Shown: one piece after another, positions 1-64,000 of the stretch | How the letters are laid out: every line of letters begins with the position of its first letter | Position numbering within the stretch: position 1 is the stretch's first letter | Source: Rhodothermales bacterium | GTDB taxonomy: Bacteria > Bacteroidota > Rhodothermia > Rhodothermales > VXPQ01 | DNA: 64,000 bases | Direction of reading: 5' to 3' | NCBI GenBank assembly: GCA_040904565.1 | Contig: JBBDTI010000067.1 | Location: forward strand, 26,342-90,341 | Position numbers and translations under genes: made by a program | The notes under the pieces: generated by a model | What the model was told of the DNA's origin: nothing | What the model saw: the letters and a program-made list of their open reading frames with translations, nothing else | The model's database searches: none

Positions 1-490
1 CGAGCTGCGTGCGTCGAAGATCATGCAGGAGCGTGCGATGGACAACGACAAGATCGAGTTCATCTGGAACACGGTCGTTACCGATGTCCTGGGCGACAAC
101 CAGGTAGCGGGCCTTAGACTAAAGAACACGGAAGACGACACCGAGTCGGAGCTGCCCGTGGAAGGCTTTTTCGTGGCGATCGGGCACAAGCCGAACACCG
201 ACATCTTCGAAGGGTGGCTCGACATGGACGACAAGGGCTACATCCTGACGAAGCCTGACTCGACGCATACGAACGTCCCCGGCGTGTTTGCCAGTGGTGA
301 TGCGCAGGATCACGTGTATCGCCAGGCGGTTACGGCAGCCGGAACCGGCTGTATGGCGGCGATCGATGCCGAACGCTGGCTGGCGGAGCACAGCGTGATA
401 GAAGTCCCGCGGACGGCGACGGAATATCATGCTGCGGCCGCTGTTGAGAGCGAAGAACAGGAAGGCCTGGTGGAGAAGGGTGCCGAATAG
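1..490 (+). CDS. trxB: Thioredoxin-disulfide reductase, C-terminal part (5' end lies outside the window)
   Basis: [50 protein letters not shown] are hallmark TrxB C-terminal motifs; an acidic tail of about 30 aa follows. Confidence 0.95.
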
Positions 491-914
491 TCGCCCCGCG
501 CTATGGCTTGGGCCGGCGAGCGGGTTCCTGCTCGCATTGATACTGGTCGGTTCAGGATGTTCTACGCAGGAGCCTTCTGTCGCGGCGGAAGCCGCTACCG
601 ATTCGATACAGGCGGCCCCGGCTCCGACCGCACCCACGGAACGTCGCCTCGAATCCGGGGACCAGACGGTGAGCCAGCGCCTTCGGGACGCCTCGTTGGC
701 TGCGGAGATACAGCTGGCGCTTATGGATGAACGGGCGCTTCGAGCCTTTCGCTTCGACCCGGTCGTGGTAGACGGACAGGTCCTGTTGCAGGGCAACGTG
801 GAAACGCTGGATCAGCGCGAGCGCGCGGCATCCGTGGCGGCCTCGGTGCCCGGCGTGCAGGACGTCATCAACGAGGTCACGTCGACGGAGTCGCCGGTGG
901 CAGCGACGCCGTAA
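480..914 (+). CDS. BON domain-containing lipoprotein
   Basis: Hydrophobic stretch plus lipobox-like VGSGC; BON motif ([12 protein letters not shown]...[12 protein letters not shown]...[14 protein letters not shown]). GTG at 480 overlaps the trxB end; start is inferred. Confidence 0.8.
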
Positions 915-998
915 GGTGCCGGCGCGACACGAGCCCGAAGGGCGACGGACGAGCGCAGCGAGTAAGTGCAACGCGGACCGCGAAATTTATCAACGGTC

Positions 999-1862
999 CT
1001 AGCTCTTGAACAGGTGGCGCAGTACGAACCAGACGTTTTCTTTCCGCTCTCGTAGTCTGCGGCTGAAGTACGGCATCCATTCCGTCCCATACGGTAGATA
1101 AACCCGCATGCGGTAGCCGTCCTGCGCGATCTGTTTCTGGGTCTCGGGACGGATGCCGTACAGCATCTGGTATTCGAAGCGGTCGCGGTCGATGCTTTGT
1201 GCCTCCACGAACGCCCGGGTCGCGCTCAGCAGCAGGTCGTCGTGCGTGGCGATGCCGGGATATCGGGCCTGCTCGATCAAGCGCTGGGCGTAGACCAGAA
1301 ACCGTTCGCGAATGACGTCCATGTTCTGATAGGCGATCTCCGCCGGCTCGTTGTAGGCCCCCTTGCAGATGCGGACGCGTGCATTCAGTTCGCACATCCG
1401 TTCGACGTCCCGCTCCGTCCGCTTCAGATAGGCCTGGAGTACGACGCCGACGTGATTCGGATAGTGTGGGTAGACCGTTTCGAAGAGGTTGAGCGTAGAC
1501 GCCGTGGTATCGCTGCCTTCCATGTCGAGGCGGATGAAGACGTCCCGGTCGGCGGCGACGTCGAGGAGGTGCCGCAGGTTATCGAGACAGAATGCCTCGT
1601 CGATCTTCTGGCCGATCATCGACAGCTTGATCGATATGTTGGCGTCCAGGCCGCGTTCGTCGCGTTCCCGTGCGAGCGTGTGCACGAGGTCGATGTAGGC
1701 GTCTCGCGCACGGAGCGCTACCTCCCGGTCACGGACGTATTCCCCGAGGAGATCGAGCGCCACGTGCATGCCGTCGGCATTGAGGTCTCGAACCACGTCC
1801 AGAGCCTCCTCGAGCGTTTCTCCCGCGACGAACCGACGGGCGAGGAAGAAGAGAAGGCGCAT
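999..1862 (-). CDS. Monofunctional proline dehydrogenase
   Basis: RRFVAGE, DLLGE, SIKLS, RLDME, VLQAYL, RICKGAY, IATHD, EYQMLYG, YLPYG...YFSRRLRER motifs. Confidence 0.93.
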   Translation of the reverse strand: MRLLFFLARRFVAGETLEEALDVVRDLNADGMHVALDLLGEYVRDREVALRARDAYIDLVHTLARERDERGLDANISIKLSMIGQKIDEAFCLDNLRHLLDVAADRDVFIRLDMEGSDTTASTLNLFETVYPHYPNHVGVVLQAYLKRTERDVERMCELNARVRICKGAYNEPAEIAYQNMDVIRERFLVYAQRLIEQARYPGIATHDDLLLSATRAFVEAQSIDRDRFEYQMLYGIRPETQKQIAQDGYRMRVYLPYGTEWMPYFSRRLRERKENVWFVLRHLFKS

Positions 1863-1948
1863 GGAACGATTAATCTGGGAGAGGAGAAACGGAATGGACA
1901 CCGTGTTCCTGGAGCGCGGCGAACGTACGTGGAGGGACCGCGACAGCG

Positions 1949-3094
1949 CTAACCGGAGAGGGCACGGTCGAGATCCTCGATCAGATCGTCCACATGTTCG
2001 AGTCCGACCGAGAGCCGAACGAGATTGTCCGGCGTCGCCGTCGGTTGTTCTTCGATCGACGCACGGTGCTCGATCAGGCTCTCCGTTCCACCGAGGCTCG
2101 TGGCCCGCGCGAATACGTGGGTCCGCCCGACTACAGCCAGCGTATCCTCGGCCGTGCCGTCGACCTGAAACGAAAGCATCCCGCCAAAATCATCCATCTG
2201 CCGTGCTGCGACGTCGTGGCCGGGATGGGACGGATGGCCGGCATAGTGCACGTGCGTTACGCGGGGATGCTCGTAGAGGAAATCGGCGACGGACCGGGCG
2301 TTTCTAGCATGGAGCGCCATACGTGCTCCCAGGGACCGCATGCCCCGCATCGCGAGCCAGGCACTGAACGGATCGAGCACGGCTCCTGCCGATCGCTGTT
2401 CGGCACGCACGCGGGTCCACCAGTCGTCATCGTACTTTGTCACGACCACCCCGCCCAGGACGTCCGAATGTCCCGACAGGTACTTCGTGACGGAGTGCAT
2501 GACGTAATCCGCACCCAGCTCCAGCGGTCGCTGCAGGAGGGGCGTCGCCCACGTAGAATCCACGATGAGGCGGCTGTTCGCGTCGTGGACCACGTTCGCC
2601 ACGGCACGAAGATCCGTAATCTTGGAGAGCGGATTCGACGGCGTTTCCGCCCACACGATGCGTGTTTCAGGGAGGAGTGCGTGCTCCAGTGCGTCAAGAT
2701 CGGTCATGTCGACCGTGGTTACGTGCAGTCCCCAGGGCTCGAAGGAATCTCTCAGCAGACGCCGCACGCCGTAATAGACGTCGTCGGGTATGATGACGTG
2801 ATCTCCGGGACGAAGGGACTGAAATACGGCGGCTGTAGCCGCCATGCCGGATGCAAAGGCGGAAGCGTCGACGCCTCCCTCAAGGAGCGTCATGGCGTCC
2901 TCGAACCGCCTCCTCGTAGGGTTGGCATTGCGCGTGTATACGTAACCCCCGGGATAGGACCCGTCGGCTGCCCGTTCGTAGGTGGTCGAGAGATGCACGG
3001 GGGAAACCAGGTCGCGTGCCGGAGGCTGCGGGTCGCATCCGACCTGTGCGAGGATCGTTTCGATGCGGGACATGTCGTGCAGGTGTGCATCCAT
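1949..3094 (-). CDS. PLP-dependent transsulfuration enzyme (cystathionine gamma-synthase/lyase family)
   Basis: YTRNANPT, FASGMAA, ETPSNP, HSVTKYLSGHSDV (PLP lysine), SLGGTESL, RLSVGLE. Confidence 0.92.
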   Translation of the reverse strand: MDAHLHDMSRIETILAQVGCDPQPPARDLVSPVHLSTTYERAADGSYPGGYVYTRNANPTRRRFEDAMTLLEGGVDASAFASGMAATAAVFQSLRPGDHVIIPDDVYYGVRRLLRDSFEPWGLHVTTVDMTDLDALEHALLPETRIVWAETPSNPLSKITDLRAVANVVHDANSRLIVDSTWATPLLQRPLELGADYVMHSVTKYLSGHSDVLGGVVVTKYDDDWWTRVRAEQRSAGAVLDPFSAWLAMRGMRSLGARMALHARNARSVADFLYEHPRVTHVHYAGHPSHPGHDVAARQMDDFGGMLSFQVDGTAEDTLAVVGRTHVFARATSLGGTESLIEHRASIEEQPTATPDNLVRLSVGLEHVDDLIEDLDRALSG

Positions 3095-3259
3095 GGAACG
3101 TGTGCGCTAGGTTAGTCGTGGTTGTACCGCTCGAAGCACGTATCGAGTGTGCCCGGAAGCCTGTTGAACTTCACGGCCTTTGTGGTCGGGACCTTTCTTT
3201 CTGAGCTATGTACTGAGAGTAGCGAACGACGAGCAATCAAGAGGTAGAGATTCTACAAA

Positions 3260-3898
3260 ATGGATATCAGTGCACTGCGACGCGAGTACCGGGACGCAAA
3301 CCTCGACGAGGAAGACGTCGAGGCGCACCCGGTCGATCAGTTTAAGATATGGTTTGATGAGGCGCTCGACGCGGAGAGCCGAGATCCGAGCGGCATGACG
3401 CTCTCGACCTCCGACGCGGCGGGGCGACCGTCAGCCCGAATCGTACTGCTGAAGAAGTTCGACCGTGACGGGTTCGTCTTCTTTACGAACTACGAGAGCC
3501 GAAAGGCACGTGATCTCGAGGAAAATCCATGGGCCGCGCTCACGTTCTGGTGGAACGAGATCGATCGGCAGGTGCGGGTCGAGGGACGCGTTCGACGCAC
3601 GCCGAGGGCGGTTTCGGTAGAATACTTTGTCGGACGACCTCGTGACAGCCAGATCGGCGCCGTGGCCTCGGCGCAGAGCAGCCGCCTCGCCGATCGCGAT
3701 GCGTTGATCGACAGGGTCGACGTCGTGAGAGAGCGGTTTGCCGATCGTGACGTTCCCTGTCCGAAGAACTGGGGCGGATACCTGCTCGAGCCGAATGCGT
3801 TCGAATTCTGGCAGGGGCGGCAGAGTCGGCTGCACGACCGTATCGCCTACCGGATGGATGAGCGCGGTGGCTGGAAGATCGAGCGACTCGCGCCTTAA
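3260..3898 (+). CDS. pdxH: Pyridoxine/pyridoxamine 5'-phosphate oxidase
   Basis: LRREY, RIVLLK, FFTNYESRK, RQVRVEG, EFWQGRQSRLHDR, ERLAP. Confidence 0.96.
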   Translation: MDISALRREYRDANLDEEDVEAHPVDQFKIWFDEALDAESRDPSGMTLSTSDAAGRPSARIVLLKKFDRDGFVFFTNYESRKARDLEENPWAALTFWWNEIDRQVRVEGRVRRTPRAVSVEYFVGRPRDSQIGAVASAQSSRLADRDALIDRVDVVRERFADRDVPCPKNWGGYLLEPNAFEFWQGRQSRLHDRIAYRMDERGGWKIERLAP

Positions 3899-3914
3899 AG
3901 CGCCGGTTAGCGGG

Positions 3915-4379
3915 TTATCGGAACGCGCGGTCCGTGTATTCGTGGAGGGCGGCGCGATTCACGATGCGAAGAGAGGGCGTACTCAATCTCCCGGACGCCG
4001 TTCTTCGAAACGTGGCCCGCAGGAACAGCTCTTTGTTCGACGGCGCGGCGCCGGCGAAGCTGAACCCGCCCCAGTGGAAGATCCAGAAGGCCGAGTCCGG
4101 TTCGACGCGCAGCGTTCGTGCGACGAGCTCCACGAGGAGGGGCGCGTCGTCCAGCGTCGAACGTCCCGGATTCGCCGACAGCTCGTCGAGCACGACCGTG
4201 AGCGGACGCTGAACGCTCTCGGCCGAACGGTAGAGGCGTACGCGGCACTCGGACATCGACGTGTAGCCGCGCCAGGTGAACGTCGTATCGACCAGCATCT
4301 GAGCTGACGCCGTGGCGGCAGTCCCTGCGCCAACCAGCGAGAGGAAGACTAGGACGGATATGCTAAGGCGGGTGTGCAT
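3915..4379 (-). CDS. Hypothetical secreted protein
   Basis: Signal peptide ending ASA-Q; fills the gap between pdxH and the next gene; no family recognised. Confidence 0.7.
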   Translation of the reverse strand: MHTRLSISVLVFLSLVGAGTAATASAQMLVDTTFTWRGYTSMSECRVRLYRSAESVQRPLTVVLDELSANPGRSTLDDAPLLVELVARTLRVEPDSAFWIFHWGGFSFAGAAPSNKELFLRATFRRTASGRLSTPSLRIVNRAALHEYTDRAFR

Positions 4380-4438
4380 GCTCCACTAGACCCACCGGCA
4401 CGGCAGATGTAACCTCTGCGCGTACCGATCGATGCGCG

Positions 4439-5614
4439 TCAGGCCACCGCCACCATCCGCATCTCCTCGAGAAACTTGACCGTACCGCTCGGCGGGCGGT
4501 AGACCTCGATGTGCTGCGAAAGGTTTTGCGAGTGGATGAATGCCTGAATCTTGCGGATATACGTGTCGTTGAGCATCGTGCCTGCGCGCAGGAGTTTGGC
4601 CTGATATTCGACGGACTGCACGTCGCGGGCGAGGACGTCCATGTTCTGGAGCCGACTGATGACCGGATTTTCCAGCCTGATGGACTCCATGGTGAGGGTC
4701 ATGAGGAGGTGCAGATTCTCTTTCAGCCGAAGGCCGATTAGTTTCTGGTCGGCGTGCGCGCTGGCGAGCTCGCTCGGTTTTGGGATGGTGCCGAACGGCA
4801 TCGCGATGGGTTCCAGAGGCAGGTGGAGCTGGGCCGTGCCTCGTGCCTGCGCGGCCGATCGAAGGACGTCTTCGGTCAGCCCCATAACGTCTTTCAACGT
4901 CCGGAGGAGTCTGGTCTGAGAGAACTCGACTTGCCGGTGCACGGACTGCAGGAGCCGGTTCCCGTTTTCATCGTCAAGGTCGATGCGTACGTTCAGCCAT
5001 TTCCCGGTCCCGGCCTGGAGGATGAGTATGGGTGCCCAGGCGCTGTAAACAGGATTCTCGCCCGTCTGTCGGGGATCGACTTCTTCGACGGGCTCCAGGT
5101 CCATCTGGCTGAACACGTTGCTGAGGACCGTAGGGTCCGTGAGCTCTTCGAGCAGCACATCGATCGTACGCCCCGGCTTCTTCCTGGCGGACTCCACCAC
5201 GTCGGACTTGTGGGTGTCGCCGGCGAGCACGTGTTTGATGACGCGCAGGCGCGCCTCCATCTCCTGCATGCTCGTCGGCTTGATGATAAAGTCGTCCGCT
5301 CCGGCGTCGAGCACCCACGCCGCGTCGATGCGTCGATTCTCCGGCACGAGTGCCACGAGATAGACGTCGGGCTTGGCGTCGCGCATGGCGCGACAGACCT
5401 GCTCGAAATCGACCAGCAGCGTGTCGAGCGACAGCAACGCCAGCTCGGGCGACTCCGGCTGGTAGAGGAGGCACGCGGCAGCGAGCTCGTCGCGCAGCTC
5501 GTCTACCGTAAAACCGAGCCGCTCGAGGATGCGTCGCAGCGTCACCCTCGTCACGACATTCGATTCGGCGACGAGCGCGCGCATGGTCGGCATATGTTCT
5601 CCGGAAGCGCTCAA
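4439..5614 (-). CDS. Response-regulator-like protein with an atypical receiver domain and an uncharacterised C-terminal region
   Basis: N-terminal receiver fold (ALVAES...AGADDFIIKP...EARL); start overlaps the upstream stop at 5611-5614. Confidence 0.8.
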   Translation of the reverse strand: MSASGEHMPTMRALVAESNVVTRVTLRRILERLGFTVDELRDELAAACLLYQPESPELALLSLDTLLVDFEQVCRAMRDAKPDVYLVALVPENRRIDAAWVLDAGADDFIIKPTSMQEMEARLRVIKHVLAGDTHKSDVVESARKKPGRTIDVLLEELTDPTVLSNVFSQMDLEPVEEVDPRQTGENPVYSAWAPILILQAGTGKWLNVRIDLDDENGNRLLQSVHRQVEFSQTRLLRTLKDVMGLTEDVLRSAAQARGTAQLHLPLEPIAMPFGTIPKPSELASAHADQKLIGLRLKENLHLLMTLTMESIRLENPVISRLQNMDVLARDVQSVEYQAKLLRAGTMLNDTYIRKIQAFIHSQNLSQHIEVYRPPSGTVKFLEEMRMVAVA

Positions 5615-6468
5615 GGTATTATCGCTATTTCAGCCAGTACGGGGAGATGATCGGAGGGAAACCGATCACCCCATGTATCGGACAGAACGGCGTGCTTCAT
5701 AACCTTCATTCCGTTATTCACAAAGATGAAGTCGATGCGCCGGTCCGGCTCGACGGCCTCGAACCCGCTCCACGTCGACGTGGGGCCGTGATGCGGCGTG
5801 CGGGACGCCGCAAGGGCGTCGGCCAAACCACCCGTGAGAATCCTGTACGGCTCTCCTGACTCGACGGTGTTGAAATCACCGGTGAGCACGACCGGAAGGT
5901 CGTCGGCCAGCATCTCGATGCGCTCGAGGATCAGCTCGGCGCTTCGGGCGCGCGCCTCCTCGCCGCGGTGGTCGAAATGGGTATTGACGGCGAGAAAGCG
6001 TTCGTTGGTTTCGCGATCGCGAAACTCCGCCCACGTGGCGATCCGCTCGATCGCCGCATCCCAGGATTTGCTGCCGGGCACCTCGGGTGTCTCGGAGAGC
6101 CAGAACGTATCGTGCCGGAGCGCCTCCAGGCGATCGGTTCGGTAGAAGATGGGGGAGAATTCGCCGGCCTCTTCACCGTCCGCGCGACCGACACCGAGCC
6201 AGTTGTATTCGGGCAGGAGCGCTTGGAGATCGTCGATTTGCCCCTTGAGAGCTTCCTGGAGTCCGGCTACATCCGCGCCGTGGAATCGAATCATGCTGGC
6301 GACCATCTCCTTGCGCTTAGGCCAGGCATCCGGCCCGTCGTCCGGGTTGTCGAAGCGAATATTGAACGTCATCGCGCGCAGCGGCTCGGCGTCCTCGATG
6401 TTGCGTGAGGATACGCATCCTGCCAGCAGGGTGATGCTCAGCAGCAAGAGCAGATGGGAATGGCCCAT
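5611..6468 (-). CDS. Endonuclease/exonuclease/phosphatase (EEP) family lipoprotein
   Basis: Lipobox LAGC; MTFNIR, GLQE, NTHFDH, TGDFN, RIDFIF, SDHLP. Confidence 0.92.
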   Translation of the reverse strand: MGHSHLLLLLSITLLAGCVSSRNIEDAEPLRAMTFNIRFDNPDDGPDAWPKRKEMVASMIRFHGADVAGLQEALKGQIDDLQALLPEYNWLGVGRADGEEAGEFSPIFYRTDRLEALRHDTFWLSETPEVPGSKSWDAAIERIATWAEFRDRETNERFLAVNTHFDHRGEEARARSAELILERIEMLADDLPVVLTGDFNTVESGEPYRILTGGLADALAASRTPHHGPTSTWSGFEAVEPDRRIDFIFVNNGMKVMKHAVLSDTWGDRFPSDHLPVLAEIAIIP

Positions 6469-6550
6469 ATCAATTCTCCTTCAGGTTAAGTTACATCCGA
6501 TCGCTTCCGGTGTCTGCGGCCATTTTCGGCGTTCCAGCAAGAGGCCGCAG

Positions 6551-6610
6551 GTGAAACACGCTGCAGCAGGGTGAAGCAAGGTGTAGCAGGGTGCAGCAGC
6601 GTTCACCACG
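6551..6610. repeat. Six degenerate tandem 10-bp repeats (consensus GTGCAGCAGG)
   Basis: GTGAAACACG CTGCAGCAGG GTGAAGCAAG GTGTAGCAGG GTGCAGCAGC GTTCACCACG in a divergent intergenic region. Confidence 0.7.
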
Positions 6611-6849
6611 GCGTGGGTGGGCGGTCTCCGGGCCGATCCCCCATGCAGAAGAAAAGCATCCTCGCACTGCGAAGCATAGTGCCGAAAATCGACCTGCTGC
6701 GGTGTGGACGCACGGTCTTCCCGGCGGAGGGTCTTTTTCGAATCTTGAGGGTGGCAGCGGAACGACGCTGCCCGTACCCCCCTTCAAGACAGGTATGCCC
6801 GCGGGTACGGGCTGGGGAGTGAGGTTACGATGCATGTAGACGAGACCCG

Positions 6850-8142
6850 ATGAGCGATATGCCACAGGTAGCCGGGGAAATACGATCCGCGGCGTTTCTT
6901 TTTAATGGACGGTATCACGTATTGATAGAATCCGACGGCGGCGGTCACTCCGCCTATGAAGGGCACCTGCTGACGCCCGAGCTGGGCATGGGGACGTGTC
7001 TGTACGTGGAGGACGTGGAAGCCGGACGGATCTGGACGGCGGGGTCGAAGGCTGTGCCTGCGGAATCGGCGTCGTACCGATTCGGAAGTGGGCCCGGCGC
7101 CTACCGCATGCGGCGGACCGAGGAGCCCGTGCGTGTTACGACGGACGTCTGCGTCGTTCCCAACCGCGATGCGGAACTCCGGCGATATACTGTTTCCAAC
7201 CGGTCCGACCAAAGCAGGGTCGTCCGGTTGACGTGGATGACGGTGGTCGAGTCGGGCGGCGTTCCGGTGGTGACGGAGCGGGTGGACGATGGCGTGATGG
7301 CCGTACGGCGGGTGCCGAAGGGCGGCGAGATCTACTGGCTTCACGGACTCGTGAGGCCGCGCGGCGCGCTGCGTGCGGTGGAGACGAATGGTTCATCGTT
7401 CTTCGGGCCGGAGTGGTCCCATGAGCGTCCGCCGGGGCTCGAGGAGGGCCTATCGGACGAGACCGGGAGCGGCGAGGATGCCGTGCTGGGACTCCAGACG
7501 GAGGCCGAGATCGAACCGAATGCGGAGCAGACGTTCACGCTCGCGTGCAGTGCCGCCCGGTCGCGCCGCGCCGTTGAGTCCGCCGTCACGGCGCTCGCGA
7601 ACCCGCAGGTGGTCGACGACGCATTCCTGGAGGCGGCGCTGAACGAACAGCGTGCACGTGACGGACTCAAGCTCGACCCAAAGACCGCCGCACGGTTTCA
7701 CGCCGTCGCCGCGGCCATGCTCCGTGGTTCGCTGCGAGGGGAGCACCTCGATCTGTCCACCGAAGATGAGATCATTGCGGAAGCGGCGGCTCGACTAGGT
7801 CTGGATCCGGAACGACTGCTGGTGGTCTGCCGGGTGTCGGACGAGTCCGAGTTGGATGTCGCTAAGACGGCGCTGAAGGCCAAGGCCTTCTGGAGCACGC
7901 TCGGCCTTCCGGTGCAGCTCCTTATCCTGAACGCGATGGAGGGTCCCGGTGCCAACGCGCTGCAGCAGAAACTGCACGAAAGCGTGGAGCTCGACGATGC
8001 ATCGGAGCGAGACATCCTTCTTCGGCATGCCGACGTCGTTACGCCGGCGGACCAGAAGGCCGTTCAGGCCGCGGCTCAGCTCATTCTGACCCGCGATCGC
8101 GTCGGGCTGCTGCGCGGGGACGTCGATATCCCTTCCGGATGA
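6850..8142 (+). CDS. Protein resembling an internal segment (GH94 N-terminal beta-supersandwich plus linker) of cyclic beta-1,2-glucan synthase Cgs/NdvB; no catalytic domain
   Basis: FLFNGRYHVLI..DGGGHS, DAELRRYTVSNRS, ETNGSSFFG, KAFWSTLGLPVQLLILN parallel the Cgs/NdvB motifs LSNGRYSVM, ELRRVTLTN, ETDRARFIG, HEYWRxKGLxVDLVILN. Confidence 0.65.
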   Translation: MSDMPQVAGEIRSAAFLFNGRYHVLIESDGGGHSAYEGHLLTPELGMGTCLYVEDVEAGRIWTAGSKAVPAESASYRFGSGPGAYRMRRTEEPVRVTTDVCVVPNRDAELRRYTVSNRSDQSRVVRLTWMTVVESGGVPVVTERVDDGVMAVRRVPKGGEIYWLHGLVRPRGALRAVETNGSSFFGPEWSHERPPGLEEGLSDETGSGEDAVLGLQTEAEIEPNAEQTFTLACSAARSRRAVESAVTALANPQVVDDAFLEAALNEQRARDGLKLDPKTAARFHAVAAAMLRGSLRGEHLDLSTEDEIIAEAAARLGLDPERLLVVCRVSDESELDVAKTALKAKAFWSTLGLPVQLLILNAMEGPGANALQQKLHESVELDDASERDILLRHADVVTPADQKAVQAAAQLILTRDRVGLLRGDVDIPSG

Positions 8143-8350
8143 CGGTTTGCCGGCGCCTCGTTTTCCCACTTCCTATTATGTGTGGAGGCCGTAGCCCCGA
8201 CCGACGGCGTCGCCGATCGGATGGCATGTGAAGACGGGACGGCTCCCCGGCAAGGTGTCCAAAAGGTCTCGCGCCTACAGCACGTCCACGACCTTCTGGC
8301 GGTTCGGACGGGCGACACGTTTGGCGGCGCGGCCCGAAATACCCGGCTGT

Positions 8351-10366
8351 ATGTATTTACTTGAAGGTATGGTACGAGCGTTCTCTTTGGATCTACTCGC
8401 CGCATCACTCACGGCCGTACTGCTCGTGGCTGCGTGTGCCGGTTGCGCAGGTACGGAGGATGGCGAAGAGGCCGTCGCCGCGTATCGCAATCTCGATCCG
8501 GACGTGGCGTACGTCGGCCGGGAAGCCTGCCGCTCGTGCCACCCGGACAAGTACGAGACGTTCGTGGAGGCGCAGATGGGACGGTCGATCAAACCCGCGC
8601 ATCCCGACGAAAGTGCGGCCCGATTCGATGGGGTCGATCCCGTTTACGACGAGGCGCTCGACCTGTATTATCGACCCGAGCGGTGGGGCGACGATCTCTT
8701 CGTCGTCGAGTATCGACTGGCGGACGGCGACACGACCCACAAGCGGACCGAGCAGATCGACTTCATCGTCGGGTCGGGCCAGCATACCAACTCCCACATC
8801 ATGTCCGTGAACGGTTACCTGTATCAGATGCCGCTCACGTGGTACGCGCAGGACGGAAAATGGGACCTTCCGCCCGGCTTCGACGGGGGCAACAACTCCC
8901 GCTTCGATCGGCCGATTCCGGAAGCCTGTATGACGTGCCACAATGCGATGCCCGGGTTTGTGGACGGATCGGAGAACCAATTTTCGCACGTACCTGCGGG
9001 CATCGATTGCGAGCGATGTCACGGCCCGGGTGCCCTGCACGTCGAAGAGAAAGAGGCAGGGATGATCGTCGACACGTCGGTCCACGTCGACCGTTCCATC
9101 GTAAACCCGGCACGTCTGCCGCTCGACCGGCAGTTCGATGTCTGCCAGCGGTGCCACATGCAGGGTGCCACCGTGTATGCGCCGGGGATGGGCCCAGGCG
9201 ATTTTCGGCCGGGTATGGACCTGTCGGACGTGCTGAACGTGTTCTGGCCACGTTATGCGGACAGTACGCAGCAATTCATTATGGCCTCGCACCCGGATCG
9301 CATGCGGATGAGCGCGTGCTTCACGGGCAGCCACGAGGAGGGGGCGAGCTTCGAACCCATGACGTGCACGACGTGCCACGATCCGCACGTGCCGATCGAG
9401 GCGCTGGGGTCGGATCATTACCGGGACGTGTGCCAGTCGTGTCACGAGCCGGAGGAGCTCCACGCCGATGGCGTAGATGCCATGGCTGCCGGTGCGTGTA
9501 CGGAGGAGATCGTTCTCCGCGAAGAGGTCGGCGACGACTGCGTGCAGTGCCACATGCCGGTGTCCGGGTCGACGGACATTCCTCACGTTCGCGTCACGGA
9601 TCACTTCATCCGCGTCGTCGACACGACCGGTAGCGTGAACGATGCGGACGTGGATGCGGCGAAGCGGTTGATCGGGCTGGCGAGTCTGATCGACGATGCG
9701 CCAACCCCCCGTGAGCGTGCGGAGGGATTCATGACCTACTTCGAAGAGGTCCAGAACCGGCCCGATTTTTTGGATTCGGCGGCCGTGTTAGTGGATCGGG
9801 CCGTGGAGGAGCAAGGGCCGACCGCCGTCGCTCCTTCCCTCGTGCGGTTACATCACCTGCAGCGCGATTTTGACGCGACGGTCCGGCTGAGCCGCGAGAT
9901 CGCCATGGCCGAGATCGACGAGCCCTGGACCCACTATCGTGTCGGTGAAGCCTATCAGACTGTCGGCAACGTTCAGGAAGCGATCGTCTACTTCGAGGAA
10001 GCGGTGCGCCGATCCCCCGCTCACCTGCGCTTCCTGAACAAGCTCGGCAGCGCCTACACCGAGGCACGGCGCCTGGATGAGGCGCTCGAGGTCTTCGACC
10101 GTGTACTGAATGCCAACCCGAAGTACGCCGAGGCTCGAAACAACCGCGGGTTCGTCCACATCCTCCAGCAGGATTTCGAGGCGGCGGAGGCAGACTTTCT
10201 CGAAGCGATCCGGCTCGATCCCGACGCGGAAATAGCCTTCGCGAACCTCGCCTCGCTCTACTTCAACACGAATCGCCGGGAGGAAGCCAGGCCCTATGCC
10301 CGGCGCCTGGTGGAGGAGCATCCCGACGATCCCAACTACCAGCGTCTCTGGGAGCTCGTTCGCTGA
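8351..10366 (+). CDS. Multiheme (7 CxxCH) cytochrome c fused to C-terminal TPR repeats
   Basis: CRSCH, CMTCH, CERCH, CQRCH, CTTCH, CQSCH, CVQCH; TDHFIR; TPR-like helices (AEARNNRG, AFANLASLY); signal or lipoprotein N-terminus. Start is 8351 or 8369. Confidence 0.9.
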   Translation: MYLLEGMVRAFSLDLLAASLTAVLLVAACAGCAGTEDGEEAVAAYRNLDPDVAYVGREACRSCHPDKYETFVEAQMGRSIKPAHPDESAARFDGVDPVYDEALDLYYRPERWGDDLFVVEYRLADGDTTHKRTEQIDFIVGSGQHTNSHIMSVNGYLYQMPLTWYAQDGKWDLPPGFDGGNNSRFDRPIPEACMTCHNAMPGFVDGSENQFSHVPAGIDCERCHGPGALHVEEKEAGMIVDTSVHVDRSIVNPARLPLDRQFDVCQRCHMQGATVYAPGMGPGDFRPGMDLSDVLNVFWPRYADSTQQFIMASHPDRMRMSACFTGSHEEGASFEPMTCTTCHDPHVPIEALGSDHYRDVCQSCHEPEELHADGVDAMAAGACTEEIVLREEVGDDCVQCHMPVSGSTDIPHVRVTDHFIRVVDTTGSVNDADVDAAKRLIGLASLIDDAPTPRERAEGFMTYFEEVQNRPDFLDSAAVLVDRAVEEQGPTAVAPSLVRLHHLQRDFDATVRLSREIAMAEIDEPWTHYRVGEAYQTVGNVQEAIVYFEEAVRRSPAHLRFLNKLGSAYTEARRLDEALEVFDRVLNANPKYAEARNNRGFVHILQQDFEAAEADFLEAIRLDPDAEIAFANLASLYFNTNRREEARPYARRLVEEHPDDPNYQRLWELVR

Positions 10367-10508
10367 ACGTCTCGCTTGCGAAGGACGTTCAACGCGGAGC
10401 TTCATGCTTCGTACCTTATCTGTGCCTACCGGACGAGCACCGTGAGGGGTTTACACGCGAGACATCCGCATCATTACCTGAAGATTACTGGAAGACTACT
10501 GGCGAGCG

Positions 10509-11678
10509 ATGAGCGATCCGTTTCAACCGAAACCTGAAGACAAGTTCACGTTTGGGCTTTGGACCGTGGGAAACGTCGGGCGGGACCCGTTTGGCGGACC
10601 CGTGCGCGAGACCCTCTCGCCCGTCGACCTCGTGCACCTGCTTGCCGACGTAGGCGCCTACGGCGTCAATTTTCACGACAATGACCTGGTGCCCATCGAC
10701 GCTTCGGCGGCGGAGCGGGACCGCATCGTTCGCGACTTCAAGCGGGCGCTCGACGAGACGGGATTGACGGTGCCGATGGCGACGACGAATCTATTTTCGG
10801 ATCCGGCATTCCGTGACGGGGCCTTTACAGCCAACGACCCGGCGGTTCGGGCGTATGCCATCCACAAAACCATGCGAGCGATGGATCTCGGCGTGGAGCT
10901 CGGCGCGGAGACGTACGTGTTCTGGGGCGGACGGGAAGGTACGGAGTCTGATGCGACCAAGGATCCGGTCGATGCCCTCAAGTGGATGCGTGAGGCGATT
11001 AACTTTCTTTGCGAGTATGCCGTCGATCGGGGATACGACCTGCGGTTCGCCCTGGAGCCCAAGCCCAACGAACCCCGCGGCGACATCTATCTGTCGACCG
11101 TCGGCGCGATGCTGGGGTTCATCGCTACGCTGGATCGTCCCGAGATGGTCGGTGTGAATCCGGAGGTAGCGCACGAGCACATGGCCGGGCTCAACTTCAC
11201 GCACGCCGTCGCGCAGGCCTGGGATGCCGGCAAGCTCTTCCACATCGACCTGAACGATCAGAATCCGGGTCGGTACGACCAGGACTTTCGCTTTGCGGCG
11301 TACAATCCGAAAGCGGCCTTCTATCTCGTCAAGCTGCTCGAGGACGTGGGTTACGAAGGTCCGCGGCACTTCGACGCCCACGCATTCAGAACCGAAGACG
11401 TCCAGGGGGTAAAGGACTTTGCGCGCGGTTGCATGCGCAGTTACCTTATTCTTCGCGAGAAGGCCGTAGCCTTCGGGCGGGATGCCGAGATTCAAGCATT
11501 GTTGTCGGAGATCACGGAGCCGTCTGCCGACTACCCGGCGTACGATAGCGGTTACACGCGAGAAAGCGCCGAGGCGCTCAAGTCGCACCCCTTCGACCGT
11601 CACCAGCTTGCCGAAAAAGGATTGCAATACGAACGACTCGACCAGCTCGTGACCGATCTCCTGCTCGGCGTGCGCTGA
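10509..11678 (+). CDS. xylA: Xylose isomerase (class I, short type)
   Basis: [60 protein letters not shown]. Confidence 0.96.
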
Positions 11679-11725
11679 GTGGCTCCATCCCCCGAACCTC
11701 ATCTTTGCAAACAGCGCAACCCCGA

Positions 11726-12103
11726 ATGAACGACTACCAGTCCGACGCCCTACGAACCCTTTCCACCCAGTTCCACCTGTCGGATGACGACGGGGAGAAC
11801 GGGGTCAGTCCCGATTTGCTCCACGGTGCCATCGGACTCGCCACCGAGGCGGGCGAGCTGCTCGATGCCGTCAAACGATCGCTCTTTTACGGTGGCGAGC
11901 TGGACCGTACGAACCTCGTGGAAGAGCTGGGCGATCTGGAGTGGTACATGGCCGTCATTCGAGACGCGCTCGCCGTCGAGCAGAATGAGGTTCAGCGCAT
12001 CAATATCGACAAATTGAAGGCGCGATATCCGGAGAAATTTTCGTCCGACGACGCACTTCAACGCGACCTGGCGAGGGAGCGTGAAATACTGGAGAACGGC
12101 TGA
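11726..12103 (+). CDS. MazG-like nucleotide pyrophosphohydrolase
   Basis: GLATEAGELLDAVK, EELGDLEWY, NIDKLKARYP. Confidence 0.88.
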   Translation: MNDYQSDALRTLSTQFHLSDDDGENGVSPDLLHGAIGLATEAGELLDAVKRSLFYGGELDRTNLVEELGDLEWYMAVIRDALAVEQNEVQRINIDKLKARYPEKFSSDDALQRDLAREREILENG

Positions 12104-12215
12104 GAGACGCCACCGCCATTATGACCGATGCATCACCTACCGGAAACGATGCCGACCGGGTTGTCGACGCCAGGCAAGCCGACGGCCGCGAGTATTTCGA
12201 GGATCCGTCCGCACC

Positions 12216-13418
12216 ATGAATCGCGACGACGTTCGATCGTTTGTGGACACGCTGCACGAACCGGCTGCCGTCTTGACGAGTCGAGGGCGCTTCCTCGTGG
12301 TGAACGATGCGTTTCAAAGCGTGCTTCGCGATGTCGATTGCCCCGGTGCCGAGCGGTTGCACGATGCGGTGGCGGACGAGGAAGACGACGTGGCGTCGTT
12401 TCTAGCCCAGGCCGCTCGCTCGCGGCCTTCCATCCAGTGCGGATTGACACTGGGTTCGGCGGCTGTGGGGCAGCGCATGACGTGCTTCGGCGGACGCCTG
12501 GATCCCGGCGACGAAGAGCACGAGCCCCACATTCTCTTACGATGCTATCGCTCGAATGAATCGGTACGGCAGTTTCAACTTCTCAGTCGAAAGATCGACG
12601 AACTGAATGCCGAAATACGCCGGCGGCAGGGCGTAGAGCGGGATCTGAGAGACATTCGGTCGGAACTCGAGCGTCGCGTAGAGAAGCGCACGTCGGAACT
12701 CAAGCGCGTCAATATCGACCTCGTGCAGCGGAACAAATCTCTCGAGGAGTTTGCCTCCGTGGCGTCGCACGACCTTCGTGAACCGCTTCGCAAGATCACG
12801 GTTTTCGGCGGCATGCTGGAAGATGAGCTCGGGCCGGAGCTATCCGATCATCACCGATCGATGCTCGAGCGCATGATCACCGCCGCCACCCGGATGAAGA
12901 CGTTGATCAGAGGACTTCTGGCCTATTCGCGTCTTTCCACGTCGGATTATTCCTTCGAAACGGTCGACCTGTCGAAGGTCGTAGACGATGTACTGGTGGA
13001 CCTGGAGATCGCGGTCGCTCGTGCGGGCGCGGTCATAGAGGTCGACGCGCTGCCTCATCTCGAGGCGGACGCCACGCAGATGCGCCAGCTCTTCCAGAAT
13101 CTGATCAGCAACAGTCTCAAGTTTCGGCGTCCCGACGTCTCGCCCCGCGTCGAGATTTCCTGTATGATGGATCGTGAGGGCAAACAGATTGAAATCGCCG
13201 TCTCGGATAACGGAATTGGATTCGAGTCGACCTATGCAGAGCAGATCTTCGAGCCGTTTCGGCGGCTGAACCCCCAGCACGAGTTTGAGGGATCGGGTAT
13301 CGGACTCGCCATGTGCCGGCGCATCGTAGAGCGCCATGGGGGCACGATCTCGGCGACGTCGACGCCCGGCGAGGGGACGACGTTTCACATGATGCTGCCG
13401 CTGGAGGCATCGGACTAA
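12216..13418 (+). CDS. Cytoplasmic sensor histidine kinase (PAS-like, coiled coil, HisKA, HATPase)
   Basis: FASVASHDLREPLR H-box, QNLISNSLKF N-box, DNGIG, FEPFRRL, GSGIGLA. Confidence 0.93.
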   Translation: MNRDDVRSFVDTLHEPAAVLTSRGRFLVVNDAFQSVLRDVDCPGAERLHDAVADEEDDVASFLAQAARSRPSIQCGLTLGSAAVGQRMTCFGGRLDPGDEEHEPHILLRCYRSNESVRQFQLLSRKIDELNAEIRRRQGVERDLRDIRSELERRVEKRTSELKRVNIDLVQRNKSLEEFASVASHDLREPLRKITVFGGMLEDELGPELSDHHRSMLERMITAATRMKTLIRGLLAYSRLSTSDYSFETVDLSKVVDDVLVDLEIAVARAGAVIEVDALPHLEADATQMRQLFQNLISNSLKFRRPDVSPRVEISCMMDREGKQIEIAVSDNGIGFESTYAEQIFEPFRRLNPQHEFEGSGIGLAMCRRIVERHGGTISATSTPGEGTTFHMMLPLEASD

Positions 13419-13420
13419 AT

Positions 13421-14731
13421 GTGCTCGTGACTGACATCCGCTACGTAAATACGACGTTCGAACGGGAGCCGCTCGTGAAGCCATTCGGTTTCAAGGGAGG
13501 CTTCCTGTCCGATCTGTGGCAGACCGTCGTTCTGCTCGAGAGCTCGAGCGGTCGATCGTCGATCGGGCTGGGGACGCAGAGCGTGTTGTGGTCGGATTCC
13601 GCCGTGTTTGCCACCCACTCGGAAGCCGGCGGCAACGCTCTCATGTTCGCCGTGCTCGAGTTTGCGGCACAGGCCGCCTGCGGACGTTCCTTCCGCACGC
13701 CGCTGGAGCTGCTCGACGGCCTGTTCGAGGAGGCCCGTGAGTATGCGGTTCGGATAACCGAGCGCCCGGACCTTCGAGCGACGTTCGTGCTGAACGCGCT
13801 GGTGGCGCTGGACCATGCCGCGTGGTTGCTTTGTGCTCGGGATAACGGATTGGGATCTTTCGATGAGATGATTCCGGAAGCGTACCGCGAGCCGCTATTG
13901 CATCGGCACGACATCGTGGCGAGCGTCCCGGCCGCGGGTTTTTCGTCGACGCGTGAGGACCTGCTCGCACTGGCGGACGCGGGCTACTTCATCATTAAGG
14001 TCAAGCTGGGTCATCCGGGTGGTCCGGAGGAGATGCTCGCGCGAGACAAACGCCGTATCGAGGAGATCCACGACGTGTTCGGCGATCGAGAGACGGCCCA
14101 CACGGAATCCGGCCGGATTCCCTATTATCTTGACATCAATGGACGCTACGATAGCATAAGTCAGTTGTGGGAGCTGGTCGAGCATGCCGATGCGGTGGGG
14201 GTGCTGGACCAAATCATATTGGTCGAGGAACCATTCCCTGAGGGGTACGAGGCGGACGTGTCGGACCTTCCCGTTCGCATTGCCGCCGACGAGAGTGCGC
14301 ATACGGATGCGGATGCGCGCCGGCTCATAGATATGGGTTACGGTGCGATAGCCCTGAAACCCATCGCGAAGACCGTCAGCATGACCTTGAAGATCGCCGC
14401 CGAAGCGCACGCCCGCGGAATTCCGTGTTTTTGCGCGGACCTTACCGTAAATCCGATACTCGTCGAGTGGAATAAATGCTTCGCCGCGCGCCTCGAGCCG
14501 CTGCCCGGCCTGAACGTGGGGTTGCTCGAAACGAACGGGCATCAGAACTATCTCGATTGGGACCGAATGATGGGGTACAATCCGGCCGCGGGTGCCTCGT
14601 GGACGGAGGTGAAGGCAGGGGCGTTCCACCTCGATTCCGACTTCTTCGCCGAGAGTGGAGGGCTCTTTGAAAGCTCCTCACACTACCTTAACCTCGTCCG
14701 GCCGAGGCATCGGAGCGATGCCGGCCGCTGA
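13421..14731 (+). CDS. Enolase superfamily enzyme (mandelate racemase/muconate lactonizing type), probable sugar-acid dehydratase
   Basis: KVK, LDINGRY, EEPF, ADES metal-ligand pattern, ALKP; GGAGG before GTG at 13421. Confidence 0.85.
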   Translation: MLVTDIRYVNTTFEREPLVKPFGFKGGFLSDLWQTVVLLESSSGRSSIGLGTQSVLWSDSAVFATHSEAGGNALMFAVLEFAAQAACGRSFRTPLELLDGLFEEAREYAVRITERPDLRATFVLNALVALDHAAWLLCARDNGLGSFDEMIPEAYREPLLHRHDIVASVPAAGFSSTREDLLALADAGYFIIKVKLGHPGGPEEMLARDKRRIEEIHDVFGDRETAHTESGRIPYYLDINGRYDSISQLWELVEHADAVGVLDQIILVEEPFPEGYEADVSDLPVRIAADESAHTDADARRLIDMGYGAIALKPIAKTVSMTLKIAAEAHARGIPCFCADLTVNPILVEWNKCFAARLEPLPGLNVGLLETNGHQNYLDWDRMMGYNPAAGASWTEVKAGAFHLDSDFFAESGGLFESSSHYLNLVRPRHRSDAGR

Positions 14732-14798
14732 CAACCATCATCGTACGGTTCCGCCGCGATGCCGCCGCGCCGAGTACGACGTAAGATACACAAGAGAC

Positions 14799-15833
14799 AT
14801 GCCGCTGAACGTAGACCCGTTGAATGAAGAGGGACTCGTGAAGGCCCTTTCACGGCCGTATCGCGAGGACGTCGACGTTGCCGGCAGACTGGACGGCGAC
14901 GTGATCGTTCTGGGTGCGGGCGGCAAGATGGGTCCCACGCTCGTCGCGCGGATCGCTCGGGCGATGCAGCAGGCCGGTAGTCCACACAACGTATATGCCG
15001 TATCCAGGTACTCGGAGCCGGAGCGGTTACGGGAGATCGAGGAAGCCGGGGCAACGGCCATCTCGGCCGACCTGATGGATGAGGAGGCGCTGGCGGACCT
15101 GCCGGCGTGTCCGAACGTGATCTATCTCGTCGGCATGAAATTCGGCGCGTCGGGCGACGCATCGCGGACGTGGGCGCTGAACGCCTATCTCCCCGGCAGG
15201 GTAGCGAGCCGGTACCGCCACGCGCGCATCGTCGCGCTGTCGACGGGAAACGTGTATCCGAAGGTGTCGCCGGCCTCCGGCGGGTGTACGGAAGAGGACC
15301 GGACCGATCCCGTCGGTGAATACGCGCAGTCATGCCTGGGCCGCGAGCGCATGTTCGAATATTTCTCGCGGAGGCATGAGACGCCGACCTGCCTGATACG
15401 GCTGAACTATGCCGTCGAGGCGCGCTACGGCGTCTTTCTCGATATTGCCAGACAGGTCTATCGTGGTGAGCCGGTTTCGGTGGAAATGGGTTACGTGAAC
15501 ACGATCTGGCAAGGTGATGCCAATTCGGTCTGCTTTCGGGCTCTCGAAGCGTGTGCATCGCCGCCGCATGTGCTGAATGTTACGGGACCGGACATCCTCC
15601 GCGTGCGCGACATCGCGGAGGAGTTTGGACGACGATTTGGCGTGTCGCCGGTACTGCACGGTACGGAGCAGCCGACCGCTTTTCTGAGTGACGCCGCCCG
15701 CTGTCACGCGCGGTTCGGAAAGCCGAAGGTAACGACGGAAGAGGTTTTGGATCTCGTCGCCGCGTGGGTCGACGAGGAGCGGGAGACATACGGTAAGCCG
15801 ACTAGGTTTGAGGTGCGCGACGGAAGGTTCTAG
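14799..15833 (+). CDS. NAD-dependent epimerase/dehydratase (extended SDR)
   Basis: LGAGGKMG Rossmann motif, STGNVY, YAQSC, RLNYA. Confidence 0.88.
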   Translation: MPLNVDPLNEEGLVKALSRPYREDVDVAGRLDGDVIVLGAGGKMGPTLVARIARAMQQAGSPHNVYAVSRYSEPERLREIEEAGATAISADLMDEEALADLPACPNVIYLVGMKFGASGDASRTWALNAYLPGRVASRYRHARIVALSTGNVYPKVSPASGGCTEEDRTDPVGEYAQSCLGRERMFEYFSRRHETPTCLIRLNYAVEARYGVFLDIARQVYRGEPVSVEMGYVNTIWQGDANSVCFRALEACASPPHVLNVTGPDILRVRDIAEEFGRRFGVSPVLHGTEQPTAFLSDAARCHARFGKPKVTTEEVLDLVAAWVDEERETYGKPTRFEVRDGRF

Positions 15834-16001
15834 CGCCGCTGTTCGCCGGTGCGATCCGGCCGTCGTTTCTGGCTGCGACGCCGGGCCATGTGCTCATCTC
15901 GTAGCGTCGGGAAGGTCCAGCCGTCGTGGCAGGATGTATCAACAGGTATCGGAGACATCCCAAAGTCATCCCATAGTGACGTATCAAATGACGTATCCGA
16001 C

Positions 16002-17021
16002 GTGAGGCTACGCGAGCGACTACTGGACGGACTTGTCATCCCTGCGCACCCGCTCGCGATCAACGCGAACCGGCGCCTCGATGCGCGCCGGCAGCGTGCG
16101 TTGTCGCGCTACTATCTGGCGGCGGGGGCGGGTGGACTCGCCGTCGGCGTGCATACGACGCAGTTCGAGATTCACGATGAGAATATGGGGCTGTATCGTC
16201 CCGCCCTGGAACTGGCTGCGGACGTTGCCGGGGAGGTGTCCGCCTCACCGGTGCTGGTGGCTGGTCTCGTAGGCGATACCGAGCAGGCCGTTGCCGAGGC
16301 CCGTTTGGCGAAGGACCTTGGATACCACTGCGGCCTCCTTAGTCTCAGCGCGTTCGCGGAAGCATCCGAGGACGCCATGATCGCACACGCCGCTGACGTC
16401 GCCGACGTATTGCCGGTGTTCGGCTTCTATCTTCAGCCCGCCGTAGGCGGACGGTCACTCTCTTATAGATTCTGGCGGCGGTTCGCGGAGATCGAGCATG
16501 TCGTCGCCATCAAAATCGCTCCGTTCGACCGCTATCGAACGATCGATGTCGTTCGGGCCGTAGCAGACTCCGGCCGCGGCCGCGAGATCGCCCTTTACAC
16601 GGGCAATGATGACCAGATCGTACTCGATCTACTCACCAGGTTTCCGTACGATGATCTGTACGTAGCGGGCGGGCTGCTCGGACACTGGGCGGTGTGGACG
16701 CGCCGGGCCGTGGAACTATTCGAGCGGATCCGGTCCGTTCGCGACCGGGATGAGATTCCAGCCGACCTGCTTACGCGCAGCGTCGAGGTGACCGAGGCGA
16801 ACGCCGCCCTGTTCGATCCGCCCAATGCATTTGCCGGATGTATTCCTGGAATTCACGAAGTGCTCCGGCGCCAGGGACTGCTCGAGGGTGTGTGGACGCT
16901 GAACCCCGATGAGGCGCTGTCCCCCGGACAGCGTGAAGAGATCGACCGGATCTATCACACCTACCCGCACCTGACCGATGACGAATTCGTTCGCGAGCAT
17001 ATAGACGAGTGGCTGAAATGA
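16002..17021 (+). CDS. Dihydrodipicolinate synthase-family (class I aldolase-like) protein
   Basis: VIPAHPLA, AVGVHTTQF, FYLQ, AIKIAPF (Schiff-base Lys), LYTGNDD; start is uncertain. Confidence 0.85.
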   Translation: MRLRERLLDGLVIPAHPLAINANRRLDARRQRALSRYYLAAGAGGLAVGVHTTQFEIHDENMGLYRPALELAADVAGEVSASPVLVAGLVGDTEQAVAEARLAKDLGYHCGLLSLSAFAEASEDAMIAHAADVADVLPVFGFYLQPAVGGRSLSYRFWRRFAEIEHVVAIKIAPFDRYRTIDVVRAVADSGRGREIALYTGNDDQIVLDLLTRFPYDDLYVAGGLLGHWAVWTRRAVELFERIRSVRDRDEIPADLLTRSVEVTEANAALFDPPNAFAGCIPGIHEVLRRQGLLEGVWTLNPDEALSPGQREEIDRIYHTYPHLTDDEFVREHIDEWLK

Positions 17022-18262
17022 CATCAAAACCATCGGAACGGCAGTCGACAGGAAGCCGCCTCCGCACGTGGCTGCAGCGGGTTGGCCCTGCGCTCGTCCT
17101 GGCCACGGTCGTTATCGGGCCGGGCACCCTGACGCTCAATACCATCGCCGGTACGACGTATGGATATGCCTTGCTCTGGGTCCCGCTGGTGGCGACCGTG
17201 TTCATGATCGTCTACACGTGGTTGTCTGCCCGGATCAGCCTGGCGACCGGGGAAACGCTCTTCGAACTTGCCCGCGCCCGCTACGGTCGGTCGGTAGCGG
17301 TCGTCGGCGGTATCTTCGCGTATCTGGCCGTGCTCGCCTTTCAGGCCGGCAACAATGCGGCCGTCGGATTTGCCGCGGAAGCCCTGTTCGGACTGACCCC
17401 CCGGAGCTGGGCGGTGCTGTTTTTTGTGCCCGCGCTCGGCCTCATCTTCCTCCCGAATCTCTACGGCAAGATCGAGCTGCTCGTGAAGGTCGTGGTCGGA
17501 CTCATGCTGCTGTCATTCGTGGGCACGCTCGTGATGGTGGGCATTCAGCCGGATGCGGCGGTTCGCGGCATCGTGCCCTCGTTCCCGGACACGGAAGCCA
17601 TCTTCCTGACGCTGGGTATGGCGGCGACGACGTTTTCCATCGTGGCCGCCGTGTATCAGGGCTACCTGATGAAGGAGAAGAAATGGGGGCCGGACGAGCT
17701 GGCCGGTGAAGGGGTGGACACGCTGATCGGCATCGGCATCCTCGGCGGCATTTCCACGGTCATTTTGCTGACGAGCGCGGGAGCGATCTATGCGGCGGGC
17801 GGCGATCCCATCTTCTCGGCGCAGGGCATGGCGGCCCAGCTCGAGCCCCTCGTGGGATCGTCGGCGTTCTACCTGTTCACTATCGGCTTCTTTTTCGCCA
17901 GCTTTTCCTCGCTGGTCGTAAATCCGCTCATCGGCGCGACGCTGCTGGCCGACGGGTTGGATCGGGACGCGTCGATGGACGGGAAACCCGTCAAGCTGTG
18001 GACGTCGATTGCCATGGCGGCCGGACTCCTTGTCGTGCTCGTGTTCGAGGCGCCGCCCGTTGAGCTCATTCGCTTCGCGCAGGGTCTTGCCGTCGTCGCG
18101 TTCCCGCTGCTCGGCTTCCTGGTCCTCACTATCGCGCGGGACCGCGACGTCATGGGCGAATATGCGAGCCGGACCTGGATACACGTCGTGGCCGTCATCG
18201 GCTATATCACGATCGTCGGTATCGTCCTCAATTACCTCCGGCAGATCGCGGCCGTATTCTAG
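17018..18262 (+). CDS. Nramp/YcsG-like (APC fold) membrane transporter
   Basis: GPALVLATVVIGPG, AFQAGNN, about 11 TM segments; ATGA overlap with the upstream gene. Confidence 0.85.
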   Translation: MTSKPSERQSTGSRLRTWLQRVGPALVLATVVIGPGTLTLNTIAGTTYGYALLWVPLVATVFMIVYTWLSARISLATGETLFELARARYGRSVAVVGGIFAYLAVLAFQAGNNAAVGFAAEALFGLTPRSWAVLFFVPALGLIFLPNLYGKIELLVKVVVGLMLLSFVGTLVMVGIQPDAAVRGIVPSFPDTEAIFLTLGMAATTFSIVAAVYQGYLMKEKKWGPDELAGEGVDTLIGIGILGGISTVILLTSAGAIYAAGGDPIFSAQGMAAQLEPLVGSSAFYLFTIGFFFASFSSLVVNPLIGATLLADGLDRDASMDGKPVKLWTSIAMAAGLLVVLVFEAPPVELIRFAQGLAVVAFPLLGFLVLTIARDRDVMGEYASRTWIHVVAVIGYITIVGIVLNYLRQIAAVF

Positions 18263-18264
18263 CC

Positions 18265-19368
18265 ATGCTTCGTATTCCTCTCCTTTCATCGCGTCCAGTA
18301 GGCATCCCGGCCATGCCCGCTCGATACGCCCTGCGCACGCCCCTCCGCTTATTGGCAGGGTTCGTCGCCGCATTCCTCGTGCTGGTCCTGGGAGCCGGCG
18401 TCGCTCGCGGAAGTGCCGTCGTTTTCGGTAACGACCCCGCGGACACGGTGCGCGTGGGGATGATCGGGCTGGATACGTCACACAGCACGGCCTTCACGCG
18501 TTTGATCAACGCGCCCGATGCTGAAGGCCTGTTCCAGCGTTACGAGGTGGTCGCGGCGTATCCGTTCGGCAGCCGGACGATACGGTCGAGTTACGAACGG
18601 ATCCCGGGTTACACGGAGGAGGTGCGGGAGATGGGGGTCGAGATCGTCGATTCCATCCCGGAGCTCCTGGCGATGGTGGATGTCGTGCTGCTGGAAACGA
18701 ATGACGGAAAGCCCCATCGCGAACAGGCGATGCAGGTCATCGAGGCGGGCAAGCCGCTGTTCATCGACAAACCCGTTGCGGCGGACCTCGCCGACGTGCT
18801 CGCCATCTACGATGCGGCCGAGGAGACCGGCGTGCCTCTCTTTTCCTCTTCGTCCCTTCGGTACATGGAGCACGCGCAGGACGTGCGCAGTGGGAGCATC
18901 GGTTCCGTTCGAGGCGCCTTTACGTACAGTCCAGCCGCACTCGAACCCTCACACGTGGACCTCTACTGGTACGGCATTCATGGGGTGGAGGCCTTGTTTA
19001 CGGTGATGGGGAGCGGATGCGCGCGCGTCGTACGGACGTTCAGCGACGGGGCGGAGGTCACGACGTGCCGGTGGGCGGACGGCCGCATCGGGACGTTCTA
19101 CGGGATTCGCGAGGGGCGGAGTGACTACGGCGGCACGGCCTTCGGCGATAGCGCGGTCGTCGCGCTCGGGCCCTACGGAGGGTATGAACCCCTGGTCGAA
19201 GCTATACTGGCGTTCTTCGAGACGGGTACGCCGCCCGTCCCGGCACGCGAAACCATCGAGATCTACGCCTTTATGTCCGCCGCCGACGAAAGCAGGCGGC
19301 GGGGTGGAGCTCCGGTGTCTCTGGAGGAGGTCATTCGGGCGGCCCGAGCCGAGGCATCTCCCGAGTGA
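18265..19368 (+). CDS. Gfo/Idh/MocA family oxidoreductase, exported
   Basis: VGMIGLDTSH, FIDKP, SSSLR, WYGIHGVE; N-terminal hydrophobic segment. Confidence 0.88.
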   Translation: MLRIPLLSSRPVGIPAMPARYALRTPLRLLAGFVAAFLVLVLGAGVARGSAVVFGNDPADTVRVGMIGLDTSHSTAFTRLINAPDAEGLFQRYEVVAAYPFGSRTIRSSYERIPGYTEEVREMGVEIVDSIPELLAMVDVVLLETNDGKPHREQAMQVIEAGKPLFIDKPVAADLADVLAIYDAAEETGVPLFSSSSLRYMEHAQDVRSGSIGSVRGAFTYSPAALEPSHVDLYWYGIHGVEALFTVMGSGCARVVRTFSDGAEVTTCRWADGRIGTFYGIREGRSDYGGTAFGDSAVVALGPYGGYEPLVEAILAFFETGTPPVPARETIEIYAFMSAADESRRRGGAPVSLEEVIRAARAEASPE

Positions 19369-19476
19369 TACATCCGGCGCCGCGCGCGTGACGTCCGCGG
19401 CACAGGTAGCCCCGTCCTATACTGTAAATGGTCGTACCTTCCACATCGCCTGCCATGCAACCTGTTACCTGAATCC

Positions 19477-20982
19477 ATGTCGATCCGGTATCTCATCTCG
19501 GCACTGCTTCTCTTCTTGATGGTCACCCGCGTCGGTCCGGCCGACGCATCGCGCCCGGACACCGTTCGAAACATCGTCATCTTCATCGCCGACGACCACG
19601 GCCGGGATACGGGGGCCTACGGCAATCCCGTCATCCGGACGCCCAACCTCGATGCGCTGGCGGAAGAGGGAACGCTCTTCACGCACGCGTTTGCCACGAC
19701 GGCGAGCTGCAGTGCGAGCCGCTCCGTGATTCTGTCCGGTCTCCACAATCATCGGAACGGACAGTACGGCCACACGCACGATTTCCACCACTTTCAGACC
19801 TTCGAGCACGTTAAGTCGCTGCCCGTCCTACTGGCTGAAGCGGGATACCGGACGGCCTCAGCCGGGAAGTACCACGTCGCGCCGGAATCGGTCTTTCATT
19901 TTGAGGAGTATATCGACGGCGATTCGCGCGACGTCGTGACGATGGTCGATAACGCACGTCCGTTCCTGGAACGAGATGCGGAAGAACCCTTCTTTTTCTA
20001 CCTCGGCACGAGCGATCCCCATCGCGGCGGCGGGTTGATGGCGGGGGACACGGAAGCGACCTATGGTGACGATGAGGCGTTCGCCCCGAACCGGTTCGGC
20101 AACCGGCCGGGCGGCTATCCCGGCATCGAGGAGGTGCAGTACGACCCCGACGACGTCATCGTACCGCCCTTTCTTCCCGATACGCCCGTTACGCGTGCCG
20201 AGCTGGCCCAGTACTACCAGTCCGTTTCCCGCATCGACCAGGGGTTCGGATATCTGGTGGATGTCCTAAAGGACGCGGGTGTCTACGAAAACACGCTCAT
20301 CATCTACATGTCGGACCACGGAATCGCCATGCCGGGCGCCAAGACGACGGTCTACGAACCCGGACTGCGATCCCCGCTGATCGTGCGTCACCCCGACCAG
20401 TCCGATCGCGGCGTCGTCACCGATGCGATGGTCAGCTGGGTGGATATCACGCCGACCCTGCTCGATTATGCCGGCGTCGAGGAGCCGACGTACGACCAGC
20501 ACGTCGGTCTTGAGGACGTACGCCGGCACCTGCCCGACCGGCATGGGCTCCACGGCCGTTCTTTCCTCTCCGTGCTTGAGGGCGAGGAGGCCGAAGGCCG
20601 TGACGCGATCTACGCGTCGCACACCTTCCACGAGATCCAGATGTACTATCCGATGCGCGTCGTGCGGGACCGGGACTACAAGCTGATATGGAACGTCGCC
20701 CACGACCTTCCATACCCCTTCGCCGCCGACCTCTGGGATGCCTCCACCTGGCAGCACGCCTATCAGCAAGGGCTCGATACCCCGTTCGGCGGACGTACCG
20801 TGCGCGAGTACATGCACCGTCCCGCCTTCGAGCTCTTTGACGTGCGGGTCGATCCGTTGGAGTCCGAAAATCTCGCTTATCGGCCGGGCTATGCCGACGT
20901 GCTGGCAGCATATCAGGCTATGTTGTGGCAGTTCGAAGTGAGAACGTCCGATCCCTGGCTACTCAAGTGGGAGTACGAGTAA
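19477..20982 (+). CDS. Formylglycine-dependent sulfatase, resembling N-sulfoglucosamine sulfohydrolase
   Basis: IADDHG, CSASR signature, GKYH, DPHR, SDHG, SHTFHEIQMYYPMR (sulfamidase-like motif). Confidence 0.9.
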   Translation: MSIRYLISALLLFLMVTRVGPADASRPDTVRNIVIFIADDHGRDTGAYGNPVIRTPNLDALAEEGTLFTHAFATTASCSASRSVILSGLHNHRNGQYGHTHDFHHFQTFEHVKSLPVLLAEAGYRTASAGKYHVAPESVFHFEEYIDGDSRDVVTMVDNARPFLERDAEEPFFFYLGTSDPHRGGGLMAGDTEATYGDDEAFAPNRFGNRPGGYPGIEEVQYDPDDVIVPPFLPDTPVTRAELAQYYQSVSRIDQGFGYLVDVLKDAGVYENTLIIYMSDHGIAMPGAKTTVYEPGLRSPLIVRHPDQSDRGVVTDAMVSWVDITPTLLDYAGVEEPTYDQHVGLEDVRRHLPDRHGLHGRSFLSVLEGEEAEGRDAIYASHTFHEIQMYYPMRVVRDRDYKLIWNVAHDLPYPFAADLWDASTWQHAYQQGLDTPFGGRTVREYMHRPAFELFDVRVDPLESENLAYRPGYADVLAAYQAMLWQFEVRTSDPWLLKWEYE

Positions 20983-21070
20983 TCACACATTGAAGGTTGA
21001 CCGGGGTACGCGTACACTATCGGGGGTCTTGGTGGTACATGTTATCGTGCATTTGACTCATAAGAAAATC

Positions 21071-22474
21071 ATGACACAATCGGCTCGATGGATCGCCCCG
21101 GCGGTCGTTCTCCTTCTCCTCCTGGCCGCATGCGACGCGCCGCAGCCCGCGGGCGAGGATGCGTCCCCTCCCAACATCGTGCTGATCGTCGCGGACGACC
21201 TGGGTTACGGTGACCTCGGGGCTTACGGCCAGCAGGAGATCATGACGCCGCGCCTCGATCGCATGGCCGAGGAAGGCCTGCGATTCACGCAGTTCTATGC
21301 GGGTTCTACGGTCTGCGCGCCTTCGCGCAGCGTGCTGATGGAAGGACGCCACACGGGCCGCACGTATATCCGCGGCAACAAGGAAGTTCGGCCGTATGGA
21401 CAGGAGCCCATCCCGGATTCACTGGTGACGATGGCGGAGGTGCTGCAAGAGGCGGGGTACCGCACCGGACTGGTCGGTAAGTGGGGTCTCGGCGGTCCGG
21501 ATACGCCGGGCCATCCCAACAATCAGGGATTCGATCACTTCTTCGGCTATCTCGGGCAGCGCCACGCGCACAATTACTACCCGGAGTTTCTCTTCTATAA
21601 CGAGGAGCGGGTAGACGTGCCGGGAAACGTCCTGCCGGAACCGCGCCGCGGTGACGGCGCGGGCGAAGCGATAGAAAAAGTCACCTACAGCCACGATCTC
21701 TTCGCGGATTCAGCGCTGGCTTTCATCGATCGGAACAGGAACCGGCCGTTCTTCCTGTTTATGGCGCTCACCATTCCCCACGCCAACAACGAGGCGGGAG
21801 ACCGGGGTATGGAGGTGCCCGACTACGGTCCGTACGCGGACGAGGAGTGGCCCGAGCCGGCGAAAGGGCTCGCGGCGATGATCTCGCGCATGGATGCCGA
21901 CGTAGGAAGGGTGCTGGATCGCCTCCAGGAGCACGGTATCGCGGAGAATACGCTCGTGCTGTTCACCAGCGATAACGGTCCGCATGCCGAGGGGGGCAAC
22001 GACCCCCACTATTTCGATTCGAATGGGCCCCTGCGCGGGATCAAACGGGATCTCTACGAGGGCGGCATTCGCGTACCGACGATCGCCTGGTGGCCGGGAC
22101 GCGTCGAAGCAGGGTCGCAGACGGATTACGCGGGCTACTTCCCCGACCTGCTGCCGACGTTTGCCGACCTGGCCGGCACGGCTCCACCCTCAGATATCGA
22201 TGGCCTCAGCATGGTACGGACTCTGATGGATCGACCGGCCGATCAGGAGAACCACGAGTATCTCTACTGGGAATTCTACGAAGGCGGGATGGCGCAGGCC
22301 GTTCGAATGGGCTCGTGGAAGGGTGTGAGACTGCCTGACGGCGAGATCGAGCTGTTCGACCTCGAAGAGGATCTGGGTGAAACGAACGACGTGGCCGCGG
22401 AGCATCCCGACGTGATAGCGCAAATCGGGGCCGTGATGGAAGAGGCGCACCATCCGTCGCCCCTCGACTGGTGA
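21071..22474 (+). CDS. Arylsulfatase (S1 family) lipoprotein
   Basis: Lipobox LAAC; ADDLGYGD, CAPSR, GKWGLG, TSDNGPH, EGGIRVP, YWEF. Confidence 0.93.
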   Translation: MTQSARWIAPAVVLLLLLAACDAPQPAGEDASPPNIVLIVADDLGYGDLGAYGQQEIMTPRLDRMAEEGLRFTQFYAGSTVCAPSRSVLMEGRHTGRTYIRGNKEVRPYGQEPIPDSLVTMAEVLQEAGYRTGLVGKWGLGGPDTPGHPNNQGFDHFFGYLGQRHAHNYYPEFLFYNEERVDVPGNVLPEPRRGDGAGEAIEKVTYSHDLFADSALAFIDRNRNRPFFLFMALTIPHANNEAGDRGMEVPDYGPYADEEWPEPAKGLAAMISRMDADVGRVLDRLQEHGIAENTLVLFTSDNGPHAEGGNDPHYFDSNGPLRGIKRDLYEGGIRVPTIAWWPGRVEAGSQTDYAGYFPDLLPTFADLAGTAPPSDIDGLSMVRTLMDRPADQENHEYLYWEFYEGGMAQAVRMGSWKGVRLPDGEIELFDLEEDLGETNDVAAEHPDVIAQIGAVMEEAHHPSPLDW

Positions 22475-22665
22475 GGCGTTTGCCGCGGGCGAAGTGTGAT
22501 AACGTTGACCGCGGAGCAGCCGGCGCATCGACGTTTTTGGAGTCATTCGCGGACTAACGTGAAGCGGCACCAGCTCTCATTTTGTTCGTACGATAGGCAT
22601 ATTGTTGTGCGCGGATCCACCGCGCACCAGCCGCGCACGATGCATGATGTTATGCAAGAGTCTCG

Positions 22666-25191
22666 ATGGTGACCGTCGTACGATTACTCCTGGCCGGTAT
22701 CGTTGTCGCGTCCCTTCCTTTTGGGAGCGTGTGGACGGGAACGTGGATCCGGTCCGTCGAAGCGGCGGATGCGCAGGTCGTCGATCGCCGCGGCACGTCC
22801 GATCGGCTCGCTGACGCGACGCCCGCGATCGTGCCGCATCCACAGGAGGTCCGATGGGAGCAGGGTACGCTTCATCTGCCCATCCTCCGTAGCATCGTCC
22901 TGGGACGTGGCGCGACGGACGGTGACCGGTTCGCGGCCGAGCTGATCCGTGACGAGCTGGAGCGACTGGACGTCGACGTGACGGTTGACTATGAGGGACC
23001 GGAAACGGCCGATCACGCGTCGATCTCCATCCGGCGGGCTACCGATCTGCGGGACGATGCCTATCGCCTGAGGATATCGCGCGAGGGGGCGGTTATCGAG
23101 GCGGGCAGCGAACGGGGGCGGTTCTACGGCGCCATGTCCCTGATCCAGATCGTGCGTGCGGAGGGAGGAAGGGTGCCGTCCATGCGCGTTTTCGACTACC
23201 CGGACCTCGCCGTTCGCGGCGTGATGGACGACCTCGTCCACCAGATTCCGAAGCTGGAAGAGTTCAAGCGCATCATTCGGTTTCTGGGAGAGCATAAGAT
23301 GAACGCGTACGTCCTGCCGGTCGAAGGGCTGTTTCGGTTCGGTGTGGACCCGACGGCGGGCATGGGTACCGTGTCGGTAGAGGAGCTGATCGAGCTCCAG
23401 GACTATGCGGCCTCCTATCACGTAGACCTTATTCCGGCCCTGCGCACGCTCGGCCATTTCGAACGCCTGCTCCGCTTACCCGAGTTTGACGGCCTTGCCG
23501 AGTACCCCGGTGCATCCACATTGAACACGCAGGATTCGGCAGCCTACAAGTTCGTCGGGCGGCTTCTGGACGAAATCGTGCCGGTCTTCCGGTCCGACTA
23601 CGTGCATATCGACGGTCGGCGATCCGACGACGTGGGTATTGGTGCGAGTGCGGAGGCCGTCGATTCTCTCGGTGTCCACGGCGTACACCTCCAGCATTAC
23701 AGCCGGGTCGCAGAGCTGGTCCACGCCCGCGGGAAGAAAGTAATGATCGGCGGAGACGATCTCCTCGATCCGAATTATGGCGGCGTAGCTGACGATCGAC
23801 ACGCCGACAACCTTTCCTTTGCCGACGTGGTGGTTACGGATGCGCGGCGACTGTCATCTATCCGGGATCGCAGCAGCTGGACGTCCATGCTTCTTTCCAG
23901 CAGCGATGTCCGTCCGCCGGATCGCGTGTTTCCGGATTTCGCGGCGGCGCGGTCGAGCGTCTCCCGGTCGGCAGAGCAGGCGGCCGACGGGGGTGCAGCC
24001 GGACTCCTGGCTGCCGTTCGAACGCGGGACGATGCGCCGGTCTTGCGCGCGATGCAGCGACGAGAGTACGCCTATGCTGCCGATCGAAGCTGGAACACGG
24101 ATCCTGAGACGGCGGATATAGACCGGCGCATCAATCGTGTCTTCTATGGATTTGACGACGCAGCAATGCACCGTCTAGCCGGCGCAATTGGGCGTATGAC
24201 GGACGAAGTCGTTTATCCGGATGTTTGGCGCCATCCCCTCCATCATGCGCCATCGATGGCGGCCGTCGTTGAACTCTCCACCGTTCCACCGGCCACGGAC
24301 TCGCGTCGGGAGGCAGAAATGCTGCTAACGGAGATAGAACACCTGCAGACCCTGGTTGCGAGGAATGCACAGCAGCTCGACTACTACGCATTCGCCGTGC
24401 GCTTTACGGCCTGGCTGCAGGACACGCAGGCGCTGGCGTCCTGGATGATGGAAGCTCGTCGGACGGATTCGGAACGTTCGACGCTGGATCGCGGTGCCCG
24501 CTGGGCGCGGGCGCTCACCGGTGAAGGCAGGTCGCTGGCGCAAGCGTATCGCTCGCTCTGGCTACGCTCGAACCGGGACGTTCACCTCGATCGGGCCCTC
24601 GACGCGTTCCGGTATCAGGTGGGTTATCTGGAACGGATCGCCGAGACGCTGGAAGAAGGATCCTGGGACGTGAGAACGACCCTTCCGAGCCGATTTGTCG
24701 GAGCTCCCGACGGTGCTTCTCGGACGGTCCTGCGTAAGACGTTCGTACTGGAACGAGGCCAGGTGGAGGTAGCCTACCTGCAGGTCGCCGGGCGAAACGA
24801 CGTGAACGTGTGGCTGAATGGAAACCGCGTCGGACAATCCGTAGGTCCGCAGTGGTCGGGTGTAGACGTCTGGAATGTGGCACCCCGTCTGCGTTCCGGT
24901 GAGAACGTCCTCGCGGCGGAAGTAGTGTATCGGGGTCCTGATGAAGAGATGCCTGCGCTGGCCAACATCTACCTCGAAATTCGCTTCCAGGATGGCAGGC
25001 GGCGATACGTAGGAACGGATCGGACGTGGAAGGCCGGCGGAGCCGCGGATACGGGTTGGCAGCGGAGCGCGTTCTCCGATGCGAGCTGGCAGCAGGCCGT
25101 CACGCCGGCGACGACGCGGATACTCACCGTGCCCTTGTTCGATCGGAGCCTACCTTCGAAGTACGAGCGCGTTGGCTCGACCCCACCGTGA
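22666..25191 (+). CDS. GH20 beta-hexosaminidase-like protein with a degenerate active site and a C-terminal beta-sandwich
   Basis: GH20b domain (IVPHPQ, DAYRLRI, GRFYGAMSL, DYPDL..RGVMDD); TLGHFERLL; HIDGRR where HIGGDE is expected. Confidence 0.75.
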   Translation: MVTVVRLLLAGIVVASLPFGSVWTGTWIRSVEAADAQVVDRRGTSDRLADATPAIVPHPQEVRWEQGTLHLPILRSIVLGRGATDGDRFAAELIRDELERLDVDVTVDYEGPETADHASISIRRATDLRDDAYRLRISREGAVIEAGSERGRFYGAMSLIQIVRAEGGRVPSMRVFDYPDLAVRGVMDDLVHQIPKLEEFKRIIRFLGEHKMNAYVLPVEGLFRFGVDPTAGMGTVSVEELIELQDYAASYHVDLIPALRTLGHFERLLRLPEFDGLAEYPGASTLNTQDSAAYKFVGRLLDEIVPVFRSDYVHIDGRRSDDVGIGASAEAVDSLGVHGVHLQHYSRVAELVHARGKKVMIGGDDLLDPNYGGVADDRHADNLSFADVVVTDARRLSSIRDRSSWTSMLLSSSDVRPPDRVFPDFAAARSSVSRSAEQAADGGAAGLLAAVRTRDDAPVLRAMQRREYAYAADRSWNTDPETADIDRRINRVFYGFDDAAMHRLAGAIGRMTDEVVYPDVWRHPLHHAPSMAAVVELSTVPPATDSRREAEMLLTEIEHLQTLVARNAQQLDYYAFAVRFTAWLQDTQALASWMMEARRTDSERSTLDRGARWARALTGEGRSLAQAYRSLWLRSNRDVHLDRALDAFRYQVGYLERIAETLEEGSWDVRTTLPSRFVGAPDGASRTVLRKTFVLERGQVEVAYLQVAGRNDVNVWLNGNRVGQSVGPQWSGVDVWNVAPRLRSGENVLAAEVVYRGPDEEMPALANIYLEIRFQDGRRRYVGTDRTWKAGGAADTGWQRSAFSDASWQQAVTPATTRILTVPLFDRSLPSKYERVGSTPP

Positions 25192-25339
25192 GCCTGATGG
25201 AGGGGGGCACCTGTGGGCGTATTTGCGGATTCGTGTACTACGTATGGCTGCTCCAGCGTGCGCAGCCCGACGCATGCTGCGATCGGTTGACTGGCTGTCT
25301 ATCTTACGTGTGGCACCATCAGAACTGACCTCATCGATC

Positions 25340-28153
25340 ATGCTTCGACTCACATCATTGACGGCCGCCGTATTCGCCGTCACATTTATAACGTGCGTAC
25401 CCGTTCGTGCGCTCCAGACCGATGTCGTTCCGCTGCCGGAGCACCCGCGGCCCGACTTCGAGCGAGCCGAATGGGTGAACCTGAATGGGACCTGGGATTT
25501 TCGCTTCGAGGATCCGGCTAACGACCGTGCGGCCACCGTGCTGGATGCTCCTTTTGCGCAGCAGATTCTGGTGCCTTTCTCGTGGGGAGCCCCGCTTTCG
25601 GGCGTCGAAGATGAGGCCGACGTCGGATGGTACCGCCGGTCGATCACGATCCCGGACGACTGGGAGGGACGGCGTGTCTTTCTCGTGATCGGTGCCGCCG
25701 ACTGGACCACGACGGTATGGGTGGATGGCGTGGAGCTGGGCAGCCATCGCGGAGGCTACACCCCCTTCGAGTTCGAGCTCACATCGTACGTAGAGGCAGG
25801 CGCCGAACATCAGCTCGTACTTCGCGTGGACGACACGCCGCACGACTTCAAGCTGGAAGGCAAGCAAGGGTACGGTCCGGCCCGCGGAATATGGCAGACG
25901 CCGTATCTGGAAGCACGCGGCACTTCGGCCATCGACCTGATCCATTTTACACCAGATCTCAGCGATCAGCGGGTGGGCGTGTCGATCCATCTGCTCGAGG
26001 CCGCTCCGGAGGATCTTTCCCTGCAGCTGGCCATTCGCGGCCGGGACGGTGCGTTCGAGGTTGAACGGACGGTTCCGGCCGGAACCGGATCGCTCGAGTT
26101 TAACGTTCCCGTAGCCGATCCTGTGTTGTGGACGCTGGAGGATCCGCACCTTTATGAGGTAACGGCGACCGTTTCGGGAAACGGCGCGCCCGACCGCGTC
26201 GAGACGTACTTCGGCATGCGCGAGATCGGCGTCGTCGATCTGCCCGGTACGGAGTACCCCTACATCGCACTCAACGGGGAACCGGTCTATCTCGAGACGG
26301 CGCTGGATCAGGCCTATCATCCCGAGGGATATTACACGTTTCCGAGCGACGCCTTCATGCGGGACGAGATCCTGCGGTCCCGTCGGATAGGTCTTAACGG
26401 CATGCGCATCCACGTGAAGATCGGGATCCCGCGCAAGCTTTACTGGGCGGACCGGCTCGGTATGTTGATTATGGCTGACGTACCCAACAGCTGGGGAGAG
26501 CCGACGGAGGAGATGCGCGGCGAGGTCGAGTACGCGCTGCGGGGGATGATCGAGCGGGACTACAACCATCCCTCCATCTTTTCGTGGGTACCCTTCAACG
26601 AGACGTGGGGACTCCGAACCGGGATCGATGGAGACGACGTGTATACGGACGACGCCAAGGACTGGGTGGTGTCCGTCGTCGAGCTCGCCAGAGAGATGGA
26701 CTCGACGCGGCTCGTGGAGGACAACTCCGTCTGCTGCGGCGTCGGGCACACGGTTACCGACATCAATTCGTGGCACATCTACACGACCGGTTACAACATG
26801 CCGGAGCACCTGGATATGGTCAGCGATAATACGTATCCGGGGTCCACGTGGAACTACGAGGACGGCTATCAGCACGGCGATCAGCCGCTCTTCAACTCCG
26901 AGTTCGGGAACGTGTGGGGCTACGAAGGGAGCACCGGAGACGTGGATTGGAGCTGGGACTACCACATCTTCATGAACGAATTTCGCCGGCATCCGAAGAT
27001 CTCCGGCTGGCTCTACACGGAGCATCACGACGTCGTCAATGAGTGGAACGGGTACTGGAAGTACGATCGATCTGAGAAATTCACGGGGCTCGATGCGTTC
27101 GTCGACGGCATGTCGTTGCGCGATCTGCACGCTCCGCTGTACGTTGCCGTGGGCGACCGCGGCGACCTGGCGCGCGACGTGGTGCCGGGGGAGGTCGTAG
27201 ACGTACCGCTCTGGGTTTCCTTCATGACGGGATCGGACGCGTACGGCGACGAGCTGCGGCTCGAGATCGATCTCCATACGATCGACCGGCTGGGCCGCCG
27301 GCGGCCCTACGCGAGCGCCGTCTTACCGGTGTCTTACCGTCCGTGGCGCTCGGAAGCGCTCTCGACGATCCGTCTGACGATGCCGGAGCAGCCCGGACTG
27401 GCGGTCGTGACCACGAAGCTCACCGATGGACTGAACGCGGTCCTGCATCGTAATTTCACGACGTATGTCGTGACGGGAGACGATCCGGAGATCGTCGAGA
27501 CGCTGGACGGTCGGCGAGCGCGGCTCGTTCGCGTCGCCGCGGCGGACTACGCGGACGCCGACTGGTCGGCCAAGGAATGGAACGTGCTGGATGGCCTGAA
27601 GGTGAATGGCGCCGGGAGCGGCTACTTCGAGTACCGGCTGCCCTGGCCGGACGACGTCGCGCCCGGTGATGTGGAGCGATCTTCGTTTTTATTCGAGGCA
27701 TCGGCCAAACAGCTGTACGGCAAGGACGTCGAGGGGGATGACGAGATGGACGGCGACTACATGCGCGGCGGCGGTGCGCACGATCCGAGCCTGAACCCCA
27801 ATGCCTATCCCATGACCGACGAATACCGCTTCCCGAGCGCCGTCACCGTGCGGGTCGGGGAGACGGTGGCGGGCGTATATGATCTGGAGGATGACCCGGC
27901 AGACCATCGAGGCATTCTTTCGTGGCACGCACAGCCGGAGGACAACCGTCTGCGCGAGGCGGGTTCGTACGGTTGGCTGGTCGACGTCCCCATCCCCCGG
28001 GAAGAGCTGGCACGTGCCGCGCGCGCCGGTGAGCTGGTGGTTCGTCTCGAAGTTGATGAGGCACTTCCGCACGGGCTGGCGATCTACGGGTCGCAATTCG
28101 GGCGCTATCCCCTCGATCCGACCTGGTCGCTCATACTGCACGACATCGAATAG
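25340..28153 (+). CDS. Glycoside hydrolase family 2 protein
   Basis: HPRPDF..W.NLNGTWDF, HRGGYTPF, GIWQT, LDQAY, RIHVK, NHPSIFSWVPFNETWG (acid/base), NSEFG (nucleophile). Confidence 0.92.
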   Translation: MLRLTSLTAAVFAVTFITCVPVRALQTDVVPLPEHPRPDFERAEWVNLNGTWDFRFEDPANDRAATVLDAPFAQQILVPFSWGAPLSGVEDEADVGWYRRSITIPDDWEGRRVFLVIGAADWTTTVWVDGVELGSHRGGYTPFEFELTSYVEAGAEHQLVLRVDDTPHDFKLEGKQGYGPARGIWQTPYLEARGTSAIDLIHFTPDLSDQRVGVSIHLLEAAPEDLSLQLAIRGRDGAFEVERTVPAGTGSLEFNVPVADPVLWTLEDPHLYEVTATVSGNGAPDRVETYFGMREIGVVDLPGTEYPYIALNGEPVYLETALDQAYHPEGYYTFPSDAFMRDEILRSRRIGLNGMRIHVKIGIPRKLYWADRLGMLIMADVPNSWGEPTEEMRGEVEYALRGMIERDYNHPSIFSWVPFNETWGLRTGIDGDDVYTDDAKDWVVSVVELAREMDSTRLVEDNSVCCGVGHTVTDINSWHIYTTGYNMPEHLDMVSDNTYPGSTWNYEDGYQHGDQPLFNSEFGNVWGYEGSTGDVDWSWDYHIFMNEFRRHPKISGWLYTEHHDVVNEWNGYWKYDRSEKFTGLDAFVDGMSLRDLHAPLYVAVGDRGDLARDVVPGEVVDVPLWVSFMTGSDAYGDELRLEIDLHTIDRLGRRRPYASAVLPVSYRPWRSEALSTIRLTMPEQPGLAVVTTKLTDGLNAVLHRNFTTYVVTGDDPEIVETLDGRRARLVRVAAADYADADWSAKEWNVLDGLKVNGAGSGYFEYRLPWPDDVAPGDVERSSFLFEASAKQLYGKDVEGDDEMDGDYMRGGGAHDPSLNPNAYPMTDEYRFPSAVTVRVGETVAGVYDLEDDPADHRGILSWHAQPEDNRLREAGSYGWLVDVPIPREELARAARAGELVVRLEVDEALPHGLAIYGSQFGRYPLDPTWSLILHDIE

Positions 28154-28169
28154 AAGTCAGCCCTTACGC

Positions 28170-29633
28170 TCATCGCACGTGCAGGATCACACCTGAATGT
28201 CTGGACTCATCGAAATGGGCGTCATATAGGTAGAGTCCGGTCGGCCAGCGTTCAGTTGTGATCTCAATATTCGTGATTCCGGCTGGCACCAATTCATTTA
28301 TCGGCGTCCGGACGATTCGTCCGGCGGCGTCGTAGATCCTTATTCGAACGTGCGCGGCCTTGGACAGGTTGACACGTAAGGTGGTGACACGGTCGGATGG
28401 TATCGGAAAGACACGTATGGCAGGACGCTTTTCCATTCGATCCGGCGAGAATACGGGTACCGCCGACGCACCATCTAACGTATTCCAGCAGGCTAGATGC
28501 GATGCGTGCAGATCGCCGGCTGAGAGGAAGGCGCCGCCGACGTGTAGCACTCCCGAAGGAGAGATCGCAAGCGCGTGCACGAGATCCCCGACCCCGCTGC
28601 CGAGCGCTCGCCAGTGCATCCCGTCCCAGACCCCCACGTGCTTAATCGGCGTCCCAACCGAAGTCTCGAAATATCCGCCCGCATAAAGTCGTCCCTCATC
28701 GTCAAATAAGAGGGCGTGCACGTTTCCGTCCAGTCCATCGCCTACCCGGTTCCACCGATTCCCATCCCACCGTGCAATATTGGCCGCCGTGGCGTGGCCG
28801 GCCAGATCGAAATTACCACCGGCGAAAAGATCTCCGTTCGGAGCAATCGCAAGCGCCCAGACAGGCCGCCCGAACCACGCTAAATTCATACCGCTTCCCA
28901 TGGCATGCCACTCGAAACCATCCCAGCGAGCAATCTGATACGCCGCAGCGCTGCCGGCCGTAGTAAACCCTCCTCCCGCATAGAGGGTGCCGTCGCGGGA
29001 GGTGACGAGAGATGTCACGTTGTGATTCATGCCCAGGCCTACGTTCGACCAGCGATCGCCATCCCACCGGGCAATAAATCGCGCGTCTCGACCGCCGGCG
29101 GACGTAAAGCCCCCTCCAGCATAGAGGGAGCCGTCGGGCGCAACGTGGAGCGCCTGTACGATTGAATTCATTCCTCCGCCGACCTCTTCCCACACCGTCC
29201 CGTCCCAGCGTGCGATGAATGCGGCGTCGTGGTCACCCGCCCGAGAAAACGTACCACCGGCATACAGCATTCCGTCACGTCCGACGGCCAGTGCATATAC
29301 GACATGATCCATTCCGCCGCCCATAGATGACCACCCGTTGTCTTTCCACACGGCAATATGGTTGACCACGCGGCCTCCGGCAGTCTTGAAAAAGCCTCCC
29401 GCGTAGAGAATGTCTCCGTGCGTTGCCATGGTCATGACATCGCCGTCGAGTGATGAAAAGGGATTTGTCCACGACGTGTTGTCGAACCGGTCCAACACCG
29501 TCGATAGAGCGGGGACATCGCGTGCAGCGAAGTGGGACGGCGAGTAGGTCGGGTCGGCTCCGGTTGCCTGGGCCGATCGAAACATGACGATCGACAGGAT
29601 AGCGATGAGAATCGCGACGCGCGGTATGGCCAT
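28170..29633 (-). CDS. Secreted seven-repeat beta-propeller protein with a T9SS type-A C-terminal sorting domain
   Basis: Signal peptide; seven repeats of about 47 aa (GxGMN..V.AL....DG.LYAGG.F..AG....IARWDG..W); CTD-like VFPIP...IYDAAGRIV...WPTGLY. Confidence 0.85.
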   Translation of the reverse strand: MAIPRVAILIAILSIVMFRSAQATGADPTYSPSHFAARDVPALSTVLDRFDNTSWTNPFSSLDGDVMTMATHGDILYAGGFFKTAGGRVVNHIAVWKDNGWSSMGGGMDHVVYALAVGRDGMLYAGGTFSRAGDHDAAFIARWDGTVWEEVGGGMNSIVQALHVAPDGSLYAGGGFTSAGGRDARFIARWDGDRWSNVGLGMNHNVTSLVTSRDGTLYAGGGFTTAGSAAAYQIARWDGFEWHAMGSGMNLAWFGRPVWALAIAPNGDLFAGGNFDLAGHATAANIARWDGNRWNRVGDGLDGNVHALLFDDEGRLYAGGYFETSVGTPIKHVGVWDGMHWRALGSGVGDLVHALAISPSGVLHVGGAFLSAGDLHASHLACWNTLDGASAVPVFSPDRMEKRPAIRVFPIPSDRVTTLRVNLSKAAHVRIRIYDAAGRIVRTPINELVPAGITNIEITTERWPTGLYLYDAHFDESRHSGVILHVR

Positions 29634-29918
29634 GGCTGCGAACTCTTAAGCGACGGGTCGTACGCTTAGACGCACGCTTACCTTTAGTTTAAGGTATATC
29701 TCACGCTCTCCGCGTAGGGCGGCAAGACGTTCACGTGTGGGTGTGAAGATGATCTGCACGTAAGTGCACGGCCGGCACGGGATGGGCCGGGAGAGTGATA
29801 GCCGCGCATCGCAGCATTGTTACGAATCCTCATCCGGGTGTGGGCGGTAATAAACCCTGAAGCACGTCACTGGTGCTTCGCCACCCGAGGCAACCTACTA
29901 ACGGACGTCAAGACGATC

Positions 29919-30344
29919 GTGAACAAGAAGAAACTGATAGACGGTCTGAATACGGATCTGTCCCACGAGTATCAGGCCGTGCTCATGTACAATTCGTACG
30001 CCGCCATGGCTTCGGGCATCCATCGCCCGATCCTGAAGACGTTTTTTGAGGCGGAGATTACGGATGAACTCCAGCACGCGGCGTTCCTCGCCAACAAGGT
30101 TACGGCGCTCGGTGGCACGCCGGTGACGAAGCCGGCACCGCTGAAGCTCGTTGAGGGCGCGACCGAGATGCTCGAGCAGGTTCAAAAGGCAGAGGCCGAG
30201 GCGATCGAGCGATACGTCGAGCGGCGCAAACAGGCTGAGAAGTATGGGGATTACGGTCTCGCGGCGGACCTCGACGCGATCATCAGCGACGAGACCGGCC
30301 ACAAGGAAGAGACGGAAAAACTGCTCCGGGATCTGCACGCGTAG
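29919..30344 (+). CDS. Ferritin-like (bacterioferritin-like) four-helix di-iron protein
   Basis: LSHEYQA..Y, DELQHA, EAEAIERY, DETGH di-iron motifs; GTG start inferred. Confidence 0.88.
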   Translation: MNKKKLIDGLNTDLSHEYQAVLMYNSYAAMASGIHRPILKTFFEAEITDELQHAAFLANKVTALGGTPVTKPAPLKLVEGATEMLEQVQKAEAEAIERYVERRKQAEKYGDYGLAADLDAIISDETGHKEETEKLLRDLHA

Positions 30345-30372
30345 GCTGCAGACGCGACAGCCGCCAGGATTT

Positions 30373-30418
30373 AAGCGTCGTACGGCACGGGCTTCTCCGC
30401 GTCGTACGACGCTTTTGT
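30373..30418 (+). terminator. Hairpin, probable intrinsic terminator after the ferritin-like gene
   Basis: AAGCGTCGTACG (30373-30384) and CGTACGACGCTT (30403-30414) form a perfect 12-bp inverted repeat followed by TTGT. Confidence 0.6.
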
Positions 30419-30459
30419 ATCTTGAAGCGTTCGTTCCCGGATGAGCCTATACGACGACG

Positions 30460-31542
30460 ATGAACTACCGCTCTCTCTGCTGGCTGTTGCTGTTTCTGGC
30501 GGCGCCTGGACCGCTCGCGGCGCAGACGCACACGGAAAACGTCATTTTTATCACCCTCGACGGACTCCGATGGCAGGAACTGTTCACGGGCGCCGACTCC
30601 ATGCTGATGGCCGACGAACGGTACACGGACGATCCGGCCGATTTCGAGGAGCGGTATTGGGCTGACGCCGCCGTGGTGCGGCGCGCCCGGTTGATGCCGT
30701 TTTTCTGGAATACGATCGCCGAACAGGGGCAGATCTACGGCAATCGGGAGCTGGGATGCCGGGTCGATGCCTCGAACCGGCACCTGTTTTCTTACCCGGG
30801 TTACAATGAGATCCTGACAGGGCGTGCCGACGACGCGCGCATCGACAGCAACGAGAAGCGTCCGAATCCTAATGTGACGGTTCTCGAGACCGTCAACCGG
30901 GCAACGGGTTTCGATGGGCGCGTTGCCGCGTTCGGTTCATGGGACGTGTTTCCCTTCATCATCAACGAAGGGCGCAGCGGCGTGCCGGTTAATGCCGGTT
31001 TCGAACCGGCCGCGGGTCCGAATCTGAGTGAGAAAGAGCGGCTCCTGAATACGCTCCAGGTGCAGATCCCCAGTCCATGGTCCACGGTTCGGCTCGACGC
31101 GTTCACCCACCACTTCGCCCTGGAGCATCTACGCCAGGAACGCCCGCGCCTGCTGTACGTCGCGTACGGAGAAACGGACGACTTCGCGCACGACGGAGAC
31201 TTCGGTGCGTATCTGACCGCCGCGGAGCGGACGGATGCGTTCATCGCGGAGCTGTGGAACTGGGTCCAGGCTCAGGATGATTACCGGGGAAAGACCACCT
31301 TCGTGATCACGACGGATCACGGTCGCGGCGAGGGTGACGCGTGGACGGGTCACGGGTCGAGCGTAGATGGCGCGGAGGCGATCTGGCTGGCCGTACTCGG
31401 ACCCGACACGCCGGCGGTAGGCGAACGCGTCGGGCCGTGCGATCTGTACCAGAACCAGGTCGCCGCGACGGTAGCCCGTCTCCTCGGCCTCGAACTGGGG
31501 CCGGAGGCCGGTCCGCCCATAGAATCGGCCTTTGGCGATTGA
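30460..31542 (+). CDS. Alkaline phosphatase superfamily protein, secreted
   Basis: ITLDGLRWQE, SYPGY (Ser nucleophile), ETDDFAH, TTDHGRG, H. Confidence 0.88.
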   Translation: MNYRSLCWLLLFLAAPGPLAAQTHTENVIFITLDGLRWQELFTGADSMLMADERYTDDPADFEERYWADAAVVRRARLMPFFWNTIAEQGQIYGNRELGCRVDASNRHLFSYPGYNEILTGRADDARIDSNEKRPNPNVTVLETVNRATGFDGRVAAFGSWDVFPFIINEGRSGVPVNAGFEPAAGPNLSEKERLLNTLQVQIPSPWSTVRLDAFTHHFALEHLRQERPRLLYVAYGETDDFAHDGDFGAYLTAAERTDAFIAELWNWVQAQDDYRGKTTFVITTDHGRGEGDAWTGHGSSVDGAEAIWLAVLGPDTPAVGERVGPCDLYQNQVAATVARLLGLELGPEAGPPIESAFGD

Positions 31543-31551
31543 TCTTACCGT

Positions 31552-34047
31552 CTACCCCTTTGGCGGCTTCGCCCGGTTGGTGGGCTCTGCGCGGAGGGGA
31601 TCTTCGGGCCAGTAGTGTTTCGGATACCGTCCGCGGAGGTCCTTGCGCACGTCGAAGTAGGTGTCCTTCCAGAAGTTCGCGAGATCCTGAGTAACCTGCA
31701 TGGGGCGATGGGCGGGTGAGAGGAGATGCAGCGTCAGCCGAACCCTTCCCCGATCGATGCGCGGCGTTTCCGTCTGGCCGAACAGTTCCTGCAGGCGGAC
31801 CGCCAGTACGGGAGCGTCGGGGTCGGAGTAATCGATCGGAATGCGCGACCCGCTGGGCACCGTCACGTGCGTGGGTGCCCGCTCGTCGAGTTCCTCACGC
31901 CGCTCCCAGCCGACGTACCCCAGCAGGATGTTCGTGAGGTCGAGCTGCTGCAGGTCTTCCGCGCGCTTCATCCCATAGAGATGGGGTCGAAGCCAATCTT
32001 CCAGGTTCTCCAGGAGCGCCTCGTTCGTGGCGCCCGGCCATTCTTCTTCATGACGGCCCAGGAAAACGAGCCGCTCCTGCAGATGCCGGGCGTTCTTGGT
32101 CCACGGCAGCAGCTCGAGGCCTTCCTCCCGGATACCCTCGATGAGTGCGTCGACCATCCGGTCTGGATCGGGGTCGGCGATGGGCCCGTCTTTCAGCACC
32201 ACGGCGCCGAGCTGCAGTCGACGCCGGGCACGCACGACGCCGTCGTCCCACGCTATCGTATCTACCTCCTCGATCTGCTCGTCGAAGTGTGCGAAAAGAT
32301 CTTCGAGACCCACGGGGGCGGCGCGAAAGATCCGGCTTTCCCGGCGCCGCTCGCCCAGGTCAGCCGCGACGAGATACTCGGCATTCGACAAGAGCTGCGG
32401 CTCGCCGAAGGTGGCCATGCGTCCGTTTCGGAGGCGGAAGCGACCATTGATCTTCTGTGCGATGCGGTCGGGGTACGCGAAAGCGGCAAGGAGACCACAC
32501 AGATCGACATCGGCATCTTCTTTTCGGGTGTGGACTTTCCGCCGCCAGTGCTTGGCCACGCGCAGGACGTGGTGTGCCGCGCCGCGGTCGACCTGGAATC
32601 CGCGTGCGTAGTCGAACTCCGCCCGGCCTCTTCCACGCAGGTCGCGCAGTGCCTGTACGCGAAGCCGCAGGTCGGCGTTGTCCACGCCGGAGCGTGCCTT
32701 AAAAATGTCGCGCTCGCTGAGCAATGCGGCGATGTCGCATGCGAGTCCGACCGCGTCGACCTCTTCCGCGCAGAGCAGCATGTGAGCGAGGCGAGGGTGG
32801 AGTCCGAGTCCGGACATCCGTCGACCGTGTTCGGTGATCGTGCCGTCGTTCGCTAGCGCACCGAGGTGCCGGAGCAGGTCGCGGGCCTGATCGTAGGCGG
32901 CGGCCGGCGGCGGATCCATCCAGTCGAGATCGGAGGGGTCGGCCGTACCCCAGCGTGCCAGCTCGAGGGCGAGGGGCGCAAGGTCTGCCTGGAGGATTTC
33001 GGGCGGACTGTGAGGCTCCAGATGCTGCTGATCGAGCGACGTCCACAGCCGGTAGCACACCCCCGGCCCGAGGCGTCCGGCCCGTCCGCGTCGCTGGTCG
33101 GCGGACGCCTTAGACACCTTGATGGTCGCCAGGCCCGTCATCCCGCTGCGCGGAGAGAAGCGCGGTACGCGCATCAATCCGGAGTCGACGACGATGCGTA
33201 CCCCTTCGATCGTCAGGCTCGTTTCGGCGATGTCGGTCGACAGTACGACCTTCCGACCGTCCGACGTGCTCGGAGCAATCGCTGCATCCTGAGCCGCCTG
33301 CGGCAGGTTGCCGAAGAGGGGATGCACGCTGACGTGGGCTGGAAGGTCGGAGAGCCGGGATTCCGTGCGCCGAATTTCGCCGGCGCCGGGCAGGAAGACG
33401 AGCAGGTCGCCCTCGTCGTGTTCCTGAAGCGCCATGCGGACCGTTCGCGCCGTGATCTCCTCGATGCGTGCCTCGGGCGCACCATCGAGGTAATGCGTCT
33501 CGATAGGATAGCTCCGCCCTTCGCTCGTGACGATCGGCGCGTCGTCGAGTAGATCGGCGACGGCCGTCGTTTCCAGTGTGGCGGACATGACGAGGACGCG
33601 GAGATCCTCACGAAAGATGCGTCGCGACGCCAATGTAAGGGCGAGGCCGAGGTCGGCCTGAAGGCTGCGTTCGTGAAATTCGTCGAAGATCACCAGACCG
33701 ACCCCTTCCAGTGACGGGTCGTCCTGCAGAAACCGCGTCAGCACGCCTTCCGTCACGACCTCGATACGCGTCGAGGGTCCCACGCGGGTATCCATGCGCA
33801 CTCGGTAGCCGATCGTTTGTCCGACCGATTCGCCGCGGAGGTCGGCCATGCGACGGGCAGCCGCGCGAGCGGCGAGGCGGCGGGGCTCGAGCATAACGAT
33901 CTTTTGCCCAACCATCCATTTCTCTTCGAGCAGGGCCGGCGGCACGAGCGTGGTCTTCCCCGCACCGGGCGGCGCCTGCAGCACGGCCTCGGTTCTCGAC
34001 CGAAGGGCGGCGGCGAGTTCGGGAAGTTCGGGTTCTATGGGCAGCAC
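31552..34047 (-). CDS. hrpB: ATP-dependent RNA helicase HrpB
   Basis: APPGAGKTT, EPRRLAAR, DEFHER, MSAT, TDIAETSLTIEG, QRRGRAGR, AYPDRIA, LRGRYPKHYWP. Confidence 0.97.
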   Translation of the reverse strand: MLPIEPELPELAAALRSRTEAVLQAPPGAGKTTLVPPALLEEKWMVGQKIVMLEPRRLAARAAARRMADLRGESVGQTIGYRVRMDTRVGPSTRIEVVTEGVLTRFLQDDPSLEGVGLVIFDEFHERSLQADLGLALTLASRRIFREDLRVLVMSATLETTAVADLLDDAPIVTSEGRSYPIETHYLDGAPEARIEEITARTVRMALQEHDEGDLLVFLPGAGEIRRTESRLSDLPAHVSVHPLFGNLPQAAQDAAIAPSTSDGRKVVLSTDIAETSLTIEGVRIVVDSGLMRVPRFSPRSGMTGLATIKVSKASADQRRGRAGRLGPGVCYRLWTSLDQQHLEPHSPPEILQADLAPLALELARWGTADPSDLDWMDPPPAAAYDQARDLLRHLGALANDGTITEHGRRMSGLGLHPRLAHMLLCAEEVDAVGLACDIAALLSERDIFKARSGVDNADLRLRVQALRDLRGRGRAEFDYARGFQVDRGAAHHVLRVAKHWRRKVHTRKEDADVDLCGLLAAFAYPDRIAQKINGRFRLRNGRMATFGEPQLLSNAEYLVAADLGERRRESRIFRAAPVGLEDLFAHFDEQIEEVDTIAWDDGVVRARRRLQLGAVVLKDGPIADPDPDRMVDALIEGIREEGLELLPWTKNARHLQERLVFLGRHEEEWPGATNEALLENLEDWLRPHLYGMKRAEDLQQLDLTNILLGYVGWERREELDERAPTHVTVPSGSRIPIDYSDPDAPVLAVRLQELFGQTETPRIDRGRVRLTLHLLSPAHRPMQVTQDLANFWKDTYFDVRKDLRGRYPKHYWPEDPLRAEPTNRAKPPKG

Positions 34048-34052
34048 GGGTA

Positions 34053-34094
34053 CGGCGATGTTGGGGCGGTGACGTTGGGGCGGCGATGTGGGGG
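34053..34094. repeat. Three tandem 14-bp G-rich repeats immediately upstream of hrpB
   Basis: CGGCGATGTTGGGG / CGGTGACGTTGGGG / CGGCGATGTGGGGG. Confidence 0.8.
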
Positions 34095-34166
34095 CTCGGA
34101 ATGCCGATCAGGTAACGCGTGCGGATTCGAAGGTGTTGCGGGCAGTACGGACGATCGTTAACGTGA

Positions 34167-36050
34167 TGCAGCGGCATATCGAACTCAATCAGGGACGGAG
34201 CGATCAGCGAGGCCGAATACATACGCAGCCACTACACGAAATCCGAGTATAGCATCCCCATGCGAGACGGCGTGAAGCTGTTCACGTCCGTTTATTCGCC
34301 GAAGGAGATGAAACGAGGTAGGCGCTCGGGGCCGGACTCGGACGGTCGTGAGAAGGAGGCGGCCGGTCATTACCCCATCCTCCTGTACCGCACCCCCTAC
34401 GGGGTGGGACCCTACGGAGAGGATGAATACAGGGAGCGGATGGGTCCGTCCGAGGCCCTCTGCCGGGAGGGGTACATCTTCGTGTATCAGGACGTCCGGG
34501 GACGGATGATGTCGGAAGGGTCTTTCGAAGCGGTGCGCCCCCACATCCCCCAGAAAACGGATCGAGCGGACGTGGATGAAAGCAGCGATACGTACGACAC
34601 GGTGGAATGGCTGCTCGAGCACGTAGCGAATCACAACGGCCGCGTGGGCCTCTGGGGGATTTCCGCGCCGGGTTTCTACGCGACGCACGCGCTCATCGAC
34701 GCGCACCCTGCCGTGAAGGCCGTCTCGCCGCAGGCGCCGGTGACGGACTGGTTCCTCGGGGACGATCGGCACCACAACGGCGCGTTCATGCTGCAGGCGA
34801 CGTTCAGCTTTCTGTCGTGGTTCGGCGTTCCGCGGCCGGAGCCGGTGGAGGATCTGCCGGAGCGGTTCGACGACTACGGTACGCCGGACGGCTATGCCTG
34901 GTATCTGGCGCAGGGGTCGGCGGCCGAACTCGGCGCGCGCCATCTCGGGAGCGAGAACGCCACGTGGAACGCCATGATGGAGCACGGCACGTACGACGCC
35001 TTCTGGCAGGCGCGGACGCCGCTGCCGCACCTGCGCGACGTGCGTCCGGCCGTCCTGGTGACCGGCGGGTTCTTCGACACGCACGACCTCTACGGGCCGC
35101 TGAAGACGTAAGAGGCGCTTCGAAGGGCCGGGGCGGACTGCTACCTGGCGATGGGTCCGTGGTGGCACGGCGCGTGGGCGCGCTCCGACGGCGAGAGCTA
35201 CGGGCCGTTTCATTTCGGCCAGAAGACGGCCGAATTCTACCGGCAGAACATCGAGCGTCCCTTCTTCAATCACCATCTGAAGGGTGACGCTCCACTCGGC
35301 GTCGCGCGCGCCAGCATCTTCACGACGGGCAGCAACCGGTGGCATTTCTTCGATGCCTGGCCGCCGGAGGACGTGGATGACGCGGCGCTGTATCTGCATC
35401 CCGGGGGACGAACGGATTTCGAGCCGCCGTCCGGCGCCGACGACTTCGCCGCCTACGTCAGCGACCCAAACGTGCCGGTGTCGCACACGCCCGATATCGT
35501 CGTCCACCGTGACGATCGCTACGTCGTGCAGGATCAGCGCTTTGCGTCGCGGCGGCCCGACGTCCTCGTTTTTGCGTCCGACCCGCTCGAGCGGCCGGTA
35601 ACGCTCGCGGGCCGGCTTTTTGCTCATCTATTCGTTTCCTCGACGGGAACCGACGCCGACTTCATCGTCAAATTGATCGACGTGTATCCCGGCGATGCCG
35701 AATGTGAGGTGGAGGACTGCGAGGTCCCGATAGGCGGATTTCAGATGCTCGTGCGAGGAGAGGTCATGCGAGCCCGGTTCCGCAACAGCTTCGAGCATCC
35801 CGAGCCGATGGAGCCGGGCCGCGTGACCGGGCTGCGGTTCGATATGCAGGATGTCGCGCACACCTTCCGGAAAGGGCATCGCATGATGGTGCAGATTCAG
35901 AGCACGTGGTTTCCCCTCGTGGATCGCAATCCGCAGACGTTTACCGACATATACCACGCCGAGCCGGACGCATACCGCGAAGCGACACATCGTGTATTTA
36001 TGGGGTCGGAAAAGGCATCGAAACTGGAGATGCAGTTGCTGCAGAGGTGA
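34167..36050 (+). pseudogene. CocE/NonD family hydrolase (S15 peptidase or amino-acid ester hydrolase) interrupted by an in-frame TAA at 35109-35111
   Basis: YTKSEYSIPMRDGVKL, RTPY, QDVRG, GISAPG, then GPLKT*EALRR...MGPWWHG in the same frame; no intact signal peptide or start upstream. Confidence 0.8.
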
Positions 36051-36227
36051 TACGCCGCGCCGCCTGAGCATCATCGGCACCCCGTCCAGCGAGGCTGGCC
36101 CCTGATAGTGCGGGCACGCGGCCTGATTTGCGGCACGAACCCCCGACCGGTAATGATTTTCGTTGGGGAACCGGTTACTTTGGAGGCGTGATCAAGGTTG
36201 GCATCCCAAGCAGTAAGGCAACGTGTC

Positions 36228-36656
36228 ATGAAGATACCGGGACTGTCGGAGCGCGTCATTGCGGAACATGCCGAGAAGGGTTCGATCGACAGGGGTCGGG
36301 AGTATTTCCGGGACGGCGCCGTGAAGTCGCTGAAGCGGACGTCCGATTCGGAGGTCGAAGCCTTCGTACAGGGAACGGACATCGCCCCCTACCAGGTCGA
36401 CATCCGGCACGATGCAGAAGGCATCAAAGAGGCCGTCTGTTCCTGTCCCTACGTGACGGGAAGCTGGTGCCGGCACATCGTCGCTACGCTGTACGCCGTT
36501 ATAGAGAGCGAAGGGGCGCTTTCGAGGCCCCTGGAGGAGATTCTGGGCGATTTCGACCGAAGCGAATTAGTACGCCTGGTCGAGCACATCGTCGCGGAGC
36601 ATCCCGAGGCGTCGTCTACGGTCGAAGCATTCTATCGCCAGAGACACGTCGAATGA
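36228..36656 (+). CDS. SWIM zinc finger protein
   Basis: RGREY..G.V, VQGT..Y.V, CSCPY....CRH SWIM motif. Confidence 0.85.
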   Translation: MKIPGLSERVIAEHAEKGSIDRGREYFRDGAVKSLKRTSDSEVEAFVQGTDIAPYQVDIRHDAEGIKEAVCSCPYVTGSWCRHIVATLYAVIESEGALSRPLEEILGDFDRSELVRLVEHIVAEHPEASSTVEAFYRQRHVE

Positions 36657-38011
36657 TGCGGCGCGTATTCCTGCTTACGGTCGGCTTGCTGCTAACCCTC
36701 TCGTCCGCGCGAGCGCAGGACGCGCCGCCTGCCATCGATCCGCGCATCTATGACATCGTGGAATCCGTCTCGCCCGAACGGATCGAGGCGGACATCCGGA
36801 CGCTGGCCGGATTCGGGACGCGGCATACGATGTCGGACACGACGTCGGAAGCGCGTGGTATCGGTGCGGCGCGCCGGTGGCTTTTCGAGGCGTTCGAGCA
36901 GATTTCGGCGGACTGCGGGGGATGCGTGGACGTCGTCTATCAACGAACCATCGTGTCGGACGAACCGCGCATACCGGAGCCGACGGAGATCGTCAACGTG
37001 CTGGCCATACAGCGCGGCGCCATCCACCCCAATCGCCACGTCATCATGTCGGGCGACATCGACAGCCGGGCGTCGGACGTGATGGATGCGACGAGCGATG
37101 CACCCGGTGCGAACGACAATGCCTCGGGTCTGGCCGGCACGCTCGAGGCAGCCCGCGTGCTGTCGCGGCACGCGTTCGGCAGTACGATCGTCTATGCCGG
37201 TCTCTCCGGCGAGGAGCAGGGGCTCTACGGCGGTGCGCATATGGCGTCCGTTGCCGTGGAGGACGGATGGGAGATCGCCGCCGTCCTCAACAACGACATG
37301 ATCGGCAACATCGAGGGCGGCGACGGCGTGATCGATAACACCGTCTTTCGGGTCTTCTCACAGCCGTTCCCGTCGCTGGCCACGGAAGACGAGCTGCGGC
37401 GGATGCGCTACTTCGGCGGCGAGGTGGACGGTCCGTCGCGGCAGCTGGCGCGCTACGTCGATCGCGCGACGGACCGGTATCTGGCGAATCTGGATGCCAT
37501 GATGATCTACCGCCTCGACCGGTTCGGTCGCGGCGGACATCATCGTCCGTTCAACGACGCGGGATTCCCGGCCGTTCGCATCATGGAGGCGCACGAGGAC
37601 TACACGGAGCAGCATCAGGACGTACGCGTGGAGGAGGGGATCGAATACGGTGACGTGATCGAGGAGGTCGACTTCGACTTTGCAGCGCGCCTGACGGCCG
37701 TCAACGCCGCCGTCCTGGCCTCGATGGCCTGGGCGCCACCCGCTCCCTTGGACGTACGCATCGGCGGCGCCGTACAGCCGTCCACTACGCTGGCGTGGGA
37801 CGCCGTGAACGATCCGGGTCTGGCGGGCTACAGGGTCTACTGGCGGTCGACGACGGCGCCGCAGTGGGAGCACAGCCGATTCGTGCCGGCGGGCACCACC
37901 CGGCATACGCTCGAAGGCATCGTGATCGACAACTATCTCTTCGGCGTGGCGTCCGTCGGGCGAGACGGGAACGAGAGTCCCGTCTCGTTTCCGGGTGGAT
38001 TGCTGCGGTAA
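36653..38011 (+). CDS. M28 family metallopeptidase with a C-terminal Fn3-like domain
   Basis: Signal peptide; FGTRHT, APGANDNASG, GEEQGLYG, NNDMIGN, RGGHH; ATGA overlap with the SWIM gene. Confidence 0.92.
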   Translation: MMRRVFLLTVGLLLTLSSARAQDAPPAIDPRIYDIVESVSPERIEADIRTLAGFGTRHTMSDTTSEARGIGAARRWLFEAFEQISADCGGCVDVVYQRTIVSDEPRIPEPTEIVNVLAIQRGAIHPNRHVIMSGDIDSRASDVMDATSDAPGANDNASGLAGTLEAARVLSRHAFGSTIVYAGLSGEEQGLYGGAHMASVAVEDGWEIAAVLNNDMIGNIEGGDGVIDNTVFRVFSQPFPSLATEDELRRMRYFGGEVDGPSRQLARYVDRATDRYLANLDAMMIYRLDRFGRGGHHRPFNDAGFPAVRIMEAHEDYTEQHQDVRVEEGIEYGDVIEEVDFDFAARLTAVNAAVLASMAWAPPAPLDVRIGGAVQPSTTLAWDAVNDPGLAGYRVYWRSTTAPQWEHSRFVPAGTTRHTLEGIVIDNYLFGVASVGRDGNESPVSFPGGLLR

Positions 38012-38125
38012 GGCGGCCTGCAGAATGCCCTGGGCAATCAGGTTGAGGTCAAACGGTCCGCCGAAGAACCTGTTGAAGTGAACGCGTCGCCCGTTCGTGT
38101 GAGTCGCCGGGAAAGGCGAATCGTT

Positions 38126-38836
38126 CTATCGCGTATCACGAATGAATTGCAGCAGCGGCCATGCCCTGCGGGCAAAGGAGAGGACGTCGTTGGTGAGGCT
38201 GGTGGACTGCACGGCGGAACGAGGGAGTTCCTCCGTGACCAGGAGAGACGTCCATTTGAGCAGGTCGGCGAGTTCGTGATCCTTATGTTCTGCGAAACCG
38301 CGCGGCATGTTCGTGAGGTCGTCCCCGTGGCTCGTCGGCGTCAATCCCTCCTTCACAAGACGCGCTTCGATGTCCTTCCACAGGGACGGACTCTCGACCA
38401 GCTTATTTCGGAGCGGCCGAAGGCGCTTCACCGGCGGGTTATAGATACCGGCCGCGATGAACATATTTTCGGGCGGTTCGATGTGAAGGTAGACGAGGCC
38501 GTCTTCATCCTGCAGATCCGCATTCACGGTCCACTTGCACGCCACGTGCGTCTGATAGGGCCGTTTGTCGTTGGTGAAGCGGACGTCCCGGTAGATCCGA
38601 AATACGGATTTCCGCGGATCCCCGTGCAGCGTCACGCGCGCGTCGGATTCTATGCTGCGCACCACGTCGACTACGAGGCAGCGCAGCGGCCAGCGGAGCT
38701 CGTCCGTGTAGAGCAGCTTGCGCTCGTTGAACCAGTCTCGATCCTGATGTTCTTCCTTCCGTAGCTCGGTCAGAAAATCGAGACCTTCGTCGCGAATCCC
38801 GGGAAAGGGGGGGAGATCGTTGAGCGCTGTGGCCAT
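38126..38836 (-). CDS. DUF2461 (TIGR02453) family protein
   Basis: FLTEL....RDWF, FRIYRDVRF..DKRPY, YLHIEP, PRGF. Confidence 0.88.
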   Translation of the reverse strand: MATALNDLPPFPGIRDEGLDFLTELRKEEHQDRDWFNERKLLYTDELRWPLRCLVVDVVRSIESDARVTLHGDPRKSVFRIYRDVRFTNDKRPYQTHVACKWTVNADLQDEDGLVYLHIEPPENMFIAAGIYNPPVKRLRPLRNKLVESPSLWKDIEARLVKEGLTPTSHGDDLTNMPRGFAEHKDHELADLLKWTSLLVTEELPRSAVQSTSLTNDVLSFARRAWPLLQFIRDTR

Positions 38837-38959
38837 GGTCGTAGGAGATTGCGGCGGAGACGCGCGGGGGCGGACAGCAGGTCGTGCTGCGGCACCGACA
38901 ATATATCGGAATGAGCTGACGATCACAGCACGATGAAGCGGTGCGGAGAGGCCGGCCGG

Positions 38960-39730
38960 CTAGGTGCCGTCATGGGATGATGACGCGTTTTCCCCGCTCC
39001 ATTCGTCCAGCTGTTCCGCGATCCGCTTACGGACGGTATCGGTCAACGAAGCCGCGTCACTCCCGGTGAGTCCATCCGTCGGTACGGGTGGAAGCACCGT
39101 CAGCCTCACCTGAGTCGATCCGCCGAACATCCAGCTGTGCTTGGGGAGGGCGTCACGGGTGCCGTCGATGACGAGCGGCAACACCGGCACCTGCTCCTTG
39201 ATGGCGAGACGGAAGGGCCCCTCACTGAACGAACGAAGTCCGCCGTGCCGGGAACGCGTGCCTTCGGGGAAGAACATGACGGAGCATCGTGCGCGTAGAT
39301 ACTGGCGCGCCGTCATGAGCGCACGCGCACCGCTGCGCGAATCGCCGCGGTCCAGCACGATGTCGCCGGCGAGCCGCATCAGCCATCCGACGATCGGAAC
39401 GTGGAAGAGCTCGGCCTTGGCGACCCATTTCATCTCCCACGGTAGGCAGCTGATGACGGGAATGTCGGCCAGAGACTGGTGATTGCTGACGACGACGAAC
39501 GGCCGGCGGGGCTCGCTCACGTCGTATCCAGAAATCGTGATGTGCCACGTCGGATTGACCTTCGTGAGCATGCAGCCGAGGCGCCGAAACCACCACCCGG
39601 TTCGATAATGCGCCGGATCGCGATCGAAGAGTCGGACGACGGCCAACAGGGGAAGCCACGCCACGATGAGTATGCTGACGGCGAACCAGGTCCAGGCTGA
39701 TTGAATCATGCGACTTCTTGACACTTTCAT
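38960..39730 (-). CDS. 1-acyl-sn-glycerol-3-phosphate acyltransferase family protein
   Basis: NHQSLAD, AKAELF, FFPEGTRS. Confidence 0.92.
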   Translation of the reverse strand: MKVSRSRMIQSAWTWFAVSILIVAWLPLLAVVRLFDRDPAHYRTGWWFRRLGCMLTKVNPTWHITISGYDVSEPRRPFVVVSNHQSLADIPVISCLPWEMKWVAKAELFHVPIVGWLMRLAGDIVLDRGDSRSGARALMTARQYLRARCSVMFFPEGTRSRHGGLRSFSEGPFRLAIKEQVPVLPLVIDGTRDALPKHSWMFGGSTQVRLTVLPPVPTDGLTGSDAASLTDTVRKRIAEQLDEWSGENASSSHDGT

Positions 39731-40141
39731 ACGTACGACCGTACGCTACGGCAAATATGGCTAAGTCGTGTAACGTTCATCTATGGTTTTTATGAAGATG
39801 CGCGCCTCGGGGCCGGGACGTTCACATACCGTCATGTCGGAAACGGACGCTTTCTACGCGACCACCTCGCACGCATTTTTCGATGCACATCAGTCCGGTA
39901 GAAAAGCCGGCCCAGTGAGCATGAAGCCGGGCCGACTTTTCTCTCGCGTACTTGACCGGCTCAAGCCCGTTGCCCATGATACGGCTTCTGCACACGGTGC
40001 CGATGGAGCGATATCGGGGAATACGTTCGTATATTAATCGGGTATGGGACGGGGTTGCGCGGGGCTTCAAACGATGGATAAAGACGGCCGCCCGTTTCGC
40101 ATCGCAGATATGTGTCGCCATGAAAGGAGAATTGCTACCTT

Positions 40142-42256
40142 ATGCCTTTGCTGAATAAATCCAAGAGACTCAAGAAGGAGCTGGGTCTCTTCGACGTCTA
40201 TGCGATCAGTACGGGAGCTATGTTCAGCTCGGGCTTTTTTCTGCTCCCCGGCCTGGCGGCGGCGCAGTCCGGTCCCTCCGTCATTCTTGCGTATCTCATT
40301 GCAGGCGTTCTGATTATTCCGGCCATGGCAAGCATGGCCGAACTCAGCACGGCCATGCCGCGTGCCGGCGGGGCCTATTATTTTCTGGATCGGAGTCTGG
40401 GCCCACTGATCGGAACGGTGGGAGGGATCGGCACCTTTCTGGCACTGGCTCTGAAGAGTGCCTTTGCGCTTGTGGGAATGGGCGCGTATCTGGCGATCTT
40501 TATTCAGATCCCCATAAAACCGCTCGCCGTTACCCTCACGATCGTCTTCCTCGTAATCAACGTCGTCGGCGCGAAGGAGACGTCAACGCTTCAGCGCGTC
40601 CTGGTGATCGTCCTGATCAGCGTCCTGGCCTTCTTCGTCGTACAGGGACTTTTTGAGATCTTTTCCATCGGTGTAGGTGAACTCGCTGATTCGCAGTTAT
40701 CACCTTTCATGCCGTTCGGCGTAAAGGGGTTGTTCGCGACGGTCGGCATGGTGTTCGTTTCCTACGCCGGCCTGACGAAGGTGGCCAGCGTATCCGAAGA
40801 AGTTCGAAATCCCGATCGGAATCTTCCGCTGGGAATGGGTCTGTCGCTTCTGACGGCTACGTTCATCTACGTCGTCGGCGTCTATATCATGGTGTCCGTT
40901 CTCAACGCGGACGAGCTGCGCGCCGATCTGACACCGGTTGCTACGGCCGGCGAACAGTTTTTTGATTGGCTGCCGGCACCTGGCGGACTCATACTGATCG
41001 TCGTCGCGGCGATTGCTGCGTTTGCATCGACGGGCAATGCTGGACTCATGTCGGCATCCCGGTATCCGCTCGCCATGTCCCGCGATCGTCTGTTGCCCGA
41101 TCGCTTCAAGGTCCTGGGACGATTCGGTACCCCGACGGCCGCCATCATCCTGACGGCCGCGCTCATGATCGTGTGCATCCTGGCGTTGGACGTCGCGGGC
41201 ATCGCGAAGCTGGCGAGCGCCTTTCAGCTCGTCATCTTCATGCTCGTCAATGTGGCCGTGATCGTGATGCGGGAAAGCCGCATCGCTTCATACGTGCCCG
41301 GCTACACGTCGCCGTTCTATCCGTGGATGCAGCTGGCTGGTGTCATCACACCTTTTTTCCTGATCGCGCTGATGGGATGGATGGCCATCCTCTTCACCGT
41401 CGGTGTTACGGCCGTTTCCGTAGTGTGGTATATTAAGTATGCTCGAAACCGTGTGTCGCGCGACGGGGCCATCTACCACTGGTTCGAGCGTCTGGGGACG
41501 CATCGCGATGAAGGGCTGGACACGGAATTGCGGGGCATCCTCAAGGAGAAGGGGCCGCGTGCGGAGGATCCCTTCGAAGAGCTCGTAGCCCGTGCCGGGG
41601 TTCTCGATCTCGACGACGTGAAAGAGTTCGGGGACATCGTCACGCGAGTGGCGCCCCTTTTCGAGCGGTGTCTGCCGATGGATGCCGAGGCCGTCCGGCT
41701 GGAATTCGCGGAGCGTACGGGCACGGGAGTTACGCCGGTCGCACCCGGGATTGCGCTGCCCCACATCCTGCTCGAAGGGATCGATCGCCCCGAGCTGGTC
41801 CTCGTTCGCGTCCAGGCAGGCGTCCCGATCGACTCGCATCCCGGCGCGGACGAGGATGCTGAAAACGTGGCCCGGGCTTTCTTCTTTCTCGTAAGCCCCA
41901 AGGAAGACCCGGGCCTGCATCTGCGCATGCTGGCCCAGATCGCCGGGCGTGCCGACGAAGATGATTTTCTGGACGAATGGCTCGACGCCGCCGATGCGAG
42001 CGAGCTCAAACAGGTCGTCGTTCACGACAAACACTTCATGAGAATCCACATAGAACCTGGCGGTCCGTCCGAATCCATGATCGGTCGTTCACTTCGGGAA
42101 GCAGACATCCCGGACAAATGCCTGGTTGCCGTCGTAAATCGTAATGGGAGTTCGATGATTCCGAGCGGCAGCACGGTCCTGCAGCAGGGTGACGTCCTTA
42201 CTGTGATCGGTGAAGAGGACGCTATCGAGGATGCGCGGCGGATGTACGATGCGTAG
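40142..42256 (+). CDS. APC-family amino acid permease fused to PTS EIIA-like and TrkA-C (RCK_C) domains
   Basis: GAMFSSGFFLLPG, ELSTAMPRAGGAY, SEEVRNPDRNLP; GIALPH and HLRMLAQIA (EIIA); IPSGSTVLQQGDVLTVIG (RCK_C). Confidence 0.9.
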   Translation: MPLLNKSKRLKKELGLFDVYAISTGAMFSSGFFLLPGLAAAQSGPSVILAYLIAGVLIIPAMASMAELSTAMPRAGGAYYFLDRSLGPLIGTVGGIGTFLALALKSAFALVGMGAYLAIFIQIPIKPLAVTLTIVFLVINVVGAKETSTLQRVLVIVLISVLAFFVVQGLFEIFSIGVGELADSQLSPFMPFGVKGLFATVGMVFVSYAGLTKVASVSEEVRNPDRNLPLGMGLSLLTATFIYVVGVYIMVSVLNADELRADLTPVATAGEQFFDWLPAPGGLILIVVAAIAAFASTGNAGLMSASRYPLAMSRDRLLPDRFKVLGRFGTPTAAIILTAALMIVCILALDVAGIAKLASAFQLVIFMLVNVAVIVMRESRIASYVPGYTSPFYPWMQLAGVITPFFLIALMGWMAILFTVGVTAVSVVWYIKYARNRVSRDGAIYHWFERLGTHRDEGLDTELRGILKEKGPRAEDPFEELVARAGVLDLDDVKEFGDIVTRVAPLFERCLPMDAEAVRLEFAERTGTGVTPVAPGIALPHILLEGIDRPELVLVRVQAGVPIDSHPGADEDAENVARAFFFLVSPKEDPGLHLRMLAQIAGRADEDDFLDEWLDAADASELKQVVVHDKHFMRIHIEPGGPSESMIGRSLREADIPDKCLVAVVNRNGSSMIPSGSTVLQQGDVLTVIGEEDAIEDARRMYDA

Positions 42257-42495
42257 GCCTGCATCTCGTGGATGCCCGCGCGGCGCGATACCGACCGATC
42301 CGGGCCGTACGTCGTTGAGGCGATCCGGATGCAATTCACAGGCGCGTCGTGCAGCTCGTCCACTCACCCCTGGGCATTGATCTCGGGGAATGGTAGACTA
42401 CCTTTCCCCCGGGCATGCCGCAGGGCGAAGTATCGAGACGTGTACGCATCCAATTATATAGAAGCAGCACCATGGAGATAGCTGGGAGCCGTGCC

Positions 42496-43295
42496 ATGAA
42501 TCGTGTCATCATTATCTTGCTTGCCGTACTGTGCGTACCGCTTCTGAGCGACGTCTACGCGCAGGATTTCGCGCTCGAGCAACTCGAATCCTCGCCGAGG
42601 CATCACGAATGGGTGAGCGTGGACGCCGGCGATCGATCCGTCCACAGCTTCGTGGCCTATCCGGAAACCGATAGCCCCACGGCCGCCATCGTCGTGATCC
42701 ACGAAAACAGGGGGTTGACGGACTGGGTTCGGAGCTTCGCCGATCAGCTCGCCGCACGTGGGTACATCGCCGTCGCACCGGATTTGCTTTCCGGCTTCGA
42801 TGCCGACCTCGAGCGGACGGCCGAATTTCCCTCTTCCGACGCCGCGCGCGATGCCATCTACCAGCTCGACCCCGATCAGGTGACGGCCGATCTTCAGGCC
42901 GTGCGCGCCTACGCCGAGAATCTTCCTTCGTCGAACGGGACGACGACGGTCATGGGTTTCTGCTGGGGGGGTCGCAGACCTTCCGCTTCGCCACCCATTC
43001 TTCGGACATCGCCGCCGCCATGGTGTTCTACGGGTCTCCGCCCGAATCGGGATTTGAGAGCATCACGGCCCCCGTCTTCGGGTTCTACGGGGAGGACGAC
43101 GAGCGTATCAACTCGACGATCCCCGAGACGGAAGAGATCATGTCCGAGTTGGACAAGATATATGAGTACGAGATCTATGATGGCGCGGGTCACGCGTACA
43201 TGCGCAGCGGCGACGACCCGGAAGGCTCGGCCGCCAATAAAGCGGCACGGGATGCGTCGTGGGAGCGGTTGGAACGGCTGCTCGCCGACCTCTGA
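42496..43295 (+). pseudogene. Dienelactone hydrolase family protein with a 1-bp frameshift in a G7 run (42965-42971); may be a sequencing error
   Basis: VIHENRGL, APDL, GFCWGG in one frame; SQTF...VFYG, YGEDD.R, YDGAGHAY in the next frame; adding one G restores a full ORF. Confidence 0.8.
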
Positions 43296-43489
43296 CCCAT
43301 CGAATCCTCTCCGGCGTCGTTCGTTGACCGGGAGTCCCGTCGGCTGACATGGCTGCAGACTGGCATGGCTGCAGGGTACCATGGGCAGTCCCTCGCAACG
43401 TTCATGCACCCCAGTGACCACATCCGTGCACGATTGCCCGTGCGTGATCCGGGATCGACGGCCATCCCGTGTCGCGCCGGCACGCCGCA

Positions 43490-43580
43490 CCTCTATCGAG
43501 GAATATACCTCGGCGATACGTTCGGTGTATTTCCGGAAAACGTGTTCCTGATCAAACTCAACTATACGTTTCTCTATTGA
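43490..43580 (+). pseudogene. Remnant 3' end of an outer-membrane beta-barrel gene (DUF5916-like)
   Basis: DTFGVFPENVFLIKLNYTFLY* resembles the C-terminal beta-signal strand of such proteins; no matching upstream coding sequence. Confidence 0.45.
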
Positions 43581-43822
43581 TCTTCTGCACTTCCAGAGCT
43601 CGATGTGGTCCGGCGATCGCGGCCAACATCGGTCGACACGGCCGCACTGCGGACATCCGTCGTGTTTAAGAAACTGAAGGTGCCGCAGGCAGGTATGTAT
43701 CGATGTGCCACATCCGGCTGACGCCTGTGTGGGCCGTCCGCCGATCGGACGCGTCGAGATCGGTCTTTCTCGAAAATGATCTGCCGGAAACGTCAACGAC
43801 GCTCGTTCTTAGGGAGTAAACC

Positions 43823-44743
43823 ATGCATCTACGCGAGATATACGGCGGAAGGCGTCTCGCGCTGTACGCCGCGGCCGCCGTCCTCGGTGCAATTTTCATC
43901 GCCGGGTTCTGGAATTACCACCTCGTCGACGGTTTCGGGCGGGACGTGATCGCCGCCCCCGCACTGGGTAACACGTCGGACCTGGCCGGAGCCTATCCCG
44001 ATCGGGGCATGGGCTTCGGCTTTATCTTCGCGGCCATCGCCGGGCTGGCCGCCACCTTCACGGCCTGCAACTGCGTCGTGTTCGCCATGCTGCCCGGACT
44101 CGCCTGCTCCGTCGACTCGAATCGTTCGACGAAGGGCCCATGGATGGCGCTCGGTGCGTTCGTGGCCGGCGTCACCATCGTATGCGGCATCTACGGTGCC
44201 TTTATCGGCTTGCTCGGCTCGGGTGTAGAGCTGCTCAATGCGCGCAGCGTGCGGCTTGCGCAGGCGCGGATCGTTTTCACGGGACTGGGGGTCGCCATGC
44301 TCGTGTGGGGCATGGTGGAGCTTGGATACCTGGATCGCGTCACGAACTGTTTTTCCGAGCGAGTACGCGCATTCTTCGGTAGTATTCAGACGAAGGCGGC
44401 CATCATCGGCGTGTTCGTCGGCCTTTTCGCCGTCGGGCGGCCCTTTCCCGTATTTCGAGAGTTTCTCTCCTATGCGGCGGGAGCGAACAATCCGCTTTAT
44501 GGGGCGAGCGTCATGATGGTTCAAGGCCTCGGGCAGATCCTCGTTATGGTTCTGCTGTTCGTCGTCATGGTCGCTCTCGGCGGTCGGCGCCTCATGGAAT
44601 GGTCGGCCGAAGCGCCACATAAGCCACAGCTCATGAGCGGACTCGCGCTGCTGGCCGGCGGGGCCTTCTTCGTGTTTTACTGGGGCCTTTCGTTCGCAAT
44701 GGATATCGGACGATGGGGATTCAAGTTAGGATGGTATGGATGA
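43823..44743 (+). CDS. Multi-pass membrane protein, CcdA/DsbD-TM-like
   Basis: About 7 TM segments; AATFTACNCVVFAMLPG echoes the CcdA Cys-containing first helix; RBS GGGAG. Confidence 0.7.
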   Translation: MHLREIYGGRRLALYAAAAVLGAIFIAGFWNYHLVDGFGRDVIAAPALGNTSDLAGAYPDRGMGFGFIFAAIAGLAATFTACNCVVFAMLPGLACSVDSNRSTKGPWMALGAFVAGVTIVCGIYGAFIGLLGSGVELLNARSVRLAQARIVFTGLGVAMLVWGMVELGYLDRVTNCFSERVRAFFGSIQTKAAIIGVFVGLFAVGRPFPVFREFLSYAAGANNPLYGASVMMVQGLGQILVMVLLFVVMVALGGRRLMEWSAEAPHKPQLMSGLALLAGGAFFVFYWGLSFAMDIGRWGFKLGWYG

Positions 44744-46076
44744 GGACAACATGCATCAACACACCTACGTAGAGCGGGTCGTCGATCTCCTCGACCCGTC
44801 GCTGAACATCTTTCTGAACACGACGCCGGAAGCAGCCATCGAGGCAGTCGGTTCCGGCGATCTCGAGCGCGTCCGTGCGATAGACGGACAGTTCGCGATC
44901 GCGCATCGCGACGGCAAGACCGTACGTATGGCACGTTCGATCGGCCGTCCCATGCGTTACTTTCTCGCAAAACGGGCGGAAGGCCCCTGTCTCGTGATCG
45001 CCGAGCGGATCGACGAGATCCGGCATTTTCTCGAATCGGAGGGACTCGACGATCAGTTTCATCCGTCCTACACGCGGATGGTCCCGAGCCATCACCTGGT
45101 CGAGCTCGAACTGCTCGGCTGCCCCGATCCGAGTCCGACCTATTCGCGATTTTTCAGTCCGCGGCGCAACGTCCTCGAGGCCGACACCGCGTCCATCGGC
45201 GAAACGTACGTGCGTGCGCTGGCGGGCGCCTGCGACCGGTGGCTGAATACGATTCCGTCGGACGCGCCGATCGGCGTCCTGTTTTCCGGAGGTATCGACA
45301 GCGGGTCGGTATTTCTCGTCCTCTACGATCTGCTGCTGAAGCGCGGCGAATCGCCTTCGCGATTGAAAGCCTTCACGCTTTCTGTTCAAGGGGGGACGGA
45401 CGTCGACCAGGCCTTTTCTTTTCTTGACGCGCTCGATCTAGCCCTATTTCTGGAAGTGATCGAGGTGGATCCGCGGGATGTCGATTACCGCGAGGCCATT
45501 CGAGTCATCGAAGACTATAAGCCCCTCGACGTACAGGCCGCCGCCATGACGCTGGCGCTCTGCAAGGGTATTCGGGAGCGCTATCCCGACTGGACCTATC
45601 TGGTGGATGGGGATGGAGGGGACGAAAACCTGAAAGACTATCCCATCGAGGAGAATCCCGAACTGACCGTTCGGAGCGTGCTGAACAATCTGATGCTCTA
45701 TCAGGAGGGATGGGGGGTCGACGCCGTCAAGCATTCCCTCACCTATTCGGGCGGACAGAGCCGGGGGCACGTGCGCACTTACGCGCCGGCTCGTACACAC
45801 GGCTTCGTCGGTTTCAGTCCATATGCCCTCCCCGAAGTCATCGAGGTCGCGGAGGGTATTCCGTTCGTAGATCTGACGGAATGGGATCACGAGAGGCTGT
45901 ACGCGCTCAAGGGTGAGGTCGTCTGCCAGGGCATTCATGCCGTCACTGGACTCGAAATGCCTGTCTTCGAAAAAGAGCGGTTCCAGCGCGGCGCCGTCGG
46001 GGACGGCCTGTTCGACCGGCTGTTTCCGGACCGAGAAGCCGTGTATCGCAAGACCTTCGCGTCGATCTTTGCCTGA
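44736..46076 (+). CDS. Asparagine synthetase-related ATP pyrophosphatase lacking the N-terminal Cys glutaminase
   Basis: IDGQFA..., RSIGRP, PP-loop FSGGIDS, DGDGGDE; no MCGI N-terminus. Confidence 0.85.
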   Translation: MDEDNMHQHTYVERVVDLLDPSLNIFLNTTPEAAIEAVGSGDLERVRAIDGQFAIAHRDGKTVRMARSIGRPMRYFLAKRAEGPCLVIAERIDEIRHFLESEGLDDQFHPSYTRMVPSHHLVELELLGCPDPSPTYSRFFSPRRNVLEADTASIGETYVRALAGACDRWLNTIPSDAPIGVLFSGGIDSGSVFLVLYDLLLKRGESPSRLKAFTLSVQGGTDVDQAFSFLDALDLALFLEVIEVDPRDVDYREAIRVIEDYKPLDVQAAAMTLALCKGIRERYPDWTYLVDGDGGDENLKDYPIEENPELTVRSVLNNLMLYQEGWGVDAVKHSLTYSGGQSRGHVRTYAPARTHGFVGFSPYALPEVIEVAEGIPFVDLTEWDHERLYALKGEVVCQGIHAVTGLEMPVFEKERFQRGAVGDGLFDRLFPDREAVYRKTFASIFA

Positions 46077-46081
46077 GGCAG

Positions 46082-47032
46082 GTGTTGACCATCCCGGATG
46101 TACAGATCACGGATCAGGATATTCTTTCGGCAAGGCCGCCGAAGGAAGCCGTCGATTCGCAGGTACCGTATGCCTGGCTGACCGAGCGCGAGCGGCGTGC
46201 GGACGGTCACGTCGATGACGTAGCGACCGTCTTCCTCACCAACCGGGAGTGTCCCTTCCGGTGCCTGATGTGTGATCTGTGGAGGCACACGACGGATACC
46301 ACGGTCGCCGTGGGCGACATACCGGCTCAAATCGATCATGCACTGGAGCGACTGCCGCCGGCGCGTCGGATCAAGCTGTACAACAGCGGTAATTTTTTCG
46401 ATAGAAAGGCCATTCCGCCCGCGGACTATTCGGCGATAGCGGAGCGGCTGGAAGCCTTCGAGGCGGTAATCGTCGAGAACCACCCGCGCCTGTGCGGACC
46501 GTCCTGTCTCGAATTCCGCGACCTGCTGTCAGGGCGACTTGAGATTGCGCTGGGCCTGGAGACCGCGCATCCCGAGGTCCTCGAACGGCTCAATAAGCGC
46601 ATGACGCTGGACGATTTTCGCCGGGCCGCGGACTATCTTCTCGACGCCGGCATCGCCGTCCGTACCTTCATTCTCCTCCGCCCGCCCTTTCTGTCGGAAG
46701 CGGAAGGCGTCGATTGGGCGCTTAGATCGATCGAATTCGCGTTCGACGCGGGCGTGACGTGCTGTTCCGTTATTCCGACGCGCTCAGGCAACGGCATCAT
46801 GGACCGGTTGGAACGTGAGGGACCGTTTCGTCCGCCCTCCATGTCGTCCATCGAGACCGTTCTGGAACGGGGCATCGAAATGGGTCGAGAGCGCGTGTTT
46901 ATGGACGTGTGGGACCTGGAACGCTTCTTTGACTGCGGAGAATGTGGACCCGCCCGGCGCGCGCGTCTCGAGCAGATGAACCTCACGCAGCGCATTGTGC
47001 CGCCCGTTCGCTGTTCGTGTGGCGATCGATAA
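46082..47032 (+). CDS. Radical SAM protein, RaSEA/TIGR01210-like
   Basis: CPFRCLMC, KLYNSGNFFD, IVENHP, LEIALGLETA, LLRPPFLSE, C-terminal CGEC...CSC. Confidence 0.88.
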   Translation: MLTIPDVQITDQDILSARPPKEAVDSQVPYAWLTERERRADGHVDDVATVFLTNRECPFRCLMCDLWRHTTDTTVAVGDIPAQIDHALERLPPARRIKLYNSGNFFDRKAIPPADYSAIAERLEAFEAVIVENHPRLCGPSCLEFRDLLSGRLEIALGLETAHPEVLERLNKRMTLDDFRRAADYLLDAGIAVRTFILLRPPFLSEAEGVDWALRSIEFAFDAGVTCCSVIPTRSGNGIMDRLEREGPFRPPSMSSIETVLERGIEMGRERVFMDVWDLERFFDCGECGPARRARLEQMNLTQRIVPPVRCSCGDR

Positions 47033-47036
47033 GGGC

Positions 47037-48515
47037 ATGCGCGTCGACCTGGTCATACTGGGCTCCGGATTCGGAGGCAGCGTGTGCGCGCTCATAGCCG
47101 ACCGGATCGGCCTGAAGACGGTACTCATCGACCGCGCTACGCACCCCAGATTCGCGATCGGCGAATCGTCGACCCCGATCGCCGACATGATCCTGCGCGA
47201 CCTCGCCCGGCGGTACGACCTGCCGAGGCTCGCGCCGCTGTCGACCTGGGGGAGCTGGCAGCGAACCTATCCGGATGTGCTCGGCGGCATCAAACGGGGC
47301 TTCAGCTATTTTCGCCACGAGCCGGGCGAGCGGTTCCGACCGACGCCGGGCCACGATACGGAACTGCTCGTTGCGGCCAGCGCGAGTGACGATCAGTCGG
47401 ACGCGCAGTGGTATCGCGCGGACGTAGATGCGTTCTTTGCTGAGGAAGTGCGGCGCGCCGGGATCGCGTTCATGGAGGGCGTCACGGTCGAACCCGTTCG
47501 CCGATCGAATGCATGGCACTTCCAGGGCGTCGATGTAGAGGCCGACTTCGTCATCGACGCTACCGGGGCGGGAGGAGCACTCTCGGATGTCGTCGGGGCC
47601 GGAAGCGGAGCGCCGATGCAAACCCGAACGCGGGCCGTCTTCTCGCATTTTACGGGAGTTCGGCGCTGGCTCGATGCGCTCGCAGACCTCGGTGCGCGCG
47701 TTGGCGACTACCCGTTCGATCCGGATCACGCCGCGCTTCACCATGTGTTCGACAATGGGTGGATGTGGATGCTGCGGTTCGAGAATGAGGTCGTCAGTGC
47801 CGGACTCGTGCTGGATGAGTCCAAGCGTCAAAAGTCGCATTTCGCAGATACGGTTCCCAGGGCCGTGTGGGACGAACACCTCGCCCGTCATCCATCGATC
47901 CGCGATCTGTTCGCCGGGGCACGGCAGGCGTCGTCACCCGGTCGCCTCATCGCGACGCGGAGGTTGCAGCGGCGCGTCGCGCAGGCGGCTGGACCGACCT
48001 GGGCGATGCTGCCGCATACGGCCGGGTTCGTGGACCCGCTCCACAGCTCGGGCATCGCACACACGCTCAGTGGCGTGGAGCGATTGATGGCCGCCCTGGA
48101 GAGCCATTGGGGACGCCCCACGCTGCGTGAGGCCATGGATCGATACCAGGGATCTGTCCTCCAGGAGATCGAGTGGATCGATCAGCTCGTCTCCCTGTGT
48201 TACGGCTCCCTGGATTCGTTCGAACGGTGGACGGCTAGCACGATGCCCTACTTTGCCGCGGCGACGACGTACGAGCGCGAGCGCGTCGACGGTCGGCATC
48301 TCGACCGCCTGTTTCTCCTGGCCGACGAGGATCGGTTGCTCGACGTCGTGCGGGGTGCGCATCTTCGGCTGGAGCAAAAGGTGGCCGACTACGCGTCCTG
48401 GCTGGCGGACATGCTGGAACCGTACAACCGCGTCGGCCTCTTCCGTCCGCGTATCCCGAACATGTACGAACACACGGCGGCATATAAGGCGTCTCCGGGT
48501 CGAGCCGGCGCATAG
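47037..48515 (+). CDS. Flavin-dependent halogenase, PrnC-like
   Basis: GSGFGG, HPRFAIGESS, GIKRGF (catalytic Lys position), YRADVDAF, DATG, GWMWMLRF (WxWxIP-like), GFVDPLHSSG. Confidence 0.85.
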   Translation: MRVDLVILGSGFGGSVCALIADRIGLKTVLIDRATHPRFAIGESSTPIADMILRDLARRYDLPRLAPLSTWGSWQRTYPDVLGGIKRGFSYFRHEPGERFRPTPGHDTELLVAASASDDQSDAQWYRADVDAFFAEEVRRAGIAFMEGVTVEPVRRSNAWHFQGVDVEADFVIDATGAGGALSDVVGAGSGAPMQTRTRAVFSHFTGVRRWLDALADLGARVGDYPFDPDHAALHHVFDNGWMWMLRFENEVVSAGLVLDESKRQKSHFADTVPRAVWDEHLARHPSIRDLFAGARQASSPGRLIATRRLQRRVAQAAGPTWAMLPHTAGFVDPLHSSGIAHTLSGVERLMAALESHWGRPTLREAMDRYQGSVLQEIEWIDQLVSLCYGSLDSFERWTASTMPYFAAATTYERERVDGRHLDRLFLLADEDRLLDVVRGAHLRLEQKVADYASWLADMLEPYNRVGLFRPRIPNMYEHTAAYKASPGRAGA

Positions 48516-48613
48516 GCCGAGCTACTTCTGGAGAACGCTTCCACCTACGGAGAGAAACGCGGCGCAGCGGGTCGATGGTATCGCACGCAGTGGCATCTGT
48601 ACGACCGTTGGTA

Positions 48614-49708
48614 TCAGAGCCAGCCCCGTCGACGAAAAAACACGAACATCGTGAGTGCGACGCCGGACATGAGAGTGAGCGCGAATGGATAGCCGAAATA
48701 CCACTCCAGTTCGGGCATATTCAGGGGGGAGGCGGCGGGGTCGAAGTTCATTCCGTAAACGGACGCGATGAACGACAGCGGGAGGAAGAACGTCGCAATG
48801 ACGGCCAGCATTTTCATGATGTCGTTCATGCGGAAGGAGAGAGCCGACAGATGGATGTCGCCCAGAGAACTCAGGATCTCGCGTGCCGCCTCCGTCATCT
48901 CCGCCGCTCGGATGGCGTGATCGTAGACGTCGCGGAAGTAATGGTCCGTTTCGGCCGCAATGAATGGCAGTTCGCTGCGTTCGAGGGCGGATGCCACGTC
49001 GCGCAGTGGCCAGATCGATCGACGAAGCGTCATGATCCGACGCCGCATCGCGTTGATCTGCTGCATCATCTCCGGATGCGGTTCCGATGCCACCACGTCT
49101 TCCAGCGCTTCGATGTGCTCGCCGAGCCCTTCCAGCACCGCCATATACTGGTCGACGATGACGTCGATCAGGGCGTAGGCAAGGTAGTCCGCTCCCGATC
49201 GTCGGATGCGGCCGCGATGTTCGCGCAGCCAGGCGCGAACCGGTTCGAACGCATCGCCTTCCATCGTCTCCTGAAACGAGATGACGAACCCTTTTCCGAA
49301 GATCAGGCTCACCTGTTCGGGATGCAGTTCCGCCGATTCGTGATCGTAGTGCAACATCTGAAGAACGACGAAGACATATCCTTCGTATTCCTCCATCTTG
49401 GGTCGTTGGTGCGTATGGAGGATATCCTCCAGGGTGAGGTCGTGTACGCCGAAGCTCGTGCCGATCTCGCGGAGGATCTCCACGTCGTGAATGCCGTCAA
49501 CGTCAATCCACGAAACGGTATCCGCGTCGCGGTATGCACCGACCGCGGCGCCGGTTTCGAGTTCGGTCTCCTCGAGATGCTGGTCGTCGTAATCGTAGAC
49601 GCGAATGCGAACGGCTTCGGACGAAGCCGGACCCGTGTAATGAAGCGTTCCGGGTGGCAGACTGCGGGCAGTCGGATTCGTCTGACGAATGCGTTTGAAG
49701 TTGAGCAC
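48614..49708 (-). CDS. corA: Magnesium/cobalt transporter CorA
   Basis: PPGTL.Y.G, LEDI...QRPK, EQVS, YFRDVYDH, MNDIMK.L, YGMNF, MPEL; AGGAGG before GTG at 49708. Confidence 0.96.
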   Translation of the reverse strand: MLNFKRIRQTNPTARSLPPGTLHYTGPASSEAVRIRVYDYDDQHLEETELETGAAVGAYRDADTVSWIDVDGIHDVEILREIGTSFGVHDLTLEDILHTHQRPKMEEYEGYVFVVLQMLHYDHESAELHPEQVSLIFGKGFVISFQETMEGDAFEPVRAWLREHRGRIRRSGADYLAYALIDVIVDQYMAVLEGLGEHIEALEDVVASEPHPEMMQQINAMRRRIMTLRRSIWPLRDVASALERSELPFIAAETDHYFRDVYDHAIRAAEMTEAAREILSSLGDIHLSALSFRMNDIMKMLAVIATFFLPLSFIASVYGMNFDPAASPLNMPELEWYFGYPFALTLMSGVALTMFVFFRRRGWL

Positions 49709-49832
49709 GTCTGATGGCCTCCTGTATCGTGGTCGATGACGTCGGTCTGCGGTGAAAGGTTGGATCCCGCGCTTTCCATGGAACACGCGCGCAGGGGGGC
49801 TCAGTTTCGCAACGTCTTCCATTCCGCAGCGC

Positions 49833-49899
49833 CGAACCACCCCGCGGGGCAACACGATACCGGAGCGCCGAACCATCCCGCTGCAGCGAACCACCCCGC
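49833..49899. repeat. Three copies of CGAACCAYCCCGC on an 18-bp register
   Basis: Copies at 49833-49845, 49869-49881 and 49887-49899. Confidence 0.75.
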
Positions 49900-49992
49900 T
49901 GTGGCGATGTATCTACTTATCGGGCGGACGGTCGTGGAGATATGCGGCCGCATTTCGCGCTACAGCGCATCATCTTTTCTCCTACCACGCAT

Positions 49993-51021
49993 ATGGATCC
50001 ACTCACGCAAGGCCTGCTGGGTGCGGCAGCGTCTCAAGCGCTACTCGGTGAGCGACTCGGGCGGACGGCCTGGATGATCGGCGCTTTCGGAGGCATGCTC
50101 CCCGACGCCGACGTGTTCATTCGGAGCGCGGAAGATCCACTGCTGGAAGTGGAAGTCCATCGCGGGTTTACGCATGCCCTCTCGTTCATCCCTATTGGTG
50201 GCGTGATGGCCGGCGCACCGTGGCTCATTCGAGCTAGATATCGAGAACAGTGGAGGGCCGTGCTTGGAGCGGGCCTCGTCGGATATGGGACGCACGGACT
50301 GCTTGACGCGTGCACCACCTACGGCACACAGCTCCTCTGGCCGTTCTCATCCCTGCGCACGGCATGGAACTGCATTTCTATCGTGGATCCGATCTTTACG
50401 CTTATTTTGCTGGTCGGCGTCATATGGGCGGCCCGCGCCCGCCGCGGCCTGCCGGCGAGTATGGCAATAGGCCTGTGTATGCTGTATCTCGGCCTGGGGA
50501 TCGTTCAGCGAGAGCGGGCATACGCCGCCCAGGAGCACATCGCACACGTGCGTGGGCACGAGCCGTCACGCCGTGCCGTGTTTCCAACGATCGGAAATCT
50601 GGTCGTCTGGCGGTCGCTGTATGAAGATAGGGGACATCTGTATGCCGATCGCATCCGCGTGGCACCGGTACATTCGCCGACGTGGGCTCCAGGATCGTCC
50701 GTTGAGGCATTGACGGCAGCTGAGTTTGCGACGGAAAGGCACGTGTCGGACCGCGTCCTCCATGATTTCGAACGATTCAGCTGGTTCTCGAACGGATGGA
50801 CGGCGCGATCGCCCGTCGACTCGACGTTCATCGGGGACGCCCGGTATTCCCTCAAGATGGAACGCTTCGATCCCATTTGGGGCGTTCGCTTCGATCCCGG
50901 GGGAAGCCCGCCTACCGAATGGGTGAATCGGACCGATGCGCGTGAGATGCGTCTGGATGCACTCTGGAGCGAAATCACCGGATTGGGTGCCGGCTACAGG
51001 CCGATGACGGCGCCGCGCTAG
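49993..51021 (+). CDS. Membrane-bound metal-dependent hydrolase (YdjM family)
   Basis: MDPLTQ, LPDAD, HRGFTH, THGLLD..TTYGT.L.WPF, IVDP. Confidence 0.9.
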   Translation: MDPLTQGLLGAAASQALLGERLGRTAWMIGAFGGMLPDADVFIRSAEDPLLEVEVHRGFTHALSFIPIGGVMAGAPWLIRARYREQWRAVLGAGLVGYGTHGLLDACTTYGTQLLWPFSSLRTAWNCISIVDPIFTLILLVGVIWAARARRGLPASMAIGLCMLYLGLGIVQRERAYAAQEHIAHVRGHEPSRRAVFPTIGNLVVWRSLYEDRGHLYADRIRVAPVHSPTWAPGSSVEALTAAEFATERHVSDRVLHDFERFSWFSNGWTARSPVDSTFIGDARYSLKMERFDPIWGVRFDPGGSPPTEWVNRTDAREMRLDALWSEITGLGAGYRPMTAPR

Positions 51022-51071
51022 CAGGTGATCGAAGCCCTGGAGGGGCTCGTGAGAGGGCGTCGGGGACGCCG

Positions 51072-52169
51072 TTAGACGGCCGTCGTACGGAGGTCTGACG
51101 TCGTATGAAAGGGCAGCGAGATCTCGGCGATGCACCCGGACGGGTCGTTCGAACGGAGGACGAAGGCGTAATCGTCGCCGTAGATGCCTTCCAGCCGTTC
51201 TCGCGTATTGCGGAGGCCGAGACCCTCGTATTCGTCCATATCGTCATCAGCGCACCCCGGCCCGTTGTCGGCGACCTGCAGGACGAGCCGGGGCCCGACC
51301 CGTCGTGCACGGACTTCGATCAGACCTCCTTCGCTTCGCGTGCTGACGCCATGCTCGATGGCATTCTCGACCAGCGGCTGAAGGATTAGATTAGGTATCA
51401 GCGCTTCCCGCGTCTCGGGAGCAATTTCGTACGACACTTGGAGCGAGTCCGGGAATCGAATAGTCTGGATTTCCAGGTAGCCCTCGATGAAGTGCAGCTC
51501 CTGATCGAGCGGTACTTCTCTGACGTCGTTCATTTCGAGAGAGTACCGCAGCAGTTCGCTCAACCGGGCGATCATGCGGCGAACGGCACGCGGATCGCGC
51601 TCGAGATGCGTCGATATCGAATGGAGCGTGTTGAAGAGAAAATGTGGATTGATCTGCATCCGCAGCGCGCGGAGGCGTGCTTCGGCAAGCTGCGCACGGA
51701 GCCAGCCGGCCTCTTCGCGCCGCTCCCGGTACTTGAAGAAATATTCCCGGGCCACACCGGCTCCAACGATGGCAACGTACATGATCAGCTCATCCATGAA
51801 GCGGAAATTCAGGAGGGCGCGGGTCCACGAAAACGACCACGATCTCCCCGTCGCCACCAGACTGTGAAACGTGGCGTGTCCGAGCGAATTCATAAAGACG
51901 GCGGCGCAGACGGCCACGAGTACGTGCAGCGCGATGTGGGCGGCAACGGGACCTCCTTCGAAGCCGAAGCGGCGTACGAGCCAGAATATGGCGGGTGTCA
52001 TCACTGCCCATATGCCGTAGATGAGCGCGGCATGCAGAGCTTCTCCCGGCAGCAGGCGCCCCATCTCCCCGTAACGGGGATCAAAGGCTCTATACGCTAT
52101 CGCGAACAGTGCGATAGTGGTCCAGAATGCGACGATCGCGCCGCGTTCAATCCAACGATATTTATGCAT
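51072..52169 (-). CDS. LytS/YehU-type sensor histidine kinase
   Basis: Four TM segments; QINPHFLFNTL, LQPLVENAIEHG, DNGPG, GLGLRN..ERL. Confidence 0.93.
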   Translation of the reverse strand: MHKYRWIERGAIVAFWTTIALFAIAYRAFDPRYGEMGRLLPGEALHAALIYGIWAVMTPAIFWLVRRFGFEGGPVAAHIALHVLVAVCAAVFMNSLGHATFHSLVATGRSWSFSWTRALLNFRFMDELIMYVAIVGAGVAREYFFKYRERREEAGWLRAQLAEARLRALRMQINPHFLFNTLHSISTHLERDPRAVRRMIARLSELLRYSLEMNDVREVPLDQELHFIEGYLEIQTIRFPDSLQVSYEIAPETREALIPNLILQPLVENAIEHGVSTRSEGGLIEVRARRVGPRLVLQVADNGPGCADDDMDEYEGLGLRNTRERLEGIYGDDYAFVLRSNDPSGCIAEISLPFHTTSDLRTTAV

Positions 52170-52621
52170 GTCGATGCGACGAAGGAGTTCCTCCGGCGCA
52201 GTCTATTCGGAACGTCGGGTGGGTCGTAGGGTCGGTCCGGCAGGCAGGTGCCGGGCAACATGTATTGACTACGACGCGCGATAGAAAAGAATTCCACCCA
52301 TTCTATGGGTCGCACGTCACTGTACATGAGTGGCACAAAATCAAGGCAGATGGGTGGTTCTATCACTCTTCCCAGGGCTCGTCACACTTGCGCGGCGCGA
52401 CGAGCGGCATAGACGAGCATTCAGCCGCAATCTTGTCCTCGAGATGGGTCAGGCCGATCCTCAGTCGCGTTCGCTCCCCGAAATTCGAAACGTGTTCGGA
52501 TCGTTTCAATTTCCGTCTCTTGGAGATTGTCTATCGGGTCACGTACCGCTACCTTGTGTGGGAATTAGTTGCGGTTTCCCCAGCCGCGTTCCTCACGATA
52601 AGAATAGCCGGACTCTGTGCG

Positions 52622-53104
52622 ATGACATGTTACCGACCCTTCACCGAAAAAGTCGCTAGTACGGCGGCCATTCTCGCGTGTGTTGCGCTATTGGCGGCAT
52701 GCGGTACCGGACAGGATGCTGAGGACACACAGGCTCCTCAGGAGACAACGTCCTCCGCGGATCCCATCGAACGAGGGGAACAGAGTTTCATGGCCTACTG
52801 CGCCAGCTGCCACGGAAGCGACGGAACGGGCACCGGGCCGGTGGCGGAAGTCATGACGACGGTTCCGGCTGATCTGACACAGCTTCGCGCCCGGTACGGT
52901 GGTACGTTTCCGGCCGACAGCGTGTATGCCTATATAGATGGCAGACAGGATGTCCAGGCGCATGGGACCAGAGAAATGCCGGTCTGGGGCAATGTTTGGA
53001 GCGAGGCGGACGGCGAGCCGGTCGATCGGGAAGAAGTTGACCTTCGAATCAGGGAACTCGTGGAGTACATTCGTACGCTTCAGGAAGACCCCGACGCGTC
53101 GTAG
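52622..53104 (+). CDS. Monoheme c-type cytochrome lipoprotein
   Basis: Lipobox LAAC; CASCHG.DG.G.GP, PADLT, IDGR...HG.REMPVWG. Confidence 0.9.
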   Translation: MTCYRPFTEKVASTAAILACVALLAACGTGQDAEDTQAPQETTSSADPIERGEQSFMAYCASCHGSDGTGTGPVAEVMTTVPADLTQLRARYGGTFPADSVYAYIDGRQDVQAHGTREMPVWGNVWSEADGEPVDREEVDLRIRELVEYIRTLQEDPDAS

Positions 53105-53143
53105 CGGCGTCATCGCACGCAATCCGCCCTACCCAACCGGCGC

Positions 53144-54865
53144 ATGAACCGGCGAGATTTTGTTGCACATCTCGGATACGCGGCGGGGAGTGCCGTTGCC
53201 TGGCAGGCTCCCGGCCCGGTTCAATCCCTCCTGTCGGACGGCGGCAGCGGCGGATCCGTCTTCGAACGCCGCGCCGACGTCGTCGTCATCGGTGCAGGCG
53301 TCGGAGGGGTGGCGGCTGCACTTGCGGCCGTCCGAACGGGGTCCCGCGTGATTCTGACCGAGGAAACGAATTGGATTGGTGGGCAACTGACCCAGCAGGC
53401 CGTTCCCCCGGATGAACATCCGTGGATCGAACAGTTCGGCGCATCGGCTTCCTACATGGCGTTTCGCCGAAGGGTGCGCGCGTACTACGAGCAGGCCTAC
53501 CCGCTATCGAGCGCGTCCTCGGCTCCGCTCAATCCCGGGAATTGCGGGGTGTCCCGGATCTGCCACGAGCCCCGTGCGGCGCTGGCCGTACTGGAATCGA
53601 TGCTTGCTCCCTACGTCAGCAGCGGTCGGTTGCTCGTCCTGCTCGAACACGTGCCGATCCAGGCTTCCGTTTCTGGGGACTTCGTAGAATCGGTACGCGT
53701 TCTCAATCGGCGTAGCGGCGAGGAAGTGGAGGTTGTCGCCCCAACCTTCATCGACGCGACAGAGCTCGGCGACCTGCTGCCCCTCACGGGCACCGAGTAC
53801 GTTACGGGTACCGAGTCCGTCGCCCAGACCGGGGAGCCGCACGCCGCCGACGAGCCGCAACCGCACAACATGCAGGCGGCGACCTGGTGCTTCGCGATGG
53901 ATTTCGTCCAGGGCGAGGATCATACGATTGAGGAACCGGACGAATACCGTTTCTGGCGGGAGTACGTGCCGAATCTTACCCCACCGTGGCCCGGACGCCT
54001 GCTGAACTTTACGTACTCGAATCCGATGACGCTCGAGCCGCGGACGCTTCCGTTCGACCCCCGAACGGATGCCGACCAGCCGGGATGGTGGAGCTATCGG
54101 CGTCTGATCGACCCGTCGAATTTCGTTCCGGGGACGTTCGACGGAGGTATCACGCTCGTCAACTGGCCGCAAAACGACTATTTGCTCGGTAACTTTTTGG
54201 AGGTGGATGACGCCGAGCGCGAGCGACATCTCGATCGGGCCAGACAGCTGAGCCTTTCGCTCTTCTACTGGCTCCAGACGGAGGCCCCAAGGCCGGATGG
54301 GGGTGCGGGGTGGCCCGGACTTCGGCTGCGCGGTGATCTAACGGGCACGACGCACGGACTCGCCAAGCGACCCTACATTCGGGAAGCGCGCCGGATTCGG
54401 GCGGAGTTTACGGTCCTCGAACAACATGTCGGACTGGAGGCACGCATGGAGGAAACCGGTCTCGATGAAGGAGAAGTGACCGCTGCCTCTTTTCATGATT
54501 CGGTAGGCGTCGGGAGCTACCGCATCGATCTGCACCCTTCTACCGGCGGCGACAACTATATCGACATCGGGTCTCTCCCGTTCGAAATACCGCTCGGCGC
54601 GCTGATTCCCCAACGCATGGAAAACGTGCTGCCGGCATGTAAGAACATTGGAACGACCCACATCACAAATGGCTGTTACCGCCTCCATCCGGTGGAATGG
54701 AATATTGGGGAGGCGGCGGGCGCGCTCGCCGCGTTCTGCGATGTACGAGGCGTCGTCCCACGGCAGGTTCGGGGCGATGACGACACTCTCGCTGATTTCC
54801 AGCGCTCGCTCCAGCGTCAAGGTGTGGAGATTCGCTGGCCCGATCCGGCCCGCATGGCCCGATAG
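53144..54865 (+). CDS. Tat-exported FAD-dependent oxidoreductase
   Basis: NRRDF twin-arginine signal; GAGVGG, WIGGQLT.Q.VP, DATELGD, PYIREARR, YRLHPVEW. Confidence 0.9.
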   Translation: MNRRDFVAHLGYAAGSAVAWQAPGPVQSLLSDGGSGGSVFERRADVVVIGAGVGGVAAALAAVRTGSRVILTEETNWIGGQLTQQAVPPDEHPWIEQFGASASYMAFRRRVRAYYEQAYPLSSASSAPLNPGNCGVSRICHEPRAALAVLESMLAPYVSSGRLLVLLEHVPIQASVSGDFVESVRVLNRRSGEEVEVVAPTFIDATELGDLLPLTGTEYVTGTESVAQTGEPHAADEPQPHNMQAATWCFAMDFVQGEDHTIEEPDEYRFWREYVPNLTPPWPGRLLNFTYSNPMTLEPRTLPFDPRTDADQPGWWSYRRLIDPSNFVPGTFDGGITLVNWPQNDYLLGNFLEVDDAERERHLDRARQLSLSLFYWLQTEAPRPDGGAGWPGLRLRGDLTGTTHGLAKRPYIREARRIRAEFTVLEQHVGLEARMEETGLDEGEVTAASFHDSVGVGSYRIDLHPSTGGDNYIDIGSLPFEIPLGALIPQRMENVLPACKNIGTTHITNGCYRLHPVEWNIGEAAGALAAFCDVRGVVPRQVRGDDDTLADFQRSLQRQGVEIRWPDPARMAR

Positions 54866-54925
54866 TCGGACGATAGCGCTGACGAGCAACTTCCGTTTAT
54901 TTCCCGTAGCTACGCCATATAGACG

Positions 54926-55273
54926 ATGCCCATTCTAAAGGAATTTCAGGAATTCGCGGTCAAGGGCAACGCGCTCGATATGGCCGTGGGCATTATCATC
55001 GGCGTCGCGTTCAACGGCGTCGTCAGTTCGCTCGTGAACGATATCATCATGCCGCCTGTCGGCCTGCTGCTCGGAGGCGTCGAGTTCTCGGACCTGCAGA
55101 TCGTACTGAAGGAAGGGATGTTGTCGCCCGAGGGGGTCATGATTGGTGAGGTCGCCATCCGGTACGGCGCCTTCGTCAACGCGATCATCGAGTTTCTTAT
55201 CATCGGATTTTCGGCGTTCATCGCCGTCAAGGCGATGAATCGCATCATTCGCCGGCGCGAAAAAACTGAATAG
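54926..55273 (+). CDS. mscL: Large-conductance mechanosensitive channel (short C-terminus)
   Basis: EFQEFAVKGNALDMAVGIIIG.AF..V.SLV.DIIMP, YGAF. Confidence 0.95.
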   Translation: MPILKEFQEFAVKGNALDMAVGIIIGVAFNGVVSSLVNDIIMPPVGLLLGGVEFSDLQIVLKEGMLSPEGVMIGEVAIRYGAFVNAIIEFLIIGFSAFIAVKAMNRIIRRREKTE

Positions 55274-55346
55274 ACCGGTTTGGCAGGCGAACGGGACGGT
55301 GTCCGTATCGCGGCGGACGTCCGACGGAAGGACGAGCCGAATCGTT

Positions 55347-56765
55347 CTACTGTCGCGCGGACGCGTCGAATGACGCCATCGCGGAGCGAAGGCGATCGAC
55401 CACGTCCGGATGCAGGTCGGCACGGTTGTACATCTCCTCCGGATCTTCGTCCAGGTGGAAGAGCTGCGGCGGACCGTCTCCGCCGGCCATGCGAAGCTTC
55501 CAGTGCCCGTCGCGCACGGCCTCTATCCGGTCTCCGGCGTAATAAAAGAACTGCGTACGCGGTGACGATGCCGTCTCGCCGAGGAAGAACGGCAGCACGT
55601 CGTGCCCGTCCAGTTCCAATCCACCCGGCACGGCCGCGCCGGCGGCGTGGAGGAGCGTGGGAAATAGATCCAGCGCCGTTACGAGCTCGGCGGACGCGCG
55701 GCCGGCGGGGATGTGGCCCGGCCAGCGCGCGATGAACGGCACGCGAAAGCCGCCTTCAAAGGTCGTCGTCTTATAGCCCCGCAGGTGCCCGGCCGAGCCG
55801 TTGTCCCACGGATTCACGGGCTCGTGATGCGGCATCATCTCCGTTGAGAACATCCGGTCCGGCATCTCCTGCCACGGACCGTTGTCGCTCATGAAGAGCA
55901 CCAGTGTATTGTCGTCGAGTCCTTCCTCCTCGAGCGTCTTCAGGATCTCACCGACGCTCCAGTCGATCGTCTCGATCACGTCCCCGTATTTGCCGGCGCG
56001 GGACATCCCGGCGCGATGCGGTGCCGGGTAGACCGGTACGTGGGGCATCCCGTAGGCCAGGTATAGAAAGAACGGCTCCGACTGCGCGTCGCGGATGAAT
56101 CGAACGGCTTCCTTCGTATAGGTGACCGTCAACGTATCCTGGTTCAGCTCCTGCTCGATAGGCTCGAGGTTGCGGTGGATATAGAGCGGCACGTCCGTCT
56201 GCACCCACGGCCGAATCATGTCGTTGCTGTAGAGCAGGCCGTAATAATCGTCGAATCCACGCGAGGAAGGCATCATCTCGTCCCGTGCGTGGCCGAGGTG
56301 CCACTTGCCGATCATCGCGGTCCGGTAGCCGGCCTCCTGAAGCGGCTCGCCCACGAGCGTCTCATTCAGCGGCAGGCTGTTGGTCGACTCCGGCCCGAGG
56401 TTGTTCGGCAGATGGCGAATGGGATAGCGTCCCGTCAGGAGCCCGGCGCGCGAAGGCGTGCAGACGGAGGCGGCCACGTAGAAGGATGTCAGTCGGAGCC
56501 CTTCGTCGGCCATGCGGTCGAGTTGAGGCGTCTGGATGGTCGGATGGCCGTAGCTCGACAGGTCACCGTATCCCATGTCGTCCGTGAAAAGGACGATGAT
56601 GTTGGGACGGTCGTCCGCTGTCTGCGCTAAGGCCGGAGCCGCCGGCAACACGGCGGCGAGGAGGGCGGCGCCCAGCGCGACCAGGAAAGCGACCGGGTTG
56701 ACACGGGTATCGGGGAGAAATATTACCCGCGTGGAGGCAGGACCTGAAGAGCGAGGAGCAAGCAT
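55347..56765 (-). CDS. Sulfatase (S1, arylsulfatase A-like)
   Basis: DDMGYGD, CTPSRAGLLTGR, GKWHLG, YSNDM, SDNGPW, EGGFRVP; start is uncertain. Confidence 0.92.
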   Translation of the reverse strand: MLAPRSSGPASTRVIFLPDTRVNPVAFLVALGAALLAAVLPAAPALAQTADDRPNIIVLFTDDMGYGDLSSYGHPTIQTPQLDRMADEGLRLTSFYVAASVCTPSRAGLLTGRYPIRHLPNNLGPESTNSLPLNETLVGEPLQEAGYRTAMIGKWHLGHARDEMMPSSRGFDDYYGLLYSNDMIRPWVQTDVPLYIHRNLEPIEQELNQDTLTVTYTKEAVRFIRDAQSEPFFLYLAYGMPHVPVYPAPHRAGMSRAGKYGDVIETIDWSVGEILKTLEEEGLDDNTLVLFMSDNGPWQEMPDRMFSTEMMPHHEPVNPWDNGSAGHLRGYKTTTFEGGFRVPFIARWPGHIPAGRASAELVTALDLFPTLLHAAGAAVPGGLELDGHDVLPFFLGETASSPRTQFFYYAGDRIEAVRDGHWKLRMAGGDGPPQLFHLDEDPEEMYNRADLHPDVVDRLRSAMASFDASARQ

Positions 56766-56847
56766 AGACGCTGAGAACGTAGTATGGGAAATATGAGGAT
56801 GCGTGGAGCGGATCCACTCTTGTGCTACTATCCAATCTACTCGTCGG

Positions 56848-58212
56848 TTATCGGACTGTCCACTGCGGGTCCGGGACGTGTGCCGCTTCCATGATATGCA
56901 ATACGTCCCGTACGACGGCGGGACGGTCGTCGGCAAGGTTCTTCGTTTCACCGATATCGACGGCGAGGTCGTACAGCTCGATGGGACCGTCGAAGGCCGG
57001 GCGCCGAACCGCCTTCCAGTCTTTCATGCGCACGGCCTGGGCCGAACCGCGTTCGTAGAATTCCCAGTATAGATAATCGTGCTCGGCCTGTGCATCCTCA
57101 CGTCCCGTCAGGAGGGGAGCCATGCTTACGCCGTCGTGGGAGAAGCTGACCTCCGTGCCGGCGAGGTCGGCGCTCGTCACGAGCAGGTCGGCGAAGTATC
57201 CGACGTGATCGGTCACGGCGCCGGACGGGACCGTACCGGGTCCCCAGGCGATCGTCGGCACGCGAATCCCCCCCTCGTAGAGATCGCGCTTGACCCCACG
57301 GAGGGGCCCGTTTCCGTCGAAGAAAGTCGGGTCATAGCCGCCGGCCTCGTGTGGACCGTTGTCGCTCGTGAACAGCACGATCGTGTTCTCGGCGATGCCG
57401 TGGCGTTCCAGGCGGTCGAGGATGCGTCCGACATCGTGGTCCAGGTGAGACACCATGCCGGCGTAGGCCGCGAGCGGAGTGGGTTGCGCGCCGTAGTGGC
57501 CGCCCGGGAACGGCGTCTCCGGAAAGATCGATTCGCCCGCTTCGTTCCGGTAGGGTGCGATCGAGCTGTCGGGGACGGCCAGCTCGGCGTGGGGGATCGT
57601 GAAAGGGGCATAGAGAAAGAAGGGACGATCTTGATGCTCGTCGATAAACTGCAGGGCCGCCTCGGCGATAATGTCCTGCGAATAGCGGGTCGAATCGACG
57701 GGGAGACGCTGCATGGTGCCGTCCTCGATCGTCCAGAGGTGATCGACGTAGTAATAATGCGCGTGCACCTGATCGAGGTAGCCGACGAAGGCGTTGAAAC
57801 CCTGCCGGGAAGGAGCCCCCGTCGTTCCTTCGACGCCCAGGCCCCACTTGCCGAACATGCCCGTGGCGTACCCGGCGTCGCGGAGAATCTCGGCGATGGT
57901 CACGTCCTCCGGACGCAAAGGCACACCGGCGCCGTTATTTGCATTGCCGCGGACGAGCGTATGCCCCGTGTGAAGGCCGGTCATGAGGACGGAGCGAGAC
58001 GGGGCGCAGACCGTGCTGCCCGAATAGAACTGGGTGAACCGAAATCCCTCAGCGGCCATGCGGTCGAGATTTGGCGTTCGGATGTGCTCCTGACCGTAGA
58101 CGCCAAGGTCTCCGTATCCGAGGTCGTCGGCGACGACGAGCACGATGTTGGGCGGCCGGTTCTCCTCCGTCGTCGTGCAGGCGGCCGGCAGCAGGGCCGC
58201 AGAGAGGAGCAT
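56848..58212 (-). CDS. Arylsulfatase (S1) lipoprotein
   Basis: ADDLGYGD, CAPSR, GKWGLG, TSDNGPH, YWEF. Confidence 0.92.
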   Translation of the reverse strand: MLLSAALLPAACTTTEENRPPNIVLVVADDLGYGDLGVYGQEHIRTPNLDRMAAEGFRFTQFYSGSTVCAPSRSVLMTGLHTGHTLVRGNANNGAGVPLRPEDVTIAEILRDAGYATGMFGKWGLGVEGTTGAPSRQGFNAFVGYLDQVHAHYYYVDHLWTIEDGTMQRLPVDSTRYSQDIIAEAALQFIDEHQDRPFFLYAPFTIPHAELAVPDSSIAPYRNEAGESIFPETPFPGGHYGAQPTPLAAYAGMVSHLDHDVGRILDRLERHGIAENTIVLFTSDNGPHEAGGYDPTFFDGNGPLRGVKRDLYEGGIRVPTIAWGPGTVPSGAVTDHVGYFADLLVTSADLAGTEVSFSHDGVSMAPLLTGREDAQAEHDYLYWEFYERGSAQAVRMKDWKAVRRPAFDGPIELYDLAVDIGETKNLADDRPAVVRDVLHIMEAAHVPDPQWTVR

Positions 58213-58302
58213 AAGGAGCCGAGTGATGGGCGCCCCCCGAAGGCGCGCGGGCAGGGGATTGTCATCGCCATGGACTCATGGATGGAGAGATCCGAAGCAC
58301 GG

Positions 58303-59955
58303 CTACTTGACGCGGTCCGCCCAGGCGTCGTAGCGTGCCGCCATCTCCGCCACCTTTTTGGGATGCGCGTCGGACAGATCGTTCGTCTCGGTGCGGTCGG
58401 CTACCATGTCGTAGAGCTGCCAGTCCGTGCCGTCGCCCCGAGCGTCGACGAGCTTCCAGCGATCCGTGCGCACGGCTTTGCCGTCATCCCATTCAAAGAA
58501 GAGCGCTTCGTGGCCGTCGCGCGTACGCCCTTCGAGCACCGGGAGGAGACTCTTGCCTTCGAGGGGATGAATGCGTTCGTCCCGGTACGTCGCGGGATAC
58601 TCGGCCTCCCCTACGTCTATCGCCGTCGCCATGACGTCGATAATGTGCGAAACGTCATGCGTAATTCCTCCCGGAGCGATCCGGCTCGGCCAGTAGGCGA
58701 TCAGCGGCGTCGCGATTCCGCCCTCGTGGCTCCAGTTCTTGTAATAGTTAAACGGCGTATTGCTCAGGTTGGCCCAGGGCGCATCGACGCTGTGCCAGGC
58801 ACTCATGGGGCCCGGCGGATCGACGGGTGGATGCTCGCGGTTTTGCTGATTGTGCACCATCTCGCCCGAACCGCCGTTGTCGGACAGAAAGAGCACCAGG
58901 GTATTGTCCTCGTCGCCCATATCCTGGATCGCCTCCATGAGTCGTCCGATCTGCTGGTCGACGCGGTCTATCATCGCGGCGTATACCGCCATCTTGAGAT
59001 CCCAGTCCTCCTTTCGCTCGACCTCGTCCCACGGCAGGATCCGTCCGTCGTCGCTCCAGTACCGGCTCGTGAATCTGGACGTCCGCCGCTGGTGCTCCCG
59101 GATCCGTCCGCGATCGGAGAGCTTCCACTCGGCATCGATCAGTCCCATCTCGATCTGTCGTTCATAGCGGCGGAGCCGGAGCTCGTCCCATCCAGCCATG
59201 TATGAACCACGGTACTTCTCGATGTCTTCGGGCCAGGCCTGGAGGGGATCGTGCGGCGCCGTGTAGGAGAGATAAAGGAAATAGGGACGCTCCTCGTCGG
59301 CATACGTCTCCAGGAAGTCGATGGCGTAGTCGGTGTAGACATCCGTCGAATAAAAATCCGGATCGCTGGGCGTGTAGGGCACGTGGACCTCCCCGTCGAT
59401 GGCCCACTTGCGCAGGTGGCCGGGCGTCTTTCGGGCCGGGGGAGGCTCGCCGGGTCGCTGGAGACCCGGGTTGAAATGATTTACGGCTCCGTCGACGAGT
59501 CCGAAGTACCGATCGAAGCCGCGGTCGAAAGGATTCTCCACGCCGTGCCATTTACCCGTCATGAGGGTCCGGTACCCCGCCTCTCTCAGCACCTCGGCGA
59601 TGGTCACGCCGTTGCGAATGGTCCCCGGACGCTCGTCCATCGCCACCTGGTGGGCGTACAGACCGGTCATCAGCGAGGCCCGGGTCGGGAAGCACTTGCT
59701 CGTGTTATAGAACTGCGTGAAGCGCAGGCCCTCTTCGGCAAGTCGATCCAGATTCGGTGTGTCGATCTCCCCGCCGTAGGAGCCGATGTCGGAGAATCCC
59801 ATGTCGTCCACCATGATGAGGACGATGTTGGGGCGTTCGTCGGCCGGTTGGGCCGAGGCGCCCGTGACGACGGTGGATAGGCACGCGACGAGCAGTCCGG
59901 CGAGGAGTAGGGAGAGGCGGTGCGGCGGCATAGACGCGGTCGAGAGGTGTACCAT
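58303..59955 (-). CDS. Arylsulfatase (S1, AtsA-like)
   Basis: DDMGFSDIG.YGGEI.TP, CFPTRASL, GKWH, APH.PLQA, SDNG, SNTPF..YK..HEGG. Confidence 0.93.
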   Translation of the reverse strand: MVHLSTASMPPHRLSLLLAGLLVACLSTVVTGASAQPADERPNIVLIMVDDMGFSDIGSYGGEIDTPNLDRLAEEGLRFTQFYNTSKCFPTRASLMTGLYAHQVAMDERPGTIRNGVTIAEVLREAGYRTLMTGKWHGVENPFDRGFDRYFGLVDGAVNHFNPGLQRPGEPPPARKTPGHLRKWAIDGEVHVPYTPSDPDFYSTDVYTDYAIDFLETYADEERPYFLYLSYTAPHDPLQAWPEDIEKYRGSYMAGWDELRLRRYERQIEMGLIDAEWKLSDRGRIREHQRRTSRFTSRYWSDDGRILPWDEVERKEDWDLKMAVYAAMIDRVDQQIGRLMEAIQDMGDEDNTLVLFLSDNGGSGEMVHNQQNREHPPVDPPGPMSAWHSVDAPWANLSNTPFNYYKNWSHEGGIATPLIAYWPSRIAPGGITHDVSHIIDVMATAIDVGEAEYPATYRDERIHPLEGKSLLPVLEGRTRDGHEALFFEWDDGKAVRTDRWKLVDARGDGTDWQLYDMVADRTETNDLSDAHPKKVAEMAARYDAWADRVK

Positions 59956-60024
59956 CCGGCAGTGAAGAGAAAGTGTTATTGATTGCAGGCGGAGAAACGG
60001 TAGCGTATGTGCGAATTGGCGCCC

Positions 60025-61428
60025 TTAGTACGGATTCCGGAAGCGCTCCATCTCGGGCTCGTCGCGCACCTCGTCGATCGCCGCTTCGAGGCGGCGGACC
60101 ACGTCCGGGTAGCGGGTCGACACGTCGTGGTATTCACCCACGTCGCGACGCAGATCGTAGAGCTCGATCCAGTGCCGGTCGGGCGTCCACGTCCGGAGCA
60201 GCTTCCAGTCTCCCTGGCGGACGGCCTGCGTGTAATCGGGGCCCCATCCATCCACATATTCCCAGTAAAGCGTCCGATGGGTCGGTACGGGTCCGGAGCC
60301 GGTGATAAGATTGGCCATCGACAGGCCGTCGGTTTCCGGCGGGACCACACCGGTCAGCTCGGAAACGGTAGGGAAGAGGTCCCACATGGCCCAGGGATGA
60401 TCACTGACCTCCCCAGTCGGTACGCGTCCCGGCCCCCAGGCGATCATGGGAACGCGCATCCCGCCTTCATGGAGATCGCGTTTTATGCCTCGCAGCGGAC
60501 CGTTGCTCTCGAAGAATCCGGGATCGGCTCCCCCTTCGTCGTGCGGACCGTTGTCGCTGGTGAACAGGACGATCGTATCGTCGGCGATGCCGAGGGTCTC
60601 GAGTCGTTCGAGAATGCGGCCCACGTCCCGGTCCAGTCGCGTGACCATGGCCGCGAAGGCGGCATGGGGGGTCGGCTGTCCCCGGTAGGTTCCGATAACG
60701 CCGCAGCAGGGAAAGGGAGGATCGGGCATCAGCCGACTGGATCCGTCGTCGTTTCGGAAGGGTTCGATGTCCGCCTCCGGGACGAGCAGCTCGGCGTGGA
60801 CGAGTGCGAAGGGGAGGTAAAGGAAAAAGGGCTCGTTCTGATGGACGTCGATGAAGTCCAGCGCACGGTCCACGAACAGCTCTTGTGTGTACTGCGTCGT
60901 GTCGATTTCGACACGCTCCGTCCGTCCGCCCCGCGTTTCGAAGAGATGGTCCGTGTAGTAAGAATGCGCGTGAACGTGCCCGAGATATCCGAGGAAGTCG
61001 TCGAATCCCTGGCGGTGGGGCAGGCCCGAATCGGCACCCCCGGCGAGTCCCCATTTCCCGAACATGCCCGTGGCGTAGCCCGCCTGCTGGAGTACCCGGG
61101 GAAGCGTCACCTCGTCCTCGCGCAGTGAGACAGCTGCGTTGCCGCGGACGTAGGCGTGGCCCATGTGGGTGCCGGTGAGAAGTGACCACCGGGAAGGTGC
61201 GCAGACGGTACTGCCGGCGTAAAAGCTGGTGAACCGGACGCCCTCCTCCGCCATGGCGTCAAGATGCGGCGTCCGGAACCGATTCTGTCCGTAGACGCCG
61301 AGGTCACCATACCCCAGATCGTCGGCGAGGATCAGGACGACGTTGGGTGGACGGGACTGACCGTGAGCCGGCTGGACGTGGCCGCCGGCGACGAATAGGG
61401 CCGTGATGAGGCTGAGGATCACTTTCAT
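60025..61428 (-). CDS. Arylsulfatase (S1)
   Basis: Signal peptide; ADDLGYGD, CAPSR, GKWGL, TSDNGPH, LYWE. Confidence 0.93.
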   Translation of the reverse strand: MKVILSLITALFVAGGHVQPAHGQSRPPNVVLILADDLGYGDLGVYGQNRFRTPHLDAMAEEGVRFTSFYAGSTVCAPSRWSLLTGTHMGHAYVRGNAAVSLREDEVTLPRVLQQAGYATGMFGKWGLAGGADSGLPHRQGFDDFLGYLGHVHAHSYYTDHLFETRGGRTERVEIDTTQYTQELFVDRALDFIDVHQNEPFFLYLPFALVHAELLVPEADIEPFRNDDGSSRLMPDPPFPCCGVIGTYRGQPTPHAAFAAMVTRLDRDVGRILERLETLGIADDTIVLFTSDNGPHDEGGADPGFFESNGPLRGIKRDLHEGGMRVPMIAWGPGRVPTGEVSDHPWAMWDLFPTVSELTGVVPPETDGLSMANLITGSGPVPTHRTLYWEYVDGWGPDYTQAVRQGDWKLLRTWTPDRHWIELYDLRRDVGEYHDVSTRYPDVVRRLEAAIDEVRDEPEMERFRNPY

Positions 61429-61466
61429 GGTCAGTCGTGACGTTATCGAGACGGTCTACCGTTGTC

Positions 61467-62759
61467 CTACACCGGGCGCGCCTTGCCGGGCACCGGCACG
61501 GGACGCTCGGGTGCGGGTCCGAACTGATAGCTCTCGGGGAACAGGTCAAGGTCGGAGCTGCTGATCTCCTCCCAGGTAATCCGCCGTCCCGTGTAGGCGG
61601 CCTCGCGACCCATAATGCCGGTCAAGGTGCTGTCGATGGCGTAATCGAGCATGTCATTCCGCGTCTCCCCGTTCCGGATGGCAGAGATCAGCTCCATGTG
61701 CTCGTTGACGAGCGCAATGTGCCGGAGGTCGTCCACGTCCGGGTAGCGCCAGCGGTTTTCACCGCGAATGAGGTCGAGCGTATCCGTTTCACCAAGGGTT
61801 CCGATCACCCGGTTTCGGTTGATATTTTCGCTCGATTCCCACTGCCGGTTCATGAGGTGGACGTGCACGTCGTCCGGATATTCGAAGTCGACCGTCATGT
61901 TGTCCCAGATGTTGCCCCATTTCGGGTCGCTGCGCTGGATGCGTCCCCCCTGGCCGACGGCGCTCAACGGGACGGCATCGAGCGTCCAGTTGATGCGGTC
62001 GATCTGGTGAATGACCATCTCGACGATCTGATCGCCGCTGAGCCAGCAGTGGTAGTACCAGTTGCGCATCTGGTATTCCATCGGACTCCAATCGGGCTCG
62101 TCGCCTCGGTGCCAGAGCCATCCTCCCATCCGATGCACCGTACCGCTTAGAATCTCACCGATGGCCCCGTCGTGGACGCGCTTCATGGTTTCTCTCGTGG
62201 CCAGGTCATAGCGGCCCTGGAGTCCGACGACGGCATTGAGGCCTTGGCGGCGCGCCTTCTGCGCGCTGGCGCGGATGCGCCGGCATCCCGCCGGGTCGGT
62301 CGCAACCGGCTTCTCAGCGAATACGTGCAGGCCCCGGTTGACGGCCTCTTCGAAGTGGAGCGGCCTGAATCCCGGCGGTGTCGTGAGAATGACGTAGTCG
62401 AGGTCCATCGCCATGACCTCCTTGAAGGCATCGGGACCGATAAAAATGGTGTCATCGGTGACCTTGATGCGGTCCTGGTACGACGGATCCTGCAGGTCGC
62501 CGGCCTCTTTCAGGGCCTGGAGGCTCTGGTCGACGCGGTCGCGGCCGATCTCCGCCATGGCCACGATCTCGACCTCCGGATCCGCCATCAGGGCATTGGC
62601 ACACGCCCCGGTACCCCGGCCGCCGGTGCCGACGACGCCCACGCGGATGGGCGCTCTCCGGGCGGCGGACGTGTGGACGAAGGGAATGCCGGAAAGGGCC
62701 GTGGCGGCAGCCGCCCCGGTCGCGATGAAGTCTCGGCGGGATAGTTCGCGTTCACTCAT
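61467..62759 (-). CDS. Tat-exported Gfo/Idh/MocA family oxidoreductase
   Basis: SRRDF; VGTGGRGTGA, TPPGFR, EKP, QMRNW...WLSGD.IVE..IHQID. Confidence 0.92.
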   Translation of the reverse strand: MSERELSRRDFIATGAAAATALSGIPFVHTSAARRAPIRVGVVGTGGRGTGACANALMADPEVEIVAMAEIGRDRVDQSLQALKEAGDLQDPSYQDRIKVTDDTIFIGPDAFKEVMAMDLDYVILTTPPGFRPLHFEEAVNRGLHVFAEKPVATDPAGCRRIRASAQKARRQGLNAVVGLQGRYDLATRETMKRVHDGAIGEILSGTVHRMGGWLWHRGDEPDWSPMEYQMRNWYYHCWLSGDQIVEMVIHQIDRINWTLDAVPLSAVGQGGRIQRSDPKWGNIWDNMTVDFEYPDDVHVHLMNRQWESSENINRNRVIGTLGETDTLDLIRGENRWRYPDVDDLRHIALVNEHMELISAIRNGETRNDMLDYAIDSTLTGIMGREAAYTGRRITWEEISSSDLDLFPESYQFGPAPERPVPVPGKARPV

Positions 62760-62780
62760 GGTTTCCTCCACGGTGTCATG

Positions 62781-63974
62781 CTAGGGATTGAGTTCCTTGA
62801 TAAACAGGTTGGCAAATGCCAGCGGTGCGCCGTAGTCGGCCAATCCAATAGGACCGCGATCGGGCGTATCGGCCGGAAGCTCACCTCGAGCAATCTCGCG
62901 CTCACCCAGTTCGATGACCGCGTGGTTTCCGGTGATGCGTATCCTAAGCCGCTGCCACCCGCGCCCGTCGGCCGTCGACTCGTCAATCGCAGCGAGCGCA
63001 GGCCCGGCCGCGGTCGAGGCGGTCGAGCACGCCGTGATGATGCGGGTCGCCGGCCGGCCCCTGACGAAGATGGCGCTTTGGCTCGGGCTGTCGGCCGAAT
63101 CACACTCGAGGCGGATGTCGGCGATGAGTTCGAAGTCGCCGTACGATTTGTCGGTCCACAGGTGTTCACCTCCCGGCGGACTGCCAGCATGCCGGAGCAC
63201 CCAGTCGTCCACCTCCCAGGGGCCGTCTTCGGACACTTCCCACCCGGACAGATCCACGCCCGTGTAGAGGGTCGTAAAACCCTCGTAGCTGTCGGCGACC
63301 TCACCCGGCTCCGGATCTGTCGAGGGAAGCTCACTGATGCGGATATTGCGGAAGTGCGCCTCGGAGCCTTCGGATTCCAGGCAGATGAAGCCCTTGCGTG
63401 GACTGATTTCCGATCCGCCGGAGACGATCTTTCCATTGACGGCCAGCGTGACCGTGCCGTCGCGGCTTTCGACGTGGTAGTGATTCCACTCGCCCGTGGG
63501 ATTAGCGCGTTCCTCGATCGGGAGCGAACGCATCCATCCCTGCGGATGCGGGCGGTCGGGCACCATCGTGGCTCCGTGAATGGCGAAAACGTCCCCGTGA
63601 TTGCCGTCCATTACCTGGGCTTCGATGGCCCGCGTGAACGGCTGTCCGACCGCCGTAAGGGGGGCACTGTGGATGAACAGTCCGGCGTTGCCGCCCTCCA
63701 CCATATGTCGCCATTCCAGCCCGAGGATAAAGTTTTCGTACTGCTGCGTCGTGCACAATTCACCGATCGGCTTGCCGGTCGTCACGATCATTCCGTCGCG
63801 CACGGTCCACGTGCTCGGCGCGGTATTGACGTTCCGCCATCCCGTGAGGTCACGACCGCTGAAGAGCGGCGTGAAGTCAGCCTGCGCCGCGCAGTCTGCC
63901 ACCAGGAAGAGGAAAAGAAGGGAGCTGCAGATGCGGCTGAGTTTAAGGCGGCTGAACTTGAGGCGGCTAGGCAT
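62781..63974 (-). CDS. Tandem DUF1080 (3-keto-disaccharide hydrolase family) protein
   Basis: Two copies of LF.G.DL.GW...W.V.D, Y.NF.L, GEWN, G.I.L.....FRNI.I.EL. Confidence 0.88.
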   Translation of the reverse strand: MPSRLKFSRLKLSRICSSLLFLFLVADCAAQADFTPLFSGRDLTGWRNVNTAPSTWTVRDGMIVTTGKPIGELCTTQQYENFILGLEWRHMVEGGNAGLFIHSAPLTAVGQPFTRAIEAQVMDGNHGDVFAIHGATMVPDRPHPQGWMRSLPIEERANPTGEWNHYHVESRDGTVTLAVNGKIVSGGSEISPRKGFICLESEGSEAHFRNIRISELPSTDPEPGEVADSYEGFTTLYTGVDLSGWEVSEDGPWEVDDWVLRHAGSPPGGEHLWTDKSYGDFELIADIRLECDSADSPSQSAIFVRGRPATRIITACSTASTAAGPALAAIDESTADGRGWQRLRIRITGNHAVIELGEREIARGELPADTPDRGPIGLADYGAPLAFANLFIKELNP

Positions 63975-64000
63975 ATATCGGTAGCGTCTGAGGCGGGTCA

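Follow-up and report, generated by a model that had tools for sequence, protein, structure and literature searches.

Do four closely spaced genes of a Rhodothermales bacterium (A to D, Table 1) form a single biosynthetic system, and if so, what would it make? An earlier note on the window, as we call the whole stretch of 64,000 nucleotides that was analysed, had proposed that a membrane protein, an AsnB-like ligase, a radical SAM enzyme and a halogenase work together on a halogenated small molecule or a modified nucleobase or amino acid. The ORF listing agrees with the four same-strand positions given there, and one contig from public runs covers A through D. The spacing also holds, with an overlap of 8 nt between A and B and gaps of 5 nt between B and C and of 4 nt between C and D. 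However, the start of the B homologues maps near a second ATG at 44751, which, if it is the true start of B, replaces the overlap with a gap of 7 nt. The longest reading frame of D starts from a TTG at 46995 and ends at 48515; the ATG at 47037, on which the earlier note had based its positions, agrees with the N-termini of 24 homologues. Downstream, the cluster is bounded by the convergent corA gene that had been described. The gene upstream, described as a remnant, encodes a dienelactone hydrolase and does read in two frames. The split falls in a run of seven G (42965–42971), and the second frame is open from 42966. In contigs of three of the four public runs this stretch is one G longer, and an extra G would join both halves in one frame. 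The gene may thus be intact, with a homopolymer miscall or variant at this point.

Table 1. Genes A to D and the genes on either side, with positions counted from the first nucleotide of the window.
Feature	Position	Strand	Length (aa)	Basis
A: polytopic membrane protein, DsbD_2-like	43823–44743	+	306	Pfam
B: AsnB-superfamily ATP pyrophosphatase/ligase (predicted), no Cys1 glutaminase	44736–46076 (alternative start 44751)	+	446	Pfam, fold model
C: radical SAM enzyme, bacterial family related to archaeal RaSEA	46082–47032	+	316	TIGR01210
D: flavin-dependent halogenase-type protein, from ATG	47037–48515	+	492	phmmer against solved structures
Dienelactone hydrolase gene, upstream, two frames	42415–43295	+		Pfam DLH on both pieces
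corA (Mg/Co transporter), convergent, cluster boundary	48614–49894	-		Pfam CorA 2.2e-67; TIGR00383 315 bits, above cut-off

Three of the four genes are found together elsewhere. A one-genome-per-species collection yielded 559 stretches with a confirmed relative of B, of which the best 80 were kept. Among these 80 loci, 72 extend at least 1.1 kb beyond B, and in 48 of them C comes immediately after B (47 counted automatically, plus locus L020, where B and C overlap by 4 nt). D directly follows C in 30 of the 37 loci with room for it, and 3 further loci have it at another position. Apart from these genes, no family turns up repeatedly next to the module in the 80 loci, and corA was not found beside it in any other locus. 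The genome counts give the same picture. Among 41 Rhodothermales genomes, strong B matches occur in 11, C in the identical 11 and D in 9 of these. Among 61 Pirellulales genomes, 6 have B, the identical 6 have C and 5 of the 6 have D, while all three are absent from the other 55. In some carriers (e.g., G081 and G097) the genes lie on separate contigs. Five genomes have B without C or D nearby; four of them have both genes elsewhere, and the exception (G043) has only weak D matches and no C that could be found. In one further genome (G006, 89% complete), a strong D match lies at the edge of a contig, with neither B nor C.

These co-occurrence counts are not independent events, as the samples include related genomes. 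Nevertheless, as adjacency and genome co-occurrence recur across phyla, the arrangement is more than chance, and with B and C shared by exactly the same genomes in both samples, it is hardly credible that the genes are chance neighbours with unrelated functions. B and C form an obligate pair, with D as a frequent third member, and we are highly confident that the B-C-D module is real. D was not found in 2 of the 11 and 1 of the 6 genomes that have B and C, so halogenation is not essential to the function of the pair. In agreement with the earlier note, there are no NRPS or PKS genes among the window's neighbours, and our literature search found no description of the B-C-D combination.

The recurrence in other genomes that the note had set as its test thus holds for B, C and D and leaves out A. 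Gene A matches Pfam DsbD_2 (31.8 bits, cut-off 24.9) and falls just below the cut-off for DsbD_TM (26.7 bits against 27.1), and its cysteines C82-x-C84, C95 and C121 are invariant in five homologues. A may belong to the CcdA/DsbD membrane thiol-disulfide transporters, which are marked by a conserved Cys pair in their transmembrane helices. If all four genes were one system, A might export the product or supply electrons. The short distance between A and B, the single contig and the nearest relative (G003), in which a fragment matching the last 21 residues of A lies directly upstream of B, agree with this. However, tblastn found A adjoining B in none of the 80 loci of other species (best 80 of 559). 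A was found in just 5 of 41 relatives, with neighbours that differ from genome to genome; of five genomes from other phyla that carry B-C-D, one has it. One relative has A, with B, C and D not found there (G001), and 35 kb separate A from B-C-D in another (G039). A four-gene system is therefore quite improbable, and these distributions leave the proposal of a conserved partner for export or electron supply without support. A is a local neighbour in this lineage, outside the conserved module.

What, then, would the three remaining proteins do? B matches Pfam Asn_synthase (2.5e-11) and reaches 50.4 bits against TIGR01536, below the cut-off of 267.1; two canonical AsnB genes lie at other sites of the host genome (435 and 412 bits). 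The PP-loop, SGGIDS, has S184, G186, D188 and S189 invariant in 38 homologues, with G185 nearly invariant and I187 variable, and in the DGDGGDEN motif D291, G292, G294, D296, E297 and N298 are invariant in the same number. The N-terminal domain is degenerate, and an N-terminal Cys is absent from B and 37 homologues, which share the consensus start x-M-x4-YVERL. The AlphaFold2 model (pLDDT 86.9) has its best fold matches, over about 450 columns, in beta-lactam synthetase (TMq 0.64), asparagine synthetases, TsnB9 and carbapenam synthetase, and Foldseek places beta-lactam synthetase and AsnS at E-values of 1e-13 to 1e-14. With this PP-loop and synthetase fold, B is assigned to the PP-loop ATP pyrophosphatases of the AsnB superfamily, and without Cys1 and at a score below the TIGR01536 cut-off it is classed apart from the glutamine-hydrolysing asparagine synthetases B. 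Like beta-lactam synthetase, carbapenam synthetase and TsnB9, B has a two-domain fold (TMq 0.56–0.65) and a PP-loop without the catalytic Cys1. Unlike in these enzymes, its N-terminal domain is shorter and its partner is a radical SAM enzyme of the C family, and sequence similarity to them is limited to the PP-loop region (residues 168–302). B is thus probably a glutaminase-independent carboxylate-amine ligase, as the earlier note had suggested. Of 37 aligned homologues, the 36 that belong to the 80 loci kept from other species have 63–74% identity to the window copy, and one further relative from outside these loci has 59%. Such very high conservation would also suit a macromolecular substrate.

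C matches TIGR01210, the RaSEA model, at 5e-36 over model positions 5–295 of 313, with 124.5 bits against a cut-off of 212.15 (3 of 14 control genomes scored above this cut-off). RaSEA is the only family-level match, the next family reaching 17.9 bits, and Pfam Radical_SAM was also matched. The RaSEA-like assignment made previously therefore stands, at a score below the cut-off. In 32 homologues, C57, C61 and C64 of the CxxxCxxC motif are invariant, and C285, C288 and C311 near the C-terminus are conserved in at least 90%. C is the sole TIGR01210-like gene in the host genome, and aligned homologues have 43–71% identity to it. Its AlphaFold2 model (pLDDT 94.9) shows a radical SAM barrel of generic type, nearest in fold to Elp3 and PFL-AE.

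D matches the Trp_halogenase family, and its nearest solved structures by phmmer are PltM (9.8e-44) and the tetracycline 7-halogenase CtcP (3.3e-40), which act on free phenolic substrates, followed by CmlS (8.7e-15); PrnC, to which D had been likened, is not among the solved chains compared. The PltM and CtcP alignments cover about 400 residues, and that with PltM enters the helical C-terminal region (PltM 390–502) by about 25 residues, to residue 395 of 502. WxWxIP is a motif of flavin-dependent halogenases. In D and its homologues, which have 36–56% identity to the window copy, W242 and W244 of this region are invariant, and IP is replaced by L-R in the window and by L/I followed by R/G/H/N in the homologues. 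D also has the GxGxxG motif, and its K86, invariant in 25 of 25 homologues, aligns with Lys87 of PltM, which is catalytic in that a K87A variant is inactive (excerpt of PMC6424973). A further difference is that the substrate-contact residue Glu49 of PltM aligns with Ile48 of D, by manual count and allowing for a 20-residue tag offset. In addition, D has a ligase and a radical SAM enzyme as its genomic partners instead of a polyketide pathway. NCBIfam gives weak matches to QhpG (1.7e-16), GoxB (1.1e-9) and LodB (2.4e-4), hydroxylases of the same fold class that mature protein-derived quinone cofactors, but the scores are far under the cut-offs (60 against 240 and 38 against 400) and there is no QhpC-, LodA- or GoxA-like target gene near D. 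The placement of D in the halogenase family holds, and we narrowly favour halogenation over hydroxylation as its reaction.

From these gene families and motifs, and from the adjacency and co-inheritance of the genes, we infer a possible series of chemical steps, their order and the nature of the substrate. B would adenylate a carboxylate with ATP and couple it to an amine, which, as B has no glutaminase, would be a partner other than glutamine-derived ammonia. C would then apply radical SAM chemistry to the adduct, and D would place a halogen on an electron-rich aromatic ring of that molecule. As no substrate-supplying genes travel with B-C-D, the module probably tailors a substrate that is already made by the cell. 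We offer this reading, a self-contained and co-inherited module that tailors an existing substrate by ligation, a RaSEA-like step and aromatic halogenation, as a tentative one. As substrate, a small molecule seems slightly more likely to us than a macromolecule.

The second step is modelled on Euryarchaeota, where, according to PMC11298593, ArcS makes a lysine adduct that RaSEA turns into archaeosine; the two act as a complex, and the nitrogen source is lysine rather than NH4+, Asn or Gln. With lysine as the nitrogen donor there, C may by analogy cut the donor-side C-N bond and leave a primary amide. As in archaea, a TIGR01210-type radical SAM enzyme, matching the model over nearly its whole length, is strictly paired with a putative amine-attaching enzyme. 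However, C has 124.5 bits where the cut-off is 212, it is paired with an ATP pyrophosphatase of AsnB fold instead of the ArcTGT-like ArcS, and the hosts are bacteria in which a tRNA or 7-deazaguanine context is missing and a halogenase-type third enzyme is added. The parallel is limited to the logic, because C is under the cut-off and B is unrelated to ArcS, and we regard a RaSEA-like action of C on the product of B as rather doubtful. A still bolder version is distinctly unlikely as a whole: B-C might shift the ArcS-RaSEA logic from a tRNA nitrile to a carboxylate, with a sacrificial amino-acid amine (e.g., the lysine epsilon-amine) being ligated to the adenylated carboxylate and the donor then cut off radically to give a primary amide independently of glutamine and ammonia. 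With D, this would yield a halogenated aromatic carboxamide that would be widely distributed among Planctomycetota, Rhodothermales and neighbouring phyla and escape standard cluster finders.

The same three enzymes could instead act on a macromolecule. In a cofactor maturation or RiPP-like route, B might amidate or cyclise a carboxylate of a protein or peptide encoded elsewhere, C might make or break a side-chain bond, and D might hydroxylate or halogenate a Trp or Tyr residue, in the manner of QhpG acting on QhpC. The NCBIfam matches of D speak for this, as do the missing substrate-supplying genes and the very high conservation of B, which fits macromolecule recognition. In addition, QhpG has a halogenase-like fold, acts on protein-bound Trp and works beside a radical SAM enzyme, QhpD (excerpt of PMC7876137). 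On the other hand, D is far nearer to the free-substrate halogenases PltM (1e-43) and CtcP (3e-40) than to QhpG types. No precursor peptide or riboswitch was found near B-C-D in the loci examined, nor a conserved small ORF within 1.5 kb outside the shadow frames of neighbouring genes. Genes for a leader peptidase or an RRE, which with a precursor peptide mark lasso-peptide and other RiPP clusters with an AsnB-like cyclase, do not recur beside them, and neither do genes for a target protein. We consider protein modification unlikely, and the modification of a nucleobase in tRNA, rRNA or DNA, with B as a PP-loop base activator and C as its RaSEA-like partner, highly improbable. PP-loop enzymes do serve as base activators in a number of RNA modification routes, RaSEA is the one family that C resembles, and an ORF that by eye is RNA methyltransferase-like adjoins B in some Planctomycetaceae loci. 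However, the fold of B is that of AsnB and beta-lactam synthetase, not of TilS or QueC, and neither transglycosylase nor 7-deazaguanine genes are found repeatedly beside B-C-D. Both B and C are acidic (median pI 5.5 and 5.7), which speaks weakly against nucleic-acid substrates, and we know of no PltM-type halogenase that acts on nucleic acid.

If our tentative reading is correct, the bacterial branch of the RaSEA radical SAM family and a deeply diverged branch of AsnB would each gain their first function. B-C-D is a small, clean and testable gene set, and its cultured carriers include Novipirellula rosea JCM 17759, Maioricimonas sp. JC845, Rhodocaloribacter litoris and Salinibacter sp. 10B. 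It occurs in hundreds of species, many from marine or sediment metagenomes, and lacks the hallmarks of NRPS, PKS and RiPP clusters. Its product, possibly halogenated, would then be an overlooked but common metabolite or modification, and the use of an amino acid as a nitrogen donor that is later removed by radical chemistry would reach beyond archaeal tRNA.

The genes for an AsnB-like ligase without glutaminase (B), a RaSEA-like radical SAM enzyme (C) and a PltM/CtcP-type flavin halogenase-type protein (D) recur together in other genomes. A pattern derived from B was scanned against contigs of one genome per species, which gave at least 599 candidate stretches; confirmation left at least 559, from which the best 80 were retained. 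These best 80 of at least 559 B loci are mainly from Planctomycetota, with a minority from Rhodothermales, Chitinophagaceae, Sphingobacteriaceae, one Gemmatimonadota and one Acidobacteria. Within them, tblastn recovered B at all 80, C at 52 loci, D at 41 and the DsbD_2-like membrane protein gene (A) at none. With denominators that allow for contig ends, 48 of 72 loci have C directly 3' of B (including L020, where the two overlap by 4 nt). For D the denominator is 37: 30 loci have it directly 3' of C, three have it at another place in the locus and four have none. When ORFs of 80 aa or longer from the best 80 of at least 559 loci were clustered all against all and read with clusters 37 and 39 left out, no other gene family turned up in more than 16 loci. 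The families that recur beside the B-C-D module, other than its own three, reflect lineage-level synteny. In L041, L048, L049, L056, L068 and other Planctomycetaceae loci where C and D are not near B, B lies just 3' of a gene that, read by eye, is a putative phosphoglucosamine/phosphomannomutase-like gene, probably a further case of lineage synteny.

The co-occurrence counts come from mutually related genomes and do not represent independent events: among 41 Rhodothermales genomes, a strong B was found in 11, C in the identical 11 and D in nine of these, and among 61 Pirellulales genomes B and C were found in the same six, D in five of the six and none of the three in the other 55. Even so, this presence pattern is that expected of mutually dependent enzymes. 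In several of the carrier genomes B, C and D lie on separate contigs, and one Rhodothermales genome (G006, 89% complete) has D at a contig edge, without B or C. Five Planctomycete genomes have a lone B; C and D were present elsewhere in four of them, with C adjoining D in three, and the fifth (G043) contained no C and weak D matches only. The earlier note had linked ligase, radical SAM and halogenase-type genes, and B, C and D do co-occur in other genomes, both side by side and within a genome. Cultured carriers include Novipirellula rosea JCM 17759, Maioricimonas sp. JC845 and Rhodocaloribacter litoris.

A quick tree was built from the window B and 79 recovered B sequences, as one of the best 80 of at least 559 loci (L030) has no complete B ORF. 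The window B falls in a well-supported group of six Rhodothermota, one Bacteroidota, one Gemmatimonadota and one Acidobacteriota. Rhodothermota sequences occupy at least two separate places in the tree, which makes some transfer of B between phyla likely. A tblastn search of a plasmid collection with B gave no match at 1e-20. Four loci (L053, L056, L064 and L068) come from MAGs labelled 'Candidatus Kuenenia sp.', yet their B nests among Planctomycetaceae, and these bins may be mislabelled or mixed.

Features of the A to D region and its flanks in the window
Feature	Position	Strand	Description
dienelactone hydrolase	42415-43295		two reading frames; break in G-run 42965-42971
A	43823-44743	+	306 aa, ORF call
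B	44736-46076	+	446 aa, ORF call; second ATG at 44751
C	46082-47032	+	316 aa, ORF call
D	end 48515	+	longest ORF from TTG 46995; ATG 47037 is alternative start
corA	48614-49894		convergent to A-D

On ORF coordinates, the spacings read in the earlier note (an 8-nt overlap for A/B and gaps of 5 and 4 nt for B/C and C/D) are correct, and the convergent corA is found downstream of the cluster. The ATG at 47037 agrees with the N-termini of 24 D homologues. The N-termini of B homologues lie near the second ATG, so the A/B overlap may be a 7-nt gap instead. GC content is 0.60-0.66 across the A-D region, with no step at its edges. DNA contigs were available from four public runs of one study, two of which are possibly the origin of the window DNA; a single contig of run X1, possibly the source of the assembly, spans all of A to D. 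The upstream gene described as a remnant is a dienelactone hydrolase in two frames, and it may in fact be intact, differing only in the length of a homopolymer. Its frame break amounts to one base within a run of seven G, and contigs from three of the four runs have eight G there, which would give a single open frame through the GFCWGG motif. Either the assembly is wrong at this point or the homopolymer varies in length. Further upstream, 40142-42256 encodes a 704-aa protein in which PTS EIIA-2 and TrkA-C domains are attached to an amino-acid permease, an unusual regulatory tail for a transporter.

A is a polytopic membrane protein (Pfam DsbD_2, 31.8 bits; cut-off 24.9) that forms a well-conserved family of its own, with 66-77% identity in four relatives (window and L109-L112), an invariant TFTACNCVVFAM segment and invariant cysteines at C82-x-C84, C95 and C121. 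It is nevertheless outside the conserved module. Its membership of the system, proposed from the window, is not supported: A occurs at none of the best 80 of at least 559 B loci and in five of 41 Rhodothermales relatives, and it sits among different genes from one genome to the next. At the level of whole genomes, it is present in one of five carriers from other phyla. The nearest relative (G003) retains a fragment matching the last 21 residues of A directly 5' of B, with full-length A on another contig; in G039 A lies 35 kb from the module, and G001 has A, with B, C and D not found.

The reading of B as an AsnB-fold adenylating enzyme without glutaminase is supported by its degenerate N-domain, the absence of an N-terminal Cys and the fold of its predicted model. 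Its match to Pfam Asn_synthase is confined to the surroundings of the PP-loop, its score against the AsnB equivalog model is 50 bits (below the cut-off of 267), and four of the six residues of its SGGIDS motif are invariant in 38 aligned sequences. Over about 450 columns, the predicted model (pLDDT 86.9) superposes on beta-lactam synthetase (TMq 0.64) and likewise on carbapenam synthetase, TsnB9 and the asparagine synthetases of human and E. coli. An ESM Atlas search with B returned just 'asparagine synthase' clusters, whose names are automatic. The same genome has two canonical AsnB genes that score above cut-off, which excludes B and C as a replacement for asparagine synthetase; in relatives, canonical AsnB is present both with and without B/C.

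Against 18,950 NCBIfam models, the sole real match of C was RaSEA (5e-36, model positions 5-295 of 313), at 124.5 bits and thus below the cut-off of 212 bits. Its CxxxCxxC motif is invariant and a C-terminal Cys cluster mostly conserved, and C is the only RaSEA-like gene in the source genome. The predicted model of C (pLDDT 94.9) matched generic radical SAM folds only and gave no functional lead, and a complex prediction of B with C (score 0.00; mark 0.32) carries no weight either way. The alignment of D with PltM (9.8e-44) and with tetracycline 7-halogenase (3.3e-40) covers about 400 residues. By alignment, its K86 is the counterpart of PltM Lys87, which is catalytic, K87A being inactive (PMC6424973). 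K86 does not vary among 25 of 25 homologues, nor do the two Trp of the WxWx motif, but the 'IP' after WxWx is substituted.

Searches for longer proteins returned six and five sequences, and junctions were read in P0121, P0127 and P0130, leaving out P0123 to P0126, P0128, P0129 and P0131. P0121 carries a low-complexity N-terminal extension of 445 aa, apparently from an ORF called too long. In P0127 (B with C) and P0130 (C with D), unrelated residues take the place of the last part of the first protein before the second starts. As these junctions are frameshift-like, the fusions were discounted as Rosetta-stone evidence.

As no substrate-building genes travel with the module, its substrate is probably already present in the cell. 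Without a glutaminase, B must obtain its nucleophile from elsewhere. In archaeosine synthesis, ArcS attaches lysine to preQ0, and RaSEA turns this adduct into archaeosine; the two act as a complex, with lysine and not NH4+, Asn or Gln as nitrogen source (PMC11298593). RaSEA, the one characterised relative of C, works on an amine adduct. Moved by analogy to a carboxylate, this logic suggests that B would adenylate the carboxylate and ligate an amine to it. C would then cut the donor side by radical chemistry to leave a primary amide, and D would halogenate an aromatic ring on the same molecule. We regard the full three-step scheme as tentative, possible rather than probable. As D is absent from some B/C genomes, B and C must yield something useful alone.

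The target may instead be a protein or peptide encoded elsewhere, which would fit the high conservation and the weak matches of D to the hydroxylase QhpG, alongside those to GoxB and LodB. However, no target gene recurs and no small ORF is found repeatedly beside the module as a precursor peptide, and we consider such a target unlikely. A nucleic-acid target would fit the RaSEA link of C and little else; the acidic median pI of B (5.5) and C (5.7) is a weak argument against RNA or DNA, and we judge this reading highly improbable. No riboswitch or other RNA leader was detected in the window from 38000 to 52000 at E values up to 0.1, and two tRNAs were the sole RNA matches in eight related loci. 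A to D gave no PADLOC match to a defence system.

In chiefly openly accessible journals, we found no description of the B-C-D trio or of bacterial RaSEA-like enzymes, in line with the earlier statement that no characterised pathway with this combination was known. The three enzymes are members of known superfamilies. The pairing of B with C is without a characterised counterpart, and B, C and D constitute a small, widespread, putative tailoring module.
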